Shown: piece after piece, positions 1 through 64,000 of the stretch | How positions within the stretch are numbered: the first letter of the stretch is position 1 | Layout: each line of letters begins with the position of its first letter | Origin: a bacterium | GTDB lineage: Bacteria > Patescibacteriota > Patescibacteriia > Patescibacteriales > JAKAJF01 | Reading direction: 5' to 3' | Assembly: GCA_021788015.1 (NCBI GenBank) | Contig: JAJYLD010000001.1 | Span: 209,581 to 273,580, forward strand | Length of the DNA: 64,000 nt | Program-made: the position numbers and the translations under genes | The notes under the pieces: model-generated | What the model saw: only the letters and a program-made list of their open reading frames with translations | Databases searched by the model: none | Told to the model about the DNA's origin: nothing

Positions 1-2
1 CT

Positions 3-854
3 CAAGAACTCGAAGAATTCGTGCGAAGTCGCGAGGTCGACGAAATCATCCAGGCCGATCCAAACCTTTCCAAATCGGAAATTTTACGTATGTACGATTT
101 TGCCGACGAACATCATATTACGTTCAAATACGCCGCCGATTTACTCGGAACAAAAGTTCTGAAAACGGAAGTCGTCGAAATTGCCGGCATACCGATAGTG
201 GAGGTGAAAAAAACGCCCTTGGACGGATGGGGGAAAATCGCAAAAAGAATTTTTGACATAGTTGTGTCCGCGGCAACCATCGCCATTTTGAGCCCGATTT
301 ATTTGCTGGCGGCCCTTTTAATCAAATTGGATTCGCAAGGTCCCGTTTTTTTTTCGAAGCGCGATGACGGCAACCCTGTTTTTCGCGTAGGGCAAAACGG
401 GAAGTTGTTCAAGTATATGAAATTCAGATCCATGGTCCCGGGTACCGACAGCATGCGCTACAATGAATTGGCCGAAAATAATTTAAGAGCGGGAACGCCG
501 ATGGTTAAAATAAAAGACGATCCGCGAATAACGCGATTCGGAAAATTTATAAGGCGTTGGAGCATAGACGAACTTCCCGAATTCTTTTTGGTTCTAAAAG
601 GAGACATGAGCTTGGTTGGTCCGCGTCCGCACCTTCCCGAGGAAGTGGCGAGATACGAAAGCAGACATAAAAAAGTCCTAACCTTGAAACCGGGCATAAC
701 CGGCATGGCTCAAGTTTCGGGACGTAGCGATTTAAATTTTGAAGACGAAGTAAAATTGGATACCTACTATATCGAAAATTGGTCTTTATTATTGGATTTG
801 ATTATTTTATTAAGAACGCCCTTGGCGGTATTAAGAGAAAGAGAAACTTATTAA
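3..854 (+). CDS. Polyprenyl-phosphate sugar-1-phosphate transferase (bacterial sugar transferase, WbaP/PglC-type catalytic domain); 5' end outside window
   Basis: The frame is open from base 3 to the stop at 852-854. A TM segment (ATIAILSPIYLLAALLI) is followed by family hallmarks KFRSM, DELPEF, VLKGDMSLVGPRP and PGITGMAQV. Confidence 0.85.
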   Translation, partial: QELEEFVRSREVDEIIQADPNLSKSEILRMYDFADEHHITFKYAADLLGTKVLKTEVVEIAGIPIVEVKKTPLDGWGKIAKRIFDIVVSAATIAILSPIYLLAALLIKLDSQGPVFFSKRDDGNPVFRVGQNGKLFKYMKFRSMVPGTDSMRYNELAENNLRAGTPMVKIKDDPRITRFGKFIRRWSIDELPEFFLVLKGDMSLVGPRPHLPEEVARYESRHKKVLTLKPGITGMAQVSGRSDLNFEDEVKLDTYYIENWSLLLDLIILLRTPLAVLRERETY

Positions 855-855
855 T

Positions 856-956
856 ACGAATCCTGTTAAGGGGTGACTCCAGCGGGATTGGATTTATTTT
901 TTAAGAATTAATCTATGCGGATCAAATTTTTTTGATTGCGATCTGCTTCTAACGGG
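856..956 (+). repeat. SCAIR element (start-codon-abutting inverted repeat), short form, copy 1
   Basis: The left arm ACGAAT-CCTGTTAAGGGG (856-873) is imperfectly complementary to the right arm TCTGCTTCTAACGGG (942-956). The right arm ends one base before ATG 957. The 3' part TTTTTGATTGCGATCTGCTTCTAACGGGATGAAA closely matches 44713-44745. Confidence 0.7.
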
Positions 957-2069
957 ATGAAAGTAGCATTGGTTCATGATCATTTGGCCCAGGACGGCGG
1001 AGCTGAAAAAGTTTTAAAAACTTTGACAGAAATTTTTCCCGACGCGCCGATTTTTACTTTGCTTTACGATAAAAAAGTCGTCGAGAATAACTATAAGGAC
1101 AAAAAAATAGAAGTTTCCATAATTCAGAAATTGCCCGGCGGAGTTAAATTTTACAAATGGTACATGCCGTTTATGCCCATGGCTGTTGAATTTTTTGACC
1201 TAAGTGAATTTGATTTGGTCATTTCGGATGCCAGCGCTTTTGCAAAAGGCGTAATTACGCCCTCAAAGACTCTGCATATATGCTATTGTCACACCCCCAC
1301 GCGATATCTATGGGACTATACTCACCAATACATTAATGAACTGCACTACAACAAATATCTTAAAAAAATAATCTCATTAATTTTGAATTATGTCCGCATG
1401 TGGGATAAATTGGCGGCCGATCGCGTCGATGTTTTTATCGCCAATTCAAAATTAGTGCAAAAAAGAATCGAAAAATATTATCGTCGCGGCTCGAAAGTGA
1501 TTTATCCGCCGGTCGAAATAAATGAATTTAAAGTTTCCGAGAAGACAGAGGATTATTTCCTTATCGGGGGACGTTTGGCTCCCTATAAACGTGTTGACCT
1601 CGCCATTGAAGCGTTTAAAAATACCGATTTGAAATTGAAGATTTACGGCGACGGCGTTGATTTAAAAAGGCTCAAAAAGATAGCCGGAGACGCTAAGAAC
1701 ATTGAATTCTTGGGCAGGATTACAGACCCGGAAAAAGCGGAGCTCTATACAAAATGTTTGGCGTTCTTAAATCCCCAGGAAGAAGATTTCGGCATCACTA
1801 TCGTCGAATCCATGGCCTCGGGAAGGCCGGTAATCGCTTTCGCGAAAGGCGGCGCTTTGGAAACGGTTATCCCGGGAGTGACGGGAGAATTTTTTTACAA
1901 GCAAACCCCGGAAGCACTTTATGAAGTGATAAAAAAATTTGATTCTTCGCATTATGATTCAAAAAGAATTCGCGAGCATGCGGAAAATTTTTCATCCGAA
2001 AGATTTAAAAACGAAATAAAAGAGTTTATTGAAACGGAATATAATAGATTTAACGCATTGGCGCCTTAA
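957..2069 (+). CDS. Glycosyltransferase family 4 (GT-B, retaining)
   Basis: Starts MKVALVHDHLAQDGGAEKV, and the C-terminal half has the EEDFGITIVESMASGRPVIA motif typical of GT4. The ATG at 957 is preferred to the alternative-codon start at 936, which lies inside the repeat. Confidence 0.85.
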   Translation: MKVALVHDHLAQDGGAEKVLKTLTEIFPDAPIFTLLYDKKVVENNYKDKKIEVSIIQKLPGGVKFYKWYMPFMPMAVEFFDLSEFDLVISDASAFAKGVITPSKTLHICYCHTPTRYLWDYTHQYINELHYNKYLKKIISLILNYVRMWDKLAADRVDVFIANSKLVQKRIEKYYRRGSKVIYPPVEINEFKVSEKTEDYFLIGGRLAPYKRVDLAIEAFKNTDLKLKIYGDGVDLKRLKKIAGDAKNIEFLGRITDPEKAELYTKCLAFLNPQEEDFGITIVESMASGRPVIAFAKGGALETVIPGVTGEFFYKQTPEALYEVIKKFDSSHYDSKRIREHAENFSSERFKNEIKEFIETEYNRFNALAP

Positions 2070-2091
2070 ATACGAAATCATTTTTCACAGA

Positions 2092-3471
2092 ATGAAAAAA
2101 AATCGCATCATATTATGGTTGGGTTTGATTTTAACCATTTTTTTTATTTTAGGGATGGCGATTGTTCCGTATGGAAAAATAAGTTACGCGTATACTCCCG
2201 GCAACCCCAATTTTTTTATCGGCAAATTGACTCCGGAAGAAAGAGTCGCTTCGGCGCAAAACGGTGAAGAAAAGATTACCGGCAACCCGGTTTATTTTTC
2301 CTTGCGCACCCCTAGAAAATTCGACGATGCGAAAATTACTTTGGTTTACAAAAGCGATTCGCCGGTAATCGAGCTTGGCGTTTTAAAGGACAAGGCGGTT
2401 TGGCGTTACGATTTGAAACCGGTCGAAAACAAATATTTGGACAATCTCAATACTTGGACGAAACTTGAAAAAAATGGAACGGAATTGTTCGAAAAGAACG
2501 GAAAATTCAAAAGCATAGAAGATTTCTTAAACAATCTTCCGCCGCGATCGGAAATCGCTTTATACAATTATGTTTTGCCGAATGAAAATTTTCGCATTTC
2601 GAATTATAAAGCGCAATCAAATTTTAGCTTGATCAATCCGGAGCCGATTCGCGGGCCTTATCAATTTTATACTTACATCAAAAACGAAACTCTTGATTTT
2701 AAATTTAATTTTTCCGATGAAAATAAAAATTTGGGAGCCGATCCGGTCGAAATCGATGTTTACAAGGGAAATAAAATTATAAAATTGGAAACTTTGGCCG
2801 ACAAGACGGCGAATGATGACGGTGAAATAAAAAATTTTGATTCGGAAATAAAAATTCCCGATTTGACGGAAGGCGTCTATAAAATCGAAATCAAAGCGGG
2901 GAACGATATTGTAACGAATAAAATCGTGTCGTCCCAGACAAAAATCGCTTTCGTGAATAAAATTTGGATTGGCGAGGCGGAGAATGTTAATTTAGTAACC
3001 GATTCGGAAGCGATCTACGCGCAGACAAGCGAGCCAGCCGATTTGCAGGACATAAAAATAGATCAGGGGTTGATAAATTTGAATAAGACCTATCAGCAAT
3101 TTAAATTTAGCGATGGCAACATTTTAAAATTAATAAATTTGAAAAGGGGAGAGGTAATTTTGTCCGGGGACGGCGTATTTTCTTTTAATCAAACCATGTT
3201 TTTCGAACCAGATTTTAAAACTATCGATGCCGATACGAACATAAAAAATGACGGAATAAATTATATTTTGGCCGATTACAATTCACCCGATGAAGAAAAT
3301 GGATGGAAAATTTCCCAAGCCGAATTTGATATTAAAGACGCTTATCGTGAAAATCAAAAATACAGCTTTTTGATTTCCATTCCCGAAAATGACGGGTTTG
3401 TCTTAAAAGGAATTCGAGTCGATCTGTCGGGGAAAACTTTATTTGATTATTTGAAAAACAAATTAAAATGA
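2092..3471 (+). CDS. Hypothetical membrane-anchored extracytoplasmic protein
   Basis: Long ORF. The ATG at 2092 gives MKKNRIILWLGLILTIFFILGMAIV (one N-terminal TM) followed by about 430 aa of hydrophilic sequence. No family recognised. Confidence 0.6.
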   Translation: MKKNRIILWLGLILTIFFILGMAIVPYGKISYAYTPGNPNFFIGKLTPEERVASAQNGEEKITGNPVYFSLRTPRKFDDAKITLVYKSDSPVIELGVLKDKAVWRYDLKPVENKYLDNLNTWTKLEKNGTELFEKNGKFKSIEDFLNNLPPRSEIALYNYVLPNENFRISNYKAQSNFSLINPEPIRGPYQFYTYIKNETLDFKFNFSDENKNLGADPVEIDVYKGNKIIKLETLADKTANDDGEIKNFDSEIKIPDLTEGVYKIEIKAGNDIVTNKIVSSQTKIAFVNKIWIGEAENVNLVTDSEAIYAQTSEPADLQDIKIDQGLINLNKTYQQFKFSDGNILKLINLKRGEVILSGDGVFSFNQTMFFEPDFKTIDADTNIKNDGINYILADYNSPDEENGWKISQAEFDIKDAYRENQKYSFLISIPENDGFVLKGIRVDLSGKTLFDYLKNKLK

Positions 3472-3647
3472 ATAGAAAAATTATTTTAATTACACGCGAA
3501 TTGTTTTACGTTTTTACCGCGGCTTTGGTTATTTTCGCCGCCATGGAAACGGTTTGGCCCGGCGTAGTTTTGGCTTATATAAACATAAATTGGGTATTGA
3601 TTTTATGGCTCTTTTTTGGTATTATAGTATTAATTAATCAGATTTAA
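3468..3647 (+). CDS. Small hydrophobic protein (59 aa, two predicted TM segments), absent from the supplied ORF track
   Basis: ATG 3468-3470 overlaps the TGA stop 3469-3471 of the preceding gene (ATGA coupling). Translation: MNRKIILITRELFYVFTAALVIFAAMETVWPGVVLAYININWVLILWLFFGIIVLINQI. Confidence 0.5.
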   Translation: MNRKIILITRELFYVFTAALVIFAAMETVWPGVVLAYININWVLILWLFFGIIVLINQI

Positions 3648-3656
3648 TTAAATAAA

Positions 3657-4109
3657 ATGATTAAAGATATAATCATAAAAAAACTGGAAAAATTTGAGGA
3701 TGATCGAGGCTGGCTCGCGGAAATTTACCGTGACGACGAACTTAATTATCAGCCTGTCATGGGATATGTAAGCGTAACCAAACCGGGAATAATTCGCGGA
3801 CCGCACGAGCACGTTGAGCAATCCGATTGTTTTGTTTTTTTGGGACCGGGCAGTTTTGAATTGCACCTTTGGGATCGAAGAGAAGCCAGCGAAACCAACG
3901 GCGAGTATTTAAAGATGAAAGTCGGGGAAAATAATCCGACAATGGTTATCGTCCCGCCCGGAGTCGTGCACGGATACAAATGCATCGGCGAAAAAGACGC
4001 TTATAGCATAAATCTGCCTAATAAACTTTATAAAGGCAAAAACAAAGCCGATGATGTCGACGAAATCAGATGGGAAAAAGATTCGGAATCGCCGTATAAA
4101 ATCGCATAA
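3657..4109 (+). CDS. rfbC: dTDP-4-dehydrorhamnose 3,5-epimerase-like cupin (RmlC family, short form)
   Basis: FEDDRGWLAEIY near the N-terminus, a HEH motif, PPGVVHGY, and position inside the rml operon. Confidence 0.75.
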   Translation: MIKDIIIKKLEKFEDDRGWLAEIYRDDELNYQPVMGYVSVTKPGIIRGPHEHVEQSDCFVFLGPGSFELHLWDRREASETNGEYLKMKVGENNPTMVIVPPGVVHGYKCIGEKDAYSINLPNKLYKGKNKADDVDEIRWEKDSESPYKIA

Positions 4110-4141
4110 CTCATATCGCGTATCGCGTAACGCACAAAAAT

Positions 4142-4555
4142 ATGGATTGTATTTTTTGTAAAATCGTAAATAAAGAAATCAGAAGTTACATGATTTATGA
4201 AGACGAGTTTACCGTCGCTTTTCTGGATATAAATCCGGTAAGTCATGGCCATACTCTTGTTGTCCCCAAAAAACATTTTATGAATATGGAAGAAATTCCG
4301 AGTGATGAACTGTGCCACGTCATAGAAGCCGTGAAAAAAGTGGGCGGAGCCTTGAAAAAGACTTTTGACTTTGACAGTTATAATATTCAAGTCAATAACG
4401 GAGCAACCGCCGGTCAGGTTATTGAGCATCTTCATTTTCATGTAATTCCCAGGCATATTGGCGATGGGCTCGAGTTATGGCCGCAGGGTAAATATGAGGA
4501 AGGAATCCCCGAGGAACTCACCAATATTTTAAGAAAAGAGTTGGGGCAAGAATAA
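4142..4555 (+). CDS. HIT family (histidine triad) nucleotide hydrolase/transferase
   Basis: N-terminal CIFCKI and the histidine triad HLHFHVIPR. Confidence 0.85.
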   Translation: MDCIFCKIVNKEIRSYMIYEDEFTVAFLDINPVSHGHTLVVPKKHFMNMEEIPSDELCHVIEAVKKVGGALKKTFDFDSYNIQVNNGATAGQVIEHLHFHVIPRHIGDGLELWPQGKYEEGIPEELTNILRKELGQE

Positions 4556-4557
4556 AT

Positions 4558-5568
4558 ATGAAAATTTTAATCACAGGCGGAGCCGGATTCATGGGCTCTA
4601 ATTTTATAAAACACATTTTAAACAAGTATCCTGATTATCAAATTATAAATCTGGATAAATTGACTTACGCCGGAAATTTGGAAAATTTGAAAGAAGTTGA
4701 AAATGATTCCCGCTACACTTTTGTCAAAGGAGATATCGCCGATGAAAATGATGTCGACAAAGCCATCGGCGAGGGCGTGGATGTAATCATAAACTATGCC
4801 GCGGAAACTCATGTCGATCGTTCCATTTTGGACCCCAAAGCTTTTTTAGAAACGGATATCCTGGGAACTTTTAATTTGCTCGAGGCGGTTCGCGCGGGAA
4901 AGGCAAAAAAAATGATTCAAATATCGACCGATGAAGTCTTCGGCATGGTCCATGAAATGGGAGAGGAATTTACCGAAGAATCGCGGTTTGATCCGTCAAG
5001 CCCGTACAGCGCTTCAAAAGCCGGCGGCGACCATATGTGCGGAGCGTATTTTAAAACTTACGACACCCCGATTATCGTTACGCACAGTTGCAACTTTTTT
5101 GGCCCTAACCAATATCCGGAAAAGTTAATCTCATTGGCGATTACAAATTTACTGGAAGACAAAAAAGTTCCGGTTTACGGAGAGGGGAATCAATTTCGAG
5201 AATGGATTTTTACGGAAGATCACTGCAATGCGATTGATACTATTTTGCACAAAGGAGAAATGGGCGAGGTATATAATATCGGAACAAGACAGAGAAGGAA
5301 GAATATTGATGTAATAAAAACATTACTTAAATTCATGGGTAAAGATGAAAATAATATTGAAAAAGTAAAAGACAGGCCCGGCCATGATTTTGGTTACGCG
5401 ATTAATCCCGATAAATTAATGGGCGAGTTGGGCTGGAAGCCTGCCGTTTCTTTTGAAGAGGGTTTGCAAAAAACAATAGACTGGTACAAGGAAAATCAAG
5501 ATTGGTGGAAAAAAATTAAAAGCGGCGAATATAAGGAGTATTACGCGAAGCAATATAAAAATGTATGA
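4558..5568 (+). CDS. rfbB: dTDP-glucose 4,6-dehydratase
   Basis: MKILITGGAGFMGSNF Rossmann motif, a YSASK catalytic motif, extended SDR length and operon context. Confidence 0.9.
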   Translation: MKILITGGAGFMGSNFIKHILNKYPDYQIINLDKLTYAGNLENLKEVENDSRYTFVKGDIADENDVDKAIGEGVDVIINYAAETHVDRSILDPKAFLETDILGTFNLLEAVRAGKAKKMIQISTDEVFGMVHEMGEEFTEESRFDPSSPYSASKAGGDHMCGAYFKTYDTPIIVTHSCNFFGPNQYPEKLISLAITNLLEDKKVPVYGEGNQFREWIFTEDHCNAIDTILHKGEMGEVYNIGTRQRRKNIDVIKTLLKFMGKDENNIEKVKDRPGHDFGYAINPDKLMGELGWKPAVSFEEGLQKTIDWYKENQDWWKKIKSGEYKEYYAKQYKNV

Positions 5569-6437
5569 AAATTCTAATTTTAGGAGCGCGCGGCAATTTA
5601 GGCGGGCAGCTTGTCAAAGTTTTTGAAAAAGACAGCGAGGTGATCGCTTGGGACCGAAGCGAAGTCGATATCACCGATAAAGATTTAATCACAAAAAAAA
5701 TTTTGGAAATAAAACCGGACGCAATAATCAATGCCGCCGCCTATAACGCCGTCGATAAATGTGAAGAAAGTGAGGAAGAATTTGAAAAAGCGAAAAAAAT
5801 AAACGGACAAGCCGCCGGATATTTGGCAGACGCGGCGATAAGCGTGGGCGCAATTTTAATACGCTACTCGAGCGATTATGTTTTCGACGGTGAAAATAAA
5901 AACGGCTACAAGGAAGACGACGTCCCCGATAATCCCGTCGATAAATACGGCGAATCACAGCTTGCTGGCGAAAAAGAAATAATTTCAAGAAGCGGCAAAG
6001 GTTTAAAATGGTATTTGATAAGAACATCAAAACTATTCGGGCCAAAAGGGGAAAGCGAGGCAGCGAAACCGAGTTTTTTCGATATAATACTCAAATTAAG
6101 CAAAGAAAAAAGTGAACTTAACGTGGTTAATGAGGAAGTAAGTTGTTTTGCCTATACACCGGATTTGGCAAAAGCGACAAAAGAAATTTTGGCAAGCGGG
6201 AAGGGATACGGAATTTATCATATCGTAAACGGTTCGCCTTGCACCTGGTACGAAGCGGCTTTGGAATTATTCAAACTTGCGAACACAAATGTAAAAGTGA
6301 ACGCCGTTTCAAGCGAACAATTTCCCAGGCTGGCGAAAAGACCGAAATTCTCCGTGCTTTTGAACACGAAATTGGAGCCGATGCGCAGCTACAAAGAAGC
6401 GTTAAAAGAATATTTAAATTTGAATCAGGAATTATGA
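5565..6437 (+). CDS. rfbD: dTDP-4-dehydrorhamnose reductase
   Basis: MKILILGARGNLG, a YGESQLAGE catalytic region, a 4-nt overlap with rfbB, and typical length. Confidence 0.85.
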   Translation: MKILILGARGNLGGQLVKVFEKDSEVIAWDRSEVDITDKDLITKKILEIKPDAIINAAAYNAVDKCEESEEEFEKAKKINGQAAGYLADAAISVGAILIRYSSDYVFDGENKNGYKEDDVPDNPVDKYGESQLAGEKEIISRSGKGLKWYLIRTSKLFGPKGESEAAKPSFFDIILKLSKEKSELNVVNEEVSCFAYTPDLAKATKEILASGKGYGIYHIVNGSPCTWYEAALELFKLANTNVKVNAVSSEQFPRLAKRPKFSVLLNTKLEPMRSYKEALKEYLNLNQEL

Positions 6438-6489
6438 ATTAAGAATCATGGTATTTTGCCATAATTCATAATTCATAATTCATAATTCC
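6428..6489. repeat. AT-rich word hairpin containing (CATAATT)x4
   Basis: GGAATTATGAATTA (6428-6441, spanning the rfbD stop) is the exact reverse complement of TAATTCATAATTCC (6476-6489). Four tandem CATAATT units occupy 6460-6487. Confidence 0.8.
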
Positions 6490-6491
6490 CT

Positions 6492-7217
6492 ATGCGTGGC
6501 ATAATATTATCAGGAGGCCTGGCGACAAGATTGCGTCCATGCACAAAAATAACAAGCAAACAATTACTTCCGGTTTATAACCGGCCCATGATTTATTATC
6601 CTTTAAACACGCTTATCAAGGCGGGGATCAAGGAAATTTTGATCATCGTCGCGCCGGAGAGAGCCGGCGATTATTTGAATTTGCTCGGAAGCGGAAAGGA
6701 ATTTGGAGTGAAATTCACTTATGAAATCCAGGATAAGCCGACCGGAATCGCTGAAGCTTTTTTGATTGGCGAAAATTTTATCGATCAAGACGATGTGACC
6801 TTAATTTTAGGCGATAACATTTTCGAAGACGATTTAAGCGAAGAAATTAAGAATTTTAAAGCGGGCGCGAAAGTTTTTGCGAAAAAAGTTCATGATCCGG
6901 AGAGATTCGGGGTGGTTAAATTCAACGGAAACATGAGAGCGGAAAAAATCATCGAAAAGCCGAAAGAGTGGATAAGCGATTACGCGGTAACCGGTCTTTA
7001 TATTTACGACAATAAAGTCGTGGAGATTTCCAAAAATCTGAAGCCCAGCGACCGCGGAGAATTGGAAATCACGGATGTCAATAAGGTTTATTTGGAAAAA
7101 GGAGAATTGGAAGTGGCGGTTGTCGAAAACGAATGGATTGATGCCGGAACTTTCGACAGTCTGCTTCGCGCCCAGATTTTGGCCAAAGAAAAATTGCAAG
7201 ATAAATTGTTAATTTAA
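6492..7217 (+). CDS. rfbA: Glucose-1-phosphate thymidylyltransferase (short form)
   Basis: MRGIILSGGLATRLRPCTKITSKQLLPVYNRPMIYYPL nucleotidyltransferase signature in rml operon context. Confidence 0.85.
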   Translation: MRGIILSGGLATRLRPCTKITSKQLLPVYNRPMIYYPLNTLIKAGIKEILIIVAPERAGDYLNLLGSGKEFGVKFTYEIQDKPTGIAEAFLIGENFIDQDDVTLILGDNIFEDDLSEEIKNFKAGAKVFAKKVHDPERFGVVKFNGNMRAEKIIEKPKEWISDYAVTGLYIYDNKVVEISKNLKPSDRGELEITDVNKVYLEKGELEVAVVENEWIDAGTFDSLLRAQILAKEKLQDKLLI

Positions 7218-8249
7218 ATGAGCGAAAATAAAAAAAAATTGGCAATCGGTTTTATTACTTATGGCAAATCCACTTCGAAATATTTGCCATATTTTTTGTC
7301 TAGTCTGAAAAAACAAAGTTTTACGGATTTTGAAATTTTGGCCGTTGATAATTCGGAAGAACGAGAAAATGAAAATTCAGGGTTTATTAAAGAAAATTAT
7401 CCCGAAATCAAATTGGAATGGACGGGAAAAAATATCGGATTCGGAAGAGCCTTTAATTTGATGATTAATAAATCCATGGGCAATGGCGCTGAATTTTTTC
7501 TGGCTCTTAATCCCGATATGCTTCTTGAGCCTGACGCCGTCGAAGAAATGATAAAAAAAATCAATGAAAACAAAAAAACCGGAGCCGTTCAAGCTAAAAT
7601 TTTAAAATGGGATTTCCCCGATAAAGAAACAAATATAATCGACAGTTACGGAATACTTTGCGATAGGTATTTTAGATTTAGAGATAACGGGCAGGGCGAA
7701 AGAGACAGAGACAATTTTTTAAAAGGACGGGACGAGATATTCGGGTTTACCGGAGCGGCCGTCCTATTAACAAAAGATTGTCTTCTTGATGTCGCTTTCG
7801 ATAATGGTCATACTAAGGAATATTTTGACGAATTGATGTTCATGTATAAAGAAGATTGCGATTTATCTTTGCGATTGCGCCTGCAAGGATGGAAGATTAG
7901 TCTGTCTGAAAAAGCGGTCATTTATCACGACCGCACGGCCAGTCGCATGGGTGACAGTATGTGGGCCATTATTCAAAACAGAAAAGGGAAAAAACGGAAT
8001 ATTAAAAAATGGTCTTTTTTGAATCAATGGATCATTGTTTTAAAATTCACCGGACTTCCTTTTTCTTCAACGGTAAAATTTTCGGTTTATTGGTACCAGT
8101 TTAAAATTTTGCTTTTTAGTATATTATTTGAGCAATATCTCCTTTTTGAATTTTTGAAACTTTGGAAAATTGGAGACAAAATAAAAGAAAGAAAAAAACA
8201 AATCAGACTAAGAGTCAGTCCTAAGGAGATTGAAAATCTAATGAGCTAA
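7218..8249 (+). CDS. Glycosyltransferase family 2 (rhamnosyltransferase-like), paralog 1 of 4
   Basis: GT-A motifs AVDNS, NIGFGRAFN, LNPDM and YKEDCDLSLRL, plus a hydrophobic C-terminal tail. Confidence 0.8.
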   Translation: MSENKKKLAIGFITYGKSTSKYLPYFLSSLKKQSFTDFEILAVDNSEERENENSGFIKENYPEIKLEWTGKNIGFGRAFNLMINKSMGNGAEFFLALNPDMLLEPDAVEEMIKKINENKKTGAVQAKILKWDFPDKETNIIDSYGILCDRYFRFRDNGQGERDRDNFLKGRDEIFGFTGAAVLLTKDCLLDVAFDNGHTKEYFDELMFMYKEDCDLSLRLRLQGWKISLSEKAVIYHDRTASRMGDSMWAIIQNRKGKKRNIKKWSFLNQWIIVLKFTGLPFSSTVKFSVYWYQFKILLFSILFEQYLLFEFLKLWKIGDKIKERKKQIRLRVSPKEIENLMS

Positions 8250-8253
8250 ATTT

Positions 8254-9132
8254 ATGGATTTATCGATTATTATCGTTTCTTGGAATGTAGAAAATTTGCT
8301 TCGAAAAAATTTAAAAGCGATTTTTAAAAATTCATCGAACATAAGTTTCGAAATATTTGTTGTTGACAACGCTTCGAAAGACGGAACGGCGGAAATGATT
8401 AAAACCGAATTTCCGCAAGTGAAACTTATAGTGAATGAAAGAAATTTCGGTTTTGCCAAAGCGAATAACGAAGCTATTAGATACGCAAGCGGGCGGTATG
8501 TTCTCCTTTTGAACCCGGACATGCGAGTTTTACCGGATACGCTTGAAAATATGGTATCATGGATGGATAATCATCAAGAAGCGGGAATCGCCGGCTGCCG
8601 TTTAATCAAAGAAAACGGAAAAACAATTCCGCATGTCCGAAAATTTCCGACTCTTTTCGACCAACTCGCGGTTGTTTTAAAATTGCCATATATATTTCCG
8701 ACAATTTTAAACAAATATTTGATGAACGATTTTGATTATTTGAAAGAGGCCGAAGTTGACTCGATCCGCGGCTCCTTTTTTACGATTCGAAACGAAGTAA
8801 TAGAAAAAATCGGGGAACTCGATGAAAGATTTTTTATCTGGTTTGAGGAAGTCGATTATTGCAAACGGGCCCGCGCGGCCGGCTTTAAAATTTTTTATAC
8901 GCCAGCGGCCAAATGCGTCGATTATGTCGGCAAAAGTTTTTCTCAAGTGCCGCGAGGGAAAACACAAAAATATTTTCGCGACAGCATGTTAAAATATTTT
9001 AAAAAATGGCATTCGGGACTGTCGTATTGGATTTTAAAAATAGCCTGGCCGTTTGGAATTTTACTGGCGATGATTTTCGGAGGATTAAAAAATGATAAGA
9101 CGGATTTAAAATTAGTCAAAAAATATGGATAA
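8254..9132 (+). CDS. Glycosyltransferase family 2, paralog 2 of 4
   Basis: Motifs SIIIVSWN, VVDNASKDGT, NFGFAKANN, LLNPDM and FEEVDYCKRA. Confidence 0.8.
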   Translation: MDLSIIIVSWNVENLLRKNLKAIFKNSSNISFEIFVVDNASKDGTAEMIKTEFPQVKLIVNERNFGFAKANNEAIRYASGRYVLLLNPDMRVLPDTLENMVSWMDNHQEAGIAGCRLIKENGKTIPHVRKFPTLFDQLAVVLKLPYIFPTILNKYLMNDFDYLKEAEVDSIRGSFFTIRNEVIEKIGELDERFFIWFEEVDYCKRARAAGFKIFYTPAAKCVDYVGKSFSQVPRGKTQKYFRDSMLKYFKKWHSGLSYWILKIAWPFGILLAMIFGGLKNDKTDLKLVKKYG

Positions 9133-10183
9133 AAAAATTGCGATTATTCTGGTTAATTATAAAGATTACGCGAAAAAATTTTTGGCCGAATGCCGAGACG
9201 GTTTGCGAAAACAGAATTATCCGAAAGAATTATTCATGGTTTACATTGTCGACAATGATTCGTCGGAAGAATCAAAAAATTTTTTAAATGAAAATTACCC
9301 GGAAGCGAAAATTATCCCCAGGGTCGACGGGAATTACGCAGCCGCGAATAATGCCGGAATAAAAAAAGGCATAGAAGACGGTTGCGAATTTTTTGTAATC
9401 GCCAATATGGACACGAAATTCGAGGAAAATTGGCTTTTAGAGCTGATGAACGCCGTTGAAAGCGAAAAAGAAATTGGCATTGCCCAGTCAAAAATCCTTC
9501 TTTATTCGAAATCGGGTGAAAAGAAAATAAACACATTGGGGAATTTAATTGACTTTTTAGGGTTCGGGTTTACAAGCGCTTATAACGAAAACGACCGAGA
9601 GATTAACGGTCTTCCCGAAATTACCTATGCGAGCGGCTGTTCGTTCATTGTAAAAAAAGAAGTTTTGGAAAAAATAGGCTTGTACAATGAAGAATATTAT
9701 ATGTACCATGACGATATGGAGATCGGTTGGCGGGCGAAGTTGGCGGGATATAAAATAGTTTTGGCGCCAAAATCGGTCGTTTATCACAAATACGAATTTT
9801 CGCGAAGCGTAAAAATGATTTATTTCATGGAACGAAACAGATACATGGCCATTTTTTCGTTTTATAGAATTCCGACCTTGATTTTAATTTTTCCGGCCCT
9901 CTTATTTATGGATTTGGGCATACTTTTTTATTCATTTCTAAACGGATGGTATCGGGAAAAAATTAAAGTTTATTTATATTTTTTAAATTTGGAAAGTTGG
10001 AAAAAAATTATCGAAACAAGAAAAAACGTCCATAGATACAGAAAAATCAACGATAAGAGCATTGTAAAAAATTTTTTGGGGAAAATCGGCTTTCAAGAAA
10101 TTTCCAATCCTGTTCTCGATTATTTTGCCAACCCGATTTTTAATCTGTATTGGAAAATAGCAAAAAGGATTATTTCTTGGTAA
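9125..10183 (+). CDS. Glycosyltransferase family 2, paralog 3 of 4
   Basis: Motifs AIILVNYKDY, IVDNDSSEES, AAANNAGI and YHDDMEIGWRAKL. It overlaps the previous gene by 8 nt. Confidence 0.8.
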   Translation: MDKKIAIILVNYKDYAKKFLAECRDGLRKQNYPKELFMVYIVDNDSSEESKNFLNENYPEAKIIPRVDGNYAAANNAGIKKGIEDGCEFFVIANMDTKFEENWLLELMNAVESEKEIGIAQSKILLYSKSGEKKINTLGNLIDFLGFGFTSAYNENDREINGLPEITYASGCSFIVKKEVLEKIGLYNEEYYMYHDDMEIGWRAKLAGYKIVLAPKSVVYHKYEFSRSVKMIYFMERNRYMAIFSFYRIPTLILIFPALLFMDLGILFYSFLNGWYREKIKVYLYFLNLESWKKIIETRKNVHRYRKINDKSIVKNFLGKIGFQEISNPVLDYFANPIFNLYWKIAKRIISW

Positions 10184-10223
10184 AATAGATGCAGCGGATG
10201 CATCACATACCGCAATTTATTGT

Positions 10224-11000
10224 ATGAATTTAAGTATTGTAGTTGTAAATTATAAAAGCAGAGATCAGATAGAAAGATGCTTGGCTCACGTTAAAAATTC
10301 CGATTTAAAAGGAATTGAATCGGAAATTTTTCTTATTGATAACGCTTCCGGAGATAATTTGGAAAATATTTTAAAAGCCAATCCGGAGATTAAATTTATT
10401 AAAAGCGACAAGAATCTTGGTATGGGCGGCGGAAATAATTTGGGTATTCGCCATTCAAGAGGGGAATTTGTTTTAATTCTCAACCCCGACACCTATCCGC
10501 AACCCGATGCGATTAAGACGCTTTATAATTATATAAAAGGGCGTTCCGAAATCGGCATAATTGGTCCTAAATTACTTAATTCTGACGGAACTTTGCAATA
10601 CTCTTGCATGCATTTCCCAAAGTTTTATATGCCTTTATTGCGTCGAACGTTTCTGGGACGATATGCGCGAGGGTCGGTTAATCATTTTTTAATGGCGGAT
10701 TACGACCATAATTCCGTAAGAGACGTCGATTGGCTCATGGGTTCGAGTTTGTTTATCAGACGCTCGGCTCTAGAAAAAATTGGCGGAGGGTTTGATGAAA
10801 AATTTTTTATGTACTTTGAGGATACGGATTTATGCCGCAGGATGCATGAGGCCGGCTATAAGGTAATTTACCTTCCCGCAGCGATAGTTATTCATGATCA
10901 TGCCCGTCAGAGCGCAAAGGAGCCTTGGTATTACGCGCTTTTTACAAATAAATTGGCGCGGGAGCATCTCAAATCTTGGTTTAAATATTTTTTAACCTAA
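10224..11000 (+). CDS. Glycosyltransferase family 2, paralog 4 of 4
   Basis: Motifs SIVVVNYKS, LIDNASGD, NLGMGGGNN, ILNPDT and YFEDTDLCRRM. Confidence 0.8.
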   Translation: MNLSIVVVNYKSRDQIERCLAHVKNSDLKGIESEIFLIDNASGDNLENILKANPEIKFIKSDKNLGMGGGNNLGIRHSRGEFVLILNPDTYPQPDAIKTLYNYIKGRSEIGIIGPKLLNSDGTLQYSCMHFPKFYMPLLRRTFLGRYARGSVNHFLMADYDHNSVRDVDWLMGSSLFIRRSALEKIGGGFDEKFFMYFEDTDLCRRMHEAGYKVIYLPAAIVIHDHARQSAKEPWYYALFTNKLAREHLKSWFKYFLT

Positions 11001-11036
11001 TTCGCGGTTTTATATCGGCGGATCGGTTTTACATTT

Positions 11037-11900
11037 ATGCAAAAAATTAAAAAAGCGATTGTGGCGGTGGCCGGGTCGGGAACGCGGCTTCTGCCGGCGA
11101 CAAAATCGATGCCCAAGGAAATGCTGCCGATTGTCGACAAGCCCATTATTCAATTGGTTGTCGAAGAGTTGGTGGCCGGAGGAATCGAAGATATTATTTT
11201 GGTCACAAAATGGGACAAGAAACCGCTCGAAGACCATTTTGACAACAGCTTGGCTTTGGCCAACGAATTGAAGAGCGCGGGCAAAGATCATCTTGCCGAA
11301 GAAATCAAAAAGATTTCCGAGATGGCCAACTTTATCTATGTTCGTCAGAAAGGCCCGTACGGAAACGGGACGCCGGTGTTGTCCGCGGCCAGTTTGATAA
11401 AAAACGAGCCGTTTGTTTTCGCCTTCGGCGACGATTTGGTTAAATCAAAAGTTTCTTTTACGAAGCAAATGATAGATGATTACGAAAAAAACGACAGTCC
11501 GATGATTGCGGTCCAGGAAGTGCCCCTTGAAGTGGTGAACAGATACGGAATAGTAAAACTTCGCGACAATACCATGGAAGTTGAAGATATAATCGAGAAA
11601 CCGACTGTCGAAGAAGCGCCGTCGAGACTTGCCGATTTTGGGCGCATGATTTTAAATCAGGAAATCGTCGATATTCTGAAGTCTACTGCTTTAGGCAAGG
11701 GAAATGAACTTTGGATTGTCGATGCCATCAGAACTTACGTGAAAAACGGCGGCAAATTTTTGGCAAAAGCCGTGGAGGGCGGCGAATGGCTTACTACCGG
11801 AGACCCTTTGAACTACATAAAAACGATTTTAAAATACGCTGCCGAGAGGGAAGATATGAATGGAGAACTGAAAAAAATTGCGAAAGAGTTGTTAAAATAA
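11037..11900 (+). CDS. galU: UTP--glucose-1-phosphate uridylyltransferase
   Basis: KAIVAVAGSGTRLLPATKSMPKEMLPIVDKPIIQ is the canonical GalU N-terminus, and 287 aa is the expected length. Confidence 0.9.
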   Translation: MQKIKKAIVAVAGSGTRLLPATKSMPKEMLPIVDKPIIQLVVEELVAGGIEDIILVTKWDKKPLEDHFDNSLALANELKSAGKDHLAEEIKKISEMANFIYVRQKGPYGNGTPVLSAASLIKNEPFVFAFGDDLVKSKVSFTKQMIDDYEKNDSPMIAVQEVPLEVVNRYGIVKLRDNTMEVEDIIEKPTVEEAPSRLADFGRMILNQEIVDILKSTALGKGNELWIVDAIRTYVKNGGKFLAKAVEGGEWLTTGDPLNYIKTILKYAAEREDMNGELKKIAKELLK

Positions 11901-11960
11901 CGCTTAGTCTCCGTCCCTAAACCCCGAGGCGGTTTTAAAACGAAAAAATTAAAGTATTTT

Positions 11961-11989
11961 AAAAGAGTCCGTAAATCGAGGACTCTTTT
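11961..11989. terminator. Bidirectional intrinsic terminator between convergent genes
   Basis: AAAAGAGTCC (11961-11970), a 9-nt loop, then GGACTCTTTT (11980-11989), with A and T runs on either side. Confidence 0.75.
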
Positions 11990-12005
11990 AAAATTTAAAA
12001 TCGGT

Positions 12006-13367
12006 TTATTGCAGCATCAGTTTATACAAAGCCTCTTTATTTCCGATTTTTCCTTCAAAATAAACCGAGCCGCTGTCACTATTGAAAAACGGAACGGAAA
12101 TTTTATCGAGTTTAACGAGTTCCAAAGTGTTTCTTTTGTCGCGGTCGTCCAATTCCAGGGAATTTACGGAGTTGTCCGTTGTGTAAAAAATATAGTTATT
12201 GCTCGGATGCCAAAAAACGGATATGATGGGCGTACTGACGCGAGTAAAGAGATTTTGGGCTTGGCTGTTTTTGTCATAAAGCCAAATCTCGAAATCATTG
12301 AAGTACAGCAATCTGTTGTTATCAATCCAAATCGCGTTTTTCACATTGTGAATTTCGTCTTGCAACGCAAAATTATTTAGAGGATCGACCAAATAAAGCG
12401 TTTCGAGATCGGGGTTATACAAATTTATGAGGCTATTTTCGGGATTGATGAATTTATAATGCGAAAATTTAAGCAGAGGGGAACCGGAGACAAGCTTGCC
12501 GCCGCTGTAAATATTAAATTTTACGTTATTTCCATTCTGAACAATGACGTAAGCGACGCCGTTTTTAATCAAGTAGTCTTGAAGATTTTGGAAAAGCAGC
12601 AGCTCTTTTTTTTGCAGGCTGTTCAAATCGAGACTCGTGATTATCATTTTTTTATTTTTGGGATTGATGAAATAAATGACATTGGAATCGCTTAAATCCC
12701 ATTTTAAAGCGGCCGCTTGCGGATTGATTAAAATATTCAAATCGGTGGTTTTACCCGAATCCAAATCATATATATAGTGGCCAGCCATAATTTTTCTTGA
12801 ATCGGGAGACCAGAGAAAGGAATTGATTTTGGGATCTATATTTATTTTTTGAATTTCATCGTTTGCGGTCGAAAGTAAATCGATTTCCTCGCCGTTTTTA
12901 TTGAAAACCATGTGATTTTTATCGGGAGACATGGACAAGCCCTTGATTGTTCCGGTCGTAATTTCAATCGGTAAGTTGTCGCGAAAAAGATAAATATTTT
13001 CGGCGAACGTCGACTCCCCCGGATTTATTTTTAATTTTTTTTCCCAGGGCCAGTAACCGTCTTCTTCTATTTTTACGTCATATTCGCCGGGAACGAGATC
13101 TTTTATTTTTGCCGGAGTGGTTATAAAACCGTTTCCGCCCCCAAAGAATGGATTAAAAAATTGCCTCTGCGGAATGTTATTTATGTAGATTTTCGCTCCT
13201 TCCGGGTTGGAATCCAAAACCAACATGCCGGTTTTTTGGATAAAAAAGGGGCCGGTCAGACTAAAACTGATTTTATATCCGGCCGCGGAAGAAATAATAA
13301 GGGGAGTTATGATTAAAAAAGCCAAGATGAAAATGATGTATAGAAATCGTCTGAAACGCAAAGTCAT
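12006..13367 (-). CDS. Membrane-anchored PEGA-domain protein with a probable beta-propeller C-terminal region
   Basis: N-terminal TM (FLYIIFILAFLIITPLII) and a PEGA motif (SNPEGAKIYINN). The long C-terminal part has TolB/WD40-like periodicity (WSPDS, FWHPSNNYIFYTT). Confidence 0.6.
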   Translation of the reverse strand: MTLRFRRFLYIIFILAFLIITPLIISSAAGYKISFSLTGPFFIQKTGMLVLDSNPEGAKIYINNIPQRQFFNPFFGGGNGFITTPAKIKDLVPGEYDVKIEEDGYWPWEKKLKINPGESTFAENIYLFRDNLPIEITTGTIKGLSMSPDKNHMVFNKNGEEIDLLSTANDEIQKINIDPKINSFLWSPDSRKIMAGHYIYDLDSGKTTDLNILINPQAAALKWDLSDSNVIYFINPKNKKMIITSLDLNSLQKKELLLFQNLQDYLIKNGVAYVIVQNGNNVKFNIYSGGKLVSGSPLLKFSHYKFINPENSLINLYNPDLETLYLVDPLNNFALQDEIHNVKNAIWIDNNRLLYFNDFEIWLYDKNSQAQNLFTRVSTPIISVFWHPSNNYIFYTTDNSVNSLELDDRDKRNTLELVKLDKISVPFFNSDSGSVYFEGKIGNKEALYKLMLQ

Positions 13368-13517
13368 ATAAATTTGTTACATGGTTAATCGGTTAAAACT
13401 TTTACATAATCCAAATCTGCAAATATCCGAATTCGCGTATCTCATATCTAAACCGCGTATCGCTTTAATTCAGATACAATGCGCGATACGAGATATGAGA
13501 AAAATTATTTCGCTTAT

Positions 13518-14789
13518 TTATAAGTTTAAAGTGCCTATCCGTTTTATATCGGCTCCCAGAGCGCGCAGCCGGCCGTCGATGTTTTCATACCCGCGATCGA
13601 TTTGGTAGATGTTGTCGATTTCGGTTTCGCCGCGTGCGATGAGGGCCGCGATAATTATGGCTATGCCGGCGCGCAGATCGGGACTGGTTAATTTTTTGCC
13701 GTAAAGAGTCGTCGGTCCGTTCACAACTATGCGATGGGGATCGCACATAATTATATCCGCGCCCATTTGCGAAAGCATGTCGGAGAAAAGAAGTCGCCGG
13801 TCCCAAATAACTTCATGGATCAAGGACGCTCCTTGAGCTTGAGTCATTAGAACCGTGTAGGGCGACTGCAAATCGGTGGGGAATCCGGGATATTCATGAG
13901 TTCGAATATTGTATGATCGGAAATTCCGCGATGGAATAATTTTAAGCCAGTCATTTCCTTTTTCAAATTCGATTCCTTGTTTTTTGAAGATATTAAGAAG
14001 CGATTCGATATGTCCGGGATTGCATTTCGTGATTTTTATTTCCGATTTTGTCGCCGCGGCCATTATGGCAAAAGTGCCGGTTTCGATTCTGTCTGGTATT
14101 ATTTCAAACTCTCCCGCGTTAACGCTCTCCACCCCTTCGATTGTAATCGTCGGCGTGCCCGCTCCTTTTATTTTTGCTCCTTGCGCGTTAAGATAATCGG
14201 CCAGGGCTTCGATTTCCGGCTCCATGGCGCAGTTTTTCAGAACTGTCGTGCCCGAGGCCAAAACGGCGGTCATCATCAAGGCTTCCGTTCCGGTAACGCT
14301 TACGGTTGTAAAAAAATATTCGCAAGCTTTTAATTTTTTCGCTTTCAGTTCATAGAATCCGTCACTCCAGTTTATCTCCGCTCCCATAGCTTTGAATCCT
14401 TCAAGAAATAGATCGATCGGCCTCGCGCCGGCTCCGATGACGCAGCCGCCCGGATGGGGGAATTTCACTTCGCCCGTTCTCGCGAGTAGCGGACCGACGA
14501 ACATGACGGACGCGCGCAGTTTATTCGCGAATTTAGGATTTAAAATGTTTGTTTTAAAATTTTCAATTTGAATCTCGCAGGAGTCTTTTTCTCTTTTGAC
14601 CGTTCCGCCCAGGTCTTCCATAAGTTCCATCGATCTCGAAACATCTTCAATGTTGGGCAAATTTTTAATTTTAATTTTCTCTTTCGACAAAATGGCCGCG
14701 GGGATAATTTTTAACGCGGCGTTTTTCGCGCCCTTGACTTCTATTTCTCCATGTAATTTCGCTTGGCCTTGAATTATGAATTTTGACAT
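13518..14789 (-). CDS. murA: UDP-N-acetylglucosamine 1-carboxyvinyltransferase
   Basis: MSKFIIQGQAKLHGEIEVKGAKNAALKIIPAA, with GGCVIGARPIDL around the active-site Cys. The 423-aa length fits. Confidence 0.95.
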   Translation of the reverse strand: MSKFIIQGQAKLHGEIEVKGAKNAALKIIPAAILSKEKIKIKNLPNIEDVSRSMELMEDLGGTVKREKDSCEIQIENFKTNILNPKFANKLRASVMFVGPLLARTGEVKFPHPGGCVIGAGARPIDLFLEGFKAMGAEINWSDGFYELKAKKLKACEYFFTTVSVTGTEALMMTAVLASGTTVLKNCAMEPEIEALADYLNAQGAKIKGAGTPTITIEGVESVNAGEFEIIPDRIETGTFAIMAAATKSEIKITKCNPGHIESLLNIFKKQGIEFEKGNDWLKIIPSRNFRSYNIRTHEYPGFPTDLQSPYTVLMTQAQGASLIHEVIWDRRLLFSDMLSQMGADIIMCDPHRIVVNGPTTLYGKKLTSPDLRAGIAIIIAALIARGETEIDNIYQIDRGYENIDGRLRALGADIKRIGTLNL

Positions 14790-14874
14790 AAAATAAAAAT
14801 AAAATGGATTTTTCGACCGAATCTGACTTTAGCATACCCTAAAAAACCAATATTTTCAATAGTTTGGGTTTTAT

Positions 14875-14903
14875 TTGTCATGACACACGAAATATGATAA
14901 AAT
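14875..14903 (+). promoter_or_regulatory. Sigma-70-type promoter upstream of SCAIR copy A
   Basis: TTGTCA (14875-14880), a 17-nt spacer ending in TGa, then TAAAAT (14898-14903). Confidence 0.5.
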
Positions 14904-14925
14904 AAAACATAATTGTGATCAAATT

Positions 14926-15247
14926 ATGGATCCCGTTGGAAGCCGCGATCGCGCTTCCGGGGGGAGAATAAGAATAACCAAGAGAATCTAAAGATATAAT
15001 TTAGGCGGCTATGCAATATATCTTTTTGATCGCGATCCCGACACCGCAAGTCCTATCGGATTCGGCCACGGGACAAGTTCTGCCGCACAAAATTTATTAT
15101 TAACCACGTCTCGCCCCGTAGTCACCGAATTTACGAGGCGTACCCCGTTAGAAATCTTTGGGATAAACCAAAGTAGAAATTTTTTCAAGGACATATCAGT
15201 CCGGATGGAACTTCTAACGGGGTGTACTACAGGGGCATTCTAACGGG
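14926..15247 (+). repeat. SCAIR element, long form, copy A (carries a nested small copy)
   Basis: The left arm is ATGGAT-CCCGTTGGAAGC (14926-14943) and the right arm CATTCTAACGGG ends at 15247, before ATG 15248. The core from TTGATCGCGATCCCGA onward aligns with 49522-49665 and 54048-54188. Confidence 0.8.
15143..15222 (+). repeat. Nested mini-SCAIR inserted in the core of copy A
   Basis: CCCCGTTAGAA (15143-15153) is complementary to TTCTAACGGGG (15212-15222). It interrupts GAGG-TGTA-CTAC, which is contiguous in copies B and C, and is flanked by CGTA on the left and TGTA on the right. Confidence 0.7.
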
Positions 15248-16501
15248 ATGGATAATGAAACAAAAAAATTTGGGAAACCGATCATAAGGACGATTATCAT
15301 AATCGTTCTTATGTTATTGAGTTTCGGCGCGGGACTTTATCTTCCGGGGAAAAGCGAAGTAATGCGCAATCTGTCCGCGAACGAGGCGGAATACGCCGGC
15401 AAAGTTTTAGGCCAATACGGCTTGCCGCCTGGCGGAACGATTTCCAACGATGTCAATTTCAACATGTTTTGGGATGTTTGGGACGCTCTAAAAAGCAAGT
15501 ACGTCGACCATAATAAATTAAGCGACAAGGAGATGTTTTATGGCGCTTTAAAGGGGTTGGCGGAGTCGACGGGAGATCCCTATACAGTTTTTATGGACCC
15601 CAAAGACGCCCAGAGTTTTTCAAATGATTTGGCCGGGACTTTTGAAGGCATCGGAGCCGAAATTGGAATCAAAAACAATATTTTAACCGTTGTTTCTCCT
15701 CTTGCCGGGTCGCCCGCGGACAAGGCGGGTCTTAAAGCGGGAGATAAGATTTACGCCATTAACGACGTTTCGACGGCCGGCATTTCCGTGGACGACGCGG
15801 TAGCGGAAATTCGCGGCCAGAAAGGCACGACGGTAAAATTAACCGTAATTCGCGAAGGCGTGGACAAACCCATGGATTTTGAAATTACCCGGAATACGAT
15901 TATCGTAAAGAGCGTTGATACGAAAATGGATAAGGGAATTTTTGTCATAACCATAAACAGTTTTAATGACGATACCCAGGATTTATTCGATAAAGCCGTG
16001 GAAGACGCCGTAAAAGCGAAACCGAAGGGAATCATTCTTGATTTAAGGAATAACCCGGGCGGGTACTTGGAAACTGCCATTGACGTGGCCAGCGCCTGGA
16101 TAAAAAATGGAGTCATCGTGACAGAAAAATTTTCCGACACGAAAAAGACGGATTTTCAAGCCAAGGGCGTGGCTCCTTTGGACGGTTATAAAACGGTCGT
16201 TCTTGTCAATCAGGGCAGCGCCTCCGCGTCGGAAATCGTCGCCGGAGCGTTAAAAGACGACGGCAAGGCAACTCTGGTCGGAGAAAAAACTTTCGGCAAA
16301 GGTTCTGTCCAGGATTTGGAAGATTTGCCGGACGGTTCGGAATTGAAAATAACCGTGGCGAAATGGCTGACTCCGAAAGGATACAACATCAATGAACAGG
16401 GGATAGAACCTGACGTCAAAGTGGACTTAACGCAAAAAGATTACGACGCGGGCAAAGATCCGCAAATGGACAAAGCGATTCAAATCATTAACCAAAAATA
16501 A
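15248..16501 (+). CDS. S41 family C-terminal processing peptidase
   Basis: N-terminal TM, a PDZ region (GIGAEIGIKNNILTVVSPLAGSPADKAGLKAGDKI), LDLRNNPGG, and the catalytic GSASASEI ... KTFGKGSVQ. Confidence 0.9.
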   Translation: MDNETKKFGKPIIRTIIIIVLMLLSFGAGLYLPGKSEVMRNLSANEAEYAGKVLGQYGLPPGGTISNDVNFNMFWDVWDALKSKYVDHNKLSDKEMFYGALKGLAESTGDPYTVFMDPKDAQSFSNDLAGTFEGIGAEIGIKNNILTVVSPLAGSPADKAGLKAGDKIYAINDVSTAGISVDDAVAEIRGQKGTTVKLTVIREGVDKPMDFEITRNTIIVKSVDTKMDKGIFVITINSFNDDTQDLFDKAVEDAVKAKPKGIILDLRNNPGGYLETAIDVASAWIKNGVIVTEKFSDTKKTDFQAKGVAPLDGYKTVVLVNQGSASASEIVAGALKDDGKATLVGEKTFGKGSVQDLEDLPDGSELKITVAKWLTPKGYNINEQGIEPDVKVDLTQKDYDAGKDPQMDKAIQIINQK

Positions 16502-16513
16502 AAAAAGCGTTGG

Positions 16514-16840
16514 TTACGCTTTAGGAAAATTTTTGTCGGCGCAGATTTTTTTAAGAGAAGCATTGATTTTTCGTTGTCTGTATCCGTGCCTTAGAGACGA
16601 GGTAATCATTATAATTATCATTGTAGAAAGAGCGAAGAGCATCCCCCATGCCAGTTGTTGGCGCAGGAAAGGTCTTAGGAAAATCATGTCCGTGGAGACG
16701 AAAATAAGTATGGAGACGGGCCAGAGCAAGACGAGGAAGCAGAACAAGGCCTTTCTTTTAAGAATAAAGTCCAGCAAGTCTTTTAAAAGATACGCCAATA
16801 AACCCAGTGTAACAATTGCGAAATCACAGATTTTTTTCAT
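16514..16840 (-). CDS. Hypothetical small membrane protein
   Basis: 108-aa ORF with three hydrophobic segments, occupying the gap between convergent and divergent neighbours. No family recognised. Confidence 0.4.
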   Translation of the reverse strand: MKKICDFAIVTLGLLAYLLKDLLDFILKRKALFCFLVLLWPVSILIFVSTDMIFLRPFLRQQLAWGMLFALSTMIIIMITSSLRHGYRQRKINASLKKICADKNFPKA

Positions 16841-16890
16841 TTAAGACCCCCTTTGTTTTAAGCATAAAAAAACATTTTAATATAGTCAAT

Positions 16891-18621
16891 ATGCCAAAAT
16901 CCCCAGCCAAAAAAAGAAAAAAAATCTCCACTAAATTTATTTTTGTCGTCGGCGGCGTCATGTCCGGCGTCGGCAAAGGCGTTACCACCGCTTCCATCGC
17001 GCGAATTTTGACAAGCAAAGGCTACAAGGTAAGCGCGATCAAAATGGATCCTTATATTAATGTCGATGCCGGGACCATGAATCCCATCGAGCATGGCGAA
17101 GTGTTTGTGACGGAAGACGGAGATGAAACCGATCAGGATATCGGCAATTATGAGAGGTTTTTGAATGAAAATATCTACCGCGAAAATTACATGACGACCG
17201 GCAGGGTTTACCAAAACGTAATTCAGCGGGAGAGAAATCTTGAGTATGAAGGCAAATGTGTAGAGGTCGTGCCGCACATACCCATGGAAATACGAGATAG
17301 AATCAATAAAGCGGTAAAAAAGACCGGCGCGGAAATTATGATCATTGAAATCGGCGGAACCGTCGGGGAATACCAAAATTTATTGTTTCTCGAAGCGGCT
17401 CGCATGATGAAACTTTATCATCCCGAAGACGTCTTGTTCGTAATGGTCAGTTATTTGCCCATTCCGGCCAAAGTGGGGGAGATGAAAACAAAGCCCACTC
17501 AGCATGCCATACGTTCTTTAAATTCGGCCGGAATTCAGCCGGATTTTATCGTCGCCAGATCCGTGGTCGGAGTCGATGAGCCGCGAAGAAAAAAAATTGC
17601 CATTAATTGCAATATTAACAGGGAAGACGTGATTTCCGCTCCCGATGTGAAATCGATTTACGAAATTCCGATAAATTTTGAAAAAGACAATTTGGGAAAC
17701 AGAATCTTGGAAAAATTCGGACTTAAGCCGAAGAAAAAAGATTTGGTGGATTGGCGAAAGATGGTGGCAAAAATGAACAATTCGAAAAATGAAGTTACAA
17801 TCGGTATTGTCGGCAAATATTTCTCAACCGGTGATTTCACTTTATCCGACTCCTATATTTCCGTTATCGAGGCTTTAAAGCACGCCGGGATGGCCAATCG
17901 GACAAAAGTAAATATGAAATGGATTAACACGGAAGAAGTGGAAAAAAACGGAACATCCCTTCTTAGAAAATACGACGGTGTAATCGTACCTCAGGGCTGG
18001 GGTTCGCGAGGCAGCGAAGGCAAAATTAAAACCATCGAATACTGCCGAAAAAACAAAGTGCCGTATTTCGGCCTCTGTTACGGCATGCAGATGGCCGTAA
18101 TCGAGTTCGCGAGAAATGTTTTAAAATTCGACAGGGCCAATTCCGAAGAAGTCGATCCGAAAACACCTTATCCGGTTATCCATATCATGCCTGGGCAAAA
18201 AGAATTGATAGCGAAAAAACAATACGGCGGAACGATTCGTTTGGGCGGATGGCCGTGCAAAATCATTCCAAAAACCCATCTCTCCAGAGCTTACAAAAAA
18301 TTCGGAAAAGAAGGAATTGTTTCCGAGCGCCATAGACATAGATACGAATTCAATAATAAATACCGCGAAAATTATGAAAAAGCCGGTTTGAAAATTTGCG
18401 GAACCTCTCCGGATGGAAAAATCGTCGAAGCGGTTGAAATCAAGGACCATCCTTTCTTTATTGGAACGCAATTTCATCCGGAATATATCTCCCGTCCGCT
18501 TAATCCGCATCCTCTGTTCGTGGAATTCGTAAAAGTTTGCGGGAATTTGAAAAAGAAAAGCAAGGGTGGATTTATGGTCCCGAAAGCAAAATTTATATCT
18601 GAACCACTGAAGATTAAATAA
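16891..18621 (+). CDS. pyrG: CTP synthase
   Basis: FIFVVGGVMSGVGKGVTTASIA, and a glutamine amidotransferase half with GLCYGMQ and the H-P-E motif in QFHPEY. The ATG at 16891 is preferred over the alternative-codon start at 16816. It has Lys-rich N- and C-terminal extensions. Confidence 0.95.
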   Translation: MPKSPAKKRKKISTKFIFVVGGVMSGVGKGVTTASIARILTSKGYKVSAIKMDPYINVDAGTMNPIEHGEVFVTEDGDETDQDIGNYERFLNENIYRENYMTTGRVYQNVIQRERNLEYEGKCVEVVPHIPMEIRDRINKAVKKTGAEIMIIEIGGTVGEYQNLLFLEAARMMKLYHPEDVLFVMVSYLPIPAKVGEMKTKPTQHAIRSLNSAGIQPDFIVARSVVGVDEPRRKKIAINCNINREDVISAPDVKSIYEIPINFEKDNLGNRILEKFGLKPKKKDLVDWRKMVAKMNNSKNEVTIGIVGKYFSTGDFTLSDSYISVIEALKHAGMANRTKVNMKWINTEEVEKNGTSLLRKYDGVIVPQGWGSRGSEGKIKTIEYCRKNKVPYFGLCYGMQMAVIEFARNVLKFDRANSEEVDPKTPYPVIHIMPGQKELIAKKQYGGTIRLGGWPCKIIPKTHLSRAYKKFGKEGIVSERHRHRYEFNNKYRENYEKAGLKICGTSPDGKIVEAVEIKDHPFFIGTQFHPEYISRPLNPHPLFVEFVKVCGNLKKKSKGGFMVPKAKFISEPLKIK

Positions 18622-18626
18622 AAGTT

Positions 18627-18998
18627 ATGTCATCTGAAAAATTTCAAGATTGGTTGAAACATTTGGGCGAAGCATGGTCCAATCTTGATGCTGAAAGCGC
18701 CGCAAATCTTTTTTCCAAAGACGTTGAGTATTATGAATCCGCTTTGGCGAATCCATGTGAAAATTGGGATAAAGTGTATGAATTATGGAAAGTCATCCCA
18801 ATCAATCAAAAAGAAGTAAATTTTGATTTCAACATACTCGCCACTTCGGATAATTTATGTGTTGCGAATTGGCGGATTAAAAGAACTTTGCTTCCGCAAA
18901 ATACGAAGCAAAAAATCGACGGTATTTTTGTATTTAAACTAAACGAAAATGGTCTGTGCAATTATTTCAAGCAATGGAGAACGGTCGAAATATACTAA
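18627..18998 (+). CDS. NTF2/SnoaL-like fold protein (hypothetical)
   Basis: 123 aa. The N-terminal W..L..AW...DAESAANLFSKDVEYYES pattern is typical of SnoaL-like/DUF4440 proteins. Confidence 0.5.
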   Translation: MSSEKFQDWLKHLGEAWSNLDAESAANLFSKDVEYYESALANPCENWDKVYELWKVIPINQKEVNFDFNILATSDNLCVANWRIKRTLLPQNTKQKIDGIFVFKLNENGLCNYFKQWRTVEIY

Positions 18999-19050
18999 TT
19001 GAAAAAAGGAGGAGCAAATGGACGCTCTTTGATATTTTGTTAAAAGAATT

Positions 19051-19299
19051 ATGGGAATCAGAATTAAATCGCGAGTCGGTTATTTTCTCTTTGCGCTCAA
19101 AGAAAACAATCGTCCACTAGGCGGTGTGCATTTAATTGTGAACATTGTCAATGACAATATGACTACTTTTGACATTGATAATGCCACCATTTTTCCCGAG
19201 CCTGCGTTAGGACCGTTAAACTTTCCTGTTAACAAAATTCTGGTTTTCCGGACATATGATGAGGCCAAAAGAAAACATAAAAAATTACGATTAAAATAA
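19051..19299 (+). CDS. Hypothetical protein (possibly a gene remnant)
   Basis: 82-aa ORF with no recognisable family. A strong Shine-Dalgarno motif plus a 4-codon ORF lies just upstream in another frame (19006-19032). Confidence 0.3.
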   Translation: MGIRIKSRVGYFLFALKENNRPLGGVHLIVNIVNDNMTTFDIDNATIFPEPALGPLNFPVNKILVFRTYDEAKRKHKKLRLK

Positions 19300-19322
19300 A
19301 GAGGAAGCCGCCTCTTTTTTTC
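19299..19322 (+). terminator. Intrinsic terminator
   Basis: AAGAGG, loop AAGCCG, CCTCTT, followed by a T run. Confidence 0.7.
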
Positions 19323-19328
19323 TTGTAT

Positions 19329-19364
19329 AACAGTAAAGACGCGGCATGCCGCGTCTTTACTGTT
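19329..19364 (-). terminator. Perfect palindromic hairpin downstream of rpmA
   Basis: AACAGTAAAGACGCGGCA / TGCCGCGTCTTTACTGTT is an 18-bp self-complementary stem centred at 19346/19347, with flanking T/A runs. Confidence 0.75.
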
Positions 19365-19384
19365 TTCGAATTGTTTGAGAGTTT

Positions 19385-19666
19385 TTATTTTTCCGCCAAG
19401 ACATTTATGATCGTAGTTGTCTTTAGGTGGTTATCGAATTTTCTAAGCTTTTTCGTTTGGAATTTGACCAAACCGGAAATCTTCGCGAAGAGAGTGTCAT
19501 CCTTGCCTTTTAAAACGTTTGTGCCCGGATGGTATTTTGTTCCGCGCTGTCTGATTAAAATCGCGCCCGCTTTGGCGTATTGTCCGTCCTGGATTTTTAC
19601 GCCGAGGCGTTTACTTGCCGAATCGCGGCCCAATGCTGTCGAGCCCGCGGCTTTTTTATGTGCCAT
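19385..19666 (-). CDS. rpmA: 50S ribosomal protein L27
   Basis: [24 protein letters not shown] ... [16 protein letters not shown] is the canonical L27 sequence. Confidence 0.97.
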
Positions 19667-19757
19667 ATTGCAATTTCAGATTTTAGAATTTCGATTTCAG
19701 ATGTTTGACTGAAATTTATCGATAATCTATAAATCCCGATAAATTATTACTTTTATC

Positions 19758-19786
19758 ATATTAGCAAGTAAATGAGTTAAAGTCAA
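19758..19786 (-). promoter_or_regulatory. Sigma-70-type promoter for rpmA
   Basis: On the minus strand: TTGACT (19786-19781), a 17-nt spacer, then TAATAT (19763-19758). Confidence 0.55.
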
Positions 19787-19839
19787 GAATAAAAAAAGAA
19801 GCCGCCAGGAATAAACCCCGCGACTTTTAAGAATAATTC

Positions 19840-20475
19840 TTACCCCCTCTTTTTAAAGGTATTTTTAAGGATTTTGCCAAGAGAGCGCCAGCGTTCGCCG
19901 ACGCCTCTCTTTTGTTCGGTTATTTTTTTTCTCCAATGGGCGAGAGTGTTTCGGACGACATCGCCCAGCGTAAGCGGTGTTACGCTCGAGTAGTTGGGAA
20001 GCTGAAATGACTTATACCCCCCGAGATCCTCTGGCATGGCTTCGATAGTGACCCCGAGGTACTTTAAGGTGAAGTTTAGGACATCGTGAGGGTCCTTGCC
20101 CCAAACCACGATCGCTCTCTTTTTGGGGATTATCGTGATAAAGCCATCGGTTATGGGTTGGGTTATATTTTTATCTTCGACCTCAATTAAAACAGAAGCA
20201 GCCGTTGTCCATGAGTCCTTACAGATCTCCTGGAAAATGTCCCCGTGGAAAGGCAAAAGGCCGATGAGGTTCGCGATTTTCATATCGATATAGTAGGCTC
20301 CCGGAATTGTCGGATCGCTTATACATCTTCTGTATACCCCATGCCATAGTCCGTAATCATTGCCTTTATTGGGATCATCGAAATGGATTTGGATGCCTAC
20401 CTCACCGATTCTGTCCAGAATTCGCCTTCCCTCATTGCTCCCATTTTCCCGTTCTAACAAGCTGCTACCCTTCAT
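19840..20475 (-). CDS. Hypothetical protein, visibly GC-richer than its surroundings
   Basis: ATG at 20475 (MKGSSLLERENG...) is preceded by AAAGGAGAG with a 7-nt spacing, which is rare in this window. The ORF track extends to 20583 but no start signal supports that. No family recognised. Confidence 0.6.
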   Translation of the reverse strand: MKGSSLLERENGSNEGRRILDRIGEVGIQIHFDDPNKGNDYGLWHGVYRRCISDPTIPGAYYIDMKIANLIGLLPFHGDIFQEICKDSWTTAASVLIEVEDKNITQPITDGFITIIPKKRAIVVWGKDPHDVLNFTLKYLGVTIEAMPEDLGGYKSFQLPNYSSVTPLTLGDVVRNTLAHWRKKITEQKRGVGERWRSLGKILKNTFKKRG

Positions 20476-20606
20476 AAACACTCTCCTTTGGGCTTTGGTA
20501 CCGCTGTTTTTCAATCGGTCCGCCCGATGGATTTCCTTGTCCAATGACAAGGTACCGCAAAGATCAATAGCTAAAAATAACACGGAATATTAATCATGTC
20601 AAGTAT

Positions 20607-20634
20607 TTGACACAATTTATTGTCATGGTATAAT
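20607..20634 (+). promoter_or_regulatory. Sigma-70-type promoter with extended -10 for the Fe-S operon
   Basis: TTGACA (20607-20612), a 16-nt spacer ending in TGg, then TATAAT (20629-20634). Confidence 0.65.
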
Positions 20635-20663
20635 AAAACCAACTAAATTAGTAGGAGATAATA

Positions 20664-20748
20664 ATACATCCCGTCAGAAGTCGTCGCTTTTGCGGGGTAA
20701 AAATTATTTTAATTTAGGCAGATTAATTAGAAGTCTGCTTCTAACGGG
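20664..20748 (+). repeat. SCAIR element, divergent short copy
   Basis: The left arm CATCCCGTCAGAAG (20667-20680) is complementary to the right arm CTTCTAACGGGATG, which ends at and includes ATG 20749. The right side carries the 19-mer GTCTGCTTCTAACGGGATG, identical to copies B and C. Confidence 0.7.
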
Positions 20749-21150
20749 ATGAAATTTTCGACAAAATCCACGTATGGCCTAAGGGCCATGATCAGGCTGG
20801 CGGAAAATTGGAAAAAAGAAAGTTTATCCTTATCGGTAATCGCAAAATCGGAAAACATTTCGCAAAAATACCTTGAAAGAATATTTGCTAGGTTAAAAAC
20901 AGCAAAATTGATCGAAAGTGAAAAGGGAGCGGGCGGCGGATATAAATTATCAAGATCTCCTTCTAAAATAAATATTTTGGAAATTATCGATGCATTGGAA
21001 GGAAAATTCGCGCCGTTTCATTGTTATACAAAAAGCGGAAAGGTTGTTTGTAGCACTTCCTGTAATTGCGGAGTTACTTTGGTTCTTAACCGCATTCAAA
21101 CCGGAATCGAAGATTCCTTAAGAAATATGAGCCTAAACCAGTTAAAATAA
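20749..21150 (+). CDS. Rrf2 family transcriptional regulator (IscR-like)
   Basis: MKFSTKSTYGLRAMIRLA winged-helix N-terminus, with C-terminal Cys residues (HCYTKSGKVVCSTSCNC). It lies at the head of the IscU/Nfu/desulfurase genes. Confidence 0.85.
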   Translation: MKFSTKSTYGLRAMIRLAENWKKESLSLSVIAKSENISQKYLERIFARLKTAKLIESEKGAGGGYKLSRSPSKINILEIIDALEGKFAPFHCYTKSGKVVCSTSCNCGVTLVLNRIQTGIEDSLRNMSLNQLK

Positions 21151-21151
21151 G

Positions 21152-21296
21152 AATCTCAAAACGCAAATCTCAAAACCAAAATTTAAAACCGAAAAACTGG
21201 ACAGAAAATACAATAAAAAATTTTTATTTTTATTCAAAGCAAAAATTTTTGAGATTTGAGTTATGGTTTTAAGTTTTGACATCTGAATTTTGAGAT
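21152..21296. repeat. AT-rich palindromic element (TCTCAAA word family), gene-less version
   Basis: 21153-21186 is identical to the reverse complement of 35378-35411 (34 nt). 21246-21296 resembles the reverse complement of 34981-35033. The two arms are mutually complementary. Confidence 0.75.
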
Positions 21297-21373
21297 CAAT
21301 GCTTGTAATTTTGTAAAAAATTCGTAATTTGTAGAAGAGGAAAATTAATATTAATTTTAATAAGCCAATACTT

Positions 21374-21751
21374 ATGTTATATTCAAAACAAGTCATAAAT
21401 CATTTCAAGAAGCCCCATAATCAAGGCTCGATTAAAAATGCCGACGCCGTCGGCGAGGCCGGCAATCCGATTTGCGGCGACGTCATGAAAATGTATTTAA
21501 AATTGTCCAAAAATAAAAAAGGACAAGATATTATAAAAGAGGTGAAGTTTGAAACTTTGGGCTGCGCGGCCGCCATCGCGGTTTCTTCGATTTTAACCGA
21601 TATGATCAAGGGTAAAACCTTGGATTACGCCCTGAAAATAAAAAAGGACGACATTGTGAAGGATTTGGGAGGGTTGCCTCCGGCAAAAATCCATTGCTCG
21701 ATGCTTGGCCTCGAAGCTTTGAAAACGGCGGTGGATAACCGGAATAAATAA
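21374..21751 (+). CDS. Fe-S cluster scaffold protein (IscU/NifU N-terminal domain)
   Basis: HFKKPHNQG, GNPICGDVM, ETLGCAAAIASS-like and HCSMLG, giving the three conserved Cys. Confidence 0.9.
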   Translation: MLYSKQVINHFKKPHNQGSIKNADAVGEAGNPICGDVMKMYLKLSKNKKGQDIIKEVKFETLGCAAAIAVSSILTDMIKGKTLDYALKIKKDDIVKDLGGLPPAKIHCSMLGLEALKTAVDNRNK

Positions 21752-21839
21752 TACCATGTACGGGACACGGAGTTTGGCATTCGAGGTAAAAAGTACCAAT
21801 CCTATATGCCGCGCTCCAAGCCTTGCGCTTTTAAATAAT

Positions 21840-22064
21840 ATGAATAAAAAAATTAAGAAAATACTCGAAGAAATCAGGCCGTCTTTGCAGATGGACGGGG
21901 GAGATGTCACTTTTGTCGCTTTTGACAAAAAAACGGGAGTTTTAAAAGTCGAACTCTTGGGTATGTGCGCCCATTGCCCAATGTCGCAAATAACTTTAAA
22001 ACAGGGGATTGAAGCGGAAATCAAAAAAGCCATCCCGGAGGTGAAAGAAGTTAAAACCGTATAA
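21840..22064 (+). CDS. NifU C-terminal (Nfu-type) domain protein
   Basis: The ATG at 21840 gives MNKKIKKILEEIRPSLQMDGGDVTFV ... GMCAHCPMS (CxxC). The upstream part of the tracked ORF (21756-21839) has no start signal. Confidence 0.8.
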   Translation: MNKKIKKILEEIRPSLQMDGGDVTFVAFDKKTGVLKVELLGMCAHCPMSQITLKQGIEAEIKKAIPEVKEVKTV

Positions 22065-22184
22065 TTTTAATTCTAGTTTTTAAATTATAATTTCTAATAA
22101 AATTTTCGTGAGAATAAACACATTCATAAATTTCAAATTTTATAATCATTTTACTAAATTACAATTTATAATTTAGTCATTTTT

Positions 22185-23423
22185 ATGAAACATATCTATT
22201 TCGACCATAGCGCCACCACGCCGGTGGATGGAAAAGTGCTCGCGGCCATGATGCCGTATTTTTCAAAGACTTACGGGAACCCCTCATCGATTCATAACTT
22301 TGGGCAAAACGCGGTCATGGCGGTGGATGAAGCGAGAGAAAGTGTCGCCAAATTTTTGAACTGCGTTCCGGAAGAAGTAATTTTCACTTCGGGATCTACC
22401 GAATCTGACAATTTGGCCATTCGCGGAGCGATCAAGGCTTTGTTAAAAAAAGGCGTAAAAAAACCGCACGTTATCACGACGACGATTGAGCATCCCGCCG
22501 TTTTGGAACCGTGCGCCGAATTGCAACGCGGAGGCGTCGAGGTTACATATTTAAAAGTGAAACCGAACGGTGTCATTGCTTCGAATGATTTAAAAAAAGC
22601 GATAAAAGACAGTACTGTCCTAATTTCCGTGATGTACGTGAACAGTGAGGTGGGTAGCATTCAACCGATCAAGGAAATCGGCAAAATGATCAAAAAAATA
22701 AACGAGAACCGTTTCAAAACCTGGCGCGAAGCCGATCTGAAAACTCGCGGCGATAAACCGATGCCGATTCTTTTTCATACCGACGCGACTCAAGCGCTAA
22801 ATTTTTTGGATTGTGATGTGCAAAAAAACAATATTGATTTACTAAGCATGTCCGGCCATAAAATCTATGGTCCAAAAGGAGTGGGAGCGTTATTTGTTAG
22901 GACCGGAACCCCGCTTCGCGCTTTGCAGCTTGGCGGCCATCACGAGAATAATTTCAGGAGCGGGACATTGAACGTCACGGGGATCGTCGGTCTCGGAGCC
23001 GCCGTCCGGGAATTGTCGCGGAAAAAAGTCGATGTCAATAATAAAAAAATCGCGAGACTGAGAGACACTTTGGTCAAGGGAATTATGAAAAATATTCCCG
23101 ATGTCGTTTTGAATACGGACAGAGACAACGCGACGCCTTCCCACGCCCATTTTTCCTTTCTCGGAGTTGAAGGGGAGTCGGCTTTGATTTCTCTGGATCT
23201 GGCTGGTATCGCGGTTTCGACCGGTTCGGCTTGCGCGTCCGGAAGTTTAAAACCATCTCATGTGCTTCTGGCCATGGGGATAAAGCAGGAAGTCGCCCAT
23301 AATTCGATAAGGTTTACTTTGGGGAAAAACAACACGATGGAAGAAATAAAAAAAGCGATAAAAGTTTTACCGCCGATTATACGAAAATTAAGAAAAATGA
23401 ATCCATTAAAAAAAGCGGAATAA
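22185..23423 (+). CDS. Cysteine desulfurase (NifS/IscS class I)
   Basis: MKHIYFDHSATTP, SGHKIYGPKGVGALF (PLP lysine) and the catalytic loop STGSACASG. Confidence 0.93.
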   Translation: MKHIYFDHSATTPVDGKVLAAMMPYFSKTYGNPSSIHNFGQNAVMAVDEARESVAKFLNCVPEEVIFTSGSTESDNLAIRGAIKALLKKGVKKPHVITTTIEHPAVLEPCAELQRGGVEVTYLKVKPNGVIASNDLKKAIKDSTVLISVMYVNSEVGSIQPIKEIGKMIKKINENRFKTWREADLKTRGDKPMPILFHTDATQALNFLDCDVQKNNIDLLSMSGHKIYGPKGVGALFVRTGTPLRALQLGGHHENNFRSGTLNVTGIVGLGAAVRELSRKKVDVNNKKIARLRDTLVKGIMKNIPDVVLNTDRDNATPSHAHFSFLGVEGESALISLDLAGIAVSTGSACASGSLKPSHVLLAMGIKQEVAHNSIRFTLGKNNTMEEIKKAIKVLPPIIRKLRKMNPLKKAE

Positions 23424-23437
23424 ATTCCGCTTTTTTT
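23410..23437. terminator. Bidirectional intrinsic terminator
   Basis: AAAAAGCGGAAT-AA-ATTCCGCTTTTT overlaps the desulfurase stop, between convergent genes. Confidence 0.75.
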
Positions 23438-23714
23438 AATGGAACGGATTGTTCAAACCGTCGATGTTACGAATGTATGTTTTTTGGTTTATTTTTTTTA
23501 TTATACCGTTGAATTTATTTATATCGAAAGTTTCGGTGGCGACTTCATTTTTTAACACCAAAACAATTTCAGATTGCGTAACCGATTCGTAAAAATTATT
23601 ATAAAGAAAGATGACGTCGAAATACAAAACGAAAATTATAAGCAAGACCAAAAGAAAATAAGTCGCCCCAGAAATTTTTCGGAATGAAATTTTTATTTTC
23701 CCCGCTATACGCAT
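23436..23714 (-). CDS. Small membrane-anchored protein at the distal end of the pilus operon
   Basis: 92 aa with one N-terminal TM (ATYFLLVLLIIFVLYFDVIFL). Its ATG directly follows a SCAIR right arm. Confidence 0.55.
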   Translation of the reverse strand: MRIAGKIKISFRKISGATYFLLVLLIIFVLYFDVIFLYNNFYESVTQSEIVLVLKNEVATETFDINKFNGIIKKINQKTYIRNIDGLNNPFH

Positions 23715-23807
23715 CCGTTAGAAGCGGATTTCAATCATTTTTGATTATACAAATCCGCATAAATAATGATTAAATTTTATCCCGGTCGAAGCGTGCTTCT
23801 AACGGGG
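23715..23807 (-). repeat. SCAIR element, short divergent copy on the minus strand
   Basis: Read on the minus strand: CCCCGTTAGAAGC (23807-23795) ... CCGCTTCTAACGG (23727-23715), immediately followed by ATG (23714-23712). The internal hairpin is GCGGATTT/AAATCCGC. Confidence 0.7.
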
Positions 23808-23813
23808 TAAATG

Positions 23814-24371
23814 TTATTTCCAATAAGTATCCGCGGTAATTTGCATCACCACGTCGTTTTTACCGGTATCATTGCTTTTAACGATATCAAGGTTGTTTAT
23901 GTTTATGTAATAATTCAAAGACTCCATGTCGATAAGATAATTTAAAATGCTCGGGAAATCTCCTTCGACCATGACTTGCAAAGGTATTTTTTTATAGACG
24001 GAATATTCCACGGCGTTATCAGTCATCAAATTGATTTTTTGACTTACATTATTTTTAGCGGCGATTCCCTCAAGAGTGGTCACAAATTCTAGGGCTCGGT
24101 TCTGATCGATAAAAACATTGTTCAGGGTGGTCAATTGCGGTTCCGTCTTTTTTAAATTTTCGCTTAATCTTCTCAAACTTTGCCCCTGGAGATATTTTTT
24201 TTCAAGGTCGTGTCTTTGCTGATTGATGGCGTCTTTCATGTTTAATATATCGGATATGGTGGGCATGATGATAAAATAAGACAAGATCGCAAAAAAGCCG
24301 ATTAACAAGACCACAAGGATGATTATTTTGTTTTTTAGGCCGATTTTTTTTGAATTATCGATTTTTGGCAT
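23814..24371 (-). CDS. pilO: Type IV pilus assembly protein PilO-like
   Basis: N-terminal TM plus a coiled-coil segment, 185 aa, immediately downstream of the pilM/pilN homologs. Confidence 0.65.
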   Translation of the reverse strand: MPKIDNSKKIGLKNKIIILVVLLIGFFAILSYFIIMPTISDILNMKDAINQQRHDLEKKYLQGQSLRRLSENLKKTEPQLTTLNNVFIDQNRALEFVTTLEGIAAKNNVSQKINLMTDNAVEYSVYKKIPLQVMVEGDFPSILNYLIDMESLNYYININNLDIVKSNDTGKNDVVMQITADTYWK

Positions 24372-24918
24372 ATTTTGTTATTAAATCGGACAGATCGGTG
24401 TTAATCTCCGCCTTTATGTCGAAATTTATATTGCTCTCCTCCAATATATTTTGCAAAGGGAAATTCACGTTGTTGAAATCATCGGAATTTTGCAAGTAAT
24501 CGTTCAATTTTAACAAGTCGGAACGCAACTGGGCCAAGCCGCTTATCTTCACGGTTTTGTCGGCATTGTTTATGCGTAAACTGGAAAAAGCGACATCGGA
24601 AGGAGTGTTTGAAGCCATGTCTTCGATTAAAAACGACCAAGGGAAAAAGTCATTTTGAATCCCGGAAACCGCGTTCAGTTGTTGATTTATCTCTCTGACC
24701 CTATCGTTATAAGATTGGGAATTTTTTGTTATCAAAGTGGTTTCGGCAACGATTTGATTAAAGCTTTCCTGCAAAAAATACTTTGCCAAAAGCAAACTTA
24801 TCGTGGAAATTAAAACTAAAAGAACCAAAATAAGACCGGCCGTTTTGATTAGGTTGTAAGCATGCTTTAATTTTACTTCATTTTTTAATTCCTGCGAGAT
24901 CAGGTTCAATTGCATCAT
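24355..24918 (-). CDS. pilN: Type IV pilus assembly protein PilN-like
   Basis: NLISQELKNE ... followed by a single TM (LILVLLVLISTISLLLA), the typical PilN N-terminus. It overlaps pilO by 17 nt. Confidence 0.7.
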   Translation of the reverse strand: MMQLNLISQELKNEVKLKHAYNLIKTAGLILVLLVLISTISLLLAKYFLQESFNQIVAETTLITKNSQSYNDRVREINQQLNAVSGIQNDFFPWSFLIEDMASNTPSDVAFSSLRINNADKTVKISGLAQLRSDLLKLNDYLQNSDDFNNVNFPLQNILEESNINFDIKAEINTDLSDLITKYAKNR

Positions 24919-24919
24919 A

Positions 24920-26044
24920 TCAATCGTCGTTATTTACGAATAAATTTCTTAAACCAAGTCCGATGGCGGTGGCGTAAGTCGTTCCCGAATCCCCGTTTAT
25001 TTTTTTTAGTTTATTTTTTGTCACTTGGTTGACAATTTTTTTAAAATCGGAATTGATCACATGTCTCGCCGCATTCCCGACGGAAGTCGGTATCTGGGTC
25101 GCGACGTTGATTACGGATCCCAAATTTTTAATATTGGCTCCGCCGCCGCAAAGGATAATCTCGGTAATGGGTCCGTGTTCGGGGAAATGAGTTGAATAAA
25201 ATTCGATGGCATTATTGATTTTTTTAATCAGATCTTCTATAACGTCAGACAGAATGTTTCTGACCACGCCCTTGGCCTTACTTTCGTCAAAACCGCAAAT
25301 AAGCTTAGCCTTCTCGGCCTGATTAAGTTCAATTTTTAAAATATCGGATATTTGTTTGGTGATTTCGGTTCCGGAAATCGGAACTCCCATCGTAAAAAGG
25401 ATTGCATTCTTCGCATAAAACGTCAGACTTGTTTTTATGGCGCCGATATCTATGATAATGTAATTTTTATCAAACGGCCCTTTGTATTTGCCATTTTCTT
25501 CAGAAAGGAGCGATCGGCAAACGGCCACGGGTTCGATTTCCAGGGCGACAACCGAAAGGCCCGCTTCCGATAGTATTTTCGCGTATTGATCGACGATATT
25601 TTTCGCGGCCGCGCCTATCAGGACGTGGTAATGATTTTGCGATGTGTCTATCAGCTGCCAATCGTAATAGATGTCGTTTAAAGACATGGGAACATGCTTT
25701 TCAATTTCGAATTCAATGACATTTTCAAGATTATTCGGCCCTTTTTCGATATCAATATATTTTATAAAAGTTTTATTTTCCGGCAAACAAGCGACGACTT
25801 CGTTCGATGTGATTTTTCCGAACTGAGGATTCTCCAATAAATTTTTTATCACCTTAAGCAACTCGTTCTTATTTATGACTTCCCCTTGCCTTAAAACGCC
25901 TTCATTTAAATTAACTCTTCCCAGGGCTTGAATTTTAATTCTGTCGACTATTTTATTGAGCTGCGTGACTTTGAGAGAAGTGTCGGAAATGTCCAGACCG
26001 ACAGGATAATTGGAATTATAGTTAAACATAGTTATATTATACAA
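24920..26044 (-). CDS. pilM: Type IV pilus assembly protein PilM (actin-like ATPase fold)
   Basis: VGLDISDTSLKV, IIDIGAIKTS and LCGGGANIKNL match the PilM/FtsA-like phosphate and adenosine motifs. Confidence 0.85.
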   Translation of the reverse strand: MYNITMFNYNSNYPVGLDISDTSLKVTQLNKIVDRIKIQALGRVNLNEGVLRQGEVINKNELLKVIKNLLENPQFGKITSNEVVACLPENKTFIKYIDIEKGPNNLENVIEFEIEKHVPMSLNDIYYDWQLIDTSQNHYHVLIGAAAKNIVDQYAKILSEAGLSVVALEIEPVAVCRSLLSEENGKYKGPFDKNYIIIDIGAIKTSLTFYAKNAILFTMGVPISGTEITKQISDILKIELNQAEKAKLICGFDESKAKGVVRNILSDVIEDLIKKINNAIEFYSTHFPEHGPITEIILCGGGANIKNLGSVINVATQIPTSVGNAARHVINSDFKKIVNQVTKNKLKKINGDSGTTYATAIGLGLRNLFVNNDD

Positions 26045-26213
26045 TATTTTGATTTTTAGGTGAACAGTTTTAACAAATAATCCTAAATCCTAATTTCTAA
26101 ATCACAAACAAATCCAAAATTATAAATTCCAGTGACAAAAAATTTTGAATTTTTAATTTTTTTATCATTTGAATTCGTTTAGAAATTAAATATCAGGATT
26201 CGAATTTTTTAAT

Positions 26214-27446
26214 TTAATATTCTTCTTCCCAATGCTCTACGGTGATTGTAGGAGAAAAGGTTGTGGAACCGAGAATGTCGGACAAATAGTTACTGTTAAA
26301 AGTTATGTTAATCGGTTGCCAAACGCTCGTAATGGTAAGCATTCGGCTTATCAATCCTCCGACTTCGGTAAAATTTCCGCCCAAGGGCAAACTTATGATA
26401 TTCAGTTGATCATCCGCGTAAATAACCCCATTCGCGTTTACATTTCCCGTCCACAGTTCAAAATCAACCTTTCCTTTGGCCAAGATCCCGGCGGGCGTAC
26501 CGCTTGCGTAATTAACAATCAAATTATTTGTCCCGCACCTGAAACCGCGGCATAAACTATGACCGTCTATAAAGTCCTTATCCACAACCAGAAGGCCGTT
26601 AAGAGTTAAAGTCTGCCCGCCTTTTAACTCCACATTGCCGTTTACGAAAGTAATCGGATTATTCAAGGTCAAATTTTGATTATTTTGCATGAGATTGTCA
26701 AATTGAGACGAAGTGTAAACGGCGGTGGCTCTGTTTTCGTACGAAGTTGAAGCGTTTGAATCAAAATCGATCGCGGGCATAGGGACTTGGGCGGCGGCGG
26801 GAGGATGATTCGCCGCATGTATCGCTCCGCTTGTGCTCGCCGTTGAAATGTCTTGAACAAGAAAATTTCCCGTCGCGTTGACATCGCCTTCTATATTGAC
26901 AGTACTGCCGCCGTTAATAATGATATTGCCATTGGACTGAATGCCCCCGGTATGAAAATTTACTTCACTGAAAGATATATTTATATTTCCGTTGGCGTAA
27001 GAGGCGTTATTGCCCGTACTGATATTCACACCTAAGGCTTTAAAAGCTTTTGTTTTAATGACTCTTTGCCCGATTCTTCCGTTTATATTTACATTTCCGG
27101 TTGAAACAATGTCTCCGGAAGCGAGATCGGTGTTGGCGATTGAAACCGTATACGAACCTGAATTCGGCCCGAACGGGTCGGTTCTCGTGAAAGACGTCGT
27201 CCAACTCGGGTTGGTTTGGAAATCATTTTGGTAAGCGGGATCATTTTTTAATTTCCAGATCATTTCCGCGATTCCGGATTCGGCCAAGTAATATGCCTTT
27301 TCTCCCGTAATCTGGCTGTTTGAAATTTGCATTTCAGATAAAGAAAAGTTCAAAAAATATAAAGACAAAATCAAAACCAAGGTCATAAGCATAACCGCGA
27401 GTATCAAGGCGATTCCTTTGTTGTTTAATTTTGGTTTGATTGCCAT
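26214..27446 (-). CDS. PilX-N-like pilus-associated protein with a repetitive beta-helix-like body
   Basis: The N-terminal KGIALILAVMLMTLVLILSLYF resembles the PilX N domain. The body has repeated GN(I/V)N(I/A)xG segments (GNVNINGRIG, NGNINISF, NGNIIINGGSTVNIEGDVNATGN). Confidence 0.55.
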   Translation of the reverse strand: MAIKPKLNNKGIALILAVMLMTLVLILSLYFLNFSLSEMQISNSQITGEKAYYLAESGIAEMIWKLKNDPAYQNDFQTNPSWTTSFTRTDPFGPNSGSYTVSIANTDLASGDIVSTGNVNINGRIGQRVIKTKAFKALGVNISTGNNASYANGNINISFSEVNFHTGGIQSNGNIIINGGSTVNIEGDVNATGNFLVQDISTASTSGAIHAANHPPAAAQVPMPAIDFDSNASTSYENRATAVYTSSQFDNLMQNNQNLTLNNPITFVNGNVELKGGQTLTLNGLLVVDKDFIDGHSLCRGFRCGTNNLIVNYASGTPAGILAKGKVDFELWTGNVNANGVIYADDQLNIISLPLGGNFTEVGGLISRMLTITSVWQPINITFNSNYLSDILGSTTFSPTITVEHWEEEY

Positions 27447-27448
27447 AA

Positions 27449-28024
27449 TTAATTTCTTGGATAAACGCTTGTATCAAATTGCAAGGAACTGTTTCCTTTG
27501 GCAAAATCCATTGAAACGTTGACCAAGTCGCTTCCGGAAGACCAGAAGTTTAATTTTTGAAAATATTCGCCGACTATGCGATCTTCGAGCACCACTTCGG
27601 TGGGCGAATCTCCGAATTGATCGGTGCTGTTCCAATAAACATAAAGACTCGGATTGCTGTTAAAATAATAGGCGATTACGGATCTCATCAAATCGCCGTT
27701 GTTTAAATAGTAACGAATATAAGTGATGTTGCTTGTGTCATGGCCGTCTTGAAAAGTTATTTCATCCGACGGATTGGCAGAGTCGGTCGAAAGAGACGAA
27801 ATAATTTCCGGTGTCTGCCGTATTTCCCGAGACATTCTGTCCAATGAAACCCGTCCGTTTTGCGACAGCTCGTCCTCGTTTGAGCCGGCGCCGTATGATC
27901 TCTCGGCAAAAGAAAACATATTGCCCATGATTATGATAATAATCACAAACAGGGCCAAACTGACTATTATCTCAAGAAGAGAAAAACCGGCTGAATTTAT
28001 TTTTTTTCTTTTTTTACCCTTCAT
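27449..28024 (-). CDS. Prepilin-type N-terminal cleavage/methylation domain protein (minor pilin)
   Basis: The leader MKGKKRKKINSAG is followed by FSLLEIIVSLALFVIIIII (G/F cleavage motif with E5). Confidence 0.8.
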   Translation of the reverse strand: MKGKKRKKINSAGFSLLEIIVSLALFVIIIIIMGNMFSFAERSYGAGSNEDELSQNGRVSLDRMSREIRQTPEIISSLSTDSANPSDEITFQDGHDTSNITYIRYYLNNGDLMRSVIAYYFNSNPSLYVYWNSTDQFGDSPTEVVLEDRIVGEYFQKLNFWSSGSDLVNVSMDFAKGNSSLQFDTSVYPRN

Positions 28025-28437
28025 CTTTGGCTGATTAAAAGATTCAATGTATAGACTTTTTGATTTTTTAACGCATCCGCATAATACACGGAGGTTGAAA
28101 TTTTTTTCATTCCCGTTTCCGTCGCGCTTGGGTTTAAATTTCCGTCGACATATGAAATATCCGTTTCTCTTTGGAAATAATACATGTAATTCGACGTATT
28201 GTCGGAAAGCCGATGCAGTGTTTCAACCGTGCCCGTGGCTATATTGTTGTAACCTTCGGAAATTATGCTTTCAATTTCTCCTTGCGCGAGATAAGAAGCG
28301 ATAGACGCGTTTTCAGCTCCTTTGTTCAAGCCCAAAGAAATCGGGAAAGCCCCCATTAACGCGGTAAACGCGAAAGCGGTGATGGCAAAGGCCACCATGA
28401 TTTCGATTATAGTGAAACCGTTTTTATTTTTAAACAT
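28021..28437 (-). CDS. Prepilin-type N-terminal cleavage/methylation domain protein (minor pilin)
   Basis: The ATG at 28437 gives the leader MFKNKNG followed by FTIIEIMVAFAITAFAF. The tracked ORF extends to 28476, which would make the leader atypically long. Confidence 0.8.
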   Translation of the reverse strand: MFKNKNGFTIIEIMVAFAITAFAFTALMGAFPISLGLNKGAENASIASYLAQGEIESIISEGYNNIATGTVETLHRLSDNTSNYMYYFQRETDISYVDGNLNPSATETGMKKISTSVYYADALKNQKVYTLNLLISQR

Positions 28438-28498
28438 AAATTTAACTCGAGGATCGCAATTAATTTTAAAACTCAAATGTCAAATCCCAAAACAGTTT

Positions 28499-29014
28499 TT
28501 ATTGAGACAATTGAATATATCCTGACGGTTTGACATTAATAGTCTCGGTTTTGGTATTGTTTGACAAAACAATTGCTCCGGATTCATTTACGCCGCCAAA
28601 CGAATTAAAGATGACTTCGTTGTTCAGGACAGCATCGATTTGGCTGAATTCGACGCCCTGAGGCAGAGCAACCGATTTTATAGTCGTTGTCGCCGAACCC
28701 GTTTTAACAATCGAATAATTGTTCAGAGACGGATCGAGTTCGACTTCGTAAATATTTTGTTCAGAAATCGTCAATTGTTGGGCATAACGCAAATCGGAAG
28801 TCAAATTCTTCGCGGCTCCGTTAAGTTGAAGATCGGATTGGAACGCGTGCAGATACGGAGTCGAGATTGTCGTTAAAAGCGCGATAATGCCGATGCTTAT
28901 CAAAATATCAAGTAAAATCGCCCCTCTGTTATTCAGGTACCGACTGATTTTTATTGCTTTTTTTGTCATAATATTTGCGTTTTGGGTGTGAGACTTCTGC
29001 AAATTATAAATCAA
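28499..29014 (-). CDS. GspH/FimT-like minor pilin
   Basis: Hydrophobic pilin-like N-terminus (RGAILLDILISIGIIALLTT), then LQLNGAAKNLTSDLRYAQQL typical of GspH/FimT. The start may be the internal Met at 28969. Confidence 0.65.
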   Translation of the reverse strand: MIYNLQKSHTQNANIMTKKAIKISRYLNNRGAILLDILISIGIIALLTTISTPYLHAFQSDLQLNGAAKNLTSDLRYAQQLTISEQNIYEVELDPSLNNYSIVKTGSATTTIKSVALPQGVEFSQIDAVLNNEVIFNSFGGVNESGAIVLSNNTKTETINVKPSGYIQLSQ

Positions 29015-29026
29015 ATACCAAATTAA

Positions 29027-30166
29027 CTAAACCGCCGAAGTCAATGAATACATCGGCATGATAATGGCTATCGCCATGCCGCCGATGCCGCAACCCAGAA
29101 GAAGAATCAAAACCGGTTCAATTATGGCCGGAAGATTGGTCATAATTTGATCCACTTCTTCTTCGTAAAAAGAAGCCAATTCTTCGAGAATTGTATCCAG
29201 CTCGCCGGTTTGTTCGCCGACCGCGATCATTTGCCTGACCGTGGGCGGGAAAAGTTTTGGATACGCGCTTATAACTTCGTTTATTTGTCCGCCTTTTTTA
29301 ATTTTCTCTGCCATTTCGTCCATGGCTTTGCGATAATGCAGATTTCCAAGGACGTTGGCCGTAATCTGGAAACTTTTAATTATGGCGATATCGGTTTTTA
29401 AAAGCGAGCTTATGGTTCTGGCGAATTTGGCCAAATTGATTTTTTTGATGATATCCGAAAAAATCGGCAATTTAAGGAGAATGGAATGGAAGACGAATTT
29501 ACCTTTGTATGTGTGAAGAATTTTGTAAATTGCAGCGCAGACTACGATCAAAATAACAAGAGCAAGAATACCGTGTTGAACCAGGGCGTCGCTTACGGCG
29601 ATTAGAATTCTTGTTGCCAAAGGCATCTCCGCGTTAAAACTTTTCAGCATGTCCGTAATCTTGGGAACGACATAAATCATCATAAAAATGCCGATACCGC
29701 CCATGGCCGTGACGACTACAATCGGATATGTAAGGGCTCCTTTAACCTTTGAAATAAGTTCGTGCTGCTTTTTCAGCTGAATGAAAATCTGATGCAAAAC
29801 CTCCTCCAACTTACCGGAAATTTCGCCCGCCTCAACCATGCTTATAAAAAGGTCACCGAAAACTTTTCTGTGCGGCCTCAAACTCTCGGTAAAACTCACG
29901 CCGCGTTCGACATTTTTTGAAACATCGACAAGAATAAGTCTAAAGAACTTATTTTCCGTCTGCTCGGACAGAGTTTTTAAAGATATGGCCAGAGAAATGC
30001 CGGCCCTAAGCATGATGCCAAGATGCTGAACAAAAAATAACTTTTCCTTGATGGGAACCCCGGACAGTTTTATAAGAAGAAAATTGACTTTTTCGATAAA
30101 ATTTTTCTTTTCCTTGTCTTTTTCTTCTTCTTGGTTTGTTTTTTCCAAAACGAGATTGACCGGCAT
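29027..30166 (-). CDS. pilC: Type IV pilus platform protein PilC (T2SS F family)
   Basis: Duplicated T2SSF domains, three TM segments, and motifs such as GEISGKLEEVL and GEQTGELDTIL. Confidence 0.9.
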   Translation of the reverse strand: MPVNLVLEKTNQEEEKDKEKKNFIEKVNFLLIKLSGVPIKEKLFFVQHLGIMLRAGISLAISLKTLSEQTENKFFRLILVDVSKNVERGVSFTESLRPHRKVFGDLFISMVEAGEISGKLEEVLHQIFIQLKKQHELISKVKGALTYPIVVVTAMGGIGIFMMIYVVPKITDMLKSFNAEMPLATRILIAVSDALVQHGILALVILIVVCAAIYKILHTYKGKFVFHSILLKLPIFSDIIKKINLAKFARTISSLLKTDIAIIKSFQITANVLGNLHYRKAMDEMAEKIKKGGQINEVISAYPKLFPPTVRQMIAVGEQTGELDTILEELASFYEEEVDQIMTNLPAIIEPVLILLLGCGIGGMAIAIIMPMYSLTSAV

Positions 30167-30261
30167 ATGAGAAATTAAAAATTAAAAATGAAAAAATAAA
30201 AATAATTTGCGATCTTCAATTTTAGACATTGCGATTGCAATCGTAATTGAAAATTTTTAAT

Positions 30262-31470
30262 CTATTCAATTAACTTGCCTTCCGCGATCAATTCATCTTC
30301 GCATTTGTTGTCGATTAGTCGGAAGGCCGGATAAAGACTCAAGAAAATAATAAGAGCGAGCGCAAAAAATAGAACTCTGACCGGATAAAACAGAAGAATG
30401 AAAAAAGAAAGCGCCGAACCGAACAAATAAGCTATCGGGTTGGCCGTCCTGAAAAAATTATTCAAATCGACGTCGTGGCCGTCTATACGTTTATAAAAAT
30501 AAGAATCTCGGAGAGTTTGCAGAGAGGAAGCGCCTATTCTCGTAAAGACCAGAATCAGAATCCACAGTTTCAAACTCGGAACGGTCGTAAAAAAAACGGA
30601 CAAGGTGGCGATTCCCATAACAAAAAGCGCGGCAATCAGCAGTTCTTTTTCGCCCAATTTTTTGTCGGCGAGATAACCGATTGGGTAGGGCATAATGAGA
30701 AAAGGCACGAGCATGAAAGTAAAAATAATTCCGATTTGGCTCCAAGAAAATCCGATATCGCGAAGATAGATGGGGGAAAATATGACCATTATGGCAAAAA
30801 ATAATTCAAGAACGATGGAAACAGAATAAATTCGCATTATATTCGGTCTTTTTAATACTTTTTTCAGCAAGGCCTTTGTGCTTAATTTTTTATTGAATTT
30901 ATGATTAACTTGGCCCAACTTCAGAAGAGCGAGACTGAAAACGAAAACTACGATGATAAGCGCGGCGAAAAAAACATAGTGAAAACCGTATTTATTCAGG
31001 ATGTTCGTCGACAAAAACGGTCCTAAAACGTAGCCGCTTTCAAGGGCGATAATCTCCAATCCGCGAATTCGTCCGGAAAGTTTGTCGACTGAATATGATT
31101 CCAAAATAATATCAATAGCCACAGTGTCCAGAGGTACGAACATCATATAAACAAGCAAAAAGACTATGCTTGAAATTCCCGGTTTCAACATGACCAGAAA
31201 AAAGAGGGCAATGAGCTTTACTCCCAAAATTAAGAAAAGAGAATTTGATTTTCCGATCGATTTTACGATTTTATGGAGATTGAGCAATAAAACAAGCGCG
31301 ACGATACTTGTCCCAAAATAAAAAATACCCACGTTTTCGGTACCGATGGCGGCTTTAAAATAAGACGAGATCACATAAATTAAAACCGCTTGTGAAAATC
31401 CGATTAAAATCGAAATGAAATTGATAAAATTTATTTTTTTTCTGTTTAATTTTTCGTCGTGTTTTTTCAT
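30262..31470 (-). CDS. MFS transporter
   Basis: 402 aa and about 12 hydrophobic helices with a central loop. Substrate unknown. Confidence 0.7.
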   Translation of the reverse strand: MKKHDEKLNRKKINFINFISILIGFSQAVLIYVISSYFKAAIGTENVGIFYFGTSIVALVLLLNLHKIVKSIGKSNSLFLILGVKLIALFFLVMLKPGISSIVFLLVYMMFVPLDTVAIDIILESYSVDKLSGRIRGLEIIALESGYVLGPFLSTNILNKYGFHYVFFAALIIVVFVFSLALLKLGQVNHKFNKKLSTKALLKKVLKRPNIMRIYSVSIVLELFFAIMVIFSPIYLRDIGFSWSQIGIIFTFMLVPFLIMPYPIGYLADKKLGEKELLIAALFVMGIATLSVFFTTVPSLKLWILILVFTRIGASSLQTLRDSYFYKRIDGHDVDLNNFFRTANPIAYLFGSALSFFILLFYPVRVLFFALALIIFLSLYPAFRLIDNKCEDELIAEGKLIE

Positions 31471-31577
31471 ACGCGAACCTGCAAATTTAACGCGAATTTA
31501 CAAATATGCGAATTCGGCGCACCAATTTATTTAAAAAAATTTGCATATTTGTTATTTGATTTGTAATTCGTAGAAGT

Positions 31578-33320
31578 TTATTCTTTGGAAACGCGCATCA
31601 CTTCTTCGATACTCGTTATCCCGTTTTTCGCCTTGATAAATCCGTCTTCCGCCATGGTAACCATGCCCTGTTTTTCGGCCTGGGCTTTCAGTTCTTTGTC
31701 GGAGGCTCTTTTTAAAATCAACTCCGACATTTCTTCGGTGATTTCAAGAGTTTCGTAAATTCCGATGCGACCTTTGTATCCCGTATTATCGCATTGTTTG
31801 CATCCCTTGCCGCGATAGAAAAGCAAAGAATCGATGCCTTTTTCCGCGTCCATAATCACTTTGTTCGTTTCCAGCGTTTTTAAAATTTTATCGACATCGA
31901 ATTGTCCCTTCAATTCTTCTATATTCTTGCGGGTTAAATTGTAACTTTGAATGCAATTCGTGCATATTTTTCGGACAAGTCTTTGCGCGATAATGACGTT
32001 TGTCGTCGAGGCGACTAAAAAAGAAGCGATTCCCATATTAGACAAACGAGGCAGGGTGGTAATGGCGTCGTTGGTATGTAAGGTCGAAAGCACCAAATGG
32101 CCGGTCATGGCCGCATGAACAGCGATTTCGGCCGTTTCTTCGTCGCGAATTTCTCCAACCATGATAATATCGGGATCCTGGCGGAGAAGGGCGCGCAGGC
32201 CGGAAGCGAAAGTGAATCCGATTTTGGCGTTGACTTGCGACTGATTTACATGAGGCATGCGGTATTCGATCGGATCTTCGACGGTCGAAATGTTAACGCG
32301 AGGAGTATTAAGGATGTTCAAAATGGTATAAAGAGAAGTCGTTTTGCCGGAACCGGTCGGTCCGGTGACAAGTATCATCCCGTGGGGCTTGGCGATATTT
32401 CTTTTTATGGTTTCCAAGCTGTAAGGCTGAAGGCCAAGCTGTTCCAGAGTTAAAACCTGCGCTTTTTCGTTTAGAAGGCGCATAACGATTTTTTCTCCGT
32501 CAAAAGTGGGAATTATGGAAACGCGGAATGAAACTTGATATTCGGGATTGTTTATTTTGAACCGACCGTCCTGGGGCAACCTGTGCTCGTCCACCTTTAA
32601 ATTGGCCAAGATTTTTATGCGGGCGATAATTCCCGACTGCGCCGTTTTCGGCAAAGTCATAACATTGCGCAAAATGCCGTCTATGCGGTAACGGACGCTG
32701 ATTTCCTTTTCCCCCGGTTCGATATGAATGTCGCTGGCTCCTTCGAAAACGGCGTATTCGAGCAGTGTGTCGACAATCCTGACCACGGGCAAATCTTCCG
32801 CCATTTTTTTCAAATCCTGATCTCCTTCCGTTTCCGTCGAGCTTGCCCGATCATTATTTAAAGACAAAGAATTCAATTCCGCTTTTAGAGTTTTGTGATA
32901 TTGTTTGAGACCATCGCTTAAACTTTCCGGCGTAGTGAGGTATATCTCGGGTTCAAGCCCGGTCTTTTTCTTGATAAATTCGAATATTTCCAAATCCTCG
33001 CTGTCGAGAGTGGCGATTTTTATTTTCTTTGAATCGGCGTCAAAAGCGATTAGACTATGGGTTACGGCTATGGGTTCGGGAACGGAAAGAAGAACGTCTT
33101 TGCGGATTACCTGGTCTTTTAAGTTTATAAAAGGAACGTTAAAATAACCGGCGGCCGCTTCATACAAGGTAAGCTGGTTCGTTAATTTTTTTTCAATTAA
33201 GAATTCTTCAAGCCCCTTGCCGTTTTCTTCGGCCTCTTTAACCACTTTATTAAAATCTTTTTCGGATAAGATGTTGGCTTTGACGAGAATTTTTTTTAAT
33301 TGATCGTTATTTGCAAGCAT
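31578..33320 (-). CDS. pilB: Type IV pilus assembly ATPase PilB (GspE family)
   Basis: Walker A GPTGSGKTT, Asp/His boxes (VGEIRDEETA, GHLVLSTLHTN), a tetracysteine CTNC...CKQC, and an N-terminal GspE-N domain. Confidence 0.93.
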   Translation of the reverse strand: MLANNDQLKKILVKANILSEKDFNKVVKEAEENGKGLEEFLIEKKLTNQLTLYEAAAGYFNVPFINLKDQVIRKDVLLSVPEPIAVTHSLIAFDADSKKIKIATLDSEDLEIFEFIKKKTGLEPEIYLTTPESLSDGLKQYHKTLKAELNSLSLNNDRASSTETEGDQDLKKMAEDLPVVRIVDTLLEYAVFEGASDIHIEPGEKEISVRYRIDGILRNVMTLPKTAQSGIIARIKILANLKVDEHRLPQDGRFKINNPEYQVSFRVSIIPTFDGEKIVMRLLNEKAQVLTLEQLGLQPYSLETIKRNIAKPHGMILVTGPTGSGKTTSLYTILNILNTPRVNISTVEDPIEYRMPHVNQSQVNAKIGFTFASGLRALLRQDPDIIMVGEIRDEETAEIAVHAAMTGHLVLSTLHTNDAITTLPRLSNMGIASFLVASTTNVIIAQRLVRKICTNCIQSYNLTRKNIEELKGQFDVDKILKTLETNKVIMDAEKGIDSLLFYRGKGCKQCDNTGYKGRIGIYETLEITEEMSELILKRASDKELKAQAEKQGMVTMAEDGFIKAKNGITSIEEVMRVSKE

Positions 33321-33505
33321 GGGGATAAGTTTGTCGTATTTTTCTATTTAATTATAACACAAAAAAGCCATTTGCGAAAAGACGGGCTTTCTTCTTTCAA
33401 TATCAATGGCGATGTGATAAAATGGGATTAAGAAAATAAAAATTTTCAACTCGCAATTTTCAAACAATTTGCAATTTTTCAATTTTTAAATTTAGAATTC
33501 ATTTT

Positions 33506-33916
33506 ATGGATTTTACCAAAATATTAAATTACTTATACCTCACCCGCCAAAAGATTTTTGAAATCATCCCCGAAATTTTAAGTTTCGTTTATGTTAGAGT
33601 ATATTTGATTTTTATTTTCTTTTTCAACATTCTGTCTTGGGTTTTGGCGTATTTTATAAATTCGAAAGCCGGTCAAAATCCGATTATTTTTTTACATTAT
33701 AATGTCGATTTCGGAGCGAATCTTGTCGGCGATGTCGGCCAACTTTACACTTTGTCGGACCTTGGCCTGATCGTGTTTATTTTCAATTTCTTTTTATTTT
33801 TGAATTTTTACAAGAAGAATAAATTTATAAGCCATCTTCTTCTTTCGGCCGCGGTTTTGGTTAACGCCATTCTTGTTATAGCTTTATATTTAATTTATTT
33901 AGTTAATTTCCGATAA
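33506..33916 (+). CDS. Hypothetical integral membrane protein
   Basis: 136 aa with four hydrophobic segments, 3 nt upstream of mraY. Confidence 0.5.
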   Translation: MDFTKILNYLYLTRQKIFEIIPEILSFVYVRVYLIFIFFFNILSWVLAYFINSKAGQNPIIFLHYNVDFGANLVGDVGQLYTLSDLGLIVFIFNFFLFLNFYKKNKFISHLLLSAAVLVNAILVIALYLIYLVNFR

Positions 33917-33919
33917 TTT

Positions 33920-34975
33920 ATGCACAACGAATTGATTCGGATTCTATTTTTGACAACATTGTCTTTCGCGTTCGCGATGGGCTGGACGCCGCTTCTCGCG
34001 CATTTTCTTTATAAATATAAAATGGGGAAAAGGATCAGGAGCAATGGCGGAACTCCGATTTTCACGCAAATGCATGCTCATAAACAAGGGACGCCGGTCA
34101 TGGGCGGTCTCTTGGTCTGGGTTACCGTATTAATTTTCAGCTTGGTCTTTTTTTATTTGCCGAAAATATTTCATTCCGATTTCCTCAACTCTTTGAATTT
34201 TCTTTCCAGAAAAGAAACGCTTTTACCGTTGGGCGTTCTCGTAGCCACCGCCTTGGTCGGCCTTTTGGACGACTGGCTTGACATTACCGGCAATGGCGTT
34301 GCGGGCGGCGGAGGATTAAAAGTAAGGCATCGCCTTCTTATTTATACTCTTATCGCGATAGTGGGCGCTTGGTGGTTTTATTTTAAATTGGATTGGGATT
34401 TTTTTCATATCCCTTTTATCGGCAATTTTAAAATCGGTTGGTACTACATACTCATTTTTATTTTTGTGCTTGTCGCTACGGCCTTCTCGGTCAATGAAAC
34501 CGACGGCTTGGACGGTCTTTCCGGAGGCGTTTTACTTTCCTCATTCAGCGCCTATGCCGTAATCGCCTACGCTTTGGGCAAATATGATCTGGCCACTTTT
34601 TGCGGAATTATTGTCGGCGCCCTTCTCGCTTTTTTATGGTTCAATATCAATCCGGCGAGATTCTTTATGGGCGATACCGGATCCATGAGCCTTGGCATAA
34701 CTTTAGGCATAATTGCCATGCTCACGAACAGCGCTTTGATTTTGCCCATCATCGGCTTCGTTTTTGTTATTGAGTCACTGTCGGTTATCATTCAAATCAT
34801 TTCCAAAAAATTGCGCCACGGGAAAAAAGTTTTTCTTTCAAGCCCTTTGCACCATCATTTCGAAGCTAAAGGTTGGCCGGAGCCGAAAATCGTGATGCGA
34901 TTCTGGGTTATTGCCGGGGTAACTTCGGTTTTAGGTTTGATCATTTTTCTTTTGGACCAAACTACGAAAAGATAA
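33920..34975 (+). CDS. mraY: Phospho-N-acetylmuramoyl-pentapeptide transferase
   Basis: GLLDDWLDI, NETDGLDGL, FMGDTGSMSLG and PLHHHFE motifs. Confidence 0.95.
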   Translation: MHNELIRILFLTTLSFAFAMGWTPLLAHFLYKYKMGKRIRSNGGTPIFTQMHAHKQGTPVMGGLLVWVTVLIFSLVFFYLPKIFHSDFLNSLNFLSRKETLLPLGVLVATALVGLLDDWLDITGNGVAGGGGLKVRHRLLIYTLIAIVGAWWFYFKLDWDFFHIPFIGNFKIGWYYILIFIFVLVATAFSVNETDGLDGLSGGVLLSSFSAYAVIAYALGKYDLATFCGIIVGALLAFLWFNINPARFFMGDTGSMSLGITLGIIAMLTNSALILPIIGFVFVIESLSVIIQIISKKLRHGKKVFLSSPLHHHFEAKGWPEPKIVMRFWVIAGVTSVLGLIIFLLDQTTKR

Positions 34976-34980
34976 ATAAA

Positions 34981-35418
34981 ATCTCAAAACTCAAATGTCA
35001 AATCTCGAAACTGCAACTCAAAACCAAAAAACAGATGTAAAGATGAGAGCCTATCATTTTTCGATCCGTGTTATAAAGTTCATGGATTCTCTGCCGAATA
35101 AAAGAATTTTTGGATAATCGCAGGCCAACTATTAAGATCGGTAACCTCGATCGGAGCAAATATTATCGAAGCGAAATCGTCGTCATCGAAAAAAGATTTT
35201 ATTAAGTTTTATGAAATCGCTTTAAAATCGTCAAATGAAAGTAAGTATTGTTCGGATTATTGAGAGACGCCACGAATACAGACAAGGTAAAGTCAATGAA
35301 TTATTGCAAGAAACGAAAGAAATATCAAAAATACTCGGTGCCAGTCTGCTCACGCTTAAAAATAAAAGATTTTAGCTTTAAATTTTGGTTTTGAGATTTG
35401 CGTTTTGAGATTTGAGAT
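34981..35418 (+). mobile_element. Palindrome-flanked cassette carrying a degraded four-helix-bundle protein gene
   Basis: Arm 34981-35033 and arm 35378-35418 are mutually complementary TCTCAAA-word sequences. Both are shared, in inverted orientation, with the gene-less locus at 21152-21296. Confidence 0.5.
35043..35375 (+). pseudogene. Four-helix-bundle protein (23S rRNA intervening-sequence protein family), frameshifted
   Basis: Three frames together read MRAYHFSIRVIKFMDSLPNKRIF / IIAGQLLRSVTSIGANIIEAKSSSSKKDFIKFYEIALKSSNESKY / VNELLQETKEISKILGASLLTLKNKRF. This matches the family pattern (QL.RS..SIGANI.E....S.KDF) but needs at least two frameshifts. Confidence 0.7.
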
Positions 35419-35425
35419 TAATATC

Positions 35426-36571
35426 ATGTTCAAAAAAATAAAAAATTGGTTCACCAAACTCCTGCACCGCCAATCTTTCCAGCACAACCCTGATTATACT
35501 TTAATCGGGGTTATTTCGATAATTTTAGTTTACGGCTTGATTATGCTTTCGAGCGCGACAAGCGCGGTCGCTTACGCCAATCACGGAGACAGTTATTATT
35601 TTTTTAAGCATCAATTATTCGGAATCGCCATAGGCTTGGTCCTTTTTTATTTTCTCTCGCGAATCGATTATCATATTTGGAAAAAATACGCGGCCGGTTT
35701 TTTGTTTTTTTCCATTGCTTTATTGCTTCTTGTCTTTATTCCTCATCTCGGAGCGCATTATGGCAAGGCGCCGAGGTGGATTAATGTTTTAGGTTTTTCT
35801 CTTCAACCGTCGGAATTTGTAAAAATTTCTTTTCTTTTGTATTTAGCCGCTTGGCTTGAATCGAGAAAGTCAAAACTGCACGAATTCAATGCGGGCATAA
35901 AGCCGTTTTTAACGGCGCTCGGAGCGATTGCGATTTTAATGCTTATGCAGCCGGATTTGGGAACTTTGTCCATTATCGTAATCACCGCCCTTTCCGTATA
36001 CTTCGTCGGAGGCGGCAAAACCAAACATATAATTTACATCATTCTCGCCGGCGTAATCGCCATGATGATTTTGGTAAGAATAAAACCCTACCAGGCGGAC
36101 CGTTTTCGCTGTTACGCCGATCCGAACTACAGTCCCGACGATATCTGTTATCAACTTAATCAGTCGCTTATCGCCGTCGGATCGGGCGGAATTTGGGGCA
36201 GGGGACTGGGCGCGAGTCGGGAAAAATTCATGTATTTGCCGGAAGTGAGCGGCGATTCGATTTTTCCGATTATCGGCGAAGAAACCGGCTTTATTTTTAG
36301 CGTCGGCCTGATTTTGCTTTTTTTGCTTTTATTTTATCGGGGATATAAAATTTCTAAAAATGCGCCCGATCATTTCGGAAGAAATCTCGCTATCGGCATC
36401 GTAACCTGGATTGTCGCCCAGGCCTTGATTAATATCGGAAGCATGATCGATGCCATGCCCATGACCGGCGTGCCGTTGCCGTTTATAAGTTATGGCGGCA
36501 CAGCCATGATGTCGGCCTTAAGCGCGATCGGAGTGCTTGTTAATATAAGCAAACACACGAAAATTAATTAG
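35426..36571 (+). CDS. ftsW: Peptidoglycan glycosyltransferase FtsW/RodA (SEDS family)
   Basis: Ten TM segments, SEFVKI, MLMQPDLGT, GLGAS, PEVSGDSIF and PFISYGGT motifs. The ATG at 35426 is preferred to the alternative start at 35405 inside the repeat arm. Confidence 0.9.
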   Translation: MFKKIKNWFTKLLHRQSFQHNPDYTLIGVISIILVYGLIMLSSATSAVAYANHGDSYYFFKHQLFGIAIGLVLFYFLSRIDYHIWKKYAAGFLFFSIALLLLVFIPHLGAHYGKAPRWINVLGFSLQPSEFVKISFLLYLAAWLESRKSKLHEFNAGIKPFLTALGAIAILMLMQPDLGTLSIIVITALSVYFVGGGKTKHIIYIILAGVIAMMILVRIKPYQADRFRCYADPNYSPDDICYQLNQSLIAVGSGGIWGRGLGASREKFMYLPEVSGDSIFPIIGEETGFIFSVGLILLFLLLFYRGYKISKNAPDHFGRNLAIGIVTWIVAQALINIGSMIDAMPMTGVPLPFISYGGTAMMSALSAIGVLVNISKHTKIN

Positions 36572-36576
36572 ATTGA

Positions 36577-37689
36577 ATGTTTAAGATCAATCCTCAAAAT
36601 TATAGTGCGTTTATAAGAATTAAAGGCCGGGGCAAGGCAAAATGCCTGATGAATGAATTTTTGTTGAATGGTCCGCTTAAAAATGCCAATCCATTAATCA
36701 TAAATAATCAGGATTCTTGGGTTTTTTATATCGACAAGAGAAAGCAGAAAATTTGCGACAAGATTGGTTTCAATTTTTTTAAGAACGAGAAGAGATTTAA
36801 AAAGTACAGTTCTGATTTTGAAAAGTACGTAAATTTCGCACAGAAGAAATTGATTAAAAAGTATTCTTCAATACTTTCACGAATAAGTAAAGAAGAATTT
36901 AAAATTGCGGTTAAAAAATTGTCTGAATTTTGGAAATTTTACGGCTATACCGAATTTATTTTTCATGATTCTCCTTATGAAAGAATGCTTAAGACAAAAA
37001 ATAAAATTTTAAAGAAAAATTTAAAGAAATTGGACGCGCTTAAATTGGAAGGAAGAAAAATTTTTAATTTTTTTGTGCCGTACGGTGGAGTATTAAACAA
37101 TATTCTTTCTTCTATTTCAAAGCAATTTTTTCAAAATGAGGGGGACGGATATTTTCTCTATTATGACGAAATTATAAAATTGTTTAATGGTTTTAAAATT
37201 GATAAAAAAATAATAGCGCAAAGAAAAAGATTTTATGCTTTATCGGGAGGTAAAAAAATCAAGCATTTTAATTATACTGATTCGAAAAAAGTAGCGCGTA
37301 TTTTTTACAAATACGAAAAGAAGGAATTAAAAAATCAAACAAAAATGGGAATAAAAGGAGATATCGCAAATCCGGGAAAGGCGGTTGGTAAAATCGTAAT
37401 CGTTCCCATGATGGACGCAAAAGAAGCGGCGCATATTAAAATGAACAAAGGTGATATTTTAGTTGCACAAAGTACGAATCCTGATTTAATCAGTTTATGC
37501 ACTAAAGCCGGCGCTATCGTCGCCAACCAGGGCGGCATGCTTTCTCATGCCGCCATAATCAGTAGAGAATTAAATATACCTTGCATAGTCGGCACTACCA
37601 GTGCCACCAAAATTTTCAAAGATGGTGACCTGGTGGAGGTTGATGCCTTTCAGGGTATAATAAGAAAAATAAATGGAAATTATAAATAA
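36577..37689 (+). CDS. PEP-utilizing enzyme mobile (phosphohistidine swivel) domain protein
   Basis: C-terminal GKAVGKIVIV ... GDILVAQSTNPD ... GAIVANQGGMLSHAAIISRELNIPCIVG is the swivel domain with the catalytic His. The roughly 270-aa Lys-rich N-terminal region is unassigned. Confidence 0.7.
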   Translation: MFKINPQNYSAFIRIKGRGKAKCLMNEFLLNGPLKNANPLIINNQDSWVFYIDKRKQKICDKIGFNFFKNEKRFKKYSSDFEKYVNFAQKKLIKKYSSILSRISKEEFKIAVKKLSEFWKFYGYTEFIFHDSPYERMLKTKNKILKKNLKKLDALKLEGRKIFNFFVPYGGVLNNILSSISKQFFQNEGDGYFLYYDEIIKLFNGFKIDKKIIAQRKRFYALSGGKKIKHFNYTDSKKVARIFYKYEKKELKNQTKMGIKGDIANPGKAVGKIVIVPMMDAKEAAHIKMNKGDILVAQSTNPDLISLCTKAGAIVANQGGMLSHAAIISRELNIPCIVGTTSATKIFKDGDLVEVDAFQGIIRKINGNYK

Positions 37690-38746
37690 AAAAATACTTC
37701 TATCCGGCGGGGGCACGGGCGGTTCCGTATCGCCACTTTTGGCTATTTGTGAAAGTTTGAAAAAAGAATACGAATTTTTTTGGGTAGGCACAAAAAACGG
37801 CATCGAAAAGAAAATGGTCGGGGCCGAAAAGATACCTTATTATTCCGTTTCGAGCGGAAAATTCAGACGTTATTTTTCCATCCGTAATTTTATCGATCCG
37901 TTTTTTGTTTTAATCGGTTTTTTTCAATCCTTGGGGTTATTGCTTAATTTGAGACCGGACATGGTAATTACGGCCGGAAGTTTTGTCAGCGTGCCGGTCG
38001 TTTGGGCGGCCCGGCTTTTGCGCATTCCGGTTTTAGTACATCAGCAAGATATCAGGCCGGGACTTGCCAATAAACTGATGGCGCCGTTCGCAAAAGTCAT
38101 AACCGTTACTTTTGAAAAATCGTTAAAAGATTACGGCAAAAAAGCGGTTTTGACCGGAAGCCCGGCGAGGCAAAGTCTCCAAAATCCAAATTCAAAATTC
38201 CAAATTCCAAATGAATTTAGCGAAGGACTGCCTGTAATTTTTATTTTAGGCGGGGGCACGGGCGCGAAAGCTATAAATGATTTAGTTTATGAATCCATGT
38301 CGGAAATCACAAAATTTTGTAACGTAATTCATCAGACAGGAAAAAATAAAATCGCAAATCGCAAATCGCCGATTATCAATTGCGTTTCTTTCGATTTTCT
38401 CAATCCTCCCCAAATGGCTGCCGCATACGCCGAAGCCGACCTTGTCGTTTCCCGCGCCGGCATGGGAACTTTGACCGAACTTTCTTATTTCGGCAAACCG
38501 GCCATAATAATTCCCATGCCCGATTCGCATCAAGAAGAAAACGCCGAGATTTTAAAAAATGCGAACGCGGCGATTGTTTTGAATCAGAGAAAGTTGAGCT
38601 CGGATAAATTTATTTCGGAAATTAAAAAATTGCTCACAAATGATAATTTAAAATCGGAATTAAGCGCAAACATAAAAAAAATCATCCGCACGGACGCGGA
38701 TGAAATTATAAAAACAATAAAAGCTATAATACCAGCACAGTTATAA
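37673..38746 (+). CDS. murG: Undecaprenyldiphospho-muramoylpentapeptide beta-N-acetylglucosaminyltransferase
   Basis: ILLSGGGTGGSVSP, FILGGGTGAKAIN and VSRAGMGTLTELSYFGKPAIIIP motifs. It contains two in-frame AT-word repeat tracts. Confidence 0.9.
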   Translation: MEIINKKILLSGGGTGGSVSPLLAICESLKKEYEFFWVGTKNGIEKKMVGAEKIPYYSVSSGKFRRYFSIRNFIDPFFVLIGFFQSLGLLLNLRPDMVITAGSFVSVPVVWAARLLRIPVLVHQQDIRPGLANKLMAPFAKVITVTFEKSLKDYGKKAVLTGSPARQSLQNPNSKFQIPNEFSEGLPVIFILGGGTGAKAINDLVYESMSEITKFCNVIHQTGKNKIANRKSPIINCVSFDFLNPPQMAAAYAEADLVVSRAGMGTLTELSYFGKPAIIIPMPDSHQEENAEILKNANAAIVLNQRKLSSDKFISEIKKLLTNDNLKSELSANIKKIIRTDADEIIKTIKAIIPAQL

Positions 38747-39085
38747 GCTCTCAAAGTCTGCTTTTATTTTTTTTGCTTTATCAATAGCAACTTCTATTGA
38801 TTCTTTTAATTTAAATGCGTCCTCTTTCATTTTTAAACATCCCTTTATAAATTCATCCGTATCCTTAATTATTTTTGTGGAAAATTCTTTATCTTCGTCT
38901 TCAGAAAATTTTTCTAAGTATTTTTTTTCTTTTTCCGATTCTTCAATTTTTAATTCAATTTCGGTTATATATGCCATTATATCTTGAAGATCTCTTTCTA
39001 AAGACATTATTGTTTCTTCTATTTCTTCAAGATGGCGTCTTTTTTCACCTTCAAAGTCCGGTTCGTTTTTAAATTGTTCGTTCAT
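38741..39085 (-). CDS. Hypothetical acidic coiled-coil protein
   Basis: 114 aa, Glu/Lys-rich with heptad-like periodicity. Its start overlaps the stop of the upstream gene by 4 nt, and its stop overlaps the murG stop region. Confidence 0.45.
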   Translation of the reverse strand: MNEQFKNEPDFEGEKRRHLEEIEETIMSLERDLQDIMAYITEIELKIEESEKEKKYLEKFSEDEDKEFSTKIIKDTDEFIKGCLKMKEDAFKLKESIEVAIDKAKKIKADFESL

Positions 39086-40335
39086 ATTTTTGTGATTTTC
39101 CTCTGTAATTTCGAGGTTAAAATTAATTTATTTTTTGAAACATACCCGTTTATTTCCGATCGCATGCCGAATTTGTTTTCGAAATACAAACCCGGTTCGA
39201 TCGCAAAAGGAATATCCGGTTCCAAGGCTTTTTCATTCTTCGGCGAAAAAACAAAATGTTCGCCATGGCAGGATTTTGTGCCTAAACTATGACCGGTCGC
39301 GTGAATAAAATATTTGTCCAGCTTCAATTTTTTAAAATATCCGCGCGCCGCCCAATCGACTTTTTTATTTTGTATAGATTTTTTCTTCTTCAATTTTCTT
39401 TTTATGTAAGCCACGGATAAGTCGCGCGCCTTTACGATTAGCGCGAAGTTTTTTTCATATCCTTTCGGAATATTTTTTCCCGTGTAAAAAATCCAGCTCA
39501 AATCGCCGTAAATGGAACCTTTTTCTTGAAGTCGCGCCCAGATGTCGATTAAGAGCAGTTGATTCTCGTCGATGATTTTCGCCGTTTTCTTTTCGGGAAA
39601 ATAATGCGGAATGGCCGAATTTTCATTGACGGCGACAATCGGCTTGTCTTTGTCAGGAATCAAACCTTCTTTTTTAAATTCGCGCAAAATAAATCGCTTC
39701 AAATCATGCTCGGTGATTTTCCCGAGTTTTCTTTTCACTTCTTTCAAGACGCGATCGCGAATCATTTCCAGTTTTTTGACGGCGAGTTTATGGCTTGAGA
39801 TTAATTTTGGATTTTTCAGTTCCCGAACTATTTTTTTATGCTCATTTTTGTTGCGCAAGCAGTCTTTTTTGATTCCGGCAAAATATTTTTTAATGTCTTT
39901 TTCTGTTTCATTAATTAATTTTAAACCATTTGCAACCGAAAAATTATCTTCATTTATCATGCATCCGAAATTGTCCCGGGCATTTTTGGATTCATAAACG
40001 ATTTCGTCGTTCCTTATCCAAAACGGAAAAATTTTGCAGACAAGCGGCCGATTGTCGCCCAAAACGCAGCCCTCTCCGTCTTTCAGGAAAAAACATTTTC
40101 CGTTTATTTTTCTGACATTCAGTTTGTAAAATTTATCCTTTATTTTTATAAAACTTTTTCCCCACCAATCTTCGTCATTTTTATCAATTTTGTATTCGCT
40201 TGAAATGGCAAAGTCATAAAGATTAAAACCTTTCGCTATAATATTTTTAATATCGCGAACAGTAAAAGGAACTCTTGGCGAATCCGCGCAACATCCTTTT
40301 TTATTTTTTAAGCATGTTTTGCAAATGTTAAGCAT
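39082..40335 (-). CDS. Fusion of a YkgJ-type Cys-cluster domain and an M24 metallopeptidase (Xaa-Pro aminopeptidase-like)
   Basis: N-terminal CKTCLKNKKGCC ... CFFL..GEGC ... C pattern (UPF0153/YkgJ type). The C-terminal half has HATGHSLG, IEPGLY and SEINGYV, typical of the M24 pita-bread fold. Confidence 0.65.
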   Translation of the reverse strand: MLNICKTCLKNKKGCCADSPRVPFTVRDIKNIIAKGFNLYDFAISSEYKIDKNDEDWWGKSFIKIKDKFYKLNVRKINGKCFFLKDGEGCVLGDNRPLVCKIFPFWIRNDEIVYESKNARDNFGCMINEDNFSVANGLKLINETEKDIKKYFAGIKKDCLRNKNEHKKIVRELKNPKLISSHKLAVKKLEMIRDRVLKEVKRKLGKITEHDLKRFILREFKKEGLIPDKDKPIVAVNENSAIPHYFPEKKTAKIIDENQLLLIDIWARLQEKGSIYGDLSWIFYTGKNIPKGYEKNFALIVKARDLSVAYIKRKLKKKKSIQNKKVDWAARGYFKKLKLDKYFIHATGHSLGTKSCHGEHFVFSPKNEKALEPDIPFAIEPGLYFENKFGMRSEINGYVSKNKLILTSKLQRKITKI

Positions 40336-40339
40336 GTTA

Positions 40340-40367
40340 TTGACAAAGATTTTTTAAATGCTAATAT
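40340..40367 (+). promoter_or_regulatory. Sigma-70-type promoter
   Basis: TTGACA (40340-40345), a 16-nt spacer, then TAATAT (40362-40367). Confidence 0.55.
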
Positions 40368-40426
40368 CGGATTAAACTTATCGAACGTTTTTAATTTAAA
40401 TAAATTCTAAAAAGGATGGTGATTTC

Positions 40427-40756
40427 ATGAAGCTGGACAAAATGGATTCCGGCGCAAAGCTGGAGCTCAACTTCGTTATTCGGAAATTTCTTGAATTACC
40501 CGGGGCGGAAAAAGAACGGCTCTATGTCCTCACTCAAATCGGCGGCGAAGATTCAATGGATGAAGCGGGGACAGCCCTACTTGCCTTGTTAGTAAATAAT
40601 CGCGAGGAAATGGCCAAATTCGCCGGACAGCCACCTTTCAAATTGTGGGCGGTATTTCCCGAGGACGCTCCCTGCAAAGCCGTGCTGTTCTGGCAATATT
40701 TTAAAGACAATCTTACAAAAAGGAACGGGGATATTCGCATCGCCTCCGCGACCTAA
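40427..40756 (+). CDS. Hypothetical protein, visibly GC-richer than its surroundings
   Basis: 109-aa ORF preceded by AAAGGATGGTGA (Shine-Dalgarno-like). No family recognised. Confidence 0.55.
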   Translation: MKLDKMDSGAKLELNFVIRKFLELPGAEKERLYVLTQIGGEDSMDEAGTALLALLVNNREEMAKFAGQPPFKLWAVFPEDAPCKAVLFWQYFKDNLTKRNGDIRIASAT

Positions 40757-40804
40757 CTCTATGTGTGTTACATGGAGTTTTTTATTTTTGTTTATTGTCT
40801 ATAA

Positions 40805-40832
40805 CGTCATTCCCGCGAAAGCGGGGATCCAG
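40805..40832. repeat. GC-rich CGTCATTCC-type hairpin repeat
   Basis: CGTCATTCCCGCGAAAGCGGGGATCCAG has a CCCGC/GCGGG stem with a GAAA loop, between convergent genes. It shares its first 9 nt with the element at 41362. Confidence 0.65.
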
Positions 40833-40837
40833 AAAAA

Positions 40838-41194
40838 TTATTCTGCCCAGGAATTTTTTCTTGTAATTATTTCGTTTTCTTTAAACCAAGGAGGAGTAAT
40901 AATCAAAAGTAAATCCATTGTCCCCGCATAAGTATATTCAACTTTTGAAGGTACGTCTACCAACATTCCGGCTTTAACATTTATTTTTTTATTGTCAATA
41001 ATAAAATATCCTTTTCCGGTGAGAACAAAATAAATGTGTGAACATTTTTTACTGATTATAAATGTATCATGGCCCCTTTTGACTTTTATAAAGTAAATCT
41101 CAAAATTTTTATTTTGAACGGGGAATAGATAACCGCTAAGGCCGATTTGTGTAAATGTCGCTTTTTGGGGCAACTTTTTTATGTATTTATTCAT
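40838..41194 (-). CDS. Cupin domain protein
   Basis: 118 aa. The beta-barrel pattern (H.YFVLTGKGYFIIDNKKINVKAGMLVDVPSKVEY) is typical of small cupins. Confidence 0.65.
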   Translation of the reverse strand: MNKYIKKLPQKATFTQIGLSGYLFPVQNKNFEIYFIKVKRGHDTFIISKKCSHIYFVLTGKGYFIIDNKKINVKAGMLVDVPSKVEYTYAGTMDLLLIITPPWFKENEIITRKNSWAE

Positions 41195-41362
41195 AATGTT
41201 ATAAATTCATTATAATAAAAAGTTTTTAATGTCGATAATATATTTTCTGGTAACATAATTTAAACTTGCTTTTTTCTCTAAAATTCAGTAAAATTTTTTT
41301 ATCCTTTAAGTTGATTTCAGTTTATCATGGTTTGTTTAAAGTTAGCAAACCGAAATAAAACC

Positions 41363-41459
41363 GTCATTCCGGAGTGCGGCATAGCAGGGGAGCGACAGAA
41401 TCTCGTGAATTTCTCGAGATCCTATCGGTCGCTCATAAATTCGCTCCCTCCAGGATGAC
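41363..41459 (+). other. GC-rich structured element in the murC leader (candidate cis-regulatory RNA or MITE)
   Basis: The outer helix is GTCATTCCGGAG / CTCCAGGATGAC (12 positions: 10 Watson-Crick, 1 G-U, 1 mismatch). Inside, GAGCGAC can pair with GTCGCTC, or GGGAGCGA with TCGCTCCC. The apical helix is ATCTCG/CGAGAT. It ends 8 nt before ATG 41468. Confidence 0.45.
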
Positions 41460-41467
41460 AATTTAAT

Positions 41468-42877
41468 ATGGACCTATCCAAAATCAAAAAAATTTACATG
41501 ATCGGAATTAAGGGAGTGGGTATGACCATGCTCGCCCAGTTTTTGGCCGCGCAAAAAATCGAAATTATCGGATCGGACACAGAAGAAAAATTTATGACTG
41601 ATGAAGTTTTAAAAAGGGCCGGCGTCAAAGTGATAGAGCGTTTTCATGAAAACAATGTTCCGGCCGATGCCGATTTGATTATTTATTCGACCGCGTACAA
41701 CGTCGAGCGGAATGTCGAAGTGGCGAAAGCTTTGAATCAAAATAAAATAAGAGTGCTTACCTATGCGCAGGCTTTGGGTGAAATTTTTAATGAAAAATAC
41801 GGCATAGCGGTGGCCGGTTCGCACGGAAAAACGACGACAACCGCCTGGCTCGCGTTCGTTATGCAAAAATCCGGTCTCGAACCTAATGCCATGGTCGGTT
41901 CGACCGTGCCGCAATTCGAAGGACCGAGCATAACGGGAAATTCCGATTATCTTGTCGTCGAAGCGGACGAATATCAGAACAAGCTTCAATATTTCAATCC
42001 GAAAATCGCGCTTTTGAACAATATCGATTACGATCATCCGGATTTTTTTTCAAGCTTTCTCGATTATGTCGATGTGTTTTTGAAATTCATTCAAAAAATT
42101 CCGAAGAAAGGATTTTTAGTCGCCAATTTTGATGACCCCGTTATTCGCAAATACGCGGGAGTAAATTGTGTTTGCGAGGTTGTAAGTTACGGTGTGGAAA
42201 CGCACCGCGGTGATTCTCTAAAAAATTATGATTTTATCGCTTACGACTTGAATGAAGAACATGGCCGGCAATACTTCAAAGTAAAAATGCAAAATGATGA
42301 AAATTATGAAGAGCTGGGTCAATTCAACATAACTCTGCCCGGAGTTCATAACGTCTACAATGCGCTTGCCGTTATCGCCGCCTGCGTAAATTTGGAAATT
42401 CCATTATTGTCCCTTAGAACAAGTTTGGCGGAATTTTCCGGAACAAAGCGAAGGATGGAGATAATGGGTGAATTCAACAAAGCCGTGATTATCGACGATT
42501 ACGCTCATCACCCGACAGAAATCAAAGCGACCCTGAACGGCATCCGCCAAATGTACCCGAATAATAAATTAACCGTTGTCTTCCACCCCCATACTTTTAC
42601 GCGCACAAAAGTATTGCTTGATGACTTTGCCGCCAGCTTCGATCGCGCCGATGAGATAATCATTTTGGACATTTACGGATCGGCGAGAGAAAAACAAGGC
42701 GGAGTGCACAGCCGCGATCTCGTTGAGAAAATCCGAACGCGCAAAAAAGACGCGAAATATATTTCAACTTTATCCGAATGCGAAAATTATCTTCGCCAAA
42801 ACGCGGGCCGCGAGGAAGTGATTCTTCTCATGGGCGCGGGTGACGTTTTCAGAGTGGGAGAAAATTTGATCAAATAA
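41468..42877 (+). CDS. murC: UDP-N-acetylmuramate--L-alanine ligase
   Basis: IYMIGIKGVGMTMLAQ, VAGSHGKTTTTAW, DYDHPD and DDYAHHPTEI motifs. Confidence 0.93.
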   Translation: MDLSKIKKIYMIGIKGVGMTMLAQFLAAQKIEIIGSDTEEKFMTDEVLKRAGVKVIERFHENNVPADADLIIYSTAYNVERNVEVAKALNQNKIRVLTYAQALGEIFNEKYGIAVAGSHGKTTTTAWLAFVMQKSGLEPNAMVGSTVPQFEGPSITGNSDYLVVEADEYQNKLQYFNPKIALLNNIDYDHPDFFSSFLDYVDVFLKFIQKIPKKGFLVANFDDPVIRKYAGVNCVCEVVSYGVETHRGDSLKNYDFIAYDLNEEHGRQYFKVKMQNDENYEELGQFNITLPGVHNVYNALAVIAACVNLEIPLLSLRTSLAEFSGTKRRMEIMGEFNKAVIIDDYAHHPTEIKATLNGIRQMYPNNKLTVVFHPHTFTRTKVLLDDFAASFDRADEIIILDIYGSAREKQGGVHSRDLVEKIRTRKKDAKYISTLSECENYLRQNAGREEVILLMGAGDVFRVGENLIK

Positions 42878-42923
42878 ACCCGGGATGAGATTAAAGAGTT
42901 CCAAAGAGACGGCATGCAGAGAG

Positions 42924-42952
42924 TTGAAAAAAATAACAAGTCATGGTATTAT
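42924..42952 (+). promoter_or_regulatory. Sigma-70-type promoter with extended -10
   Basis: TTGAAA (42924-42929), a 17-nt spacer ending in TGg, then TATTAT (42947-42952). Confidence 0.55.
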
Positions 42953-43059
42953 AAATACGCAAGCAGGATTTAAGATAAATAAAGGCAAATTCCGACCGAA
43001 AGAACGGTTTTTTTAATTCGAAAGATCGGTGAAACAAAAGCCTTTTTTAATTAATATCT

Positions 43060-44598
43060 ATGGCGATAATCTTTATTTTTTTGCTTATTTTGGTCGCTTC
43101 CGTCTTCACTCCCCAGTATATTTTATTTTTATTGGTTCTAAATCTTTTCGCCGGACTTTTTCTGTCTCTCTCCCAAATAATAATCGCTTTGCTGCCGCAC
43201 GCAAAGCCTCTTCATAAACAATTGAATTCGCAACCGTTCGTTTCGATTTTCGTTCCCGCCTATAACGAACCTCCAGCGATTTTGATGCAAACGCTGGAAA
43301 CCCTTTCAAAATTGAGATATGACAATTTTGAAGTTTTGGTCATAGACAATAACACCGAAGATCCGGATATTTGGAAACCGGTGGAAGCGTTTACAAAAAC
43401 GCTCGGAGAAAAGTTTCGTTTCTTTCATGTCGATCGCCTTTCCGGTTTTAAAGCCGGCGCGCTCAATTACCTTATAAAATACATGGAAAAGAAATCGGAA
43501 TATGTGGCCGTAATCGACGCCGATTATCTCGTCCATTCCTATTTTTTGACAACCGCTTTGTCATATTTCACGAATAAAGACATAGCTCTCGTGCAATTTC
43601 CGCAGCAATACCGCAATCGCATCAAAAAGAATCAGGCCATAGCCGACGAATACAGACATTTTTTCGGTATTTACATGAATATGGCCAATCATCTCGACTG
43701 CGTTCCCTCGACCGGTACCGTAAGTATTTATAAGTCGAACGTTTTGCGCCAAATCGGCGGTTTTCGGGGCGAGGCGCTTACGGAAGACGCCGATATCGGA
43801 CTTAGAATTTACGGAGCGGGTTATCGCGGGATATTTGTCGACCGACCGATCGGTTACGGTTTGATGCCTTACGACCTTGAAGCTTACCGGAAGCAAAAAT
43901 GGAGATGGGCGTTCGGAAACGCGCAATCGATAAAAACTCTTTTTTCTCTGTTTGGGAAAATTCCGTTCAGGTCCTGGCTAGGATTTCTTATCCATCTTAC
44001 GGCATGGGATCATTTGAATTTCTTACCATTCGCCGTTTTGGCCGCTTATTCCGTCGTTTTGCTGCCGAACATTCCGGTAACGCCCACGCATAGGCTTCTG
44101 CTTGAAATCGCTTCTTTGTCGATTTTTGTCACCTTGATATCCAAATTGATTCTTATTCGAGTGGCTTTGCGGAACCAGCCGAATTCTTTATCGCGTTCTT
44201 TGCGGGCTTTCGGAGTCCATATCGGCATGACTTTTTTGTATTCCGAAGCATGGCTTACCTATATTCTGCGCATGAAATTCACTTTTGAACGAACAAACAA
44301 ATTTATTTTTGCGAAAATGCCGAGCCTTTTGAAAAATTCGTACAAAGAGCTTGTCCTGGGATTATGGTTTTTGATCGGGATGGTTGAGGCTATCTTCTGG
44401 GGTACAAGAATAATAACGGTCGTCGCTTATTTTGTCTCGTCGATAATTTTATTTTCCGTTTACTACGTGTATTGGAAAATTTATCCGACAAAATCATATT
44501 CGAAAAAAATATTTGAAAACACGGAAAAGAAATATCTTCCTTATATCAAGTCAACGACTCACAATGTAAATTACGAATTAACCGAAGCAAGATTATGA
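43060..44598 (+). CDS. Membrane-embedded processive GT2 synthase (cellulose/chitin/hyaluronan-synthase-like)
   Basis: N-terminal TMs, a GT-A core (VIDNNTED, DADY, TEDADIG), then the QxxRW motif (RKQKWRWAFGN) followed by about six TM helices. Confidence 0.8.
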   Translation: MAIIFIFLLILVASVFTPQYILFLLVLNLFAGLFLSLSQIIIALLPHAKPLHKQLNSQPFVSIFVPAYNEPPAILMQTLETLSKLRYDNFEVLVIDNNTEDPDIWKPVEAFTKTLGEKFRFFHVDRLSGFKAGALNYLIKYMEKKSEYVAVIDADYLVHSYFLTTALSYFTNKDIALVQFPQQYRNRIKKNQAIADEYRHFFGIYMNMANHLDCVPSTGTVSIYKSNVLRQIGGFRGEALTEDADIGLRIYGAGYRGIFVDRPIGYGLMPYDLEAYRKQKWRWAFGNAQSIKTLFSLFGKIPFRSWLGFLIHLTAWDHLNFLPFAVLAAYSVVLLPNIPVTPTHRLLLEIASLSIFVTLISKLILIRVALRNQPNSLSRSLRAFGVHIGMTFLYSEAWLTYILRMKFTFERTNKFIFAKMPSLLKNSYKELVLGLWFLIGMVEAIFWGTRIITVVAYFVSSIILFSVYYVYWKIYPTKSYSKKIFENTEKKYLPYIKSTTHNVNYELTEARL

Positions 44599-44739
44599 AT
44601 TCCATTAGAAGCTCAGCCGGAAACGGACGAGCGCGATTGCTTCGTTGGAAAGACAATAGAAATAAAAAATAAAGGATTAAAGATTAACTCGAGCGGATAA
44701 GCAGTTCAAACTTTTTGATCGCGATTCGCTTCCAATGGG
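44595..44739 (+). repeat. SCAIR element, short form, with compensated arm variants
   Basis: The left arm is ATGAAT-TCCATTAGAAGC (44595-44612) and the right arm GCTTCCAATGGG (44728-44739) ends before ATG 44740. The internal TTTTTGATCGCGAT matches the start of the long-form core. Confidence 0.7.
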
Positions 44740-45777
44740 ATGAAAATAGCTCTCCTTGCTCCGCTTTGGAAAAAAATTCCTCCCGAGAAATACGGCGGAT
44801 CGGAATTGGTTGTCGCCAATTTGGCAAAAGGATTAACCGAACTCGGGCATGATGTGACAACCTTGGCCTGCGGCGGATCAGAAGTATCCGGCAAACTTAT
44901 TCCTGTTATTGAAAAGCCGATGTATGATCTCGTTGGCGGTTTCGATTGGAGCGGAATCAAGCAATATGAATTTTTGTCTTTTTTTGAATTGGGCAAGCGA
45001 ATAAAAGATTTCGATATCGTTCATAACCACATGGGTTTTCATCCAATCGCTCTCGCTCCGTTTCTGGATATTCCGTTTGTCACGACGCTCCATAGCAGTT
45101 TGCCGCCGGATTTTCCGTTTTTGGCCGAAGCTTTTCGCGAATATCCGTTTGTCTCAATCAGCGAGGCGCAAAGAAGATTGGCGCCAGACTTGAATTATGT
45201 CGGAACGGTATATCACGGCATCGACGTGAAATCCTTTCGGCCGCGACCTGATGGCGACGGGAACGGTTTTGTCTTTATGGGCACCATGTCTCGCAATAAA
45301 GGCATCGATATCGCGGTCAAAGCCGCTCGCGCGCTCGGAGTAAAATTGACTATCGCGGGAGAAATAAGAGAAAGCGACGGGTCCTTTCTTGAAAAGGAAG
45401 TTTTTCCCTATGTTGACGGGAAAAACATACAACTTGTCGGAGAAGTCGATCATGAAGAAAAAAATCGTTTGTTTGCCGAGGCCGACGGCGTTCTTTTTCC
45501 ATCACGCTGGAACGAAGCCTTCGGATTGGTTATGGCGGAGGCGCTCGCTTGCGGCACGCCCGTTGTTGCGCTAAACAACGGAGCGGTTCCGGAAGTTATT
45601 AGAAACGGAAAAACGGGTTTTATCGTCGAAAACGAGCGGGAATTCACGGAAGCGATGGAAAAAGTCGGCAAAATTTCAAGAGAAGTTTGCCGCTCCGAAG
45701 CGGAACGGCGCTTCGATATTTCCGCGATGGCGGAAAATTATGATTACGTATATAAAAAATTAATCCAAACAAAATGA
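44740..45777 (+). CDS. Glycosyltransferase family 4
   Basis: MKIALLAPLWKKIPPEKYGGSELVV, and C-terminal PSRWNEAFGLVMAEALACGTPVVA. Confidence 0.85.
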   Translation: MKIALLAPLWKKIPPEKYGGSELVVANLAKGLTELGHDVTTLACGGSEVSGKLIPVIEKPMYDLVGGFDWSGIKQYEFLSFFELGKRIKDFDIVHNHMGFHPIALAPFLDIPFVTTLHSSLPPDFPFLAEAFREYPFVSISEAQRRLAPDLNYVGTVYHGIDVKSFRPRPDGDGNGFVFMGTMSRNKGIDIAVKAARALGVKLTIAGEIRESDGSFLEKEVFPYVDGKNIQLVGEVDHEEKNRLFAEADGVLFPSRWNEAFGLVMAEALACGTPVVALNNGAVPEVIRNGKTGFIVENEREFTEAMEKVGKISREVCRSEAERRFDISAMAENYDYVYKKLIQTK

Positions 45778-46925
45778 AAATAGCAATTGTCACGCCGGTA
45801 ATGGTAACGGTTCCTCCAAAAAAGTATGGAGGAATCGAGCTTATAGTAGATGAATTAGCGCGCGGTTTGGCCAAGCGCGGCCACGATGTTTCGGTATTTT
45901 GCGCCGGCGGTTCCAAAATCGATGGTAAAAATTTACATAGAGTCGAATCTTCTCCTTATCCAACAGGAAGACACCTTGAAGAGAACAGGTTATGGGAATT
46001 GCATCAACTTTTATCCGTGCTAAGCCGACAAAATGAATTCGATATCATTCATTTAAATTATGAACCGCTCGTATGCCGATTCAATGCGGATGGCATAAAT
46101 ACAAACCTGCTTGATTTCTTCACCGTTCCGGCAGTATCAACTTTTCATAACACAACCGCAATCCCTAAAAATATAAAATATTACCAAGATGCGCATTCGT
46201 TAAATAAGCACACTTTTGTTTTTGTTAGCGAAAACCAACGCAAGCGATTATCTTTCTTTCCTAGAACAAAAGTGATTTATAATTCAGTGAAAATTGAGCA
46301 ATTTTCCGTGGAGAGAAAGAAAGATGATTATCTTATGTTTCTCGGAAGAATCGCACCGGTTAAAGGCATAATTGAGGCGATCGTCATTGCCCAAAAAACA
46401 CAGATACCTCTTATAATCGCCGGCAAGATTGATCCGACCGATCGCGAATTCTATGAAAAAAAAGTAAAACGGCTTATCGACGGAAAACTAATCCGTTATG
46501 TCGGAGAAAAAAACTCTGTCGAAAAAGTTAAACTTTTGAAGCGAGCCAAATGCCTTTTGTTTCCTATTCTTTGGGAAGAACCGTTCGGCCTGGTTATGGT
46601 GGAAGCGCTCGCTTGCGGAACTCCTGTTGTCGCATTCAGGCGCGGATCCGTTCCGGAAATTATTAAAAATGGCGTCAATGGCTTTATTGTAAATACAATT
46701 GATGAAATGGCGGAAGCGGTGAAGAAAATAGAAAAAATTGATCTTTCGGCATGTCGCGAAAGTGTTGAAAAACGTTTCTCGGTGGAACGCATGGTCGGAG
46801 AATATGAAAATTTATTTAAAAAAATTATTAATGATTCAAAAAATAAAAAAGAAGTGGTAAAATATAATCATGATCGAAGAGAAAATAAAAGAAAACGTAA
46901 ATTTATCCCCGCTCTCAAGTTTTAA
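45774..46925 (+). CDS. Glycosyltransferase family 4 (paralog of the previous gene)
   Basis: MKIAIVTPVMVTVPPKKYGGIELIV and PILWEEPFGLVMVEALACGTPVVA. A basic C-terminal tail overlaps the murB start by 56 nt. Confidence 0.85.
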   Translation: MKIAIVTPVMVTVPPKKYGGIELIVDELARGLAKRGHDVSVFCAGGSKIDGKNLHRVESSPYPTGRHLEENRLWELHQLLSVLSRQNEFDIIHLNYEPLVCRFNADGINTNLLDFFTVPAVSTFHNTTAIPKNIKYYQDAHSLNKHTFVFVSENQRKRLSFFPRTKVIYNSVKIEQFSVERKKDDYLMFLGRIAPVKGIIEAIVIAQKTQIPLIIAGKIDPTDREFYEKKVKRLIDGKLIRYVGEKNSVEKVKLLKRAKCLLFPILWEEPFGLVMVEALACGTPVVAFRRGSVPEIIKNGVNGFIVNTIDEMAEAVKKIEKIDLSACRESVEKRFSVERMVGEYENLFKKIINDSKNKKEVVKYNHDRRENKRKRKFIPALKF

Positions 46926-47796
46926 AATCGGAGGAACGGCCAGATTTTTTGTCGAAGTGAAGAACAAAGAAGATTTGCGAGAAGCGATAAAATGGGCGAA
47001 AGAAAGGAAAGAGCTTGCTTATATTTTGGGCGGAGGCAGCAATATTTTAATAAATGACTCGGGCGTCGAAGGTCTGGTCCTGAAAATAGAAAATGAAGAA
47101 TTCGGCATCAAGGGGGATCGTATCGAGGCGGGAGCCGGAGTTTTGCTCGCGAAAGCCATGGTTTCCGCCAACGGCCGCGAACTTTCCGGTTTTGAATGGG
47201 CGGTCGGCATCCCGGGAACAGTCGGCGGGGCCGTTCGCGGCAACGCGGGAAATATCGGAGAAATTATCGAAACGGTTGAGGTTTATGATTCCAAAAAAGA
47301 TCGCTTTGAAAATTTCAGCCGCAAAGATTGCGAATTCGCATACCGTGAAAGCGTATTCAAGGAAAAGAAAAATCTTATCGTTTGGAAAACCGTTTTTAAG
47401 TTGGGCAAGGCGAACGCGAAAGAAATCAAAAAAACCGTTGAAAAATTTTTAAGCGCGAGAAAGGGCCAGCCCAATCTTCCGAGCGCGGGCAGCGTTTTTA
47501 AGAATGTGCCGCTTAAAACCGTTCGAACGAACAACAACGAGCTTGCCGAGCTGGCCTTAACGGAAAATAAGGTCGTTGATGAAAAAATTCCGGCGGGGTG
47601 GCTTATCGATTACCTGGGCTTGAAAGGCAAAATAATGGGCGGAGTAAAAATAAGCTTGGAACACGCGAATTTTATCGTTAATACCGGGAATGGAAAAACC
47701 GAAGACGTTATTATGCTCATAAGCTATATAAAACAGCAAGTTCGAGACAAATTAGGGATACAGCTGACGGAGGAAATCCAATATTTTGGAATTTAG
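46870..47796 (+). CDS. murB: UDP-N-acetylenolpyruvoylglucosamine reductase
   Basis: LSSFKIGGTARFF, ILGGGSNIL, GIPGTVGGAVRGNAG and PSAGSVFKN motifs. Confidence 0.92.
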   Translation: MIEEKIKENVNLSPLSSFKIGGTARFFVEVKNKEDLREAIKWAKERKELAYILGGGSNILINDSGVEGLVLKIENEEFGIKGDRIEAGAGVLLAKAMVSANGRELSGFEWAVGIPGTVGGAVRGNAGNIGEIIETVEVYDSKKDRFENFSRKDCEFAYRESVFKEKKNLIVWKTVFKLGKANAKEIKKTVEKFLSARKGQPNLPSAGSVFKNVPLKTVRTNNNELAELALTENKVVDEKIPAGWLIDYLGLKGKIMGGVKISLEHANFIVNTGNGKTEDVIMLISYIKQQVRDKLGIQLTEEIQYFGI

Positions 47797-47808
47797 TTTC
47801 GATTTAAT

Positions 47809-47867
47809 AAAACACAAAATTTTATTTAGAGCAAGTGGCTAAATTAAAATTTTGTGTTTTTATTTTT
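47809..47867 (+). terminator. Long perfect hairpin plus T tract downstream of murB
   Basis: AAAACACAAAATTTTA (47809-47824) is the exact reverse complement of TAAAATTTTGTGTTTT (47845-47860), followed by TATTTTT. Confidence 0.75.
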
Positions 47868-47917
47868 CTCTAAAATTGGCGTAAATTTAATTATAAAATA
47901 ATTACCATTGACTAATT

Positions 47918-47946
47918 AAAAAATTTATGTTATATTAATATAAATT
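47918..47946 (+). promoter_or_regulatory. Sigma-70-type promoter with extended -10
   Basis: TTGACT (47918-47923), a 17-nt spacer ending in TGt, then TATATT (47941-47946). Confidence 0.6.
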
Positions 47947-47990
47947 TTTAAAACATTAAATATTTAGTTCCATGCTTCTACAGAACTAAT

Positions 47991-49199
47991 ATGGAAAATA
48001 ATTCAATTCTTGACCAAATTATTTCAAACCAAAAGGCCGAAGAAATCGCCAAACTTAACGCCGTGGAGATTATCGGCAATATTTTCAGCAATTTAAACGA
48101 GCGCGAACGCGATGTTCTCAGCCGGAGATTCGGCTTGCGCGGAAACGGAAAAGAAACTTTGGAAAATATCGGCAAGGCGCATAATCTAACTCGCGAACGC
48201 ATCCGCCAAATTGAAATTTCCGGAATTAAAAAACTGCGCCAGCTCGATGAATTGGAAGATTACATAAAAGGCTTGCGCCATGTCATCACCCAGCTTTTGG
48301 AAGAACACGGCGGAGTCATGGAAAAAAATTATTTATTGAACAATTTGGTGAATTTTTCCGTTGACGGAGCCAAATCGGAAAATGTCGAAGAAATACATAA
48401 AAATCATCTCGATTTTCTTATCGCCAAACTTTTGCATAATGAATTCGAAGAAGTTCTCGATTCCGAATATTTCAAGGAATCGTTCAAATTGAAATATCAG
48501 ACTCTCGATCACCTTGAAGCACTGGCGAAAGAGTTGCTTGAAAAAATCCGTGAGATGAAACAAATTTTCTATACCCACGATCTTATCAATTTGGCCAAAG
48601 AACTTGATGGCTATAAAAATAACGAGGAAAAACTTAAAACTCCGAACAATATCGATATTTCCAGCGCTCTTAAAAGCGAATTGTTTGAAGAAGACTCCGA
48701 ACTTATTAATGAAAACAAATCTCTTTATTCTTTGCTCCGAGCCTTGAAACGGATTGAACAAAATAAATTCGGATATTGGGGCATCGAAGAATGGCGCGAA
48801 ATAAAACCGAAGACGATCAATGATAAAATTTATTTGATTCTTAAAAATAACGGTAAGCCCATGCATTTCGCCGAAATCGCCGCGAAGATCAACGAAATCG
48901 GTTTTGACGAAAAAAAAGCGAATCCGGCAACGGTCCATAATGAACTTATTCTCGACAAAAAATACATTCTTGTGGGACGCGGCCTCTACAGTCTTAAAGA
49001 ATGGGGGTATAAAAACGGCACGGTCGCGGACGTAATCGTCGATTTATTGAAAGAAAGTCCCGACGGCCTGACAAGGGATGAAATTATTAACAAAGTATTC
49101 GAACAGAGAATGGTAAAAAAGGCGACCGTAATTTTGGCTTTGATGGACAAAAATAAATTCGAACGGACGGAAAACGGGAAATATAAATTAAAAAGTTAA
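47991..49199 (+). CDS. Sigma-70 region 4-like HTH protein with a C-terminal HARE-HTH-like domain
   Basis: ERERDVLSRRFGL...ETLENIGKAHNLTRERIRQIEISGIKKLR is region 4. The C-terminal KIYLILKNNGKPMHFAEIAAKI...LVGRGLYSLKEWGY resembles the RpoE(delta)/HARE-HTH module. No region 2 was seen. Confidence 0.65.
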   Translation: MENNSILDQIISNQKAEEIAKLNAVEIIGNIFSNLNERERDVLSRRFGLRGNGKETLENIGKAHNLTRERIRQIEISGIKKLRQLDELEDYIKGLRHVITQLLEEHGGVMEKNYLLNNLVNFSVDGAKSENVEEIHKNHLDFLIAKLLHNEFEEVLDSEYFKESFKLKYQTLDHLEALAKELLEKIREMKQIFYTHDLINLAKELDGYKNNEEKLKTPNNIDISSALKSELFEEDSELINENKSLYSLLRALKRIEQNKFGYWGIEEWREIKPKTINDKIYLILKNNGKPMHFAEIAAKINEIGFDEKKANPATVHNELILDKKYILVGRGLYSLKEWGYKNGTVADVIVDLLKESPDGLTRDEIINKVFEQRMVKKATVILALMDKNKFERTENGKYKLKS

Positions 49200-49222
49200 A
49201 AGAAGCACTCAAAAATATAGAC

Positions 49223-49247
49223 AAAAAGACCTTGAAAAGGTTTTTTT
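49223..49247 (+). terminator. Weak intrinsic terminator
   Basis: AAAAAGACCTT-GAA-AAGGTTTTTTT, a short stem with one bulge followed by a T run. Confidence 0.45.
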
Positions 49248-49265
49248 GTTTTAAGTAGAGGTATT

Positions 49266-49348
49266 AATCTCAAATCTCAAAAAGCAAAAATTAAAACTGT
49301 AACTTAAAACTAAAAAGTTTTGAGATTTGCCATTTGAGTTTTGAGATT
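49266..49348. repeat. AT-rich palindromic element (TCTCAAA word family), third locus
   Basis: AATCTCAAATCTCAAAAAGC ... GCCATTTGAGTTTTGAGATT form complementary arms, using the same words as 21152-21296 and 34981-35418. Confidence 0.65.
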
Positions 49349-49402
49349 TTTTTTCTCAGCCAGATTTTATGTCCCGGTTCTGTTTGACGGATTGCAAGAA
49401 TG

Positions 49403-49432
49403 CCTCAAATTATGTTAAAATAAATTCATGAA
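49403..49432 (+). promoter_or_regulatory. Sigma-70-type promoter with extended -10 just upstream of SCAIR copy B
   Basis: TTGCAA (49403-49408), an 18-nt spacer ending in TGt, then TAAAAT (49427-49432). The predicted start lies within a few nt of the element's left edge at 49439. Confidence 0.55.
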
Positions 49433-49438
49433 TCCCGT

Positions 49439-49665
49439 TTTAGAAGCCGCGGTAGCTTTCACGGGAAGAATAGGTCTGATGTGAAATAAATTAAAATTTT
49501 TAACTTAGCAGATATAAATCAAATTTGATCGCGATCCCGATACAACAAATCCTGTCGGATTTGGCTACGGGACAAGTTCTATCGCACAAAACTTATTTTT
49601 AACCACGTCTCGCCCCGTAGTCACCGAGTTCACGAGGTGTACTACGGGGGTCTGCTTCTAACGGG
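49439..49665 (+). repeat. SCAIR element, long form, copy B
   Basis: The left arm is ATGAAT-CCCGTTTTAGAAGC and the right arm GTCTGCTTCTAACGGG ends at 49665, before ATG 49666. The core at 49522-49665 is nearly identical to 54048-54188. Confidence 0.8.
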
Positions 49666-51129
49666 ATGAATATCACCATTGATTTTAGCGCCATAAATAA
49701 TTTCTTAAACCAGCCGCTCGGCCCGTTGATGTGGCAAATTTTTTATACGATAGGATGGATTCCCGCCGTTTTTATCATGCTTTGGGGATTCAAGGAAATG
49801 TGGGTTGAGTATATACATAATCGTTGGGCGGGAGCGCAGAAAAAGATTTTATTGGCCATAGACATACCGCGCGGCAATACGCAATCTCCGCGAGCGGTCG
49901 AGAATATGTTCGCTTACCTCGCCGGCGCTCATGGCACCATCAATTTGGTTGAAAATTATTGGGAAGGGAAAATCCAGCTTTCTTTCAGCTTTGAAATCGT
50001 CAGCATAGACGGATATACTCAGTTTATAATCCGCACGCCCGAAGTTTTTCGCCATCTTGTCGAAACCGCGATTTATTCGCAATATCCGGACGCGGAAATC
50101 ACGGAAGTGAACGACTATATCGAAGGCATGCCGAAGAAATTCCCGGACGAAGAATACGACATGTGGGGGACGGAATTCATTCAGGCGAAAAACGAGGCCT
50201 ACCCCATTAAATTATATACGGAATTCGAGCACCAGATGGGCCCGGTGGAAACTTTTTATCGCGATCCCATGGCGGCATTGATGGATTTGTGCAGCAGTTT
50301 GCGCAAGGGGGAACAGCTTTGGTTCCAGATTATCGTCAAGCCCATCGACATGAACGAGTGGACAAAAATAGGGGACAAGGAGGCGGCGAAAATATTAAAA
50401 GAGAAGCCGGCGGAAGCCAAAGGAATTCTGCCTGGCATCGAAAAGGGTTTTTTTGGATTCTTTTCCGTATTGAGCGATATGATGGGATCCATGTTCGGCT
50501 ATGCTCCGGCGGAAAAGCAAAAGGAAGAAAAAAAGGATGAATCTCTCAAGATGATGCAGTTGAAACCGAAGGAGAGGAAACAGGTCGAGGCCGTTCACGC
50601 CAAAATTGGGAAAATCGGCTTTCATTGCAAATTTAGGTTTGTCTATATCGCGAAAAAGGACGTTATGAACAAACCGAAAGTCGTAAACGGTTTCGTGGGC
50701 TTCATGAAACAATTCGCGGCCATGGATTTGAACAATTTAAAACCGGATATGAAAAAAACCGCCACATCCGTTCATTATTTTTTTAAAAACTATCGCTTAA
50801 ACGGAAGGAAAAAAAGAGTAATAAGAAACTACATTGCCAGGGACGGAGGCAAAGGAAGGAAAATGGGTATTTTCACGACAGACGAATTGGCGACAGTTTG
50901 GCACTTCCCGGTCGAAAGCGTGGTCAAAGCCCCGATGATCCAGAAAGCGCCGGGAAGAAAGGCGGAGCCGCCATCAAGCCTTCCCATCGATATCGAACCG
51001 GCAAGCGAAGCCGTCTTCGAGCCGCGATTCCGAGAAGAAGTTCTCGGTCAAAAACCGAAGCAGATGCAGGAAGAAAAAATAAAAGAAGAAGAAAAAGGTT
51101 CGCCGCCGGACAATTTACCGTTTATTTAG
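49666..51129 (+). CDS. Hypothetical membrane-anchored protein, partner of the downstream TraD/VirD4-like ATPase
   Basis: 487 aa. One N-terminal TM (LMWQIFYTIGWIPAVFIMLWGF), a large soluble body and a Lys/Glu-rich C-terminus. No family recognised. Confidence 0.6.
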   Translation: MNITIDFSAINNFLNQPLGPLMWQIFYTIGWIPAVFIMLWGFKEMWVEYIHNRWAGAQKKILLAIDIPRGNTQSPRAVENMFAYLAGAHGTINLVENYWEGKIQLSFSFEIVSIDGYTQFIIRTPEVFRHLVETAIYSQYPDAEITEVNDYIEGMPKKFPDEEYDMWGTEFIQAKNEAYPIKLYTEFEHQMGPVETFYRDPMAALMDLCSSLRKGEQLWFQIIVKPIDMNEWTKIGDKEAAKILKEKPAEAKGILPGIEKGFFGFFSVLSDMMGSMFGYAPAEKQKEEKKDESLKMMQLKPKERKQVEAVHAKIGKIGFHCKFRFVYIAKKDVMNKPKVVNGFVGFMKQFAAMDLNNLKPDMKKTATSVHYFFKNYRLNGRKKRVIRNYIARDGGKGRKMGIFTTDELATVWHFPVESVVKAPMIQKAPGRKAEPPSSLPIDIEPASEAVFEPRFREEVLGQKPKQMQEEKIKEEEKGSPPDNLPFI

Positions 51130-51317
51130 TGACAAAAATAAAATTTTAAATTCTAATTTCTCAATCCTAAATTTATAGATCCAAATTACCAAAACGTTTT
51201 GAATTTTTATTTTTTGTCATCCGATATCGTTTGGAGTTTAGATATTATAAATTTTAGAATTTCAATTTGAGTTTTAGATTTTAATATTGCTTCGAATTTA
51301 GAATTTAAAATCATTTT

Positions 51318-53108
51318 ATGGATAACGAAATAACAGTATTCGCGGAAACGACTTTCCGCAATCATCATCGAAAATTCGGAATAAAAATCGACGATCGTCG
51401 CCGACATATGTATTTGATCGGGAAAACCGGTATGGGCAAATCGACCATTTTGGAAAATATGATTGTCGAGGACATCCGGGCCGGAAAAGGCGTCGCCGTA
51501 GTCGATCCGCATGGCGATTTGGCGGAAAAAATTATCGAGTTCATTCCCTCCGGCCGCGTCAATGACGTCGTTTATTTCAACCCCGCGGACATGGAATTCC
51601 CGATCGCTTTTAACGTTGTCGAACATGTCGAGCCACACTTGAGACATCTCGTCGCTTCCGGGCTTTTGGGAGTCTTTCAAAAATTATGGGCTGATTCATG
51701 GGGTCCTCGTTTGGAATATATTTTGCGCAACGCCATTTTGGCGATTCTTGATTATCCTGGCTCCACGCTTCTCGCCGTTACCAGAATGCTTTCCGATAAA
51801 GCCTTCAGAAAAAAGGTTATTGAAAAAATTCAGGATCCGGTCGTTAAAGCTTTTTGGGTCAATGAATTCGCCGGCTATGCCGACAAGTTCGCTTCCGAAG
51901 CGGTTTCTCCTATCCAAAACAAGGTCGGACAATTTTTGTCGAGTTCTTTGATTCGCAATATCGTCGGTCAAGTAAAATCCTCGATCGACGTCAGAAAAAT
52001 AATGGACGAAGGAAAAATTTTGATCATGAATTTAAGCAAAGGAAGAATCGGAGAAGATAACTCGGCGCTTTTGGGCTCTATGATGATCACAAAAATCCAG
52101 CTCGCGGCCATGAGCCGGGTCGATTTGCCGGAAAAGGACAGAAAAGATTTTTATCTTTATGTCGATGAATTTCAAAATTTCGCGACGGACAGTTTTGCCA
52201 ATATTCTTTCCGAAGCGAGAAAGTACCGTTTGAACTTGATCATGGCTCATCAATACATCGAACAGCTCGGCGAAAAAGTCAAGCCGGCCGTTTTCGGCAA
52301 TGTCGGCACTCTGATTGTTTTTAGGGTCGGAGCGGTCGACGCCGAAGAATTGGTAAAAGAATTTACGCCGACTTTTATGGAAGAAGACATCGTCAATTTG
52401 CCCAAATATGAATTTTATATAAAACTGATGATTGACGGGGTCGCTTCAAACCCGTTTTCCGCGCGCGGTTTGCCGCCTCTTGAAGAGGATGAAAAAACCG
52501 GCAATATCGAAAAGATCATAAAAGTTTCGCGTGAGCGTTATGCGAAAAAACGATCCGAGGTTGAAGAAAAAATCGCCCGTTGGCATATGAGCATAGAAGA
52601 AACGGAAGTAAAAAATTCGGCCGCGACAAAAGATAAAAGGAGAGAAGAAAAAGAACCTTGGAAAGAAAAAAACAAAAAAGTCGAATATTTGAAGCCAAAG
52701 ACCGAATTCGGGCGGGAAGAAAGAAAGACGGAAAGAAGCGATCGGGACAAGACGAATAAAAAGGAGGACGCTTTTCAATACGCGGCCGTTTGTTCACGAT
52801 GCGGAAAGGAAACGAAAATTTCTTTCGTGCCCGACGGTATTCGGCCGATATTTTGTAAAGATTGTCTCGCGATCGCGAAAAAAGAAAAACAATCGGAAGT
52901 CGAAACAAGAAAAAAAATGAAAATGAGGGAACTTGAAAAAATATCCCCGGCGGAAATCGATTCTCGGCCCGAGATGTCTCTGTCCCAACTTTCAAAGGAC
53001 AATATTGTAAGTTTTAAATCGGACAAAGATGGTTCGGCTCCGAAAATTGCCGATCCAAAAGCATTCGAGGGAAAATTAGAAGATGGTAAAGAGGTTAATT
53101 TTGAATAA
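51318..53108 (+). CDS. TraD/VirD4/HerA-like P-loop ATPase with a Lys/Glu-rich tail and a C-terminal CxxC...CxxC zinc ribbon
   Basis: Walker A GKTGMGKST, DPHGD, Walker B-like FYLYVDEFQNF, RKYRLNLIMAHQ, and the C-terminal CSRCGKETKISFVPDGIRPIFCKDC (52791-52865). Confidence 0.75.
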   Translation: MDNEITVFAETTFRNHHRKFGIKIDDRRRHMYLIGKTGMGKSTILENMIVEDIRAGKGVAVVDPHGDLAEKIIEFIPSGRVNDVVYFNPADMEFPIAFNVVEHVEPHLRHLVASGLLGVFQKLWADSWGPRLEYILRNAILAILDYPGSTLLAVTRMLSDKAFRKKVIEKIQDPVVKAFWVNEFAGYADKFASEAVSPIQNKVGQFLSSSLIRNIVGQVKSSIDVRKIMDEGKILIMNLSKGRIGEDNSALLGSMMITKIQLAAMSRVDLPEKDRKDFYLYVDEFQNFATDSFANILSEARKYRLNLIMAHQYIEQLGEKVKPAVFGNVGTLIVFRVGAVDAEELVKEFTPTFMEEDIVNLPKYEFYIKLMIDGVASNPFSARGLPPLEEDEKTGNIEKIIKVSRERYAKKRSEVEEKIARWHMSIEETEVKNSAATKDKRREEKEPWKEKNKKVEYLKPKTEFGREERKTERSDRDKTNKKEDAFQYAAVCSRCGKETKISFVPDGIRPIFCKDCLAIAKKEKQSEVETRKKMKMRELEKISPAEIDSRPEMSLSQLSKDNIVSFKSDKDGSAPKIADPKAFEGKLEDGKEVNFE

Positions 53109-53213
53109 AAAATGTCTAAATTATAATTTCCAATTTCTAAATTTAGGAATTGGGAATTTTATTAGACCTTATAATTTAGAAATTAGAAATTTTTGTCATT
53201 ACTCTCGCCTATT

Positions 53214-54017
53214 ATGAAAATCAAAGCCAGTTTACATATTCATACCAAAGAAGATAAAAAAGAGGGTTTTTTTATAAGCTACTCGATTTATGATTTAATT
53301 GATCATGCGAAATTGTTAGGCTTCAGGGTCTTGGCCTTGACGACCCATAAAACTTTTGTTTATAAGGAAGAGTACGGAAAGTACGCGGAAGAGAAAGGCA
53401 TTTTACTAATCCCCGGAATCGAACTTGATATGCATGCGCCGTTTTTAAAACGATGCCATATTCTCGTTTTAAATTGCGAAAAAGACATCGAGAAAGTAAA
53501 AACATTTTCTGATCTGAAAAAATACAAAAAAAAGAATCCGAAAATTTTTATCATCGCCCCTCATCCCAATTTCGACTATTTCAATTCGATGGGCATGCGC
53601 AATTTGAAAAAATATATCGGACTTTTTGACGCGATCGAACATTCTTGGTTTTTTTCAACATTCTTGAATTTTAACAGACGCGCGGGAAGAATCGCAAAAA
53701 AATTCAAAAAGCCCTTTATCGCCACGGCCGATTGTCATACCCTTGATTTTTTCAATTCCGATTACATAACCCTTGACTTAAAAAAAATGGACGCCGATTC
53801 CGTATTCAAAAAATTAAGAGAAAGAAAGTTTGAAAATGTGACCAAACGAAAAAAATTCTTGAAAATAATTTTTTATTATCTTAAAGAATTTATCTTTAAA
53901 TATTACGGATTGCTTTTGATCGTAAAAATTAAGAACATTTTAGAAAAAGATACGAATCCCGTTAGAAGCCGCGATCGCTTTAATGGGGAAAAAATAAAAC
54001 ATGAAAAAATTTCATAA
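53214..54017 (+). CDS. PHP family metal-dependent phosphoesterase
   Basis: The ATG at 53214 gives MKIKASLHIHTKED (HxH motif), with later TTH, APHP and ADCH metal-ligand motifs. The last 22 codons run through the left arm of SCAIR copy C. Confidence 0.7.
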   Translation: MKIKASLHIHTKEDKKEGFFISYSIYDLIDHAKLLGFRVLALTTHKTFVYKEEYGKYAEEKGILLIPGIELDMHAPFLKRCHILVLNCEKDIEKVKTFSDLKKYKKKNPKIFIIAPHPNFDYFNSMGMRNLKKYIGLFDAIEHSWFFSTFLNFNRRAGRIAKKFKKPFIATADCHTLDFFNSDYITLDLKKMDADSVFKKLRERKFENVTKRKKFLKIIFYYLKEFIFKYYGLLLIVKIKNILEKDTNPVRSRDRFNGEKIKHEKIS

Positions 54018-54188
54018 TAATATGCAGATTATAGAATCAAAATTTTTTTTGATCGCGATCCCGATACAACAAATCCTGTCGGATTTGGCTACGGGACAAG
54101 TTCTATCGCACAAAACTTATTTTAACTACGTCTCGCCCCGTAGTCACCGAGTTTACGAGGTGTACTACCGGGGTCTGCTTCTAACGGG
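53952..54188 (+). repeat. SCAIR element, long form, copy C
   Basis: The left arm ACGAAT-CCCGTTAGAAGC lies inside the 3' end of the PHP gene, and the right arm GTCTGCTTCTAACGGG ends at 54188, before ATG 54189. Confidence 0.8.
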
Positions 54189-55745
54189 ATGGATTATCTA
54201 AAAATTGGAAAAGCCACGGATCTCGATGGCGGGGATAAAAAATTATACCGGTTTTTGGAAATTCTTCCCGGCTCGCTTTCCTGGGCGACTTTAATCATTT
54301 TAACTTTGGCATCTTATCTCTGGCCGGTATGGGCGGCTTATTTTATTATCGCCTTTGACGTTTATTGGCTCTTATTGGTCGCTTTTCTTGGAATTCATTT
54401 GATTGTCAGTTATCGCAAATTGACGCAAAACAAAAAAGTGAATTGGGAAAAGGAATGTGAAAAAATCGATCTTTCCGATTCCGGTTTCAGTTTCGATTCC
54501 TGGCGAGACGTTTATCATCTCATAATTTTCCCGACCTATAACGAGAGCCTGGAAATTATCCGCCCCAGCATAGAAAGCGTTTTAAACGACGGCTATCCTT
54601 TGGATAAAATTATTCTGGTTTTGGCGATTGAAGAACGCGGCGGTCCCGAAGCTTTGGAGCGCGCGAAAACGATCGAGCGAGAATACGGAAATAAATTCGG
54701 ACATTTTTTAATTACCACCCATCCCGATGGAATTGTCGGAGAACTTAAAGCAAAGGGCGCGAACCAAGCATGGGCGGCCCGAGAGGTCAAAGAAAAAATT
54801 ATCGACAAAGAGGGGATCGATTACGATCGTATACTTGTGAGCGTTTTTGATATCGATACGATTGTGGATAAAGGTTATTTTTTCCGTCTGACCCAAAAAT
54901 TTTTAACTTCAAAAAATCCTTATCGCGCCAGTTATCAGCCGGTTCCTGTTTATTTCAACAATCTTTGGGAAGCGCCTTTTTTCGCGCGCGTGGCCGCATC
55001 CTCGAACACTTTTTGGCAAATGATGCAACAGATCAGGGAAGAAAAATTGGCGACGTATTCATCTCACTCTATGACATGGAAAGCTTTGGTTGAAATAGGA
55101 TTTTGGTCGACAAGTATGGTTAGCGAGGACTCAAGAATTTTTTGGCATTGTTTTTTGTATTATAACGGCGATTATCGAGTGGAACCGCTTTATTTTCCGG
55201 TATCGATGGACGTTACCATGGATGAAAGCTTTAAAAAAACCATGATCAATTTGTACAAACAGCAAAGGAGATGGGGCTGGGGCGTGGAAAATTTGCCCTA
55301 TCTTATGTTTAATACGATAAAAAGATGGAAAATTTTGCCAAAAAAAGGAAAAATGATCAATCGCATTTCGGTTCAACTTTATGGATTTCACTCCTGGGCG
55401 ACAAACGCCCTTATTATCGGTATTATCGGTTGGTTTCCCGTTCTTCTTGGGGGGGGGCGGTTTAATTCCACCGTGCTCTCCGGAAATTTACCTTATATAA
55501 GTCGAACGTTAATGACCTTGGCTATGGGCGGCATGGTTTTATCGGCCGTCGTTTCAACATTGCTTTTGCCCGAAAGACCGAAAAGATACGGATTTATAAA
55601 AAATATTATCATGTTTTTTCAATGGTTGATTCTGCCATTGAGCATAATTATTTTCGGATCCATCCCCGGGTTGGAGGCGCAGACTCGCTTGATGTTGGGC
55701 AAATATATGGGTTTCTTTGTTACGCCGAAAGCGAGAAAAAGTTAG
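54189..55745 (+). CDS. Membrane-embedded GT2-like synthase with a QxxRW motif
   Basis: N-terminal TMs, a GT-A-like core (IIFPTYNESLE, VFDIDT, SEDSRIF), YKQQRRWGWG, and C-terminal TM helices. Confidence 0.75.
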   Translation: MDYLKIGKATDLDGGDKKLYRFLEILPGSLSWATLIILTLASYLWPVWAAYFIIAFDVYWLLLVAFLGIHLIVSYRKLTQNKKVNWEKECEKIDLSDSGFSFDSWRDVYHLIIFPTYNESLEIIRPSIESVLNDGYPLDKIILVLAIEERGGPEALERAKTIEREYGNKFGHFLITTHPDGIVGELKAKGANQAWAAREVKEKIIDKEGIDYDRILVSVFDIDTIVDKGYFFRLTQKFLTSKNPYRASYQPVPVYFNNLWEAPFFARVAASSNTFWQMMQQIREEKLATYSSHSMTWKALVEIGFWSTSMVSEDSRIFWHCFLYYNGDYRVEPLYFPVSMDVTMDESFKKTMINLYKQQRRWGWGVENLPYLMFNTIKRWKILPKKGKMINRISVQLYGFHSWATNALIIGIIGWFPVLLGGGRFNSTVLSGNLPYISRTLMTLAMGGMVLSAVVSTLLLPERPKRYGFIKNIIMFFQWLILPLSIIIFGSIPGLEAQTRLMLGKYMGFFVTPKARKS

Positions 55746-55924
55746 AGACGGAAAAACAGACGGCGGATGACACGATTTAAATCTTAAACGAAACGTTTTA
55801 GATTGCCAAATTGTTGATAAATTTATGAAAAGCGATTTGACAATTCGACAATTTAGCAATTTTACACAAAATTTATTTCCCGTCGTTCCGTTACCCGTTG
55901 TCTATTTTGTGGTATAATGTTGAC

Positions 55925-56350
55925 ATGGCGCGCGAAGGAAAAAATTTTAAAGCATTTTTATTCAATCAAAGAACTTTGGCCATTTTAGGCTTAGCCGTAC
56001 TTATTTTGATTGCGCTTCCCTTATTTCGCAATATTTCCCAGAGGTACGAAATAAGCAAAGAAATAAAAGACACACAAAACGAAATAAATAAAATTGAAAA
56101 CAAAAATAACGATTTGAAAAATTTGATCGATTATTTGGGATCAAAACAATATTTAGAAGAAAAAGCAAGGCTGAATTTCGGTTTGGAAAAACCGGGAGAG
56201 CAAGTTGTCGTTGTTGAAAATTCGGGGCAAAATCAATCAAGCAGTTCCGATAATAACGCGATTTTCAGTTTGCCGAAAAATCAAATTCAACCCGCTTCCG
56301 CCGGAAAGAATAACGTCGATAGATGGATAAGTTATTTTTTTAAGAAATAA
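55925..56350 (+). CDS. ftsB: Septum formation initiator family protein (FtsB/DivIC-like)
   Basis: Short cytoplasmic tail, one TM (LAILGLAVLILIALPLF), a coiled coil (EIKDTQNEINKIENKNNDLKNLI), and YLEEKARLNFGLEKPGE. Confidence 0.75.
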   Translation: MAREGKNFKAFLFNQRTLAILGLAVLILIALPLFRNISQRYEISKEIKDTQNEINKIENKNNDLKNLIDYLGSKQYLEEKARLNFGLEKPGEQVVVVENSGQNQSSSSDNNAIFSLPKNQIQPASAGKNNVDRWISYFFKK

Positions 56351-56407
56351 AGCAACCATTTTCGTTATTGCCGAAAGTTACATGGGTGCCCCGCCTGCCA
56401 TCGCCAA

Positions 56408-56478
56408 AGCCCTCTGTCAGAATCGAACTGACGTATGTGGTTTACGATACCACTGTTCTGCCACTGAACTAAGAGGGC
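56408..56478 (-). tRNA. tRNA-Thr (anticodon CGU)
   Basis: Minus-strand cloverleaf: acceptor GCCCTCT/AGAGGGC, D arm GTTC-AGTGGCA-GAAC, anticodon arm GTGGT-ATCGTAA-ACCAC, T arm GTCAG-TTCGATT-CTGAC. CCA is not encoded. Confidence 0.9.
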
Positions 56479-56531
56479 TCAAGCCATGGCGGGCAAGGCG
56501 GGCGGGAATCGGTTTCTGCATCGCCGGAATG

Positions 56532-56602
56532 AGCAGGATACGAGAATCGAACTCGCGCCCTCTGCTTGGGAAGCAGACATACTGCCACTGTACTAATCCT
56601 GC
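56532..56602 (-). tRNA. tRNA-Gly (anticodon CCC)
   Basis: Minus-strand cloverleaf: acceptor GCAGGAT/ATCCTGC, D arm GTAC-AGTGGCA-GTAT, anticodon arm TCTGC-TTCCCAA-GCAGA, T arm GCGAG-TTCGATT-CTCGT, discriminator U. CCA is not encoded. Confidence 0.9.
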
Positions 56603-56657
56603 CGAATCACATTCGCGAAAACATTTATTATTATATTCAAATTTTTAACTAAAGTCA

Positions 56658-58208
56658 ATGCGAAATTTTAAAAAAAATTTAATCTTTATCGTTCTCGGCG
56701 CTTTGGTTATAAACGGTTTCGCTTATGCCGACCTCAATAAAGACGAGGTAAAAACTTATAAGATTACGGCAAACAATCCCGAGCCGATCGCGGACGCGCT
56801 TAATAATTTTAAAGTACTTCTTCTCCCGAAAACGTTTTCTTCGAGTAATGAGCTCAACTTGATAGACATAAACGAACCGATGAATTTTCCCTGGAAATTG
56901 GAAAAGTTGAGCGATGTTTACCAATTCGATTTTGAAAATAAAAATGCGTACGCGAAGAACAAGCCTATCTATATTCAAATCGGATACGACAAAAAATCAA
57001 ATTATTTAAAAAAAGTTTACTACTTTAACAGATTTACCGACACATGGAAATCATTGCCGACAAGGGATTATCCGAAGCAAAATTATGTAATTGCGCAGGT
57101 GCCGTTTCTTTTCGCGCGATTGGCCGTATTCGCCGACCCCGATTTTATGGCCGTGGGAGACGCGAGTTGGTACAGATACGAATACGGACTTTTCGCCGCT
57201 TCGCCCGATTATTCGATGGGAACGAAATTGCGCGTTTACAATTTGGATAATAACAAATCGGTCGAAGTTACGGTCAATGATTTCGGACCGGACAGAAACG
57301 CGTATCCGACAAGAGTCGTCGACTTGGACATCCAGGCTTTCAAAAAAATCTCATCTCCCAGCGCCGGCATAGCTAACGTCTTGGTGGAACCGATTGGAAT
57401 TACCGAATCAATTGAATCTCCCGACATAAAAATAAAAGCGAAATCGGCGGAAATTTTTGATTCTAAAACCGGAGAAGTTGTTTACAGTAAAAATCCCAAT
57501 GAAGTCAGACCATTGGCCAGTTTGACAAAGTTGGTCGCGGCCGATGTTTTTCTAAATACTCATCCGGATATGAATAAAATCGTAAAATATAGCGTGCGGG
57601 ATGAAAATTATAATTATAAATATGTCGATTACAAATGGCAGGTGGAACGTTTAAGAGTAAAGGATGGCGATACTTTAAGCATACAAGATTTATTTGACTC
57701 GGCCTTAATCGGTTCGGAAAATAACGCGGTTGAAAGCTTGGTTCGCGTAAGCGGCTTATCAAGATCGGAATTTATAGATAAAATGAATCAAACGGTCGCT
57801 TCATGGGGAGCCACTTCCACGCATTTTGAAGAACCGACCGGCCTTTCTCCGAAAAACGTGAGTTCGGCTCATGATTATGCTATAATAGCGGATGAGGTTT
57901 TAAACAATCCGATAATCCGAAAAACGAGCACCATGACCGAGTACCGATTTACGACTCGGAACACGAAAAAACTTCACATAGTGAGAAATACCGATAATTT
58001 GCTTTTAAGTCCCGACTTTAAAATTACGGGATCGAAAACCGGTTACCTCGATGAAGCCGGTCATTGTCTGATGATCGGTGCGCAAGCGAAAAATGGCGAC
58101 CAAATCATAGTGGTGACGCTCGGAGAAAAAACAAAAGACGACAGTTTGAAAGAAACGGATGATTTGATGCGTTACGGGATAAACAAAATAAACGACAATA
58201 ATTTATGA
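56658..58208 (+). CDS. Fusion of an RlpA-like DPBB domain and a D-alanyl-D-alanine carboxypeptidase (S11, PBP5-like)
   Basis: Signal/anchor sequence. The middle part, GDASWYRY...GTKLRVYNLDNNKSVEVTVNDFGP, is the RlpA double-psi beta-barrel. The C-terminal part has SLTK (SxxK), SEN (SxN) and KTG motifs. Confidence 0.75.
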   Translation: MRNFKKNLIFIVLGALVINGFAYADLNKDEVKTYKITANNPEPIADALNNFKVLLLPKTFSSSNELNLIDINEPMNFPWKLEKLSDVYQFDFENKNAYAKNKPIYIQIGYDKKSNYLKKVYYFNRFTDTWKSLPTRDYPKQNYVIAQVPFLFARLAVFADPDFMAVGDASWYRYEYGLFAASPDYSMGTKLRVYNLDNNKSVEVTVNDFGPDRNAYPTRVVDLDIQAFKKISSPSAGIANVLVEPIGITESIESPDIKIKAKSAEIFDSKTGEVVYSKNPNEVRPLASLTKLVAADVFLNTHPDMNKIVKYSVRDENYNYKYVDYKWQVERLRVKDGDTLSIQDLFDSALIGSENNAVESLVRVSGLSRSEFIDKMNQTVASWGATSTHFEEPTGLSPKNVSSAHDYAIIADEVLNNPIIRKTSTMTEYRFTTRNTKKLHIVRNTDNLLLSPDFKITGSKTGYLDEAGHCLMIGAQAKNGDQIIVVTLGEKTKDDSLKETDDLMRYGINKINDNNL

Positions 58209-58885
58209 TTCGATTACAAAATGTAACAAAAATTTATCATCCCGACATCAAAGCTCTGAACAAAGTCAATTTACATATCCGACCGGGAGAATTCGTTTCC
58301 ATTGTCGGCCAATCGGGAACCGGTAAAACGACTTTGGTCAAAACTTTGATCGGCGAAGAAAAAGTTTCGGGCGGAAAAGTGATAGTGGGCGGTTGGGACA
58401 TAACTCGTATCGGCCAATCGGAAATTCCGGTTTTGCGCCGGCAGATCGGAGTGGTTTTTCAAGACTTTAAATTGTTGCCCAAAAAAACTTTATTCGAAAA
58501 TGTTTCTTTCGCTTTGCAGGTTTGCGGTTACCCGGTTAAAAAAATAAAGAGTATCGTCCCGCAAGTGATGAAAATCGTCGGACTCGAAGGGAAAATGAAT
58601 CGTTACCCCCAGGAAGTTTCCGGTGGGGAACAACAAAGGACCGTTATAGCAAGATCTCTCGTTCATCGTCCGAAAATCCTTTTGGCCGACGAGCCGACCG
58701 GAAATCTCGATTCGATAAATACGAATGAAATTATCGACTTGCTTTTGAAAATCAACAAATTCGGAACGACGGTTGTTTTGGTTACTCACAATCGTGAAGT
58801 GGTCAATCAATTGCGCAAACGCGTTATCACTGTGGAAAATGGCATTATTGTAAGCGATCAAGCGGTTGGAAAGTATGTGCTTTAA
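58205..58885 (+). CDS. ftsE: Cell division ATP-binding protein FtsE
   Basis: MIRLQNVTKIY, GQSGTGKTT, the LSGGEQQR-like VSGGEQQR, and LLADEPTGNLD. It is adjacent to ftsX. Confidence 0.9.
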   Translation: MIRLQNVTKIYHPDIKALNKVNLHIRPGEFVSIVGQSGTGKTTLVKTLIGEEKVSGGKVIVGGWDITRIGQSEIPVLRRQIGVVFQDFKLLPKKTLFENVSFALQVCGYPVKKIKSIVPQVMKIVGLEGKMNRYPQEVSGGEQQRTVIARSLVHRPKILLADEPTGNLDSINTNEIIDLLLKINKFGTTVVLVTHNREVVNQLRKRVITVENGIIVSDQAVGKYVL

Positions 58886-59057
58886 ACAGAAAGAACGGAA
58901 TTACATATAAAATTTCTAATTTCTAAATCGTAATTCCCAATAAAAATTCCAAGTTTTAATTTTGATTTTTTTAGCATTGGATATTTTATTGGAAATTAGA
59001 AATTATAATTTAGGCATTTTCTTATATTTTTTTGATTTATATTTTAATTTTTTTAAC

Positions 59058-59972
59058 ATGTTTATTGTTTCATTTCTTCGCGTAATAAAATTCAGCATAC
59101 AGGACATAGCCCGAAATATTTGGTTATCGATAGCCACAATTATGATTCTTATTTTGGCCCTATTCTCGGTGAATATGCTTTTAACCGTCGATTTGGTGAG
59201 TAAGGCGGCGATCGAGTCGATTCGAAACAAAATCGACGTTAATTTATACATAAATCCGAGCGCCGATGAAAACGCGATTTTGGCTTTAAAGGCGGAAATA
59301 AGCAACATAAATCAAGTCAAGGACGTGACTTACATTTCAAAAGACGAGGCCATGAATATTTTTCAACAAAGACACCAAAACAATCCGGAAATTTTGGAAG
59401 CTTTGCGCGAATTGGGAGAAAATCCTTTGACTCCGGCCTTGGTAATCAAGCCGAAAAACATAGATCAGTACGATTCTCTGATTAACGCTTTAAATGCGAT
59501 TGATAACCCGATCATCCAGTCGAGAAATTTCGAAGATCATAAAGCTTTATTGGAAAAAGTGAATAACATTTCCCATAAAGTCAGCGAAGCCGGATTGATT
59601 ATAAGCGGTATTTTTATTTTAATAACCTTGTTGGTCGTTTATAACGCTATTCGCGTCGCCATTTACACTCATCGTAAAGAAATTGGAATTATGCGGCTTG
59701 TCGGCGCTTCGAATTGGTTCGTTCGCGCGCCCTTCCTTTTTTCAAGTGTCATTTACGCGTTTATAGGCGTTCTTGCCATAATTTTGATTTTTTATCCGTT
59801 CTTGTCCTTGCTTCAACCTTATCTCGAGGCGTTCTTTATAGATTACCAAATTAATTTGATTTCTTTCTTTAATTCTCATTTTCTCTATATTTTCGGCCTT
59901 GAATTCTTGGGGGCGGTAGCGATAAACGGAATTGCCAGCTTAATAGCCGTGGGGAAGTATTCGCGAGTTTAA
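59058..59972 (+). CDS. ftsX: Cell division permease FtsX
   Basis: The ATG at 59058 (MFIVSFLRVIKFSIQDIARNIWLS), one TM, a periplasmic domain, then three TMs, with the FtsX motif EIGIMRLVGASNWF. Confidence 0.85.
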   Translation: MFIVSFLRVIKFSIQDIARNIWLSIATIMILILALFSVNMLLTVDLVSKAAIESIRNKIDVNLYINPSADENAILALKAEISNINQVKDVTYISKDEAMNIFQQRHQNNPEILEALRELGENPLTPALVIKPKNIDQYDSLINALNAIDNPIIQSRNFEDHKALLEKVNNISHKVSEAGLIISGIFILITLLVVYNAIRVAIYTHRKEIGIMRLVGASNWFVRAPFLFSSVIYAFIGVLAIILIFYPFLSLLQPYLEAFFIDYQINLISFFNSHFLYIFGLEFLGAVAINGIASLIAVGKYSRV

Positions 59973-60005
59973 AAAATAAAAAAATACAAGATTCTTTTGG
60001 AACTT

Positions 60006-60125
60006 GGTTTAATTTCTAATTTTTAATTTTAATGTTTGTAACCAGAAGCCGATCTTTTCTAATTTAAAATTAAAATCATTAAAAATTGTTTAAAAATTAA
60101 AAATTATAAAATTAGAAATTAAACC
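60006..60125. repeat. AT-rich long hairpin (TTCTAAT word family) between ftsX and mnmA
   Basis: GGTTTAATTTCTAATTTT (60006-60023) is the exact reverse complement of AAAATTAGAAATTAAACC (60108-60125). The interior is also self-complementary AT words. Confidence 0.8.
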
Positions 60126-60166
60126 GACTTGTGTTTAATCCCATTCGGTGCTAGACTTTTTCCGAT

Positions 60167-61333
60167 ATGCCCAGAAAAAACAAAAAAATTATTGTCGCCA
60201 TGTCCGGAGGTGTTGATTCTTCGGTCGCGGCCGGACTTTTGAAAAACCAGGGGTATGAACCGACTGGTATTTTTTTGCATTTCTGGAAAGAAGACATCGA
60301 AGGCGAGAGCAGTGAAAATAAGTGCTGTTCGATTAGCTCTTTAATGGACGCGCGAAGAGTTTGCCAGCGCATGGGCATTCCTTTGTATACATTCAATTTT
60401 TCTCAACCGTTTAAGAAAAAAATTGTCGATGATTTTTTGCATGAATATAAAATTGGACATACGCCCAACCCTTGTGTTCGTTGCAATAAATATGTAAAAC
60501 TGGGGATGCTGATCGAGCGCGCGAAAAAATTGGGCTATGGCCATGTCGCAAGCGGACATTACGCGAGAATCAAAAAAACCGATCTCGCCGGCGGGCGGGC
60601 AAAAAATCAAAAAGGCAAGAAAACAAAAATTATCTATAAATTGTATCGCGCCAAAGATAAAGACAAGGATCAGTCTTATTTTTTGTATACATTTACCCAA
60701 GACGAATTAAAACATTTACTTTTCCCGCTCGGCGATTACGCAAAACCGCAAGTTCGCGCTTTGGCAAAAAAATATAAATTTAGTGTGGCGGAAAAAAAGG
60801 AAAGTCAAGAAATTTGCTTCGTCTCGGGAAAATCTCATAATGATTTTTTAAAAAGACATTTGAAATTAAAAAAGGGTCCGATAAAACTTCTTTCCAATTC
60901 TCTTTCTAGTCCTCTCCTAATTAGGACAGGGAATAAGGGTGAGGTTGTAGGTGAACACGGAGGTTTGCCTCTTTACACAATCGGACAAAGGAAAGGCGTG
61001 GAAATAGGCGGCATCGGACCATTTTATGTCGCCAAAACCGATCACAAAACAAATACATTATATGTGGTTGCCGATGGGAATAACCCGATTCTTTTCAGGG
61101 ATCACCTTTGGGCGAAAAATATAAACTGGATTTCCGGCAAAACGCCAAAAATGCCATTTTCGTGCGCAGCCGTCATAAGGTATCGCCATAAACCCGTGAA
61201 ATGCCAAATTAAAAAAGAAAATAACCAATATTACATAAAATTTATTGAACCACAACGCGCCGTAACCCCGGGTCAAAGTATTGTCTTTTACAAAGGCGAA
61301 GAGGTTTTAGGCGGAGGAATTATTGTAAGATAA
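60167..61333 (+). CDS. mnmA: tRNA 2-thiouridine(34) synthase MnmA
   Basis: IIVAMSGGVDSSVAA PP-loop, NPCVRCN, DQSYFL and YTIGQRKG. It contains two extra segments relative to the usual family layout. Confidence 0.9.
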   Translation: MPRKNKKIIVAMSGGVDSSVAAGLLKNQGYEPTGIFLHFWKEDIEGESSENKCCSISSLMDARRVCQRMGIPLYTFNFSQPFKKKIVDDFLHEYKIGHTPNPCVRCNKYVKLGMLIERAKKLGYGHVASGHYARIKKTDLAGGRAKNQKGKKTKIIYKLYRAKDKDKDQSYFLYTFTQDELKHLLFPLGDYAKPQVRALAKKYKFSVAEKKESQEICFVSGKSHNDFLKRHLKLKKGPIKLLSNSLSSPLLIRTGNKGEVVGEHGGLPLYTIGQRKGVEIGGIGPFYVAKTDHKTNTLYVVADGNNPILFRDHLWAKNINWISGKTPKMPFSCAAVIRYRHKPVKCQIKKENNQYYIKFIEPQRAVTPGQSIVFYKGEEVLGGGIIVR

Positions 61334-61491
61334 GAGAAAAAAATAAATTTGACACGCAAAATTAAGTTTTTGTGTGTTTTTTTATTGTTTCTTTATTTTT
61401 TCTATATCAAGATGTGGTACGGTTGTTTGTTTCCATTTTGGAAACAAAGTTTAGGGCGTCTGTAGTGGTGGCTATAGATTTTATCAAACTA

Positions 61492-61519
61492 TTGACAAAA
61501 CGGGAGGGTATGTTAATGT
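61492..61519 (+). promoter_or_regulatory. Sigma-70-type promoter with extended -10
   Basis: TTGACA (61492-61497), a 16-nt spacer ending in TGt, then TAATGT (61514-61519). Confidence 0.55.
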
Positions 61520-61552
61520 GCTTTGTCTGGCCAATCTATAAGGGGGTGCAAC

Positions 61553-62431
61553 ATGGTATGCCTAAAAGTTCTTCCCGATATTCCGTCGGCTCCGGTGCTT
61601 AACGCATTGTCTGACCCGACTCATGTGTTCTTGATTATTCAAGGCATGAAAGGAATTTGGAGGAATGAGGCCAGTCTTATGGCGTTTGGGCGGGCGGGGC
61701 TCAAATGTCATGAATTTTTGTTCGGACATCCGTCGGTTTGCCGGGATTGCCCGATCGAGTACGTTTTTGAAACGGGGGAAACCCAGACAAAACGTATTAG
61801 ACGAGGGCAAAAAATTTTCGACGTGACTTATCGTTTATTCCTTGGCAAGACATTGGGAGTCTTGGCCAAATTCGAAGACGCGACGGATAAAGTCCGGCTT
61901 TCCGCCAAATGCCGTACCGACCTTTCGACGGGACTTCTTAACAAAGTGGGTTTTCTTGAAACCGTCGCCCAGGAAGCCTGCAACGTCGAGAGGTATGGAT
62001 ATCCGTCAAGCATTATCATGGCGGATTTTGACAACTTCAAAATTATCAATGATGACCATGGTCATGACGTGGGTGACCAAGTACTCCTGAAATTCGCCGA
62101 AATTTTAAAAGGCGTTCTCCGGAGGGGCGATGTCGCCAGCCGATTCGGCGGCGATGAATTCAATGTCCTTTTAAAGAACACGGATATCCATAAAGCGCAT
62201 GAAACCGCCGAAAGAATCCGCAGGGACACTCAGGAGGTAATCCTCCGGGAAATGGGCATCGAAACGTCTATCAGTGTCGGAGTGCACGAAATAGACGGGC
62301 TGGCTCGCGACCCGCATTATTATATAAAAAAATTAAGTCAGCAAGTCAAGCTCTCTAAAGAGGGGGGAAAGAACCGGGTTTCGGTCGCGCCCGGTCAACT
62401 CGCATTTTCATTCGGAATGGCGGCAGTATAG
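61553..62431 (+). CDS. GGDEF domain diguanylate cyclase with a Cys-rich N-terminal sensor-like domain
   Basis: The ATG at 61553 is preceded by AGGGGG at a 6-nt spacing. The RFGGDEF active-site motif, DFDNFKIINDDHGHDVGD, and N-terminal C..H....H....C..C are present. Confidence 0.8.
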   Translation: MVCLKVLPDIPSAPVLNALSDPTHVFLIIQGMKGIWRNEASLMAFGRAGLKCHEFLFGHPSVCRDCPIEYVFETGETQTKRIRRGQKIFDVTYRLFLGKTLGVLAKFEDATDKVRLSAKCRTDLSTGLLNKVGFLETVAQEACNVERYGYPSSIIMADFDNFKIINDDHGHDVGDQVLLKFAEILKGVLRRGDVASRFGGDEFNVLLKNTDIHKAHETAERIRRDTQEVILREMGIETSISVGVHEIDGLARDPHYYIKKLSQQVKLSKEGGKNRVSVAPGQLAFSFGMAAV

Positions 62432-62444
62432 CCATTCCTTTTTT
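62414..62444 (+). terminator. Intrinsic terminator overlapping the GGDEF stop codon
   Basis: GGAATGGC (62414-62421), a 9-nt loop, GCCATTCC (62431-62438), then TTTTTT. Confidence 0.8.
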
Positions 62445-62625
62445 ATTGCCAAAAAACTTTTTTTTCTTTATACTTAAAAAAACACAAAGTGGAACGGATA
62501 GGCACGCGAATAAAAACGAAAGATAGTGCGAACTTCGATTTCTGGACAGTGTTTTTAATAAATTTAAAGCTAGTTTTTAATTCGTTAAGTTTCGTGATCA
62601 TATTCGTTTAATTCGTGTTTAATAT

Positions 62626-64000
62626 ATGAAAGCTCAAGAATTGCGTCAAAAATATTCGGAATTTTTTAAATCAAAAGGGCACGCGATAATATCGAGCTCT
62701 TCTTTGATTCCGGAAAATGATCCGACCGTTTTATTTACCACGGCGGGCATGCATCCTTTGGTTCCGTATTTGATGGGCGAAAAGCATCCTTTGGGCAAGC
62801 GTCTGGCCGATGTGCAAAAATGCATCCGCACGACGGATATCGATGAAGTTGGGGACGCCACTCATCATACTTTTTTCGAGATGCTCGGAAATTGGTCTTT
62901 GGGCGATTATTTTAAGAAAGAAGCGATCGAATGGAGCTGGGAATTCTTGACTTCGCCGGAATGGCTTGGCTTGGACAAGAATAGGCTGGCGGTCTCGGTT
63001 TTTGCCGGAGATGAAGACGCTCCCTTTGACGAAGAAGCGTTCGATATCTGGAAGGGATTGGGCATAAGCGAAAAAAGAATTGCAAGACTTCCAAAAAAAA
63101 GTAATTGGTGGGGGCCGGCCGGCGAAACGGGGCCGTGCGGCCCGGATACGGAAATGTTTTATTGGGTGGGAAGCCCAAGCGAAATCCCGGCAGAATTTAA
63201 TGACGACAATTCGCTTTGGGTGGAAATATGGAATGATGTTTTTATGCAATTCAACAAGCGGGAAGACGGCCAATACGAACTTCTGGCACAAAAAAATGTC
63301 GACACCGGAATGGGGCTGGAAAGAACGTTGGCGGTTTTAAACGGCCTTGATGATAATTATAAAACGGAATTGTTCATAAATTTAATCCATAAGATTGAAC
63401 GGCTTTCAAATAAAAAATACGGAGAATCTTCTGAAATTACCCGCGCCATGCGCATTATCGCCGATCATTTGAAGGCCGCGACTTTTATCATGGGCGGCGA
63501 TAAAGGAGTAACGCCTTCGAATACGGATCAGGGATACGTCGTTCGCCGCTTAATCAGACGCGCGATCCGCTACGGCAAGCAAATGGGTATAGAAGAGGAA
63601 TCATGGACAAAAGAAGTCGCCAAAATCGTTGTTCATGACTACGCTTACGTTTATCCCGAATTGCCAAAAAACGTTAATTTTGTAATCGAACGCTTAAAAG
63701 AAGAAGAGGCAAAATTTAAAAAAACATTGGAACACGGCTTAAAAGAATTTAATGAACTGGAAAACAAACGACAAACGACGGACGACAGAATAAACGGGAA
63801 AACGGCTTTTGATTTATATCAAACCTATGGCTTTCCTTTGGAAATGACCGTTGAGCTTGCGAAAGAAAAAGGTTTGCGGGTCGATGTCGAAGAATTTAAT
63901 AAAGAATTGGAAAAGCACCAGGAGCTTTCGCGGACCGCTTCGGCTGGAATGTTTAAGGGCGGACTGGCGGACGCGAGCGAAGAATCGAAAAAATTGCATA
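62626..64000 (+). CDS. alaS: Alanine--tRNA ligase, 3' end outside window (absent from the ORF track because it is unterminated)
   Basis: The ATG at 62626 gives MKAQELRQKYSEFFKSKGHAIISSSSLIPENDPTVLFTTAGMHPLVPYL ... THHTFFEMLGNWSLGDYFK ... GPCGPDTEMFY, the canonical AlaRS. The frame stays open to base 64000. Confidence 0.93.
   Translation, partial: MKAQELRQKYSEFFKSKGHAIISSSSLIPENDPTVLFTTAGMHPLVPYLMGEKHPLGKRLADVQKCIRTTDIDEVGDATHHTFFEMLGNWSLGDYFKKEAIEWSWEFLTSPEWLGLDKNRLAVSVFAGDEDAPFDEEAFDIWKGLGISEKRIARLPKKSNWWGPAGETGPCGPDTEMFYWVGSPSEIPAEFNDDNSLWVEIWNDVFMQFNKREDGQYELLAQKNVDTGMGLERTLAVLNGLDDNYKTELFINLIHKIERLSNKKYGESSEITRAMRIIADHLKAATFIMGGDKGVTPSNTDQGYVVRRLIRRAIRYGKQMGIEEESWTKEVAKIVVHDYAYVYPELPKNVNFVIERLKEEEAKFKKTLEHGLKEFNELENKRQTTDDRINGKTAFDLYQTYGFPLEMTVELAKEKGLRVDVEEFNKELEKHQELSRTASAGMFKGGLADASEESKKLH

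Follow-up and report, generated by a model that had tools for sequence, protein, structure and literature searches.

A nested 80-nt element upstream of ctpA and a Patescibacteria-wide MITE family whose main subfamily is tied to start codons

The window analyzed here, a 64-kb stretch of DNA with a GC content of 40%, contains eight copies of a family of small elements with inverted-repeat termini. One copy is nested within another, and each of the remaining seven is oriented in the same sense as the ORF that follows it and ends precisely at the ATG of that ORF. The host of the nested element, which we refer to as long copy A (14931-15248, forward strand), runs from TCCCGTTGGAAGC to CATTCTAACGGGA, and its last base, A15248, is the A of the start codon of ctpA (ORF 15248-16501), which encodes an S41 peptidase. 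Copy A is flanked by a perfectly matching target duplication, TGGA, at 14927-14930 and 15249-15252 (attaTGGA/TCCC ... GGGA/TGGAtaat, with slashes at the element ends). The TG of the right duplication completes the working ATG (15248-15250), while the left duplication together with A14926 represents the original ATG. Upstream of copy A, at 14875-14903, we observe a promoter matching the consensus at 10/12 positions, and a 12/12 consensus promoter (TTGACA-N16-TATAAT, with the TG) is found at 20607-20634, 35 nt upstream of the copy at 20669-20749, which places both elements inside 5′ leaders.

Two other long copies are uninterrupted. Long copy B (49433-49666, forward strand) lies between TGAA at 49429-49432 and 49667-49670, ends at the ATG of the ORF at 49666-51129 and has a 2-nt indel in its left arm (CCCGTTTTAGAAGC). 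Long copy C (53957-54189, forward strand) ends at the ATG of a GT2-like ORF (54189-55745), and its flanks, CGAA and TGGA, constitute a decayed duplication; a PHP-domain ORF (53193-54017) ends within this copy and takes its last ~20 codons from the element. Among the shorter copies, the one at 861-957 (forward strand) has a degenerate left arm (TCCTGTTAAGGGG) and CGAA/TGAA flanks and ends at the ATG of a GT4 glycosyltransferase gene, while an 81-nt copy at 20669-20749 (forward strand) ends at the ATG of an Rrf2 regulator gene. A diverged 141-nt copy at 44600-44740 (forward strand; TTCCATTAGAAGC ... GCTTCCAATGGGA) is flanked by a perfect TGAA at 44596-44599 and 44741-44744, and the ATG upstream of it (44595-44597) overlaps the TGA stop of the preceding GT2 ORF (43060-44598) as ATGA. 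Finally, a decayed copy on the reverse strand (23713-23807) ends at the ATG (23714-23712) of the ORF at 23436-23714 and has no recognizable target duplication. To the left of three copies (855-860, 20664-20668 and 53951-53956), the flank reads ATAC(G)A(A) in place of ATGRA, and the upstream ATG of these copies seems to have been lost after insertion, for example by a change from ATG to ACG.

The genes behind the window copies are unrelated to each other: they include two GT4 glycosyltransferases, a GT2-like sequence, the S41 peptidase CtpA, an Rrf2 regulator and two sequences without a Pfam match. Glycosyltransferases make up 3/7 of these genes (957-2069, 44740-45777 and 54189-55745) and occur in sugar-transferase clusters (see also 21-854 and 43060-44598), which may reflect only the local gene content of the window.

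When compared to copies B and C, copy A consists of the same sequence plus an 80-nt element at 15143-15222. At its junctions, copy A reads TACGAGG, followed by CGTA (15139-15142), the left terminus CCCCGTTAGAA (15143-15153), the right terminus TTCTAACGGGG (15212-15222), TGTA (15223-15226) and CTACAGGGG, whereas copy B reads ...CACGAGGTGTACTACGGGGG with TGTA at 49638-49641, and copy C reads ...TACGAGGTGTACTACCGGGG with TGTA at 54161-54164. Jointly, the uninterrupted copies give ...ACGAGGTGTACTAC..., and an empty version of the nested site in copy A would read GAGG[C/T]GTACTACAGGGG. In a BLAST search of the copy B module against the window, copy A aligned as two pieces (15026-15143 and 15217-15235), indicating that the extra segment is a clean insertion relative to copies B and C. 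The lengths agree with this: the 318 nt of copy A minus 80 and 4 leave 234, and copies B and C are 234 and 233 nt long, respectively. The initial annotation had described a nested insert that splits copy A, with B and C uninterrupted, and the sequence, the two-piece alignment and the length arithmetic all confirm this description. It had also held that the insert carries the inverted termini of its own family, as we indeed observe: the termini are 11 bp long and perfect, and the terminal 11-mer (allowing at most 1 mismatch) occurs 9 times in the window versus 1.1 expected, a count that none of 100 shuffles reached. When folded separately, the insert gives a hairpin whose closing stem consists of its termini (-33.4 kcal/mol, z = -5.9), and its interior has no BLAST match elsewhere in the window or in the fetched loci. 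A 12-codon ORF (MELLTGCTTGAF, 15205-15243) begins in the inner element and ends at the terminal TAA of the host, 4 nt before the ctpA ATG, an arrangement that may be a coincidence.

The nested arrangement could conceivably be an artefact of assembly, in which a repeat was collapsed or wrongly joined. The termini are indeed repeats, and the corresponding contig in an independent Logan assembly (SRR13170411) ends within the inner element, just past its left terminus, a type of break typical of repeats. The same nested junction is nonetheless present in this second assembly, and its right side (inner element, TGTA, host and ctpA) is identical to that of the ENA contig, so the arrangement is not an artefact of one assembly. 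With an insert interior that is unique sequence and a geometry that has flanking duplications as predicted by transposition, we regard an artefact as hardly credible.

The insert is bracketed by a pair of tetranucleotides, which had been interpreted as a 4-bp duplication with one difference. The two flanks agree at 3/4 positions, with a single mismatch between the left CGTA and the right TGTA, whose uninterrupted counterparts in copies B and C are also TGTA. Agreement at this level occurs by chance in ~5% of cases, and the match is therefore weak on its own; it becomes convincing because the whole family makes 4-bp duplications. TGTA recurs as a target duplication in the family, and the C/T mismatch position itself varies among long copies, being C in L036 (GAGGCGTACTA) and T in B, C and L111. 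The interpretation of the pair as a duplication is thus supported. The insertion site would have been a TGTA inside the 3′ hairpin of long copy A, of which 4 bp were duplicated, and the present difference would have arisen by a later change in one of the repeats or from a site that was already polymorphic.

To place this case in context, we defined elements of the family as YCCCGTTAGAAGC...GCTTCTAACGGGR. The terminal inverted repeat formed by these two sequences is 13-14 bp long, with 99% of cells paired across 95 copies. The elements are 65-320 nt long, most often 116-123 nt, and contain no transposase gene, their ORFs being at most 45 codons long with the exception of one 55-codon and one 66-codon reading. 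Eight copies are present in the 64-kb window and more than 150 in the fetched loci. The 4-nt flanks are identical in 87/154 elements, and this signal is limited to the boundary 2 nt outside CCGTTAGAA and to a length of 4. With duplicates removed, identical flanks are found in 85/143 elements, whereas a permutation control, in which left flanks were shuffled among elements in 5000 trials, gave a mean of 36.3 and a maximum of 50. In the same non-redundant set, the two sides still agree where the right flank is not TGAA (TGGA in 16 elements and TGCG, TGAG and TGTA in 3 each). Overall, the duplicated tetranucleotides vary and include TGAA, TGGA, TCAA, TCGA, CCTG and CAAG.

A second, independent nested insertion is present in locus L046, in which a host element (864-1008) contains an inner element (897-963) bracketed by a perfect CCTG/CCTG duplication. 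A sister copy in the same locus (1278-1351) is uninterrupted and reads ...GAGGTGCCTGTAGTCAC..., and the length arithmetic again closes (145 - 67 - 4 = 74). The two hosts have their own duplications, TCAA for 864-1008 and TCGA for 1278-1351. Both inner elements, that of L046 and that of copy A, are C..G-ended (CCCCG...CGGGG). Further insertions and pairs of empty and filled sites, by which the initial annotation had proposed to judge mobility, therefore exist among paralogous copies, with copy A standing against copies B and C in the window and 864-1008 against 1278-1351 in L046.

The extra segment could alternatively stem from two family copies whose repeated termini underwent local recombination or replication slippage. 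Substrates for ectopic exchange do exist, given how many times the termini recur in the genome, and partial and tandem composites are also present (L071 and L090). Neither process, however, would place duplicated 4-bp stretches of the host element at both ends of the segment or leave the host otherwise exactly collinear with copies B and C, and the same geometry with a perfect duplication has arisen independently in L046. In addition, the inner termini are of the C..G type and those of the host are of the T..A type, so the inner element did not arise by copying the arms of its host. We consider recombination or slippage very improbable. The reading in which an element inserted into a member of its own family is instead supported by the flank statistics and by the second nested case, and we conclude that the 80-nt segment is very likely a C..G-ended member of the short subfamily of a Patescibacteria-wide MITE family that transposed into a TGTA site in long copy A.

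MITEs are recognized by terminal repeats, target duplication, small size and the lack of a transposase (reviewed in PMC3184786), and the family displays every defining MITE feature that could be tested. Tandem copies with one common TGAA are observed in L004 and L030, which would follow if insertion also favored the rebuilt ATGAA; the coordinates of such tandem or partial tandem arrangements are 7671-7900 in L004, 6501-6725 in L030 and 1855-2060 in L090. Mobility would rest on a DDE-type transposase that is supplied in trans and makes 4-bp staggered cuts. We found no gene for such a transposase in the window or in 1.25 Mb of loci, and the autonomous partner with the same termini that the initial annotation had suggested looking for was likewise not found there: in the 1.25 Mb of loci, there is no terminal-repeat pair more than 400 bp apart with its own duplication. 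Unpaired termini considered as ends of autonomous elements were all chance matches, locus edges or decayed partners, and pairs of terminal repeats 400-4000 bp apart with equal flanks were all neighboring MITEs with a common TGAA. Four matches in viral contigs, none with a paired terminus, are probably due to chance.

An empty site at the orthologous position was also sought. Among 77 metagenome loci and 120 ctpA protein relatives, the only near-identical sequence is from the same strain and carries the insert, and a strain-level empty site at the copy A locus was not found. The next ctpA relatives are at most 69% identical; their upstream regions are free of elements, but at this distance their N-termini do not align.

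The long form is itself a shared feature of the family. Copies A, B and C and the copies in L036 and L111 contain an extra ~125-nt module between GAYCGCGAYC and TGCTTC, which is 74-97% conserved between genomes (15026-15236, 49525-49650 and 54049-54173 in the window, 3-112 in L036 and 3775-3901 on the reverse strand of L111). The suggestion that the 80-nt segment might be an integral helix of this form can be set aside, as the segment is absent from B, C, L036 and L111. The 3′ hairpin of the long form (CCCCGTAGT...ACTACGGGG) looks like a terminal-repeat pair that has decayed and lacks one base pair. As a lead, this resemblance suggests that the long form may have originated long ago by nested insertion and now spreads as a single element. 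Separately, a GC-rich palindrome, CCTGCC(n)GGCAGG, occurs at the same position in the left arm, between GAAGCC and CGCG, in six loci of different genomes (L045, L015, L055, L012, L024 and L111:3700-4020 on the reverse strand) and is a second optional module of the family.

An exact scan for CTGCTTCTAACGGGATG, using one genome per species, extends the family to at least 113 loci, with nearly all of the matches listed being from Patescibacteria. The lineages among the matches listed are Saccharibacteria, Paceibacteria, Nomura-, Kaiser-, Levy-, Moran-, Kerfeld-, Lipton-, Taylor- and Buchananbacteria and Microgenomates, and the few records among them that are labelled non-Patescibacteria are either chance matches or typical copies. 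Invariance of the right-arm core is conditional on the seed. The left terminus lies outside of the seed, yet it is conserved as strongly as the right terminus. The initial annotation therefore caught part of a larger picture, in which the family spans the Patescibacteria and its main subfamily is tied to start codons.

This main subfamily is comprised of T..A-ended copies, which are found at start codons with a duplication of TGAA (54), TGGA (17) or another TGNN. Among 81 non-redundant reconstructed empty sites, 94% have an A immediately before the duplication, a feature imposed neither by the seed nor by requiring equal flanks, and positions 3 and 4 of the duplication are A/G and A, respectively. 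The A preceding the left duplication identifies the upstream ATG as the original start codon of the gene. The working ATG consists of the terminal A of the T..A element and the duplicated TG, whereas a C..G-ended copy at a gene start yields GTG instead (L054). The seed pattern of most loci included CTGC...ATG, and the large counts of start codons and orientations are biased as a result. In data that were not chosen by the seed, start-codon residence is nevertheless seen in 7/7 window copies and 3/3 copies from ctpA-centered loci. Similarly, the seed-biased orientation count is 76 sense and 0 antisense, while in the few data free of this bias, all 6 window copies that could be oriented are sense, and the non-seed loci comprise 6 concordant cases and 1 discordant (doubtful) one. 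The window contains 377 occurrences of ATGAA or ATGGA. A target preference for ATGRA, combined with the loss of insertions inside genes, would concentrate copies at start codons, and these two processes explain much of the start-codon residence, perhaps not all of it.

The orientation data also bear on whether the inverted repeats flank an invertible segment, that is, a phase-variable promoter flipped by a site-specific recombinase. Bacteroides capsule invertons have a comparable arrangement, with inverted repeats upstream of genes, and in our data many genes, several glycosyltransferase genes among them, are preceded by the same inverted repeat. Among copies whose interior can be recognized, however, none in the window is antisense to its gene, and the non-seed loci provide only the one doubtful case. 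Target duplications are not an inverton feature, and the nested and tandem copies fit transposition. We therefore hold this possibility to be very remote.

Several other readings were considered and dropped. Two early interpretations, translational bypass from one ATG to the other and an integron attC-like site, were abandoned once the duplications were seen. Elements derived from IS200/IS605 (PATE or REP) have subterminal hairpins, lack terminal inverted repeats and target duplications and insert 3′ of a fixed tetranucleotide; they are ruled out by the true terminal inverted repeats and variable duplicated tetranucleotides of the present family.

At the level of structure, the arms of the element form a ~21-bp hairpin, composed of an outer 14-bp helix (P1) made up of the terminal repeats and an inner 7-bp helix (P2). 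Two bases of the working ATG, the A and the U, lie within P1, in which the four innermost pairs covary; in P2, all 7 pairs have changed on both sides. Cells of the hairpin are paired in 94% of cases versus 34-40% when the partner column is slid, and the elements fold with minimum free energies of -33 to -36 kcal/mol (z = -4 to -6). We also note that P1 (e.g., 53957-53970 with 54176-54189) pairs GCTTCTA+ACGGG with CCCGT+TAGAAGC in the same 7+5 bp arrangement as a tRNA acceptor/T-arm minihelix, and that the left arm GAATCCCGTTAGAAGCC resembles a tRNA 3′ end, a resemblance only.

Such a hairpin could in principle belong to a structured leader RNA that acts in cis as a riboswitch or attenuator does, with the 80-nt segment as a variable expansion helix. 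The location of the elements in 5′ leaders directly before the ATG, the covariation of P1 and P2, the presence of optional modules at fixed positions in different genomes and folds that are far more stable than those of shuffled sequence are all as expected of such an RNA. It would leave unexplained, however, the 4-bp direct repeats of host flank in over half of the copies (87/154), and the loop is variable, with no conserved unpaired core. The downstream genes are functionally unrelated, and the insert, missing from all four other long copies, has no homologue beyond its termini. Searches of Rfam point in the same direction: no family matched the whole window at gathering thresholds, copy B gave nothing at E values up to 10, and a canonical copy gave only sub-threshold matches to microRNA-type hairpins at E values up to 10. 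A leader RNA as the nature of the family is accordingly highly improbable, although the hairpin may nonetheless act as RNA, which is compatible with a mobile origin.

The loop contains a second signal, which depends on the reading frame. We define the TAA frame as the frame that ends at the TAA within CTTCTAACGGG, 4 nt before the ATG of the gene. In the loop, there are 125 stops in this frame versus 242 and 257 in the other frames, stop-free loops are found in 45/107 copies versus 9 and 7, and in-frame ATGs number 84 versus 27 and 27. The frame is open in only ~40% of copies, and most of the window copies have no such ORF. Codon usage of the upstream ORF shows no preference for the TAA frame, and SD-like motifs before the internal ATG are rare (16/123). 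This combination, stop depletion with ATGs and neither a codon-usage nor an SD signal, points to an upstream ORF that is translated irrespective of its sequence rather than to a functional peptide, and the depletion in the TAA frame suggests a coupled upstream ORF. A full-length ORF from the upstream ATG to the TAA was rejected as the unit under selection, as its phase is random (30/85 in frame).

The genome context is consistent with such a role. The genome of the window is nearly devoid of Shine-Dalgarno motifs, with an SD-like 4-mer at -18 to -4 in only 3/43 long ORFs (at least 200 aa), and -10-like hexamers upstream of the copies peak where leaders would be short or absent. The copies would be transcribed as 5′ leaders in this genome almost without SD motifs, and in many of them a short upstream ORF would start in the AT-rich loop, traverse the right arm and stop at the TAA of CTTCTAACGGG. 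Ribosomes translating this ORF would unfold the hairpin and be passed on to the gene by termination-reinitiation, which would make insertion at a start codon tolerable only in the sense orientation. A further possibility, which we regard as tentative and on balance doubtful, is that the T..A-ended subfamily is a Patescibacteria-wide start-codon module and more than a tolerated parasite. If this were true, gene starts with ATGRA, including some leaderless ones, would be the targets of the transposase, and whichever way the element inserted, its own terminal base would restore the ATG. The gene would then be placed under a hairpin and an upstream ORF ending 4 nt before its ATG, and dozens of genes per SD-less genome would depend on termination-reinitiation via a mobile element. 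The long form would in turn be a composite grown by nested insertion, as in copy A.

Insertion sequences with 4-bp duplications include the IS5 group, IS1380 and IS701, and MITEs are normally deletion derivatives of such IS. The 4-bp duplication and short terminal inverted repeats of the present family are the expected product of a DDE transposase of the IS5/IS1380/IS701 type, and an IS with the termini of the family was not found in the window or the 1.25 Mb of loci. A full-text literature search using the terminal sequences, MITEs in Patescibacteria and start-codon MITEs yielded no relevant description. Compared to described bacterial MITEs, such as Correia/NEMIS of Neisseria, RUP, Nezha and ERIC (PMC3184786), the family is alike in having terminal inverted repeats, a fixed-length duplication, a size below ~400 bp and no transposase, as well as many copies, a long RNA stem-loop and nested and tandem copies, and the described elements are often co-transcribed with neighboring genes, as the present copies would be. 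The known families are confined to a genus or family, whereas the present one maintains the same 10-bp terminal core across many Patescibacteria lineages, and Correia elements duplicate TA, whereas the duplication here is 4 bp and is TGRA at gene starts (PMC3184786). Also unlike described bacterial MITEs, the present family sits on the start codon and rebuilds the ATG from its last base, and in many copies it carries a putative fixed-phase upstream ORF ending 4 nt before the gene. Its distinguishing features are therefore its spread over multiple lineages of Patescibacteria, start-codon residence, ATG reconstitution and the putative phased upstream ORF.

Individual aspects of the family have analogues elsewhere. 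For the idea of a coupled mini-ORF, MIRUs would be the nearest: in the passages devoted to them in PMC3184786 (citing Supply et al. 1997), these are likewise small intergenic operon repeats with tetranucleotide direct repeats, and they contain small ORFs that abut or overlap the flanking stop and start codons, suggesting translational coupling. As described in those passages, MIRUs differ in being 40-100 bp units that are often in tandem, with imperfect terminal repeats, in occurring only in mycobacteria and in having no tie to start codons through a target duplication. For translation-compatible insertion, Rickettsia palindromic elements (RPE) may serve as the nearest analogue. In the account of Ogata et al. 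(2000) given in PMC3184786, RPE are similarly palindromic and mobile, ~100-150 bp long and compatible with translation in compact genomes, and they lie in frame inside coding sequences and are translated into protein. In the present family, by contrast, the frame shared with the gene is closed, and the element, which stops precisely at the ATG, contributes nothing to the protein. Neisseria REP2 and Borrelia IR repeats, which provide a promoter, ribosome-binding site and ATG (PMC3184786), resemble the family in lying directly upstream of genes and supplying initiation signals. These repeats have no terminal inverted repeats or target duplications (PMC3184786), whereas in the present family the ATG is made from an element base and duplicated host bases, with no SD motif.

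Patescibacteria have genomes of ~1 Mb with very little non-coding space, and our literature search gave no comparable repeat family for them. Here, a MITE has kept its terminal core across many Patescibacteria lineages and persists by inserting at start codons while leaving them functional, which is a different route from the in-frame insertion of RPE. On a practical level, repeats of the family break assemblies, as with the Logan contig that ends inside one, and mislead gene callers on start sites. If the upstream ORF and hairpin are functional, they would offer a testable handle on translation start in SD-less Patescibacteria and a natural expression-control cassette for organisms whose genetic tools are only now emerging.

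Follow-up and report, generated by a model that had tools for sequence, protein, structure and literature searches.

In the 64-kb stretch of DNA analysed here (the window), the short repeat preceding the element upstream of an S41 peptidase gene stems probably, at about three chances in four, from a small mobile element that targets start codons and duplicates its target site, this repeat being the left copy. The element, an inverted repeat TCCCGTTAGA…TCTAACGGG, is found in 8 copies within the window. In these copies the right end lies exactly at the ATG of a gene, and that start is repeated to the left of the left arm. We propose that insertion would duplicate the ATG and the next two bases, so that the right copy remains the start codon of the host gene, and that the left copy would stay at the old initiation site, be it the start of a leaderless transcript, an overlap of stop and start, or a Shine-Dalgarno site. 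The copies of the window, which are non-coding and about 80-320 nt long, would be MITE-like derivatives of full elements. The specificity for ATG is probably mechanistic.

The duplicated start in other genomes

The right-arm 18-mer TCTGCTTCTAACGGGATG was used as a query and scanned over species-representative genomes. Among the matches listed, more than 112 loci carried it, nearly all of them in Patescibacteria and distributed over many classes, and in about 105 of these the left arm ATCCCGTTAGAAGCCGCGATCGC, which is absent from the query, was present about 100 nt upstream. The counts that follow refer to the 105 elements with both arms among the matches listed, the left side of which was unselected by the query.

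A perfect repeat of 4-6 nt of the downstream start was found in 76 of the 105 elements (72%). For the 5-mer the repeat was perfect in 59% of them, against 21% after permuting the right flanks between loci and 0% when a 5-mer 30 nt further upstream served as control. At base +1 after the ATG the left flank agreed with the gene in 66/68 cases (34.8 in permuted pairs) and at base +2 in 62/68 (44.2 in permuted pairs), with a permutation P < 0.0002 at both bases. Base +3, the sixth base, matched in 18/68 cases where 18.7 were expected, which is chance level. This base, a T, is the first base of the element and does not belong to the duplication. The initial annotation had described the repeat as a hexamer, ATGGAT at 14926-14931 and again at 15248-15253, which is correct as sequence, and had offered as one reading a 6-bp target-site duplication that regenerates the start codon. 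The duplication and the regenerated start stand, the length has to be shortened by one base.

The flanks seen across more than 100 copies include ATGAA, ATGGA, ATGAG, ATGCG, ATGCA, ATGTC and ATGGG, and even the rare starts among these (ATGCG, ATGTC, ATGGG and ATGCA) were matched between flank and gene. The flanking bases of all copies had been put forward earlier as the means of telling a duplication from a conserved motif; since the flanks differ from copy to copy and follow the opening bases of whichever gene lies downstream, they indicate a target-site duplication and not a fixed motif. The data thus support a 5-bp duplication of the form ATGNN, of 4 or 6 bp in a minority of copies.

The right ATG opens an ORF of at least 60 codons, or one that runs off the locus, in 99 of 106 cases. 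The host genes are diverse housekeeping genes, unrelated to each other and forming no regulon, and they include essential, highly expressed ones such as rpmJ, rplC, rplU, rplI, topA, gap and tpiA. A phage origin was discarded, since the 18-mer gave 0 matches in 2.9 million viral contigs and a 15-mer from the structured insert of about 120 nt gave chance matches only. A literature search with sequence strings, peptides and concepts, in which subscription journals were poorly covered, retrieved no description of the element.

Copies and folding in the window

The element proper extends from T-CCCGTTAGA... to ...TCTAACGGG, these being its terminal inverted repeats. The copies of the window are listed in Table 1. 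Three of them add to those of the initial annotation: one at 20664->20749, one on the minus strand at 23807->23715 and one nested in copy A. The motif GAGG(T/C)GTACTAC, into which the nested element is inserted in copy A, is uninterrupted in copies B and C and in another surveyed locus (L016).

Table 1. Elements of the window and the features associated with them
Feature	Position	Strand	Remarks
Copy '856'	856..956	+	left 5-mer ACGAA (856-860), left arm degenerate
Copy '856', right arm	ends 956		TCTGCTTCTAACGGG; host GT4 glycosyltransferase gene begins ATGAA at 957
Promoter-like site TTGTCA-17-TAAAAT with TG extension	14875..14903	+	upstream of copy A left ATG
Copy A, left 5-bp duplication	14926..14930	+	ATGGA; sequence and statistics on 105 elements
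Copy A, composite element	14931..15247	+	sequence, fold
Copy A, left arm	14931-14953	+	TCCCGTTGGAAGCCGCGATCGCG
Copy A, segment after the AT-rich interior that follows the left arm	15028-15035	+	GATCGCGA
Copy A, structured RNA module	15036-15143 plus 15227-15236	+	
Nested 78-nt element, same superfamily	15143..15221	+	C-CCCGTTAGAAATC ... CTTCTAACGGG; inside copy A
Nested element, flanks	15138-15142 and 15222-15226	+	GCGTA and GTGTA; non-ATG, GTG-type target
Copy A, right arm	15235-15247	+	GCATTCTAACGGG
Copy A, right duplication copy	15248-15252	+	ATGGA, first 5 nt of the S41 peptidase gene
Copy A, host gene	15248..16501	+	S41 (Ctp-type) peptidase with PDZ domain
Copy 20664, upstream signals	20607-20634 and 20653-20657	+	perfect promoter and Shine-Dalgarno AGGAG, both upstream of left end
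Copy 20664	20664..20748	+	host Rrf2 regulator gene, ATG at 20749
Minus-strand copy	23715..23812	-	ATTTA-C-CCCGTTAGAAGC ... GCTTCTAACGG, then ATG 23714-23712 of gene 23436-23714
Copy '44595'	44595..44739	+	left ATGAA (44595-44599), arms diverged; host GT4 gene begins ATGAA at 44740
Copy B, -10 box TAAAAT	ends 49421	+	promoter scan
Copy B	49428..49665	+	left ATGAA 49428-49432; element 49433-49665 with structured RNA module; host gene begins ATGAA at 49666
Copy C	53952..54188	+	left 5-mer ACGAA (53952-53956); element 53957-54188 with structured RNA module; host GT2-like gene begins ATGGA at 54189

At 14926-14930 the S41 peptidase gene would have had its start codon before the insertion. For copy B the initial annotation had placed the left ATGAAT at 49439; its right twin at 49666 is correct and the left one lies 11 nt away, at 49428; the upstream ORF MNPVLEAAVAFTGRIGLM is correctly translated and occupies 49428-49484. 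The remaining claims on these flanks agree with the sequence: ATGAAT at 44595 faces ATGAAA at 44740, with the left ATG overlapping the TGA of the upstream GT2 gene (43060-44598), ACGAAT at 856 faces ATGAAA at 957, ACGAAT at 53952 faces ATGGAT at 54189, and both the three upstream ORF translations and the PHP gene tail are correct. The PHP gene (53193-54017) reads through the left arm of copy C. The duplication has decayed in the minus-strand copy and in copy 20664, where the left 5-mer is ATACA and the gene starts with ATGAA. The structured RNA module of copy C is 97% identical to that of copy B over 145 nt.

The arms measure 23-26 nt and hardly vary even between very distant classes; 97.6% of the stem cells are paired in a set of 91 canonical copies. 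The minimum-free-energy fold of copy A closes with a long-range helix (z = -3.2), the folds of copies B and C have z-scores of -3.9 and -4.75, and a closing helix is also predicted for copy 20664 (z = -4.2) and for the minus-strand copy (z = -3.9). Compensatory change in the stem was limited to 3 pairs (7 cells) and wobble pairs were not favoured; the arms are too invariant for compensation, or an asymmetry between wobbles and mismatches, to reveal an RNA-specific signal. A search of Rfam 15 over the whole window at the gathering threshold, and at E <= 5-10 on copies A, B and C and on the ORF-carrying element of locus L019, assigned no family to the elements and yielded two tRNAs and two irrelevant weak matches. 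A self-splicing intron or known ribozyme was rejected, since no catalytic RNA core appeared in A, B, C or L019. A riboswitch or other cis-regulatory leader RNA was rejected because covariation is minimal and the downstream genes are unrelated.

Gene-carrying relatives and evidence on mobility

Relatives with the same termini and ATGNN flanks carry one ORF of 94 aa encoding a GIY-YIG protein (UPF0213/YhbQ-like). This ORF has no start codon of its own: it begins at the duplicated host ATG (MNPVRD…) and ends in …SLTG, with its TGA overlapping the host ATG (…CTAACGGGATGA). An example is the ORF at 2980-3264 of L019, which runs from the left ATG to the TGA that overlaps the host ATG. The family comprises 2296 clusters of homologous proteins, and among the best 120 of these about 90 start with MNPVR and 90 end with FLSLTG. 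Flanks are ATGAG|…|ATGAG in L114 and ATGAA|…|ATGAA in L240, and those of L118 match at 4/5 positions. The hosts are again unrelated (NrnA-like, GT4, an exo/endo-phosphatase family protein and others).

All the GIY-YIG homologues listed carry a PF01541 annotation, the closest solved relatives are UPF0213 proteins and Slx1 (E = 7e-10 to the UPF0213 protein of PDB 1zg2), and the NCBIfam model for group I intron endonucleases gave a weak match below its cut-off (E = 0.002). We take this protein to be the putative mobilising nuclease of the family. The overlap of TGA and host ATG is, by its sequence arrangement, that of classical translational coupling. As the ORF is read from the host ATG and its TGA overlaps the host ATG again, it would borrow initiation from the host gene and return the ribosomes by termination-reinitiation. 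Intact copies with the gene are few, a point against the mobile-element reading: 0.9 Mb contained 2 of them beside about 150 hairpin copies, and the window has none. No identical GIY-YIG protein was seen at several loci; one (P0026) recurs in many samples, always at the same locus.

Several observations point to mobility. The closest orthologues of the S41 peptidase (58-65% identity; loci L123, L125, L126 and L139) have no element upstream. Interiors at different genes of one MAG are up to 92-97% identical, and about 60% identical between MAGs. Tandem copies occur in L002, L013, L075 and L100. The surveyed loci hold further copies, unselected by the query, that have the termini alone in common and differ in their interiors, which are unrelated; these have their stem lengthened by complementary sequence in both arms and lie at an ATG with ATGNN repeats.

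Other findings count against a mobile element. The canonical copies unselected by the query are all in sense to the gene (9/9), an orientation for which a symmetric inverted-repeat transposon would need selection or a directional mechanism. Arms that stay almost invariant across very distant classes are not usual in MITEs and may point to a function for the host, and the length of the duplication ranges between 4 and 6 bp. Characterised GIY-YIG nucleases are not known to make a 5-bp staggered cut, and the overhangs produced by I-TevI and related enzymes are 2-nt 3' ones. No transposition event, close-strain empty site or excision product was seen, the sole contig from a near-identical strain (L243) breaking inside the element. 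Among the loci examined, neither a DDE, HUH or recombinase partner nor a large autonomous element with the same arms more than 420 nt apart was found.

Tentatively, and with rather more doubt than confidence, we suggest that these elements form an unrecognised class of mobile elements spread across Patescibacteria, mobilised by a minimal 94-aa GIY-YIG nuclease and recognising start codons. An element without its own start would take over the host initiation site, leaderless or coupled, through ATGNN and hand it back at AUGA. The hairpin RNA would be invisible to initiation (skipped, bypassed or cut to a 5'-terminal AUG) before essential genes.

Initiation behind the element and comparison with known systems

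The left ATG is retained in 81% of the left flanks. Mismatches of the left copy number 5, 4, 10, 6 and 9 at its successive positions, the ATG being kept no better than NN. The upstream ORFs that it opens have 1-43 codons and scattered stops, their frame relative to the main ATG is distributed 30/26/21, and about 23% reach the right arm, which is about chance for an AT-rich loop. A Shine-Dalgarno sequence 3-13 nt from the left ATG is absent in 95/105 elements and one before the right ATG in 105/105. About 20% of the elements lie 6-8 nt downstream of a -10 box, which suggests leaderless genes that need a 5'-terminal AUG. Given the promoter-like site upstream of its left ATG, the entire copy A would be transcribed as a 5' leader. 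The initial annotation had predicted a promoter close to the left ATG of copy B, and its -10 box indeed ends at 49421 with the ATG at 49428, which would place the onset of transcription at this ATG or close to it. In copy 20664, 92 nt separate the Shine-Dalgarno sequence from the AUG as long as the hairpin is unfolded. Scans gave no outward promoter within the right arm from which transcription could begin afresh at the right ATG; in this arm TTGATC and TCTAAC have an unfit spacing by inspection.

For the genes behind hairpin-only copies, the fold may bring the old initiation site beside the new ATG; alternatively, ribosomes may reinitiate after a short relic upstream ORF.

A different account, which we consider improbable, is that the insertion is neutral in the RNA, with the hairpin, and possibly the ORF form too, removed from the mRNA or skipped. 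An endonuclease might excise it and the ends be ligated; a cut immediately 5' of the right AUG might leave a leaderless mRNA; or the initiating ribosome might cross the compact hairpin between the two identical AUGNN, from left to right, as in the bypassing of T4 gene 60, the direct repeat then serving as matching take-off and landing sites. The proximity of -10 boxes, the lack of Shine-Dalgarno sequences at either ATG, the strict sense orientation, the distance of the Shine-Dalgarno sequence in copy 20664 if the hairpin is unfolded and the tolerance of the element by genes such as rpmJ and rplC are all in its favour, as is the very stable helix predicted to join the ends in L012 (z = -6.3). 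However, Rfam recognised no ribozyme or intron family, covariation is minimal with wobble pairs unfavoured, and a take-off site that is needed would hardly decay as neutrally as the left copy seems to. Moreover the in-frame ORF with its AUGA overlap indicates that retention in the mRNA is intended for the ORF form.

Still less probable, in our view, is a cis-regulatory device of the host, as in the second reading of the initial annotation, in which the left ATG would be a selected decoy or leader start and translation of the upstream ORF through the left arm would melt the helix and free the main AUG, coupling or controlling translation. The closing helix predicted in most copies does take in the A and U of the main AUG, conservation of the arms is extreme, the orientation is always sense and most left flanks retain their ATG. 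But the flank copies each gene's own ATGNN, elements stand before unrelated housekeeping genes that form no regulon, orthologues lack the element, and copy 20664 has lost its left ATG. A regulatory upstream ORF or leader peptide was rejected because start, length and stop are unconserved and the left ATG is no better kept than NN. The decay of this ATG, the variable upstream ORFs, the lack of Shine-Dalgarno sequences and the minimal covariation leave a selected decoy unsupported for the hairpin copies; the part of the proposal that holds concerns the ORF-bearing relatives, whose left ATG, to judge from their sequence, is a start in use and coupled to the host ATG.

Chance resemblance of ATGAAT-like strings in AT-rich DNA, also raised initially, is practically excluded: ATGAA is the commonest gene start and already gives the permuted pairs their perfect 5-mers, but the observed excess over permutation and control and the matching of rare starts go far beyond this.

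If the start-codon insertion is accepted, about 1 gene in 8 in the window has a selfish insertion exactly at its start codon, and many housekeeping genes of Patescibacteria carry such insertions. This raises the question of how translation starts with a hairpin of about 100 nt between the old signal (leaderless or stop-start) and the AUG. Saccharibacteria have been brought into culture, and genetic tools are available for them (PMC10633639). A pair of nuclease and element with start-codon specificity would be unusual for mobile elements and could aid targeted insertion at gene starts. It would also give a role to the small "GIY-YIG nuclease family proteins" of CPR genomes, a very large family so far unexplained. 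For annotation, the left ATG gives rise to spurious small ORFs and to start codons called wrongly, and upstream genes may read into the arm, as the PHP gene does; in assembly, contigs break at the repeat, as in L243.

Among known systems, the elements resemble MITEs and other non-autonomous transposable elements, which likewise have terminal inverted repeats, a short and variable duplication of the target site and numerous non-coding copies in each genome. In both, the interiors vary, copies may be nested or in tandem, and those of one genome are much alike; for the present elements, orthologous sites probably also differ in whether they contain a copy. Unlike MITEs, the present elements target the start codon with a duplication that always begins with ATG, they are strictly in sense, their arms are nearly invariant across the superphylum, and their sole protein-coding relative encodes a 94-aa GIY-YIG nuclease and no DDE, HUH or recombinase transposase. 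REP/BIME (RAYT) and IS200/IS605 palindromic elements, which make no target duplication and insert beside a fixed short sequence that the element determines, are ruled out by the variable NN duplicated on both sides. The core sites of integron attC have the consensus 5'-RYYYAAC ... GTTRRRY-3'; here the order is reversed, the 5' arm having ...GTTAGAA... and the 3' arm ...TTCTAAC..., and attC was rejected.

Homing genes of the GIY-YIG type (T4 seg, I-TevI) are likewise small selfish genes wedged between host genes and often overlapping them. Homing endonuclease genes are copied by repair into one cognate site without inverted repeats or target duplication, whereas the present element has many unrelated targets, inverted repeats and a 5-bp duplication, its GIY-YIG ORF lacks a DNA-binding domain and it has no intron ribozyme. 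The GIY-YIG domain is shared, but with many hosts, inverted repeats and ATGNN flanks in place of a single cognate site we rejected a homing endonuclease gene.

Rickettsia palindromic elements (RPEs) are similar as short palindromic selfish repeats whose insertion preserves the frame or function of the host gene. RPEs enter coding sequence in frame and become part of the translated host protein, whereas the present elements lie exactly at the start codon and outside the host protein. In phage T4 genes 38, 25 and 60 a stable hairpin lies between the site of initiation or take-off and the codon put to use; bypassing in gene 60 takes place between identical codons on both sides. By analogy, these split ribosome-binding sites and bypassing may be a model for the genes behind hairpin copies, although the T4 cases are single evolved loci and no mobile family. 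Finally, in the introner elements of eukaryotic algae and fungi a target-site duplication also regenerates the interrupted signal and the insertion is tolerated; there the splice sites are regenerated and the spliceosome removes the insert, whereas the present element regenerates a bacterial start codon.

Copies of the element in the window

The hexamer sites of the window are copies of one repeated element. The left arm (A/G)TCCCGTTAGAAGC[CGCGATCGC] and the right arm [GATCGCGATCT]GCTTCTAACGGG are common to all these sites, and the host ATG lies immediately 3' of the latter. The flanking hexamers reported in the initial annotation were all found again, as were the translations of the three upstream ORF (uORF) peptides and of the tail of the PHP gene; the left coordinate of copy B, placed there at 49439, is in fact 49428. 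Three copies absent from that annotation were also identified, namely copy 20664, a copy on the minus strand and a small copy nested within copy A. The host genes in the window are unrelated to each other and include two GT4 glycosyltransferases, an S41 peptidase, an Rrf2 regulator, a GT2-like protein and a membrane protein which gave no Pfam match above threshold.

RNA folding indicated that a long-range helix closes most window copies (z -3.2 to -4.75). The diverged copies score lower (z = -1.8 for copy 856 and -2.4 for copy 44595), and in copy 856 the centroid closes with this helix but the minimum-free-energy fold does not. No Rfam family was found for any window copy.

Some hairpin copies carry, inserted in an AUCU bulge, a conserved RNA module of about 120 nt with two hairpins and a possible pseudoknot CUCG/CGAG, jointly changed to CUCA/UGAG in stretch L047 from another genome. 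The module, too, lacks a counterpart in Rfam, and the genes behind it are unrelated to one another, so that it does not resemble a metabolite riboswitch; a ribozyme or other mobile RNA module is possible. The PHP-domain gene runs through the left 5-mer and the left arm of copy C, so that the element provides the codons for the gene's final 21 residues (TNPVRSRDRFNGEKIKHEKIS), and the original C-terminus or stop codon seems to have been replaced by the insertion.

Positions of element copies and associated features (window coordinates; L numbers denote stretches from other genomes or contigs)
Feature	Position	Strand	Flanks or context
Copy A	14926-14931 (left hexamer); 15248 (host start)		ATGGAT on both sides
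Copy B	49428 (left); 49666 (right)		ATGAAT on both sides
Copy C	53952		ACGAAT left, ATGGAT right
Copy 856	856		ACGAAT left, ATGAAA right
Copy 44595	44595		ATGAAT left, ATGAAA right; left ATG overlaps TGA of upstream gene
Copy 20664	20664->20749	+	precedes Rrf2 regulator gene
Additional copy	23812->23715	minus	precedes gene 23436-23714
Additional small copy	15143-15221		nested within copy A
RNA module, copy A	15036-15143 + 15227-15236		
RNA module, copy B	49535-49652		
RNA module, copy C	54059-54175		
RNA module, L016	1-112		
RNA module, L047 and L064			
GCGATCGC palindrome/GATC	14944-14952, 15028-15037, 49527-49536, 53970-53977, 54051-54060		
PHP-domain gene	53193-54017		
tRNA genes	56407-56602	minus	two ordinary genes, Thr-CGT and Gly-CCC
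GIY-YIG element, L019	2980-3264		94-aa protein
GIY-YIG context, L114			upstream GT2 gene stops at TGA inside left ATGAG; host GT4 gene starts ATGAG
GIY-YIG context, L240			ATGAA on both flanks
GIY-YIG context, L118			-10 box 6 nt upstream of left ATGAG; host starts ATGAA
rplI elements	L152:2305-2377, L166:2326-2437, L172:2424-2532		three different interiors
76-nt subfamily	L005:4316-4391, L029:4307-4382		AAGGAG(G) inside right arm

Duplication of the start codon across Patescibacteria

The window itself corresponds to the metagenome contig ERZ27233565 k141_1432758. The 18-mer TCTGCTTCTAACGGGATG was scanned against one genome per species and gave at least 112 matching stretches, nearly all in MAGs of Patescibacteria and in many classes (Saccharibacteria, Paceibacteria, Levy-, Lipton-, Sung-, Nomura-, Terry-, Kerfeld-, Wildermuth-, Jorgensen-, Giovannoni-, Vogel-, Zambryski-, Yanofsky- and Daviesbacteria), with zero matches in 2.9 million viral contigs. 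Some 105 of the matches listed are preceded, at a distance of about 100 nt, by a near-perfect left arm ATCCCGTTAGAAGCCGCGATCGC, which was absent from the query, and the consensus reads atgaaTCCCGTTAGAAGCCGCGATCGC, a variable AT-rich stretch of about 55 nt, and tgATCGCGATCTGCTTCTAACGGGATGaaa. Three matches in other phyla (L003, L020, L046) have no left arm and look like chance. Several genuine elements (L007, L027, L030, L039, L052, L061, L081) are borne by MAGs labelled 'uncultured Gammaproteobacteria' (CAZSXQ01, CAZZBC01, CAZZCX01), which are probably mislabelled Patescibacteria bins; if the labels are correct, the host range of the element is wider.

The hexamer left of the element had been read either as a 6-bp target-site duplication at a start codon or as a conserved decoy or leader start, and statistics on the flanks had been proposed to tell them apart. 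These were collected for the 105 elements with both arms among the matches listed. In 81% an ATG lies 5-7 nt before CCCG, and in 68 elements exactly 6 nt. In these 68, the left flank and the host start share the first base after ATG in 66 cases, where permutation of right flanks among loci gives 34.8, and the second base in 62 (44.2 by permutation). The third, the T before CCCG, agrees in 18, against 18.7 by permutation, and is thus the first base of the element, outside the duplication. Rare starts are also duplicated (atgcG/TCCCG with ATGCGC, atgtc/CTCCCG with ATGTCC, atggag/TCCCG with ATGGAG). When the best offset is allowed, 62 elements have a perfect repeat of 5 bp, 8 of 4 bp and 6 of 6 bp, together 72% of the 105; the share with a perfect 5-mer, 59%, falls to 21% under permutation and to 0% when a 5-mer 30 nt upstream is taken instead. 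Most left flanks without ATG are one substitution off (ATA, TTG, CTG, ACG or GTG). The flank therefore copies each target's own ATGNN and holds no constant motif, the hallmark of a target-site duplication, and we put at about 0.75-0.8 the probability that the hexamer is the duplication left by a start-codon-inserting element. The first reading thus stands in substance, with a usual length of 5 bp in place of 6. Some ambiguity remains with a 4-bp duplication of TGNN in which the A of the right ATG comes from the element, because the termini T…A are mutually complementary.

A selected decoy or leader start finds no support for the hairpin copies, either in the decay of the flanks or in the uORFs. 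Mismatches between the two 5-mers are distributed evenly along their length (5, 4, 10, 6, 9 by position), so the left ATG is preserved no better than the NN, and in copy 20664 it has decayed to ATA. The uORFs run for 1-43 codons; in 59 of 77 the stop falls at scattered positions between 24 and 119 nt before the main ATG, and the frames relative to that ATG divide 30/26/21. About a quarter enter the right arm and are stopped there by TAA (at -7) or TGA (overlapping ATGA), a fraction that we estimate to be near chance for an 18-codon AT-rich loop. Their shared start MNPVRSRDR is no more than a consequence of the conserved arm.

A coding relative and the translation of host genes

Copies at the same loci that were not chosen by the query have only the termini TCCCGTTAGA / TCTAACGGG in common, with unrelated interiors and with arms that extend as complementary sequence (AAAG/CTTT, AAGT/ACTT, AAAATTAA/TTAATTTT, GAC/GTC). 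Each adjoins the ATG of a long ORF and has the ATGNN repeat. One of them, in L019, encodes a GIY-YIG protein whose ORF starts at the left, duplicated ATG (ATGAA followed by TCCCGTTAGAGAC, giving MNPVRD) and ends in …KRFLSLTG*, where TCTCTAACGGG is followed by an ATGA in which the stop TGA and the host ATG overlap. From this layout, with which the contexts in L114, L240 and L118 agree, we conclude that the element lacks its own start codon and is translated from that of the host, the ATGA overlap being the classical arrangement for termination-reinitiation. Here the decoy reading, though unsupported for the hairpin copies, echoes the workings of the coding relatives. The protein is of the UPF0213/YhbQ type (PDB 1zg2, E = 7e-10), with Slx1 as a weak relative and a match to the group I intron endonuclease family below threshold. 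Its homologues form 2296 clusters in a large protein collection (E <= 1e-3); among the best 120 almost all have 93-95 aa, about 90 begin MNPVR and a few MSPVR, and 90 end FLSLTG. Where the source gives a name, it is GIY-YIG nuclease of Patescibacteria, Parcubacteria or Minisyncoccia. The hairpin-copy uORF MNPVRSRDR… is best explained as a relic of this N-terminus. Intact GIY-YIG copies are scarce: the 0.9 Mb examined contains two, besides one remnant and about 150 hairpin copies, and the 64-kb window has no intact copy.

The right ATG opens an ORF of at least 60 codons or running off the locus in 99 of 106 cases, and one short ORF is rpmJ. Judged from N-terminal sequences, the hosts include rpmJ, rplC, rplU, topA, murG, gap, tpiA, sodA and nrdR, among others. 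Some host genes recur in distant lineages: rplI bears elements in three lineages, and topA in both a Saccharibacterium and a Terrybacterium (L017, L073); these may be either recurrent insertions at favoured genes or very old ones. Among the matches listed, a Shine-Dalgarno sequence at 3-13 nt from the left ATG is missing in 95 of the 105 elements, and before the right ATG in all of them. In 15 of 85 elements the left ATG follows the end of a -10 box by 6-8 nt (background about 1 per distance bin), a spacing that fits leaderless transcripts and to which copy B conforms: the promoter predicted close to its left ATG was found, the box ending at 49421. Of 98 elements, 52 have a same-strand ORF whose end lies no more than 60 nt from the left ATG; 13 of these show an ATGA stop-start overlap, which copy 44595 fits, and five elements are preceded by another in tandem. 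In the 76-nt subfamily the AAGGAG(G) lies 14 nt before the host ATG and may supply the element's own ribosome-binding site.

A stable hairpin of about 100 nt separates the host AUG from the old initiation site (e.g. -41 kcal/mol, z = -6.3). The folded hairpin could place this site beside the AUG, ribosomes could reinitiate after the relic uORF, or the RNA could be processed or bypassed. Copy 20664 (window 20653-20749) has a perfect promoter and an AGGAG Shine-Dalgarno sequence now 92 nt from the real start; only the folded hairpin could bring AGGAG and ATG together, and this copy seems to require such juxtaposition.

Probable mobility and comparison with known systems

The S41 peptidase has relatives at 77 loci, the closest of which (58-65% identity; L123, L125, L126, L139) have no element before the gene. 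Within one MAG, copies at different genes have interiors up to 92-97% identical, against about 60% between MAGs, which is alignment background; copies B and C share 97% identity over the right 145 nt. Tandem copies exist (junction …AACGGGATGAATCCCG…). The nested 78-nt copy of the same superfamily (flanks GCGTA/GTGTA) lies within the non-coding structured module of copy A, at a GTG-type target that is no start codon, and this single case suggests recognition of an NTG-type target at the level of DNA, not of translation. No empty site was found in a near-identical strain; the sole such contig (L243:1-110, a Logan contig of the same strain) stops inside the nested element of copy A, so such repeats break short-read assemblies.

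In the canonical hairpin both arms are almost invariant and 97.6% of stem cells pair, with compensatory change in only 7 cells and wobble pairs not favoured over mismatches, so these data fit an RNA helix and protein-recognised inverted repeats alike. All nine canonical copies not chosen by the query lie in sense orientation, which calls for either insertion in a fixed direction or selection acting on the RNA. Characterised GIY-YIG nucleases leave 2-nt 3' overhangs, and a 5-bp duplication would need another cutting geometry or a second factor. Our confidence in a particular enzyme, and in any one route of host-gene translation, is much lower than in the duplication. The extended arms also hold the palindrome GCGATCGC, which matches the cyanobacterial HIP1 octamer exactly, and several GATC sites, a hint that a host factor related to methylation or nicking recognises them.

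A full-text literature search, in which most subscription journals were outside coverage, returned no description of the element, and an earlier one is thus possible. It does not show the defining features of a homing endonuclease gene (one cognate site, no inverted repeats or duplication), nor those of an intron or ribozyme, a riboswitch, a leader peptide, a REP/IS200-type element or an integron attC site. In our classification it is a mobile element marked by inverted repeats and a target duplication. It would count as a new class of element if the GIY-YIG protein is the mobilising enzyme and the start-codon specificity is mechanistic. It is built like a MITE family that has a coding parent, with an arm conservation across the superphylum that is stronger than usual for MITEs, and it is unlike every family compared in its start-codon target, in an ORF that borrows the host ATG, in having a minimal GIY-YIG nuclease as sole protein and in its strictly sense orientation.

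Follow-up and report, generated by a model that had tools for sequence, protein, structure and literature searches.

A disrupted four-helix-bundle gene between inverted heptamer arrays in the mraY-ftsW spacer of a patescibacterial genome: probably a decaying copy of a widespread cassette of intervening-sequence type

The window considered here, a 64,000-nt stretch of a patescibacterial contig (JAJYLD010000001.1, positions 209,581 to 273,580) with a G+C content of about 40%, has its nearest MraY relatives in Parcubacteria/Falkowbacteria-type CPR genomes. Between its mraY and ftsW genes, both confirmed by Pfam, lies a spacer of 450 nt consisting of a left arm, a disrupted open reading frame (ORF) of the four-helix-bundle (4HB) family and a right arm. 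The insert proper occupies positions 34979-35419 and measures 441 bp, in agreement with the roughly 440 bp given in a first-pass annotation of this DNA. The features of the junction are:

33920..34975, plus strand: mraY, upstream host gene (PF00953, E=3e-31), with its stop codon 3 nt 5' of the left arm
34979..35033, plus strand: left arm, A/C-rich, about seven heptamer words (AATCTCA AAACTCA AATGTCA AATCTCG ...)
34995..35375, plus strand: 4HB pseudogene (PF05635/TIGR02436, 23S rRNA intervening-sequence (IVS) protein family) with three 1-nt deletions
35370..35419, plus strand: right arm, T/G-rich array, complement of the left arm
35426..36571, plus strand: ftsW, downstream host gene (PF01098, E=5e-97), likely start ATG 35426

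The left arm contains the start codon of the 4HB gene (34995) together with its first ~13 codons, and the right arm begins at the 4HB stop codon and ends 6 nt 5' of the ftsW ATG. In an alignment, the N-terminus read from this ATG (MFKKIKNW...) matches the FtsW starts of relatives; TTG 35405, the ftsW start in the list of the ORF tool, falls within the right arm. Heptamer-periodic segments are found at 34972-35017 for the left and at 35382-35422 for the right arm. As had been claimed, the arms are mutually complementary: a repeat finder pairs 34980-35029 with 35370-35419 over 50 nt at 76% complementarity, with a best core of 24 nt at 92%, and the stem formed by the arms only reaches -38.6 kcal/mol compared to -13.4 +/- 3.2 kcal/mol with the right arm shuffled. 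When the entire insert is folded, the arms form its closing stem. Across the window, 13 heptamer-periodic segments are present versus none in shuffled sequence, and the pattern CAAANNN in four consecutive copies occurs 17 times versus 0.6 times expected, nearly always at arm loci.

Three-frame translation of the interior revealed the pieces of one protein spread over three frames. The repaired ORF, obtained by joining these pieces (111-127 aa), scores 82.3 bits against PF05635 (cut-off 33.8) and 95.8 bits against TIGR02436 (cut-off 24), which bears out the proposed membership in the 4HB family. More than 1,500 proteins match it at E<1e-10, the best of them being intact proteins of 125-127 aa from Patescibacteria assemblies with 75-77% identity, and a profile of the 4HB family matches PDB entry 2rld, a structure with five chains, at E=4.8e-23, so that the structural relation is one drawn from a profile match. 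The first-pass annotation had placed the gene at 35043-35375 and had counted at least two frameshifts. Its end coordinate and the disruption as such are confirmed, while the start has to be moved to ATG 34995 in the left arm and the number of frameshifts raised to three deletions of 1 nt each, located at ~35096-35110, 35248-35250 and 35283 by alignment to the intact copies L001, L002 and L004. Both arms of the window copy can likewise be aligned to the corresponding arms of these intact cassettes. The intact homologues start with MSNLKTETQNEKTDLK... (MSNLKTETQN...), with which the window N-terminus from ATG 34995, MSNLETATQNQKTDVK (MSNLETATQN...), aligns; hence, the gene starts inside the left arm. 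Given the three deletions, the window copy lacks the intact reading frame of ~115-130 aa and is a pseudogene. An assembly error as the source of the frameshifts appears unlikely, since two further public assemblies (L092 and L093), possibly not independent samples, contain the pseudogene with the same sequence.

Comparison of the junction with that of relatives, as suggested in the first-pass annotation, yielded three genomes with MraY ~80% identical to that of the window and the shared gene order T2SSE - small ORF - mraY - ftsW - murG. Their mraY-ftsW spacers range from 0-75 to ~110 bp and carry no 4HB gene. As such close relatives have the junction without the cassette, the insert is, judged by this comparison, a discrete cassette that is lineage-specific at mraY-ftsW.

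Besides this copy, the window holds three gene-less relatives of the cassette:

21152..21296, minus strand: gene-less miniature in the Rrf2-IscU spacer, both arms present with ~50 nt between them
28467..28491, plus strand: solo left-arm remnant, AAAACTCAAATGTCAAATCCCAAA, between two minus-strand ORFs
49266..49348, minus strand: another gene-less miniature, shorter than the first and located downstream of a sigma-70-like gene, recognized by arm alignment and folding

For the first miniature, the identity of 21153-21186 with the reverse complement of 35378-35411 is correct, and the exact match extends to 36 nt (35377-35412, minus strand). Its ATG-bearing arm lies on the minus strand, antisense to Rrf2 and IscU, and its fold z-scores are -3.2 on the plus and -4.5 on the minus strand. 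The third arm pair, at 49266-49348, is equally real: it shares a 21-nt exact match with 35403-35423, folds with z-scores of -6.8 and -5.4, and ATGGCAAATCTCAAAAC (MANLKT) can be read on its minus strand. That the 21-kb copy is inverted had been noted before; the 49-kb copy, however, is inverted as well, relative to both the cassette and its flanking genes. Read on the minus strand, both miniatures align to the cassette at either end, down to the position of the ATG (TTCAGATGTCAAAA, CTCAAATGGCAAAT), and thereby retain the polarity marks of the full cassette, an ATG-bearing arm and a stop-side arm. The solo arm, which shares 19 nt exactly with 34986-35004, was an addition from the arm catalogue, run over the window. 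Furthermore, searching JGI metagenomes for a 26-mer of the right arm gave one further gene-less hairpin, from a different organism. To judge from these alignments, the gene-less hairpins are remnants of the cassette. All of the orientable remnants, four out of four (the two miniatures, the solo arm and the metagenome hairpin), are antisense to the adjacent genes, an orientation argument that rests on these four cases.

Intact, gene-carrying copies are common elsewhere. Homologues bracketed by arms occur at ybaB|recR, at gltX|M23 peptidase and twice in a T4SS region, and a survey of species-representative CPR genomes provided 80 further loci, 75 of which carry an intact 4HB ORF at many different junctions. 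Arms of the matching kind were found at ~75 of 79 CPR loci, with a median arm length of 47 nt and a right arm that starts at a median of -1 nt relative to the stop codon (70 loci); the start codon falls within the left arm or just beside it. An automated estimate of the distance from start codon to arm proved noisy, as the A/C-rich arm leaves ORFs open in the upstream direction, and alignment of close homologues was used instead. The composition of the two arms is mirrored (left A 52%, C 20%; right T 52%, G 19%), and their autocorrelation amounts to 0.66 at lag 7 and 0.60 at lag 14 versus ~0.16 at lags 3-4 (76 loci). The ORF interior displays an autocorrelation of ~0.25 and no heptamer periodicity. 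The junctions are diverse, with 90 upstream and 83 downstream Pfam families flanking 60 loci; rpoB|rpoC recurs three times. Among 71 loci, the flanking genes of intact copies are oriented ++ in 58, -+ in 9, +- in 4 and -- in none, and although the long co-directional gene runs of CPR genomes inflate the ++ class, 58 versus 0 goes beyond that explanation. As side observations, locus L001 contains nested or orphan arms, and one contig ends inside an arm. No relative of the cassette was found among IMG/VR viral contigs; GenBank phage records gave two weak matches, and the one inspected has no arms.

Outside the CPR, tblastn identified distant homologues on plasmids with 36-48% identity. The first four distant loci all carry inverted heptamer arrays and all place the gene between co-directional genes. 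Examples of their arms are:

Nostoc: (CAATTCG)n, 37 nt, 97% complementary
Dolichospermum: (TAATTCG)n, 33 nt, 100% complementary
Treponema: (GAAAGTG)n
Chlorohelix: (ATGAATT)n

In total, inverted heptamer arrays are present at 10 of 12 plasmid or phage homologue loci (cyanobacterial, Chloroflexota and Treponema), further arm words being TTTTAGA, AATCCCC/AATCGTA, CCAGTGA/TGGTCAC and AAATTCA, and the stop codon marks the start of the right arm in most of the distant loci. Inverted heptamer arrays thus accompany the 4HB gene family across phyla, a point absent from the first-pass annotation, as was the recognition of the arms as inverted heptamer arrays. Across lineages, arms pair with their own partner at a mean score of 46 versus 20 with the arms of other loci, and the own partner is the best-pairing arm in 10 of 12 cases. 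Within the CPR subfamily the difference is slight (43 versus 36), due to the low-complexity CAAA words common to all arms there. Hence, the heptamer word varies by lineage with complementarity of the arms being preserved, and covariation is clear only between lineages. At the same time, the more alike two proteins are, the more alike are the non-coding right arms of their loci (Spearman 0.24; none of 1,000 permutations as high), indicating that the arms are inherited with the gene. On the strength of these sequence comparisons, arms and gene travel together as one unit that is gained at new junctions. The claim of a mobile cassette can therefore be upheld as far as a discrete unit at many unrelated junctions is concerned, while the accompanying 'autonomous versus miniature' pattern was an overstatement, as neither a target-site duplication nor a transposase was found.

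Based on the evidence outlined above, the insert between mraY and ftsW is, with a probability of about 0.6, a decaying copy of a widespread 4HB cassette, that is, an IVS-type stem-loop element residing in the spacers of protein-coding operons. Such a cassette would consist of a 4HB (S23p) gene of ~120 aa enclosed by two inverted arrays of ~5-7 heptamers each. It would have no promoter of its own and would be transcribed by read-through of the host operon, as suggested by arms that directly adjoin the stop and start codons of the neighbouring genes and by the lack of a convincing promoter; the promoter scan itself stayed at chance level, so that a cassette promoter was neither found nor excluded. 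In the operon transcript the arms would then pair to an imperfect stem of ~45 bp, which RNase III would probably cut as it does in rRNA IVSs, releasing the cassette RNA and separating the mraY and ftsW cistrons. Excision of an intergenic cassette by RNase III is plausible by analogy of anatomy. A long stem in essential operons such as mraY-ftsW and rpoB-rpoC could possibly be harmful if cut or if terminator-like. Copies in antisense, arising for example by recombination between the cassette's own inverted arms, would be silent, would lose their ORF and would end as bare hairpins. The finding that four of four remnants are antisense, compared to none of 71 intact copies antisense to both neighbours, fits this path of silencing followed by ORF loss.

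The stems showed no sign of selection on the sense RNA. Across the arms, 94 G.U pairs stand against 138 A.C mismatches, which is no excess of G.U, and the stem energy is -32.3 in sense versus -32.9 in antisense (p=0.44). With neither strand asymmetry nor G.U excess, the sequence lends no support to a function at the RNA level. The suggestion that the intergenic copies are IVS-like hairpins accordingly stands with regard to anatomy, which is that of the Coxiella 23S IVS, and found no support in the one sequence test for selection on the sense RNA. Since either strand forms an equally good stem and G.U is not favoured, a role of the palindrome in DNA has to be regarded as a serious rival. In that case the arrays would be TIRs or hairpin/cruciform sites for a recombinase encoded elsewhere or for homologous recombination, the 4HB gene would be cargo and the RNA stem a by-product. 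The arms of young copies, which are 97-100% complementary and thus suggest copying or conversion between arms, speak in favour of this, as do the mosaic identity of two window copies that share a 36-nt identical right arm and differ in their left arms, the inverted miniatures, the nested or orphan arms in L001 and the contig break within an arm. Yet, the bases just outside the arms of the three window copies (ATAA/AATA, TAAG/CAAT and TATT/TTTT, compared by eye) form no direct repeat, i.e. no target-site duplication, and a MITE/TIR transposon was rejected on these grounds. The 4HB gene is the sole ORF of full-length copies and matches no transposase family, which disposes of a transposase partner within the cassette, and no transposase or recombinase domain recurs among the most frequent flanking families. 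Moreover, a DNA transposon would not be expected to show a 58:0 sense orientation except with additional selection for expression, and no cassette was found on viral contigs. Overall, we consider a purely DNA-level element unlikely as the full account, and a role of the palindrome in recombination, conversion or inversion between arms could coexist with RNA processing.

Less probable still is that the hairpins serve the host as operon punctuation, acting as mRNA stabiliser, attenuator/terminator or insulator in the manner of REP/BIME, with the 4HB protein as an RNA-binding accessory of some copies. Their position exactly between cistrons, touching stop and start codons, would suit such a role, and so would the 13 heptamer-periodic segments of the window versus none in shuffles and the gene-less inverted heptamer pairs of Xanthomonas, of which 70-75 per genome lie mostly between co-directional genes, e.g. 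groES|groEL (PMC4692102). Close relatives without a hairpin at the junction imply, however, that it is dispensable there, and the A/U-rich stems carry no terminator-like signal: the terminator scan returned 3 sites in 2.7 kb versus 3.6 expected and none in the arms, and an intrinsic terminator or REP-like hairpin was rejected because the arms have no G+C-rich stem with a T run. Coupled phylogenies of gene and arms combined with sporadic sites fit an invasive element better than a conserved regulator, and the ORF decays in the window as well as in Coxiella. Finally, many bacterial genomes contain more heptamer SSRs than expected, a surplus for which slippage of the polymerase has been put forward (PMC4692102), and such arrays might have arisen in this way in A/T-rich spacers, their placement around a 4HB gene being meaningless. 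This would be a very improbable coincidence considering that complementary inverted arrays with differing words surround members of a single gene family in the CPR as well as in Cyanobacteriota, Chloroflexota and Spirochaetota, that arm pairing is far above shuffles, and that heptamers also occur at start codons of the family in two Gammaproteobacteria according to the literature.

The preferred reading of an IVS-type cassette connects two observations of some age. Thousands of genomes carry annotated members of the S23p/IVS protein family, first described some thirty years ago; what the protein does and where IVSs came from are, to our knowledge, still puzzling. Heptamer repeats, in turn, are a long-standing oddity of bacterial intergenic DNA. 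The present locus and comparisons link the two puzzles: the S23p gene carries inverted heptamer arrays both in rRNA and between ordinary genes, bare hairpins being the residue after loss of the 4HB gene. On a broader scale, it may be speculated that 4HB genes and inverted heptamer arrays constitute one ancient family which lodges at hairpin tips of heavily transcribed RNA, be it rRNA or operon mRNA, that the pentameric 4HB protein recognises its own arrays with about one repeat per subunit, and that the unexplained intergenic heptamers of Xanthomonas, of Nostoc and other cyanobacteria and of CPR are largely gene-less footprints. We put this forward tentatively, as a possibility that is rather doubtful in its full extent. 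For genome annotation, it is of practical relevance that the arms break assemblies and that gene callers run ORFs into them. In addition, 4HB genes in cas, DISARM or restriction operons are maybe passengers and not components of these systems; 23S_rRNA_IVP genes have been reported inside cas operons, e.g. between cmr3 and cmr2 (PMC3936711). Membership of the present cassette in a defence system was rejected as PADLOC gave no match.

Among known systems, integron attC sites were dismissed because the repeats flank the 4HB ORF on both sides, whereas attC is a single palindrome at the 3' end. A DGR Avd gene was likewise rejected, with a score of 21.9 bits against NF033474 (cut-off 80) and no RT-like ORF beside the cassette. 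We know of no heptamer arms in DGRs. Avd does possess a four-helix-bundle fold homologous to the S23p family (PMC10053308), but the cassette has no reverse transcriptase as a neighbour in the window, and none occurs among its recurrent flanking families. With MITEs, the cassette shares TIRs, short gene-less next to longer gene-bearing forms, intergenic location and several copies per genome; it departs from them by the missing target-site duplication, an ORF without known transposase fold whose ends enter the arms, and a strict sense orientation. Intercistronic RNase III sites as known from early mRNA of phage T7 (Dunn and Studier 1973, cited after PMC4990558) and from rRNA precursors show how the cassette would act, with a long stem between the cistrons of one polycistronic transcript. 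Their loop, however, is devoid of genes and they do not recur as mobile units, and cleavage of the cassette would be hypothetical by comparison.

A closer resemblance exists to intergenic heptamer arrays such as GGGAATC of Xanthomonas, GGGGA(C/T)T of Nostoc and the cyanobacterial STRRs, which are tandem 7-nt units, usually at least four, situated in intergenic regions mostly between co-directional genes and near the upstream gene, and often arranged as convergent pairs capable of forming a stem-loop. With a lag-7 autocorrelation of 0.66 and periodic segments in the window, the cassette arms qualify as intergenic heptamer SSRs, although their A/C-rich words (CTCAAAA), different from GGGAATC, are incapable of forming G4. 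Rehm et al. listed 186 GGGAATC arrays in X. campestris, among them 70 cases of inverted, convergent pairs, which in most instances are flanked by co-directional genes (PMC4692102). According to the supplement of that study, array #15 lies between bccP (XCC0517) and XCC0516 and overlaps the XCC0516 start codon by 17 nt, and the inverted pair #16/#17 is located in the groES-groEL spacer. Xcc0516 is the X. campestris homologue of the S23p/4HB family (PMC3936711), and the structure of X. campestris S23p has been solved (PMC4990558). The arrays were treated there as G-quadruplex-forming SSRs, with no mention of S23p, IVS or four-helix-bundle genes (PMC4692102). A general coupling of 4HB genes to heptamer arrays hence appears to be undescribed: no earlier description of heptamer-flanked 4HB genes outside rRNA was found in the literature searched, and one may exist.

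The closest counterparts are the rRNA IVSs. The 23S IVS of Coxiella, whose origin and function have been termed unclear, is 428 nt long and has a 28-bp terminal stem that is cut by RNase III mid-stem; it carries a decaying S23p ORF with 3-4 tandem GACAGAT heptamers just 5' of the start codon (PMC4990558). Residence in rRNA was rejected for the present cassette: Rfam found only two tRNAs and no rRNA in the window, and blastn with the E. coli rrn sequence revealed no similarity in the window or in 90 loci. Conversely, 22 PF05635 ORFs are located within insertions of CPR 16S and 23S rRNA (PMC11270868 Table S4), so the 4HB family occurs in rRNA insertions of this group, too. With the S23p IVSs of Leptospira, Coxiella, Xanthomonas and Brucella, the cassette has in common a size of ~430-440 nt, terminal inverted repeats enclosing an S23p ORF, heptamers at the 5' end beside the start codon, an ORF that is often decaying and a sporadic, horizontally spread distribution. 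It differs by its location between protein-coding genes instead of in an rRNA helix and by arms that are longer (median 47 nt) and less perfect; also, RNase III has been shown to excise rRNA IVSs, and its action on the intergenic cassette is predicted from anatomy. As location in rRNA is the defining trait of the strict class, the cassette falls outside it and is best filed as an IVS variant.

Throughout the window, 13 heptamer-periodic segments were detected, compared to none in composition-matched shuffles, among them the following five:

4098-4139, heptamer-periodic segment
30160-30202, heptamer-periodic segment
33465-33499, heptamer-periodic segment
44651-44687, heptamer-periodic segment
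51134-51173, heptamer-periodic segment

Upstream of the small-ORF-mraY operon there is only one promoter-like site, and the third of these segments overlaps it. Long intergenic hairpins composed of 7-nt words are present as well:

6416-6489, intergenic hairpin
26079-26200, intergenic hairpin
53111-53184, intergenic hairpin
60001-60130, intergenic hairpin

Their words (GAATTAT/AATTCAT, AATCCTA, AATTTCC and TTTCTAA) differ from those of the cassette between mraY and ftsW, and their fold z ranges from -3.2 to -5.6. The same words match, as low-complexity matches, the arms of cassettes carrying a four-helix-bundle (4HB) gene in Chlorohelix (L102) and at two further loci (L057 and L075). These four hairpins may be miniatures, i.e., gene-less arm pairs, originating from other cassette lineages.

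Heptamer repeats also extend into coding sequence, as the murG ORF (37673-38746) contains two A/C-rich arrays in frame:

38172-38217, heptamer array within murG, read as a ...SPKSKFKIPNSK... linker immediately before the glycine-rich motif
38334-38383, heptamer array within murG

Both could be arm sequence taken up into the coding region. Upstream, ftsW and murG are separated by an ORF of 370 aa (36577-37689) that contains a PEP-utilising-enzyme mobile domain. The three syntenic relatives lack it at this junction, murG directly following ftsW, so that the cell-division cluster holds a second insertion specific to this lineage. A perfect 20-nt palindrome (TCCATTAAAAAAAGCGGAAT / ATTCCGCTTTTTTTAATGGA; 23402-23443) is located between the convergent ORFs 22185-23423 (+) and 23436-23714 (-), and is probably a bidirectional terminator.

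Copies in other sequence records display further arrangements. In a T4SS region of locus L001 (2148-2240, 2715-2815 and 3868-3950), orphan left arms retain the first ~14 codons (ATGTCAAAAATTAAAACC...ACTGAT). A common ATTTAGATAATTCAAAAT.CAAACCTTAA segment comes next, and after it a different 4HB gene that has arms of its own. The arrangement resembles either a cassette lodged inside the loop of a second one or a cargo swap between arms. In another organism, at locus L111 (3945-4060, minus strand), a gene-less miniature adjoins a 295-aa ORF; where the gene would be, its loop contains a pair of small hairpins rich in G+C, GTCCCTACGGGAC and GATATCGCGAAGCGATATC. The 3' end of the Logan contig L093 falls within the right arm of that contig's copy of the cassette, indicating that these repeats break short-read assemblies.

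On plasmids of distant phyla (L100, L102, L104, L106 and L110), 4HB cassettes occupy the same junctions of defence-type operons:

DUF1156 / 4HB / Swt1-HEPN, in Gloeocapsa and Chlorohelix
helicase-related / 4HB / DNA methylase, in Dolichospermum and Chlorohelix
drmD / 4HB / MmeI-like, in Planktothrix

The cassette either travels along with such operons or prefers them as sites.
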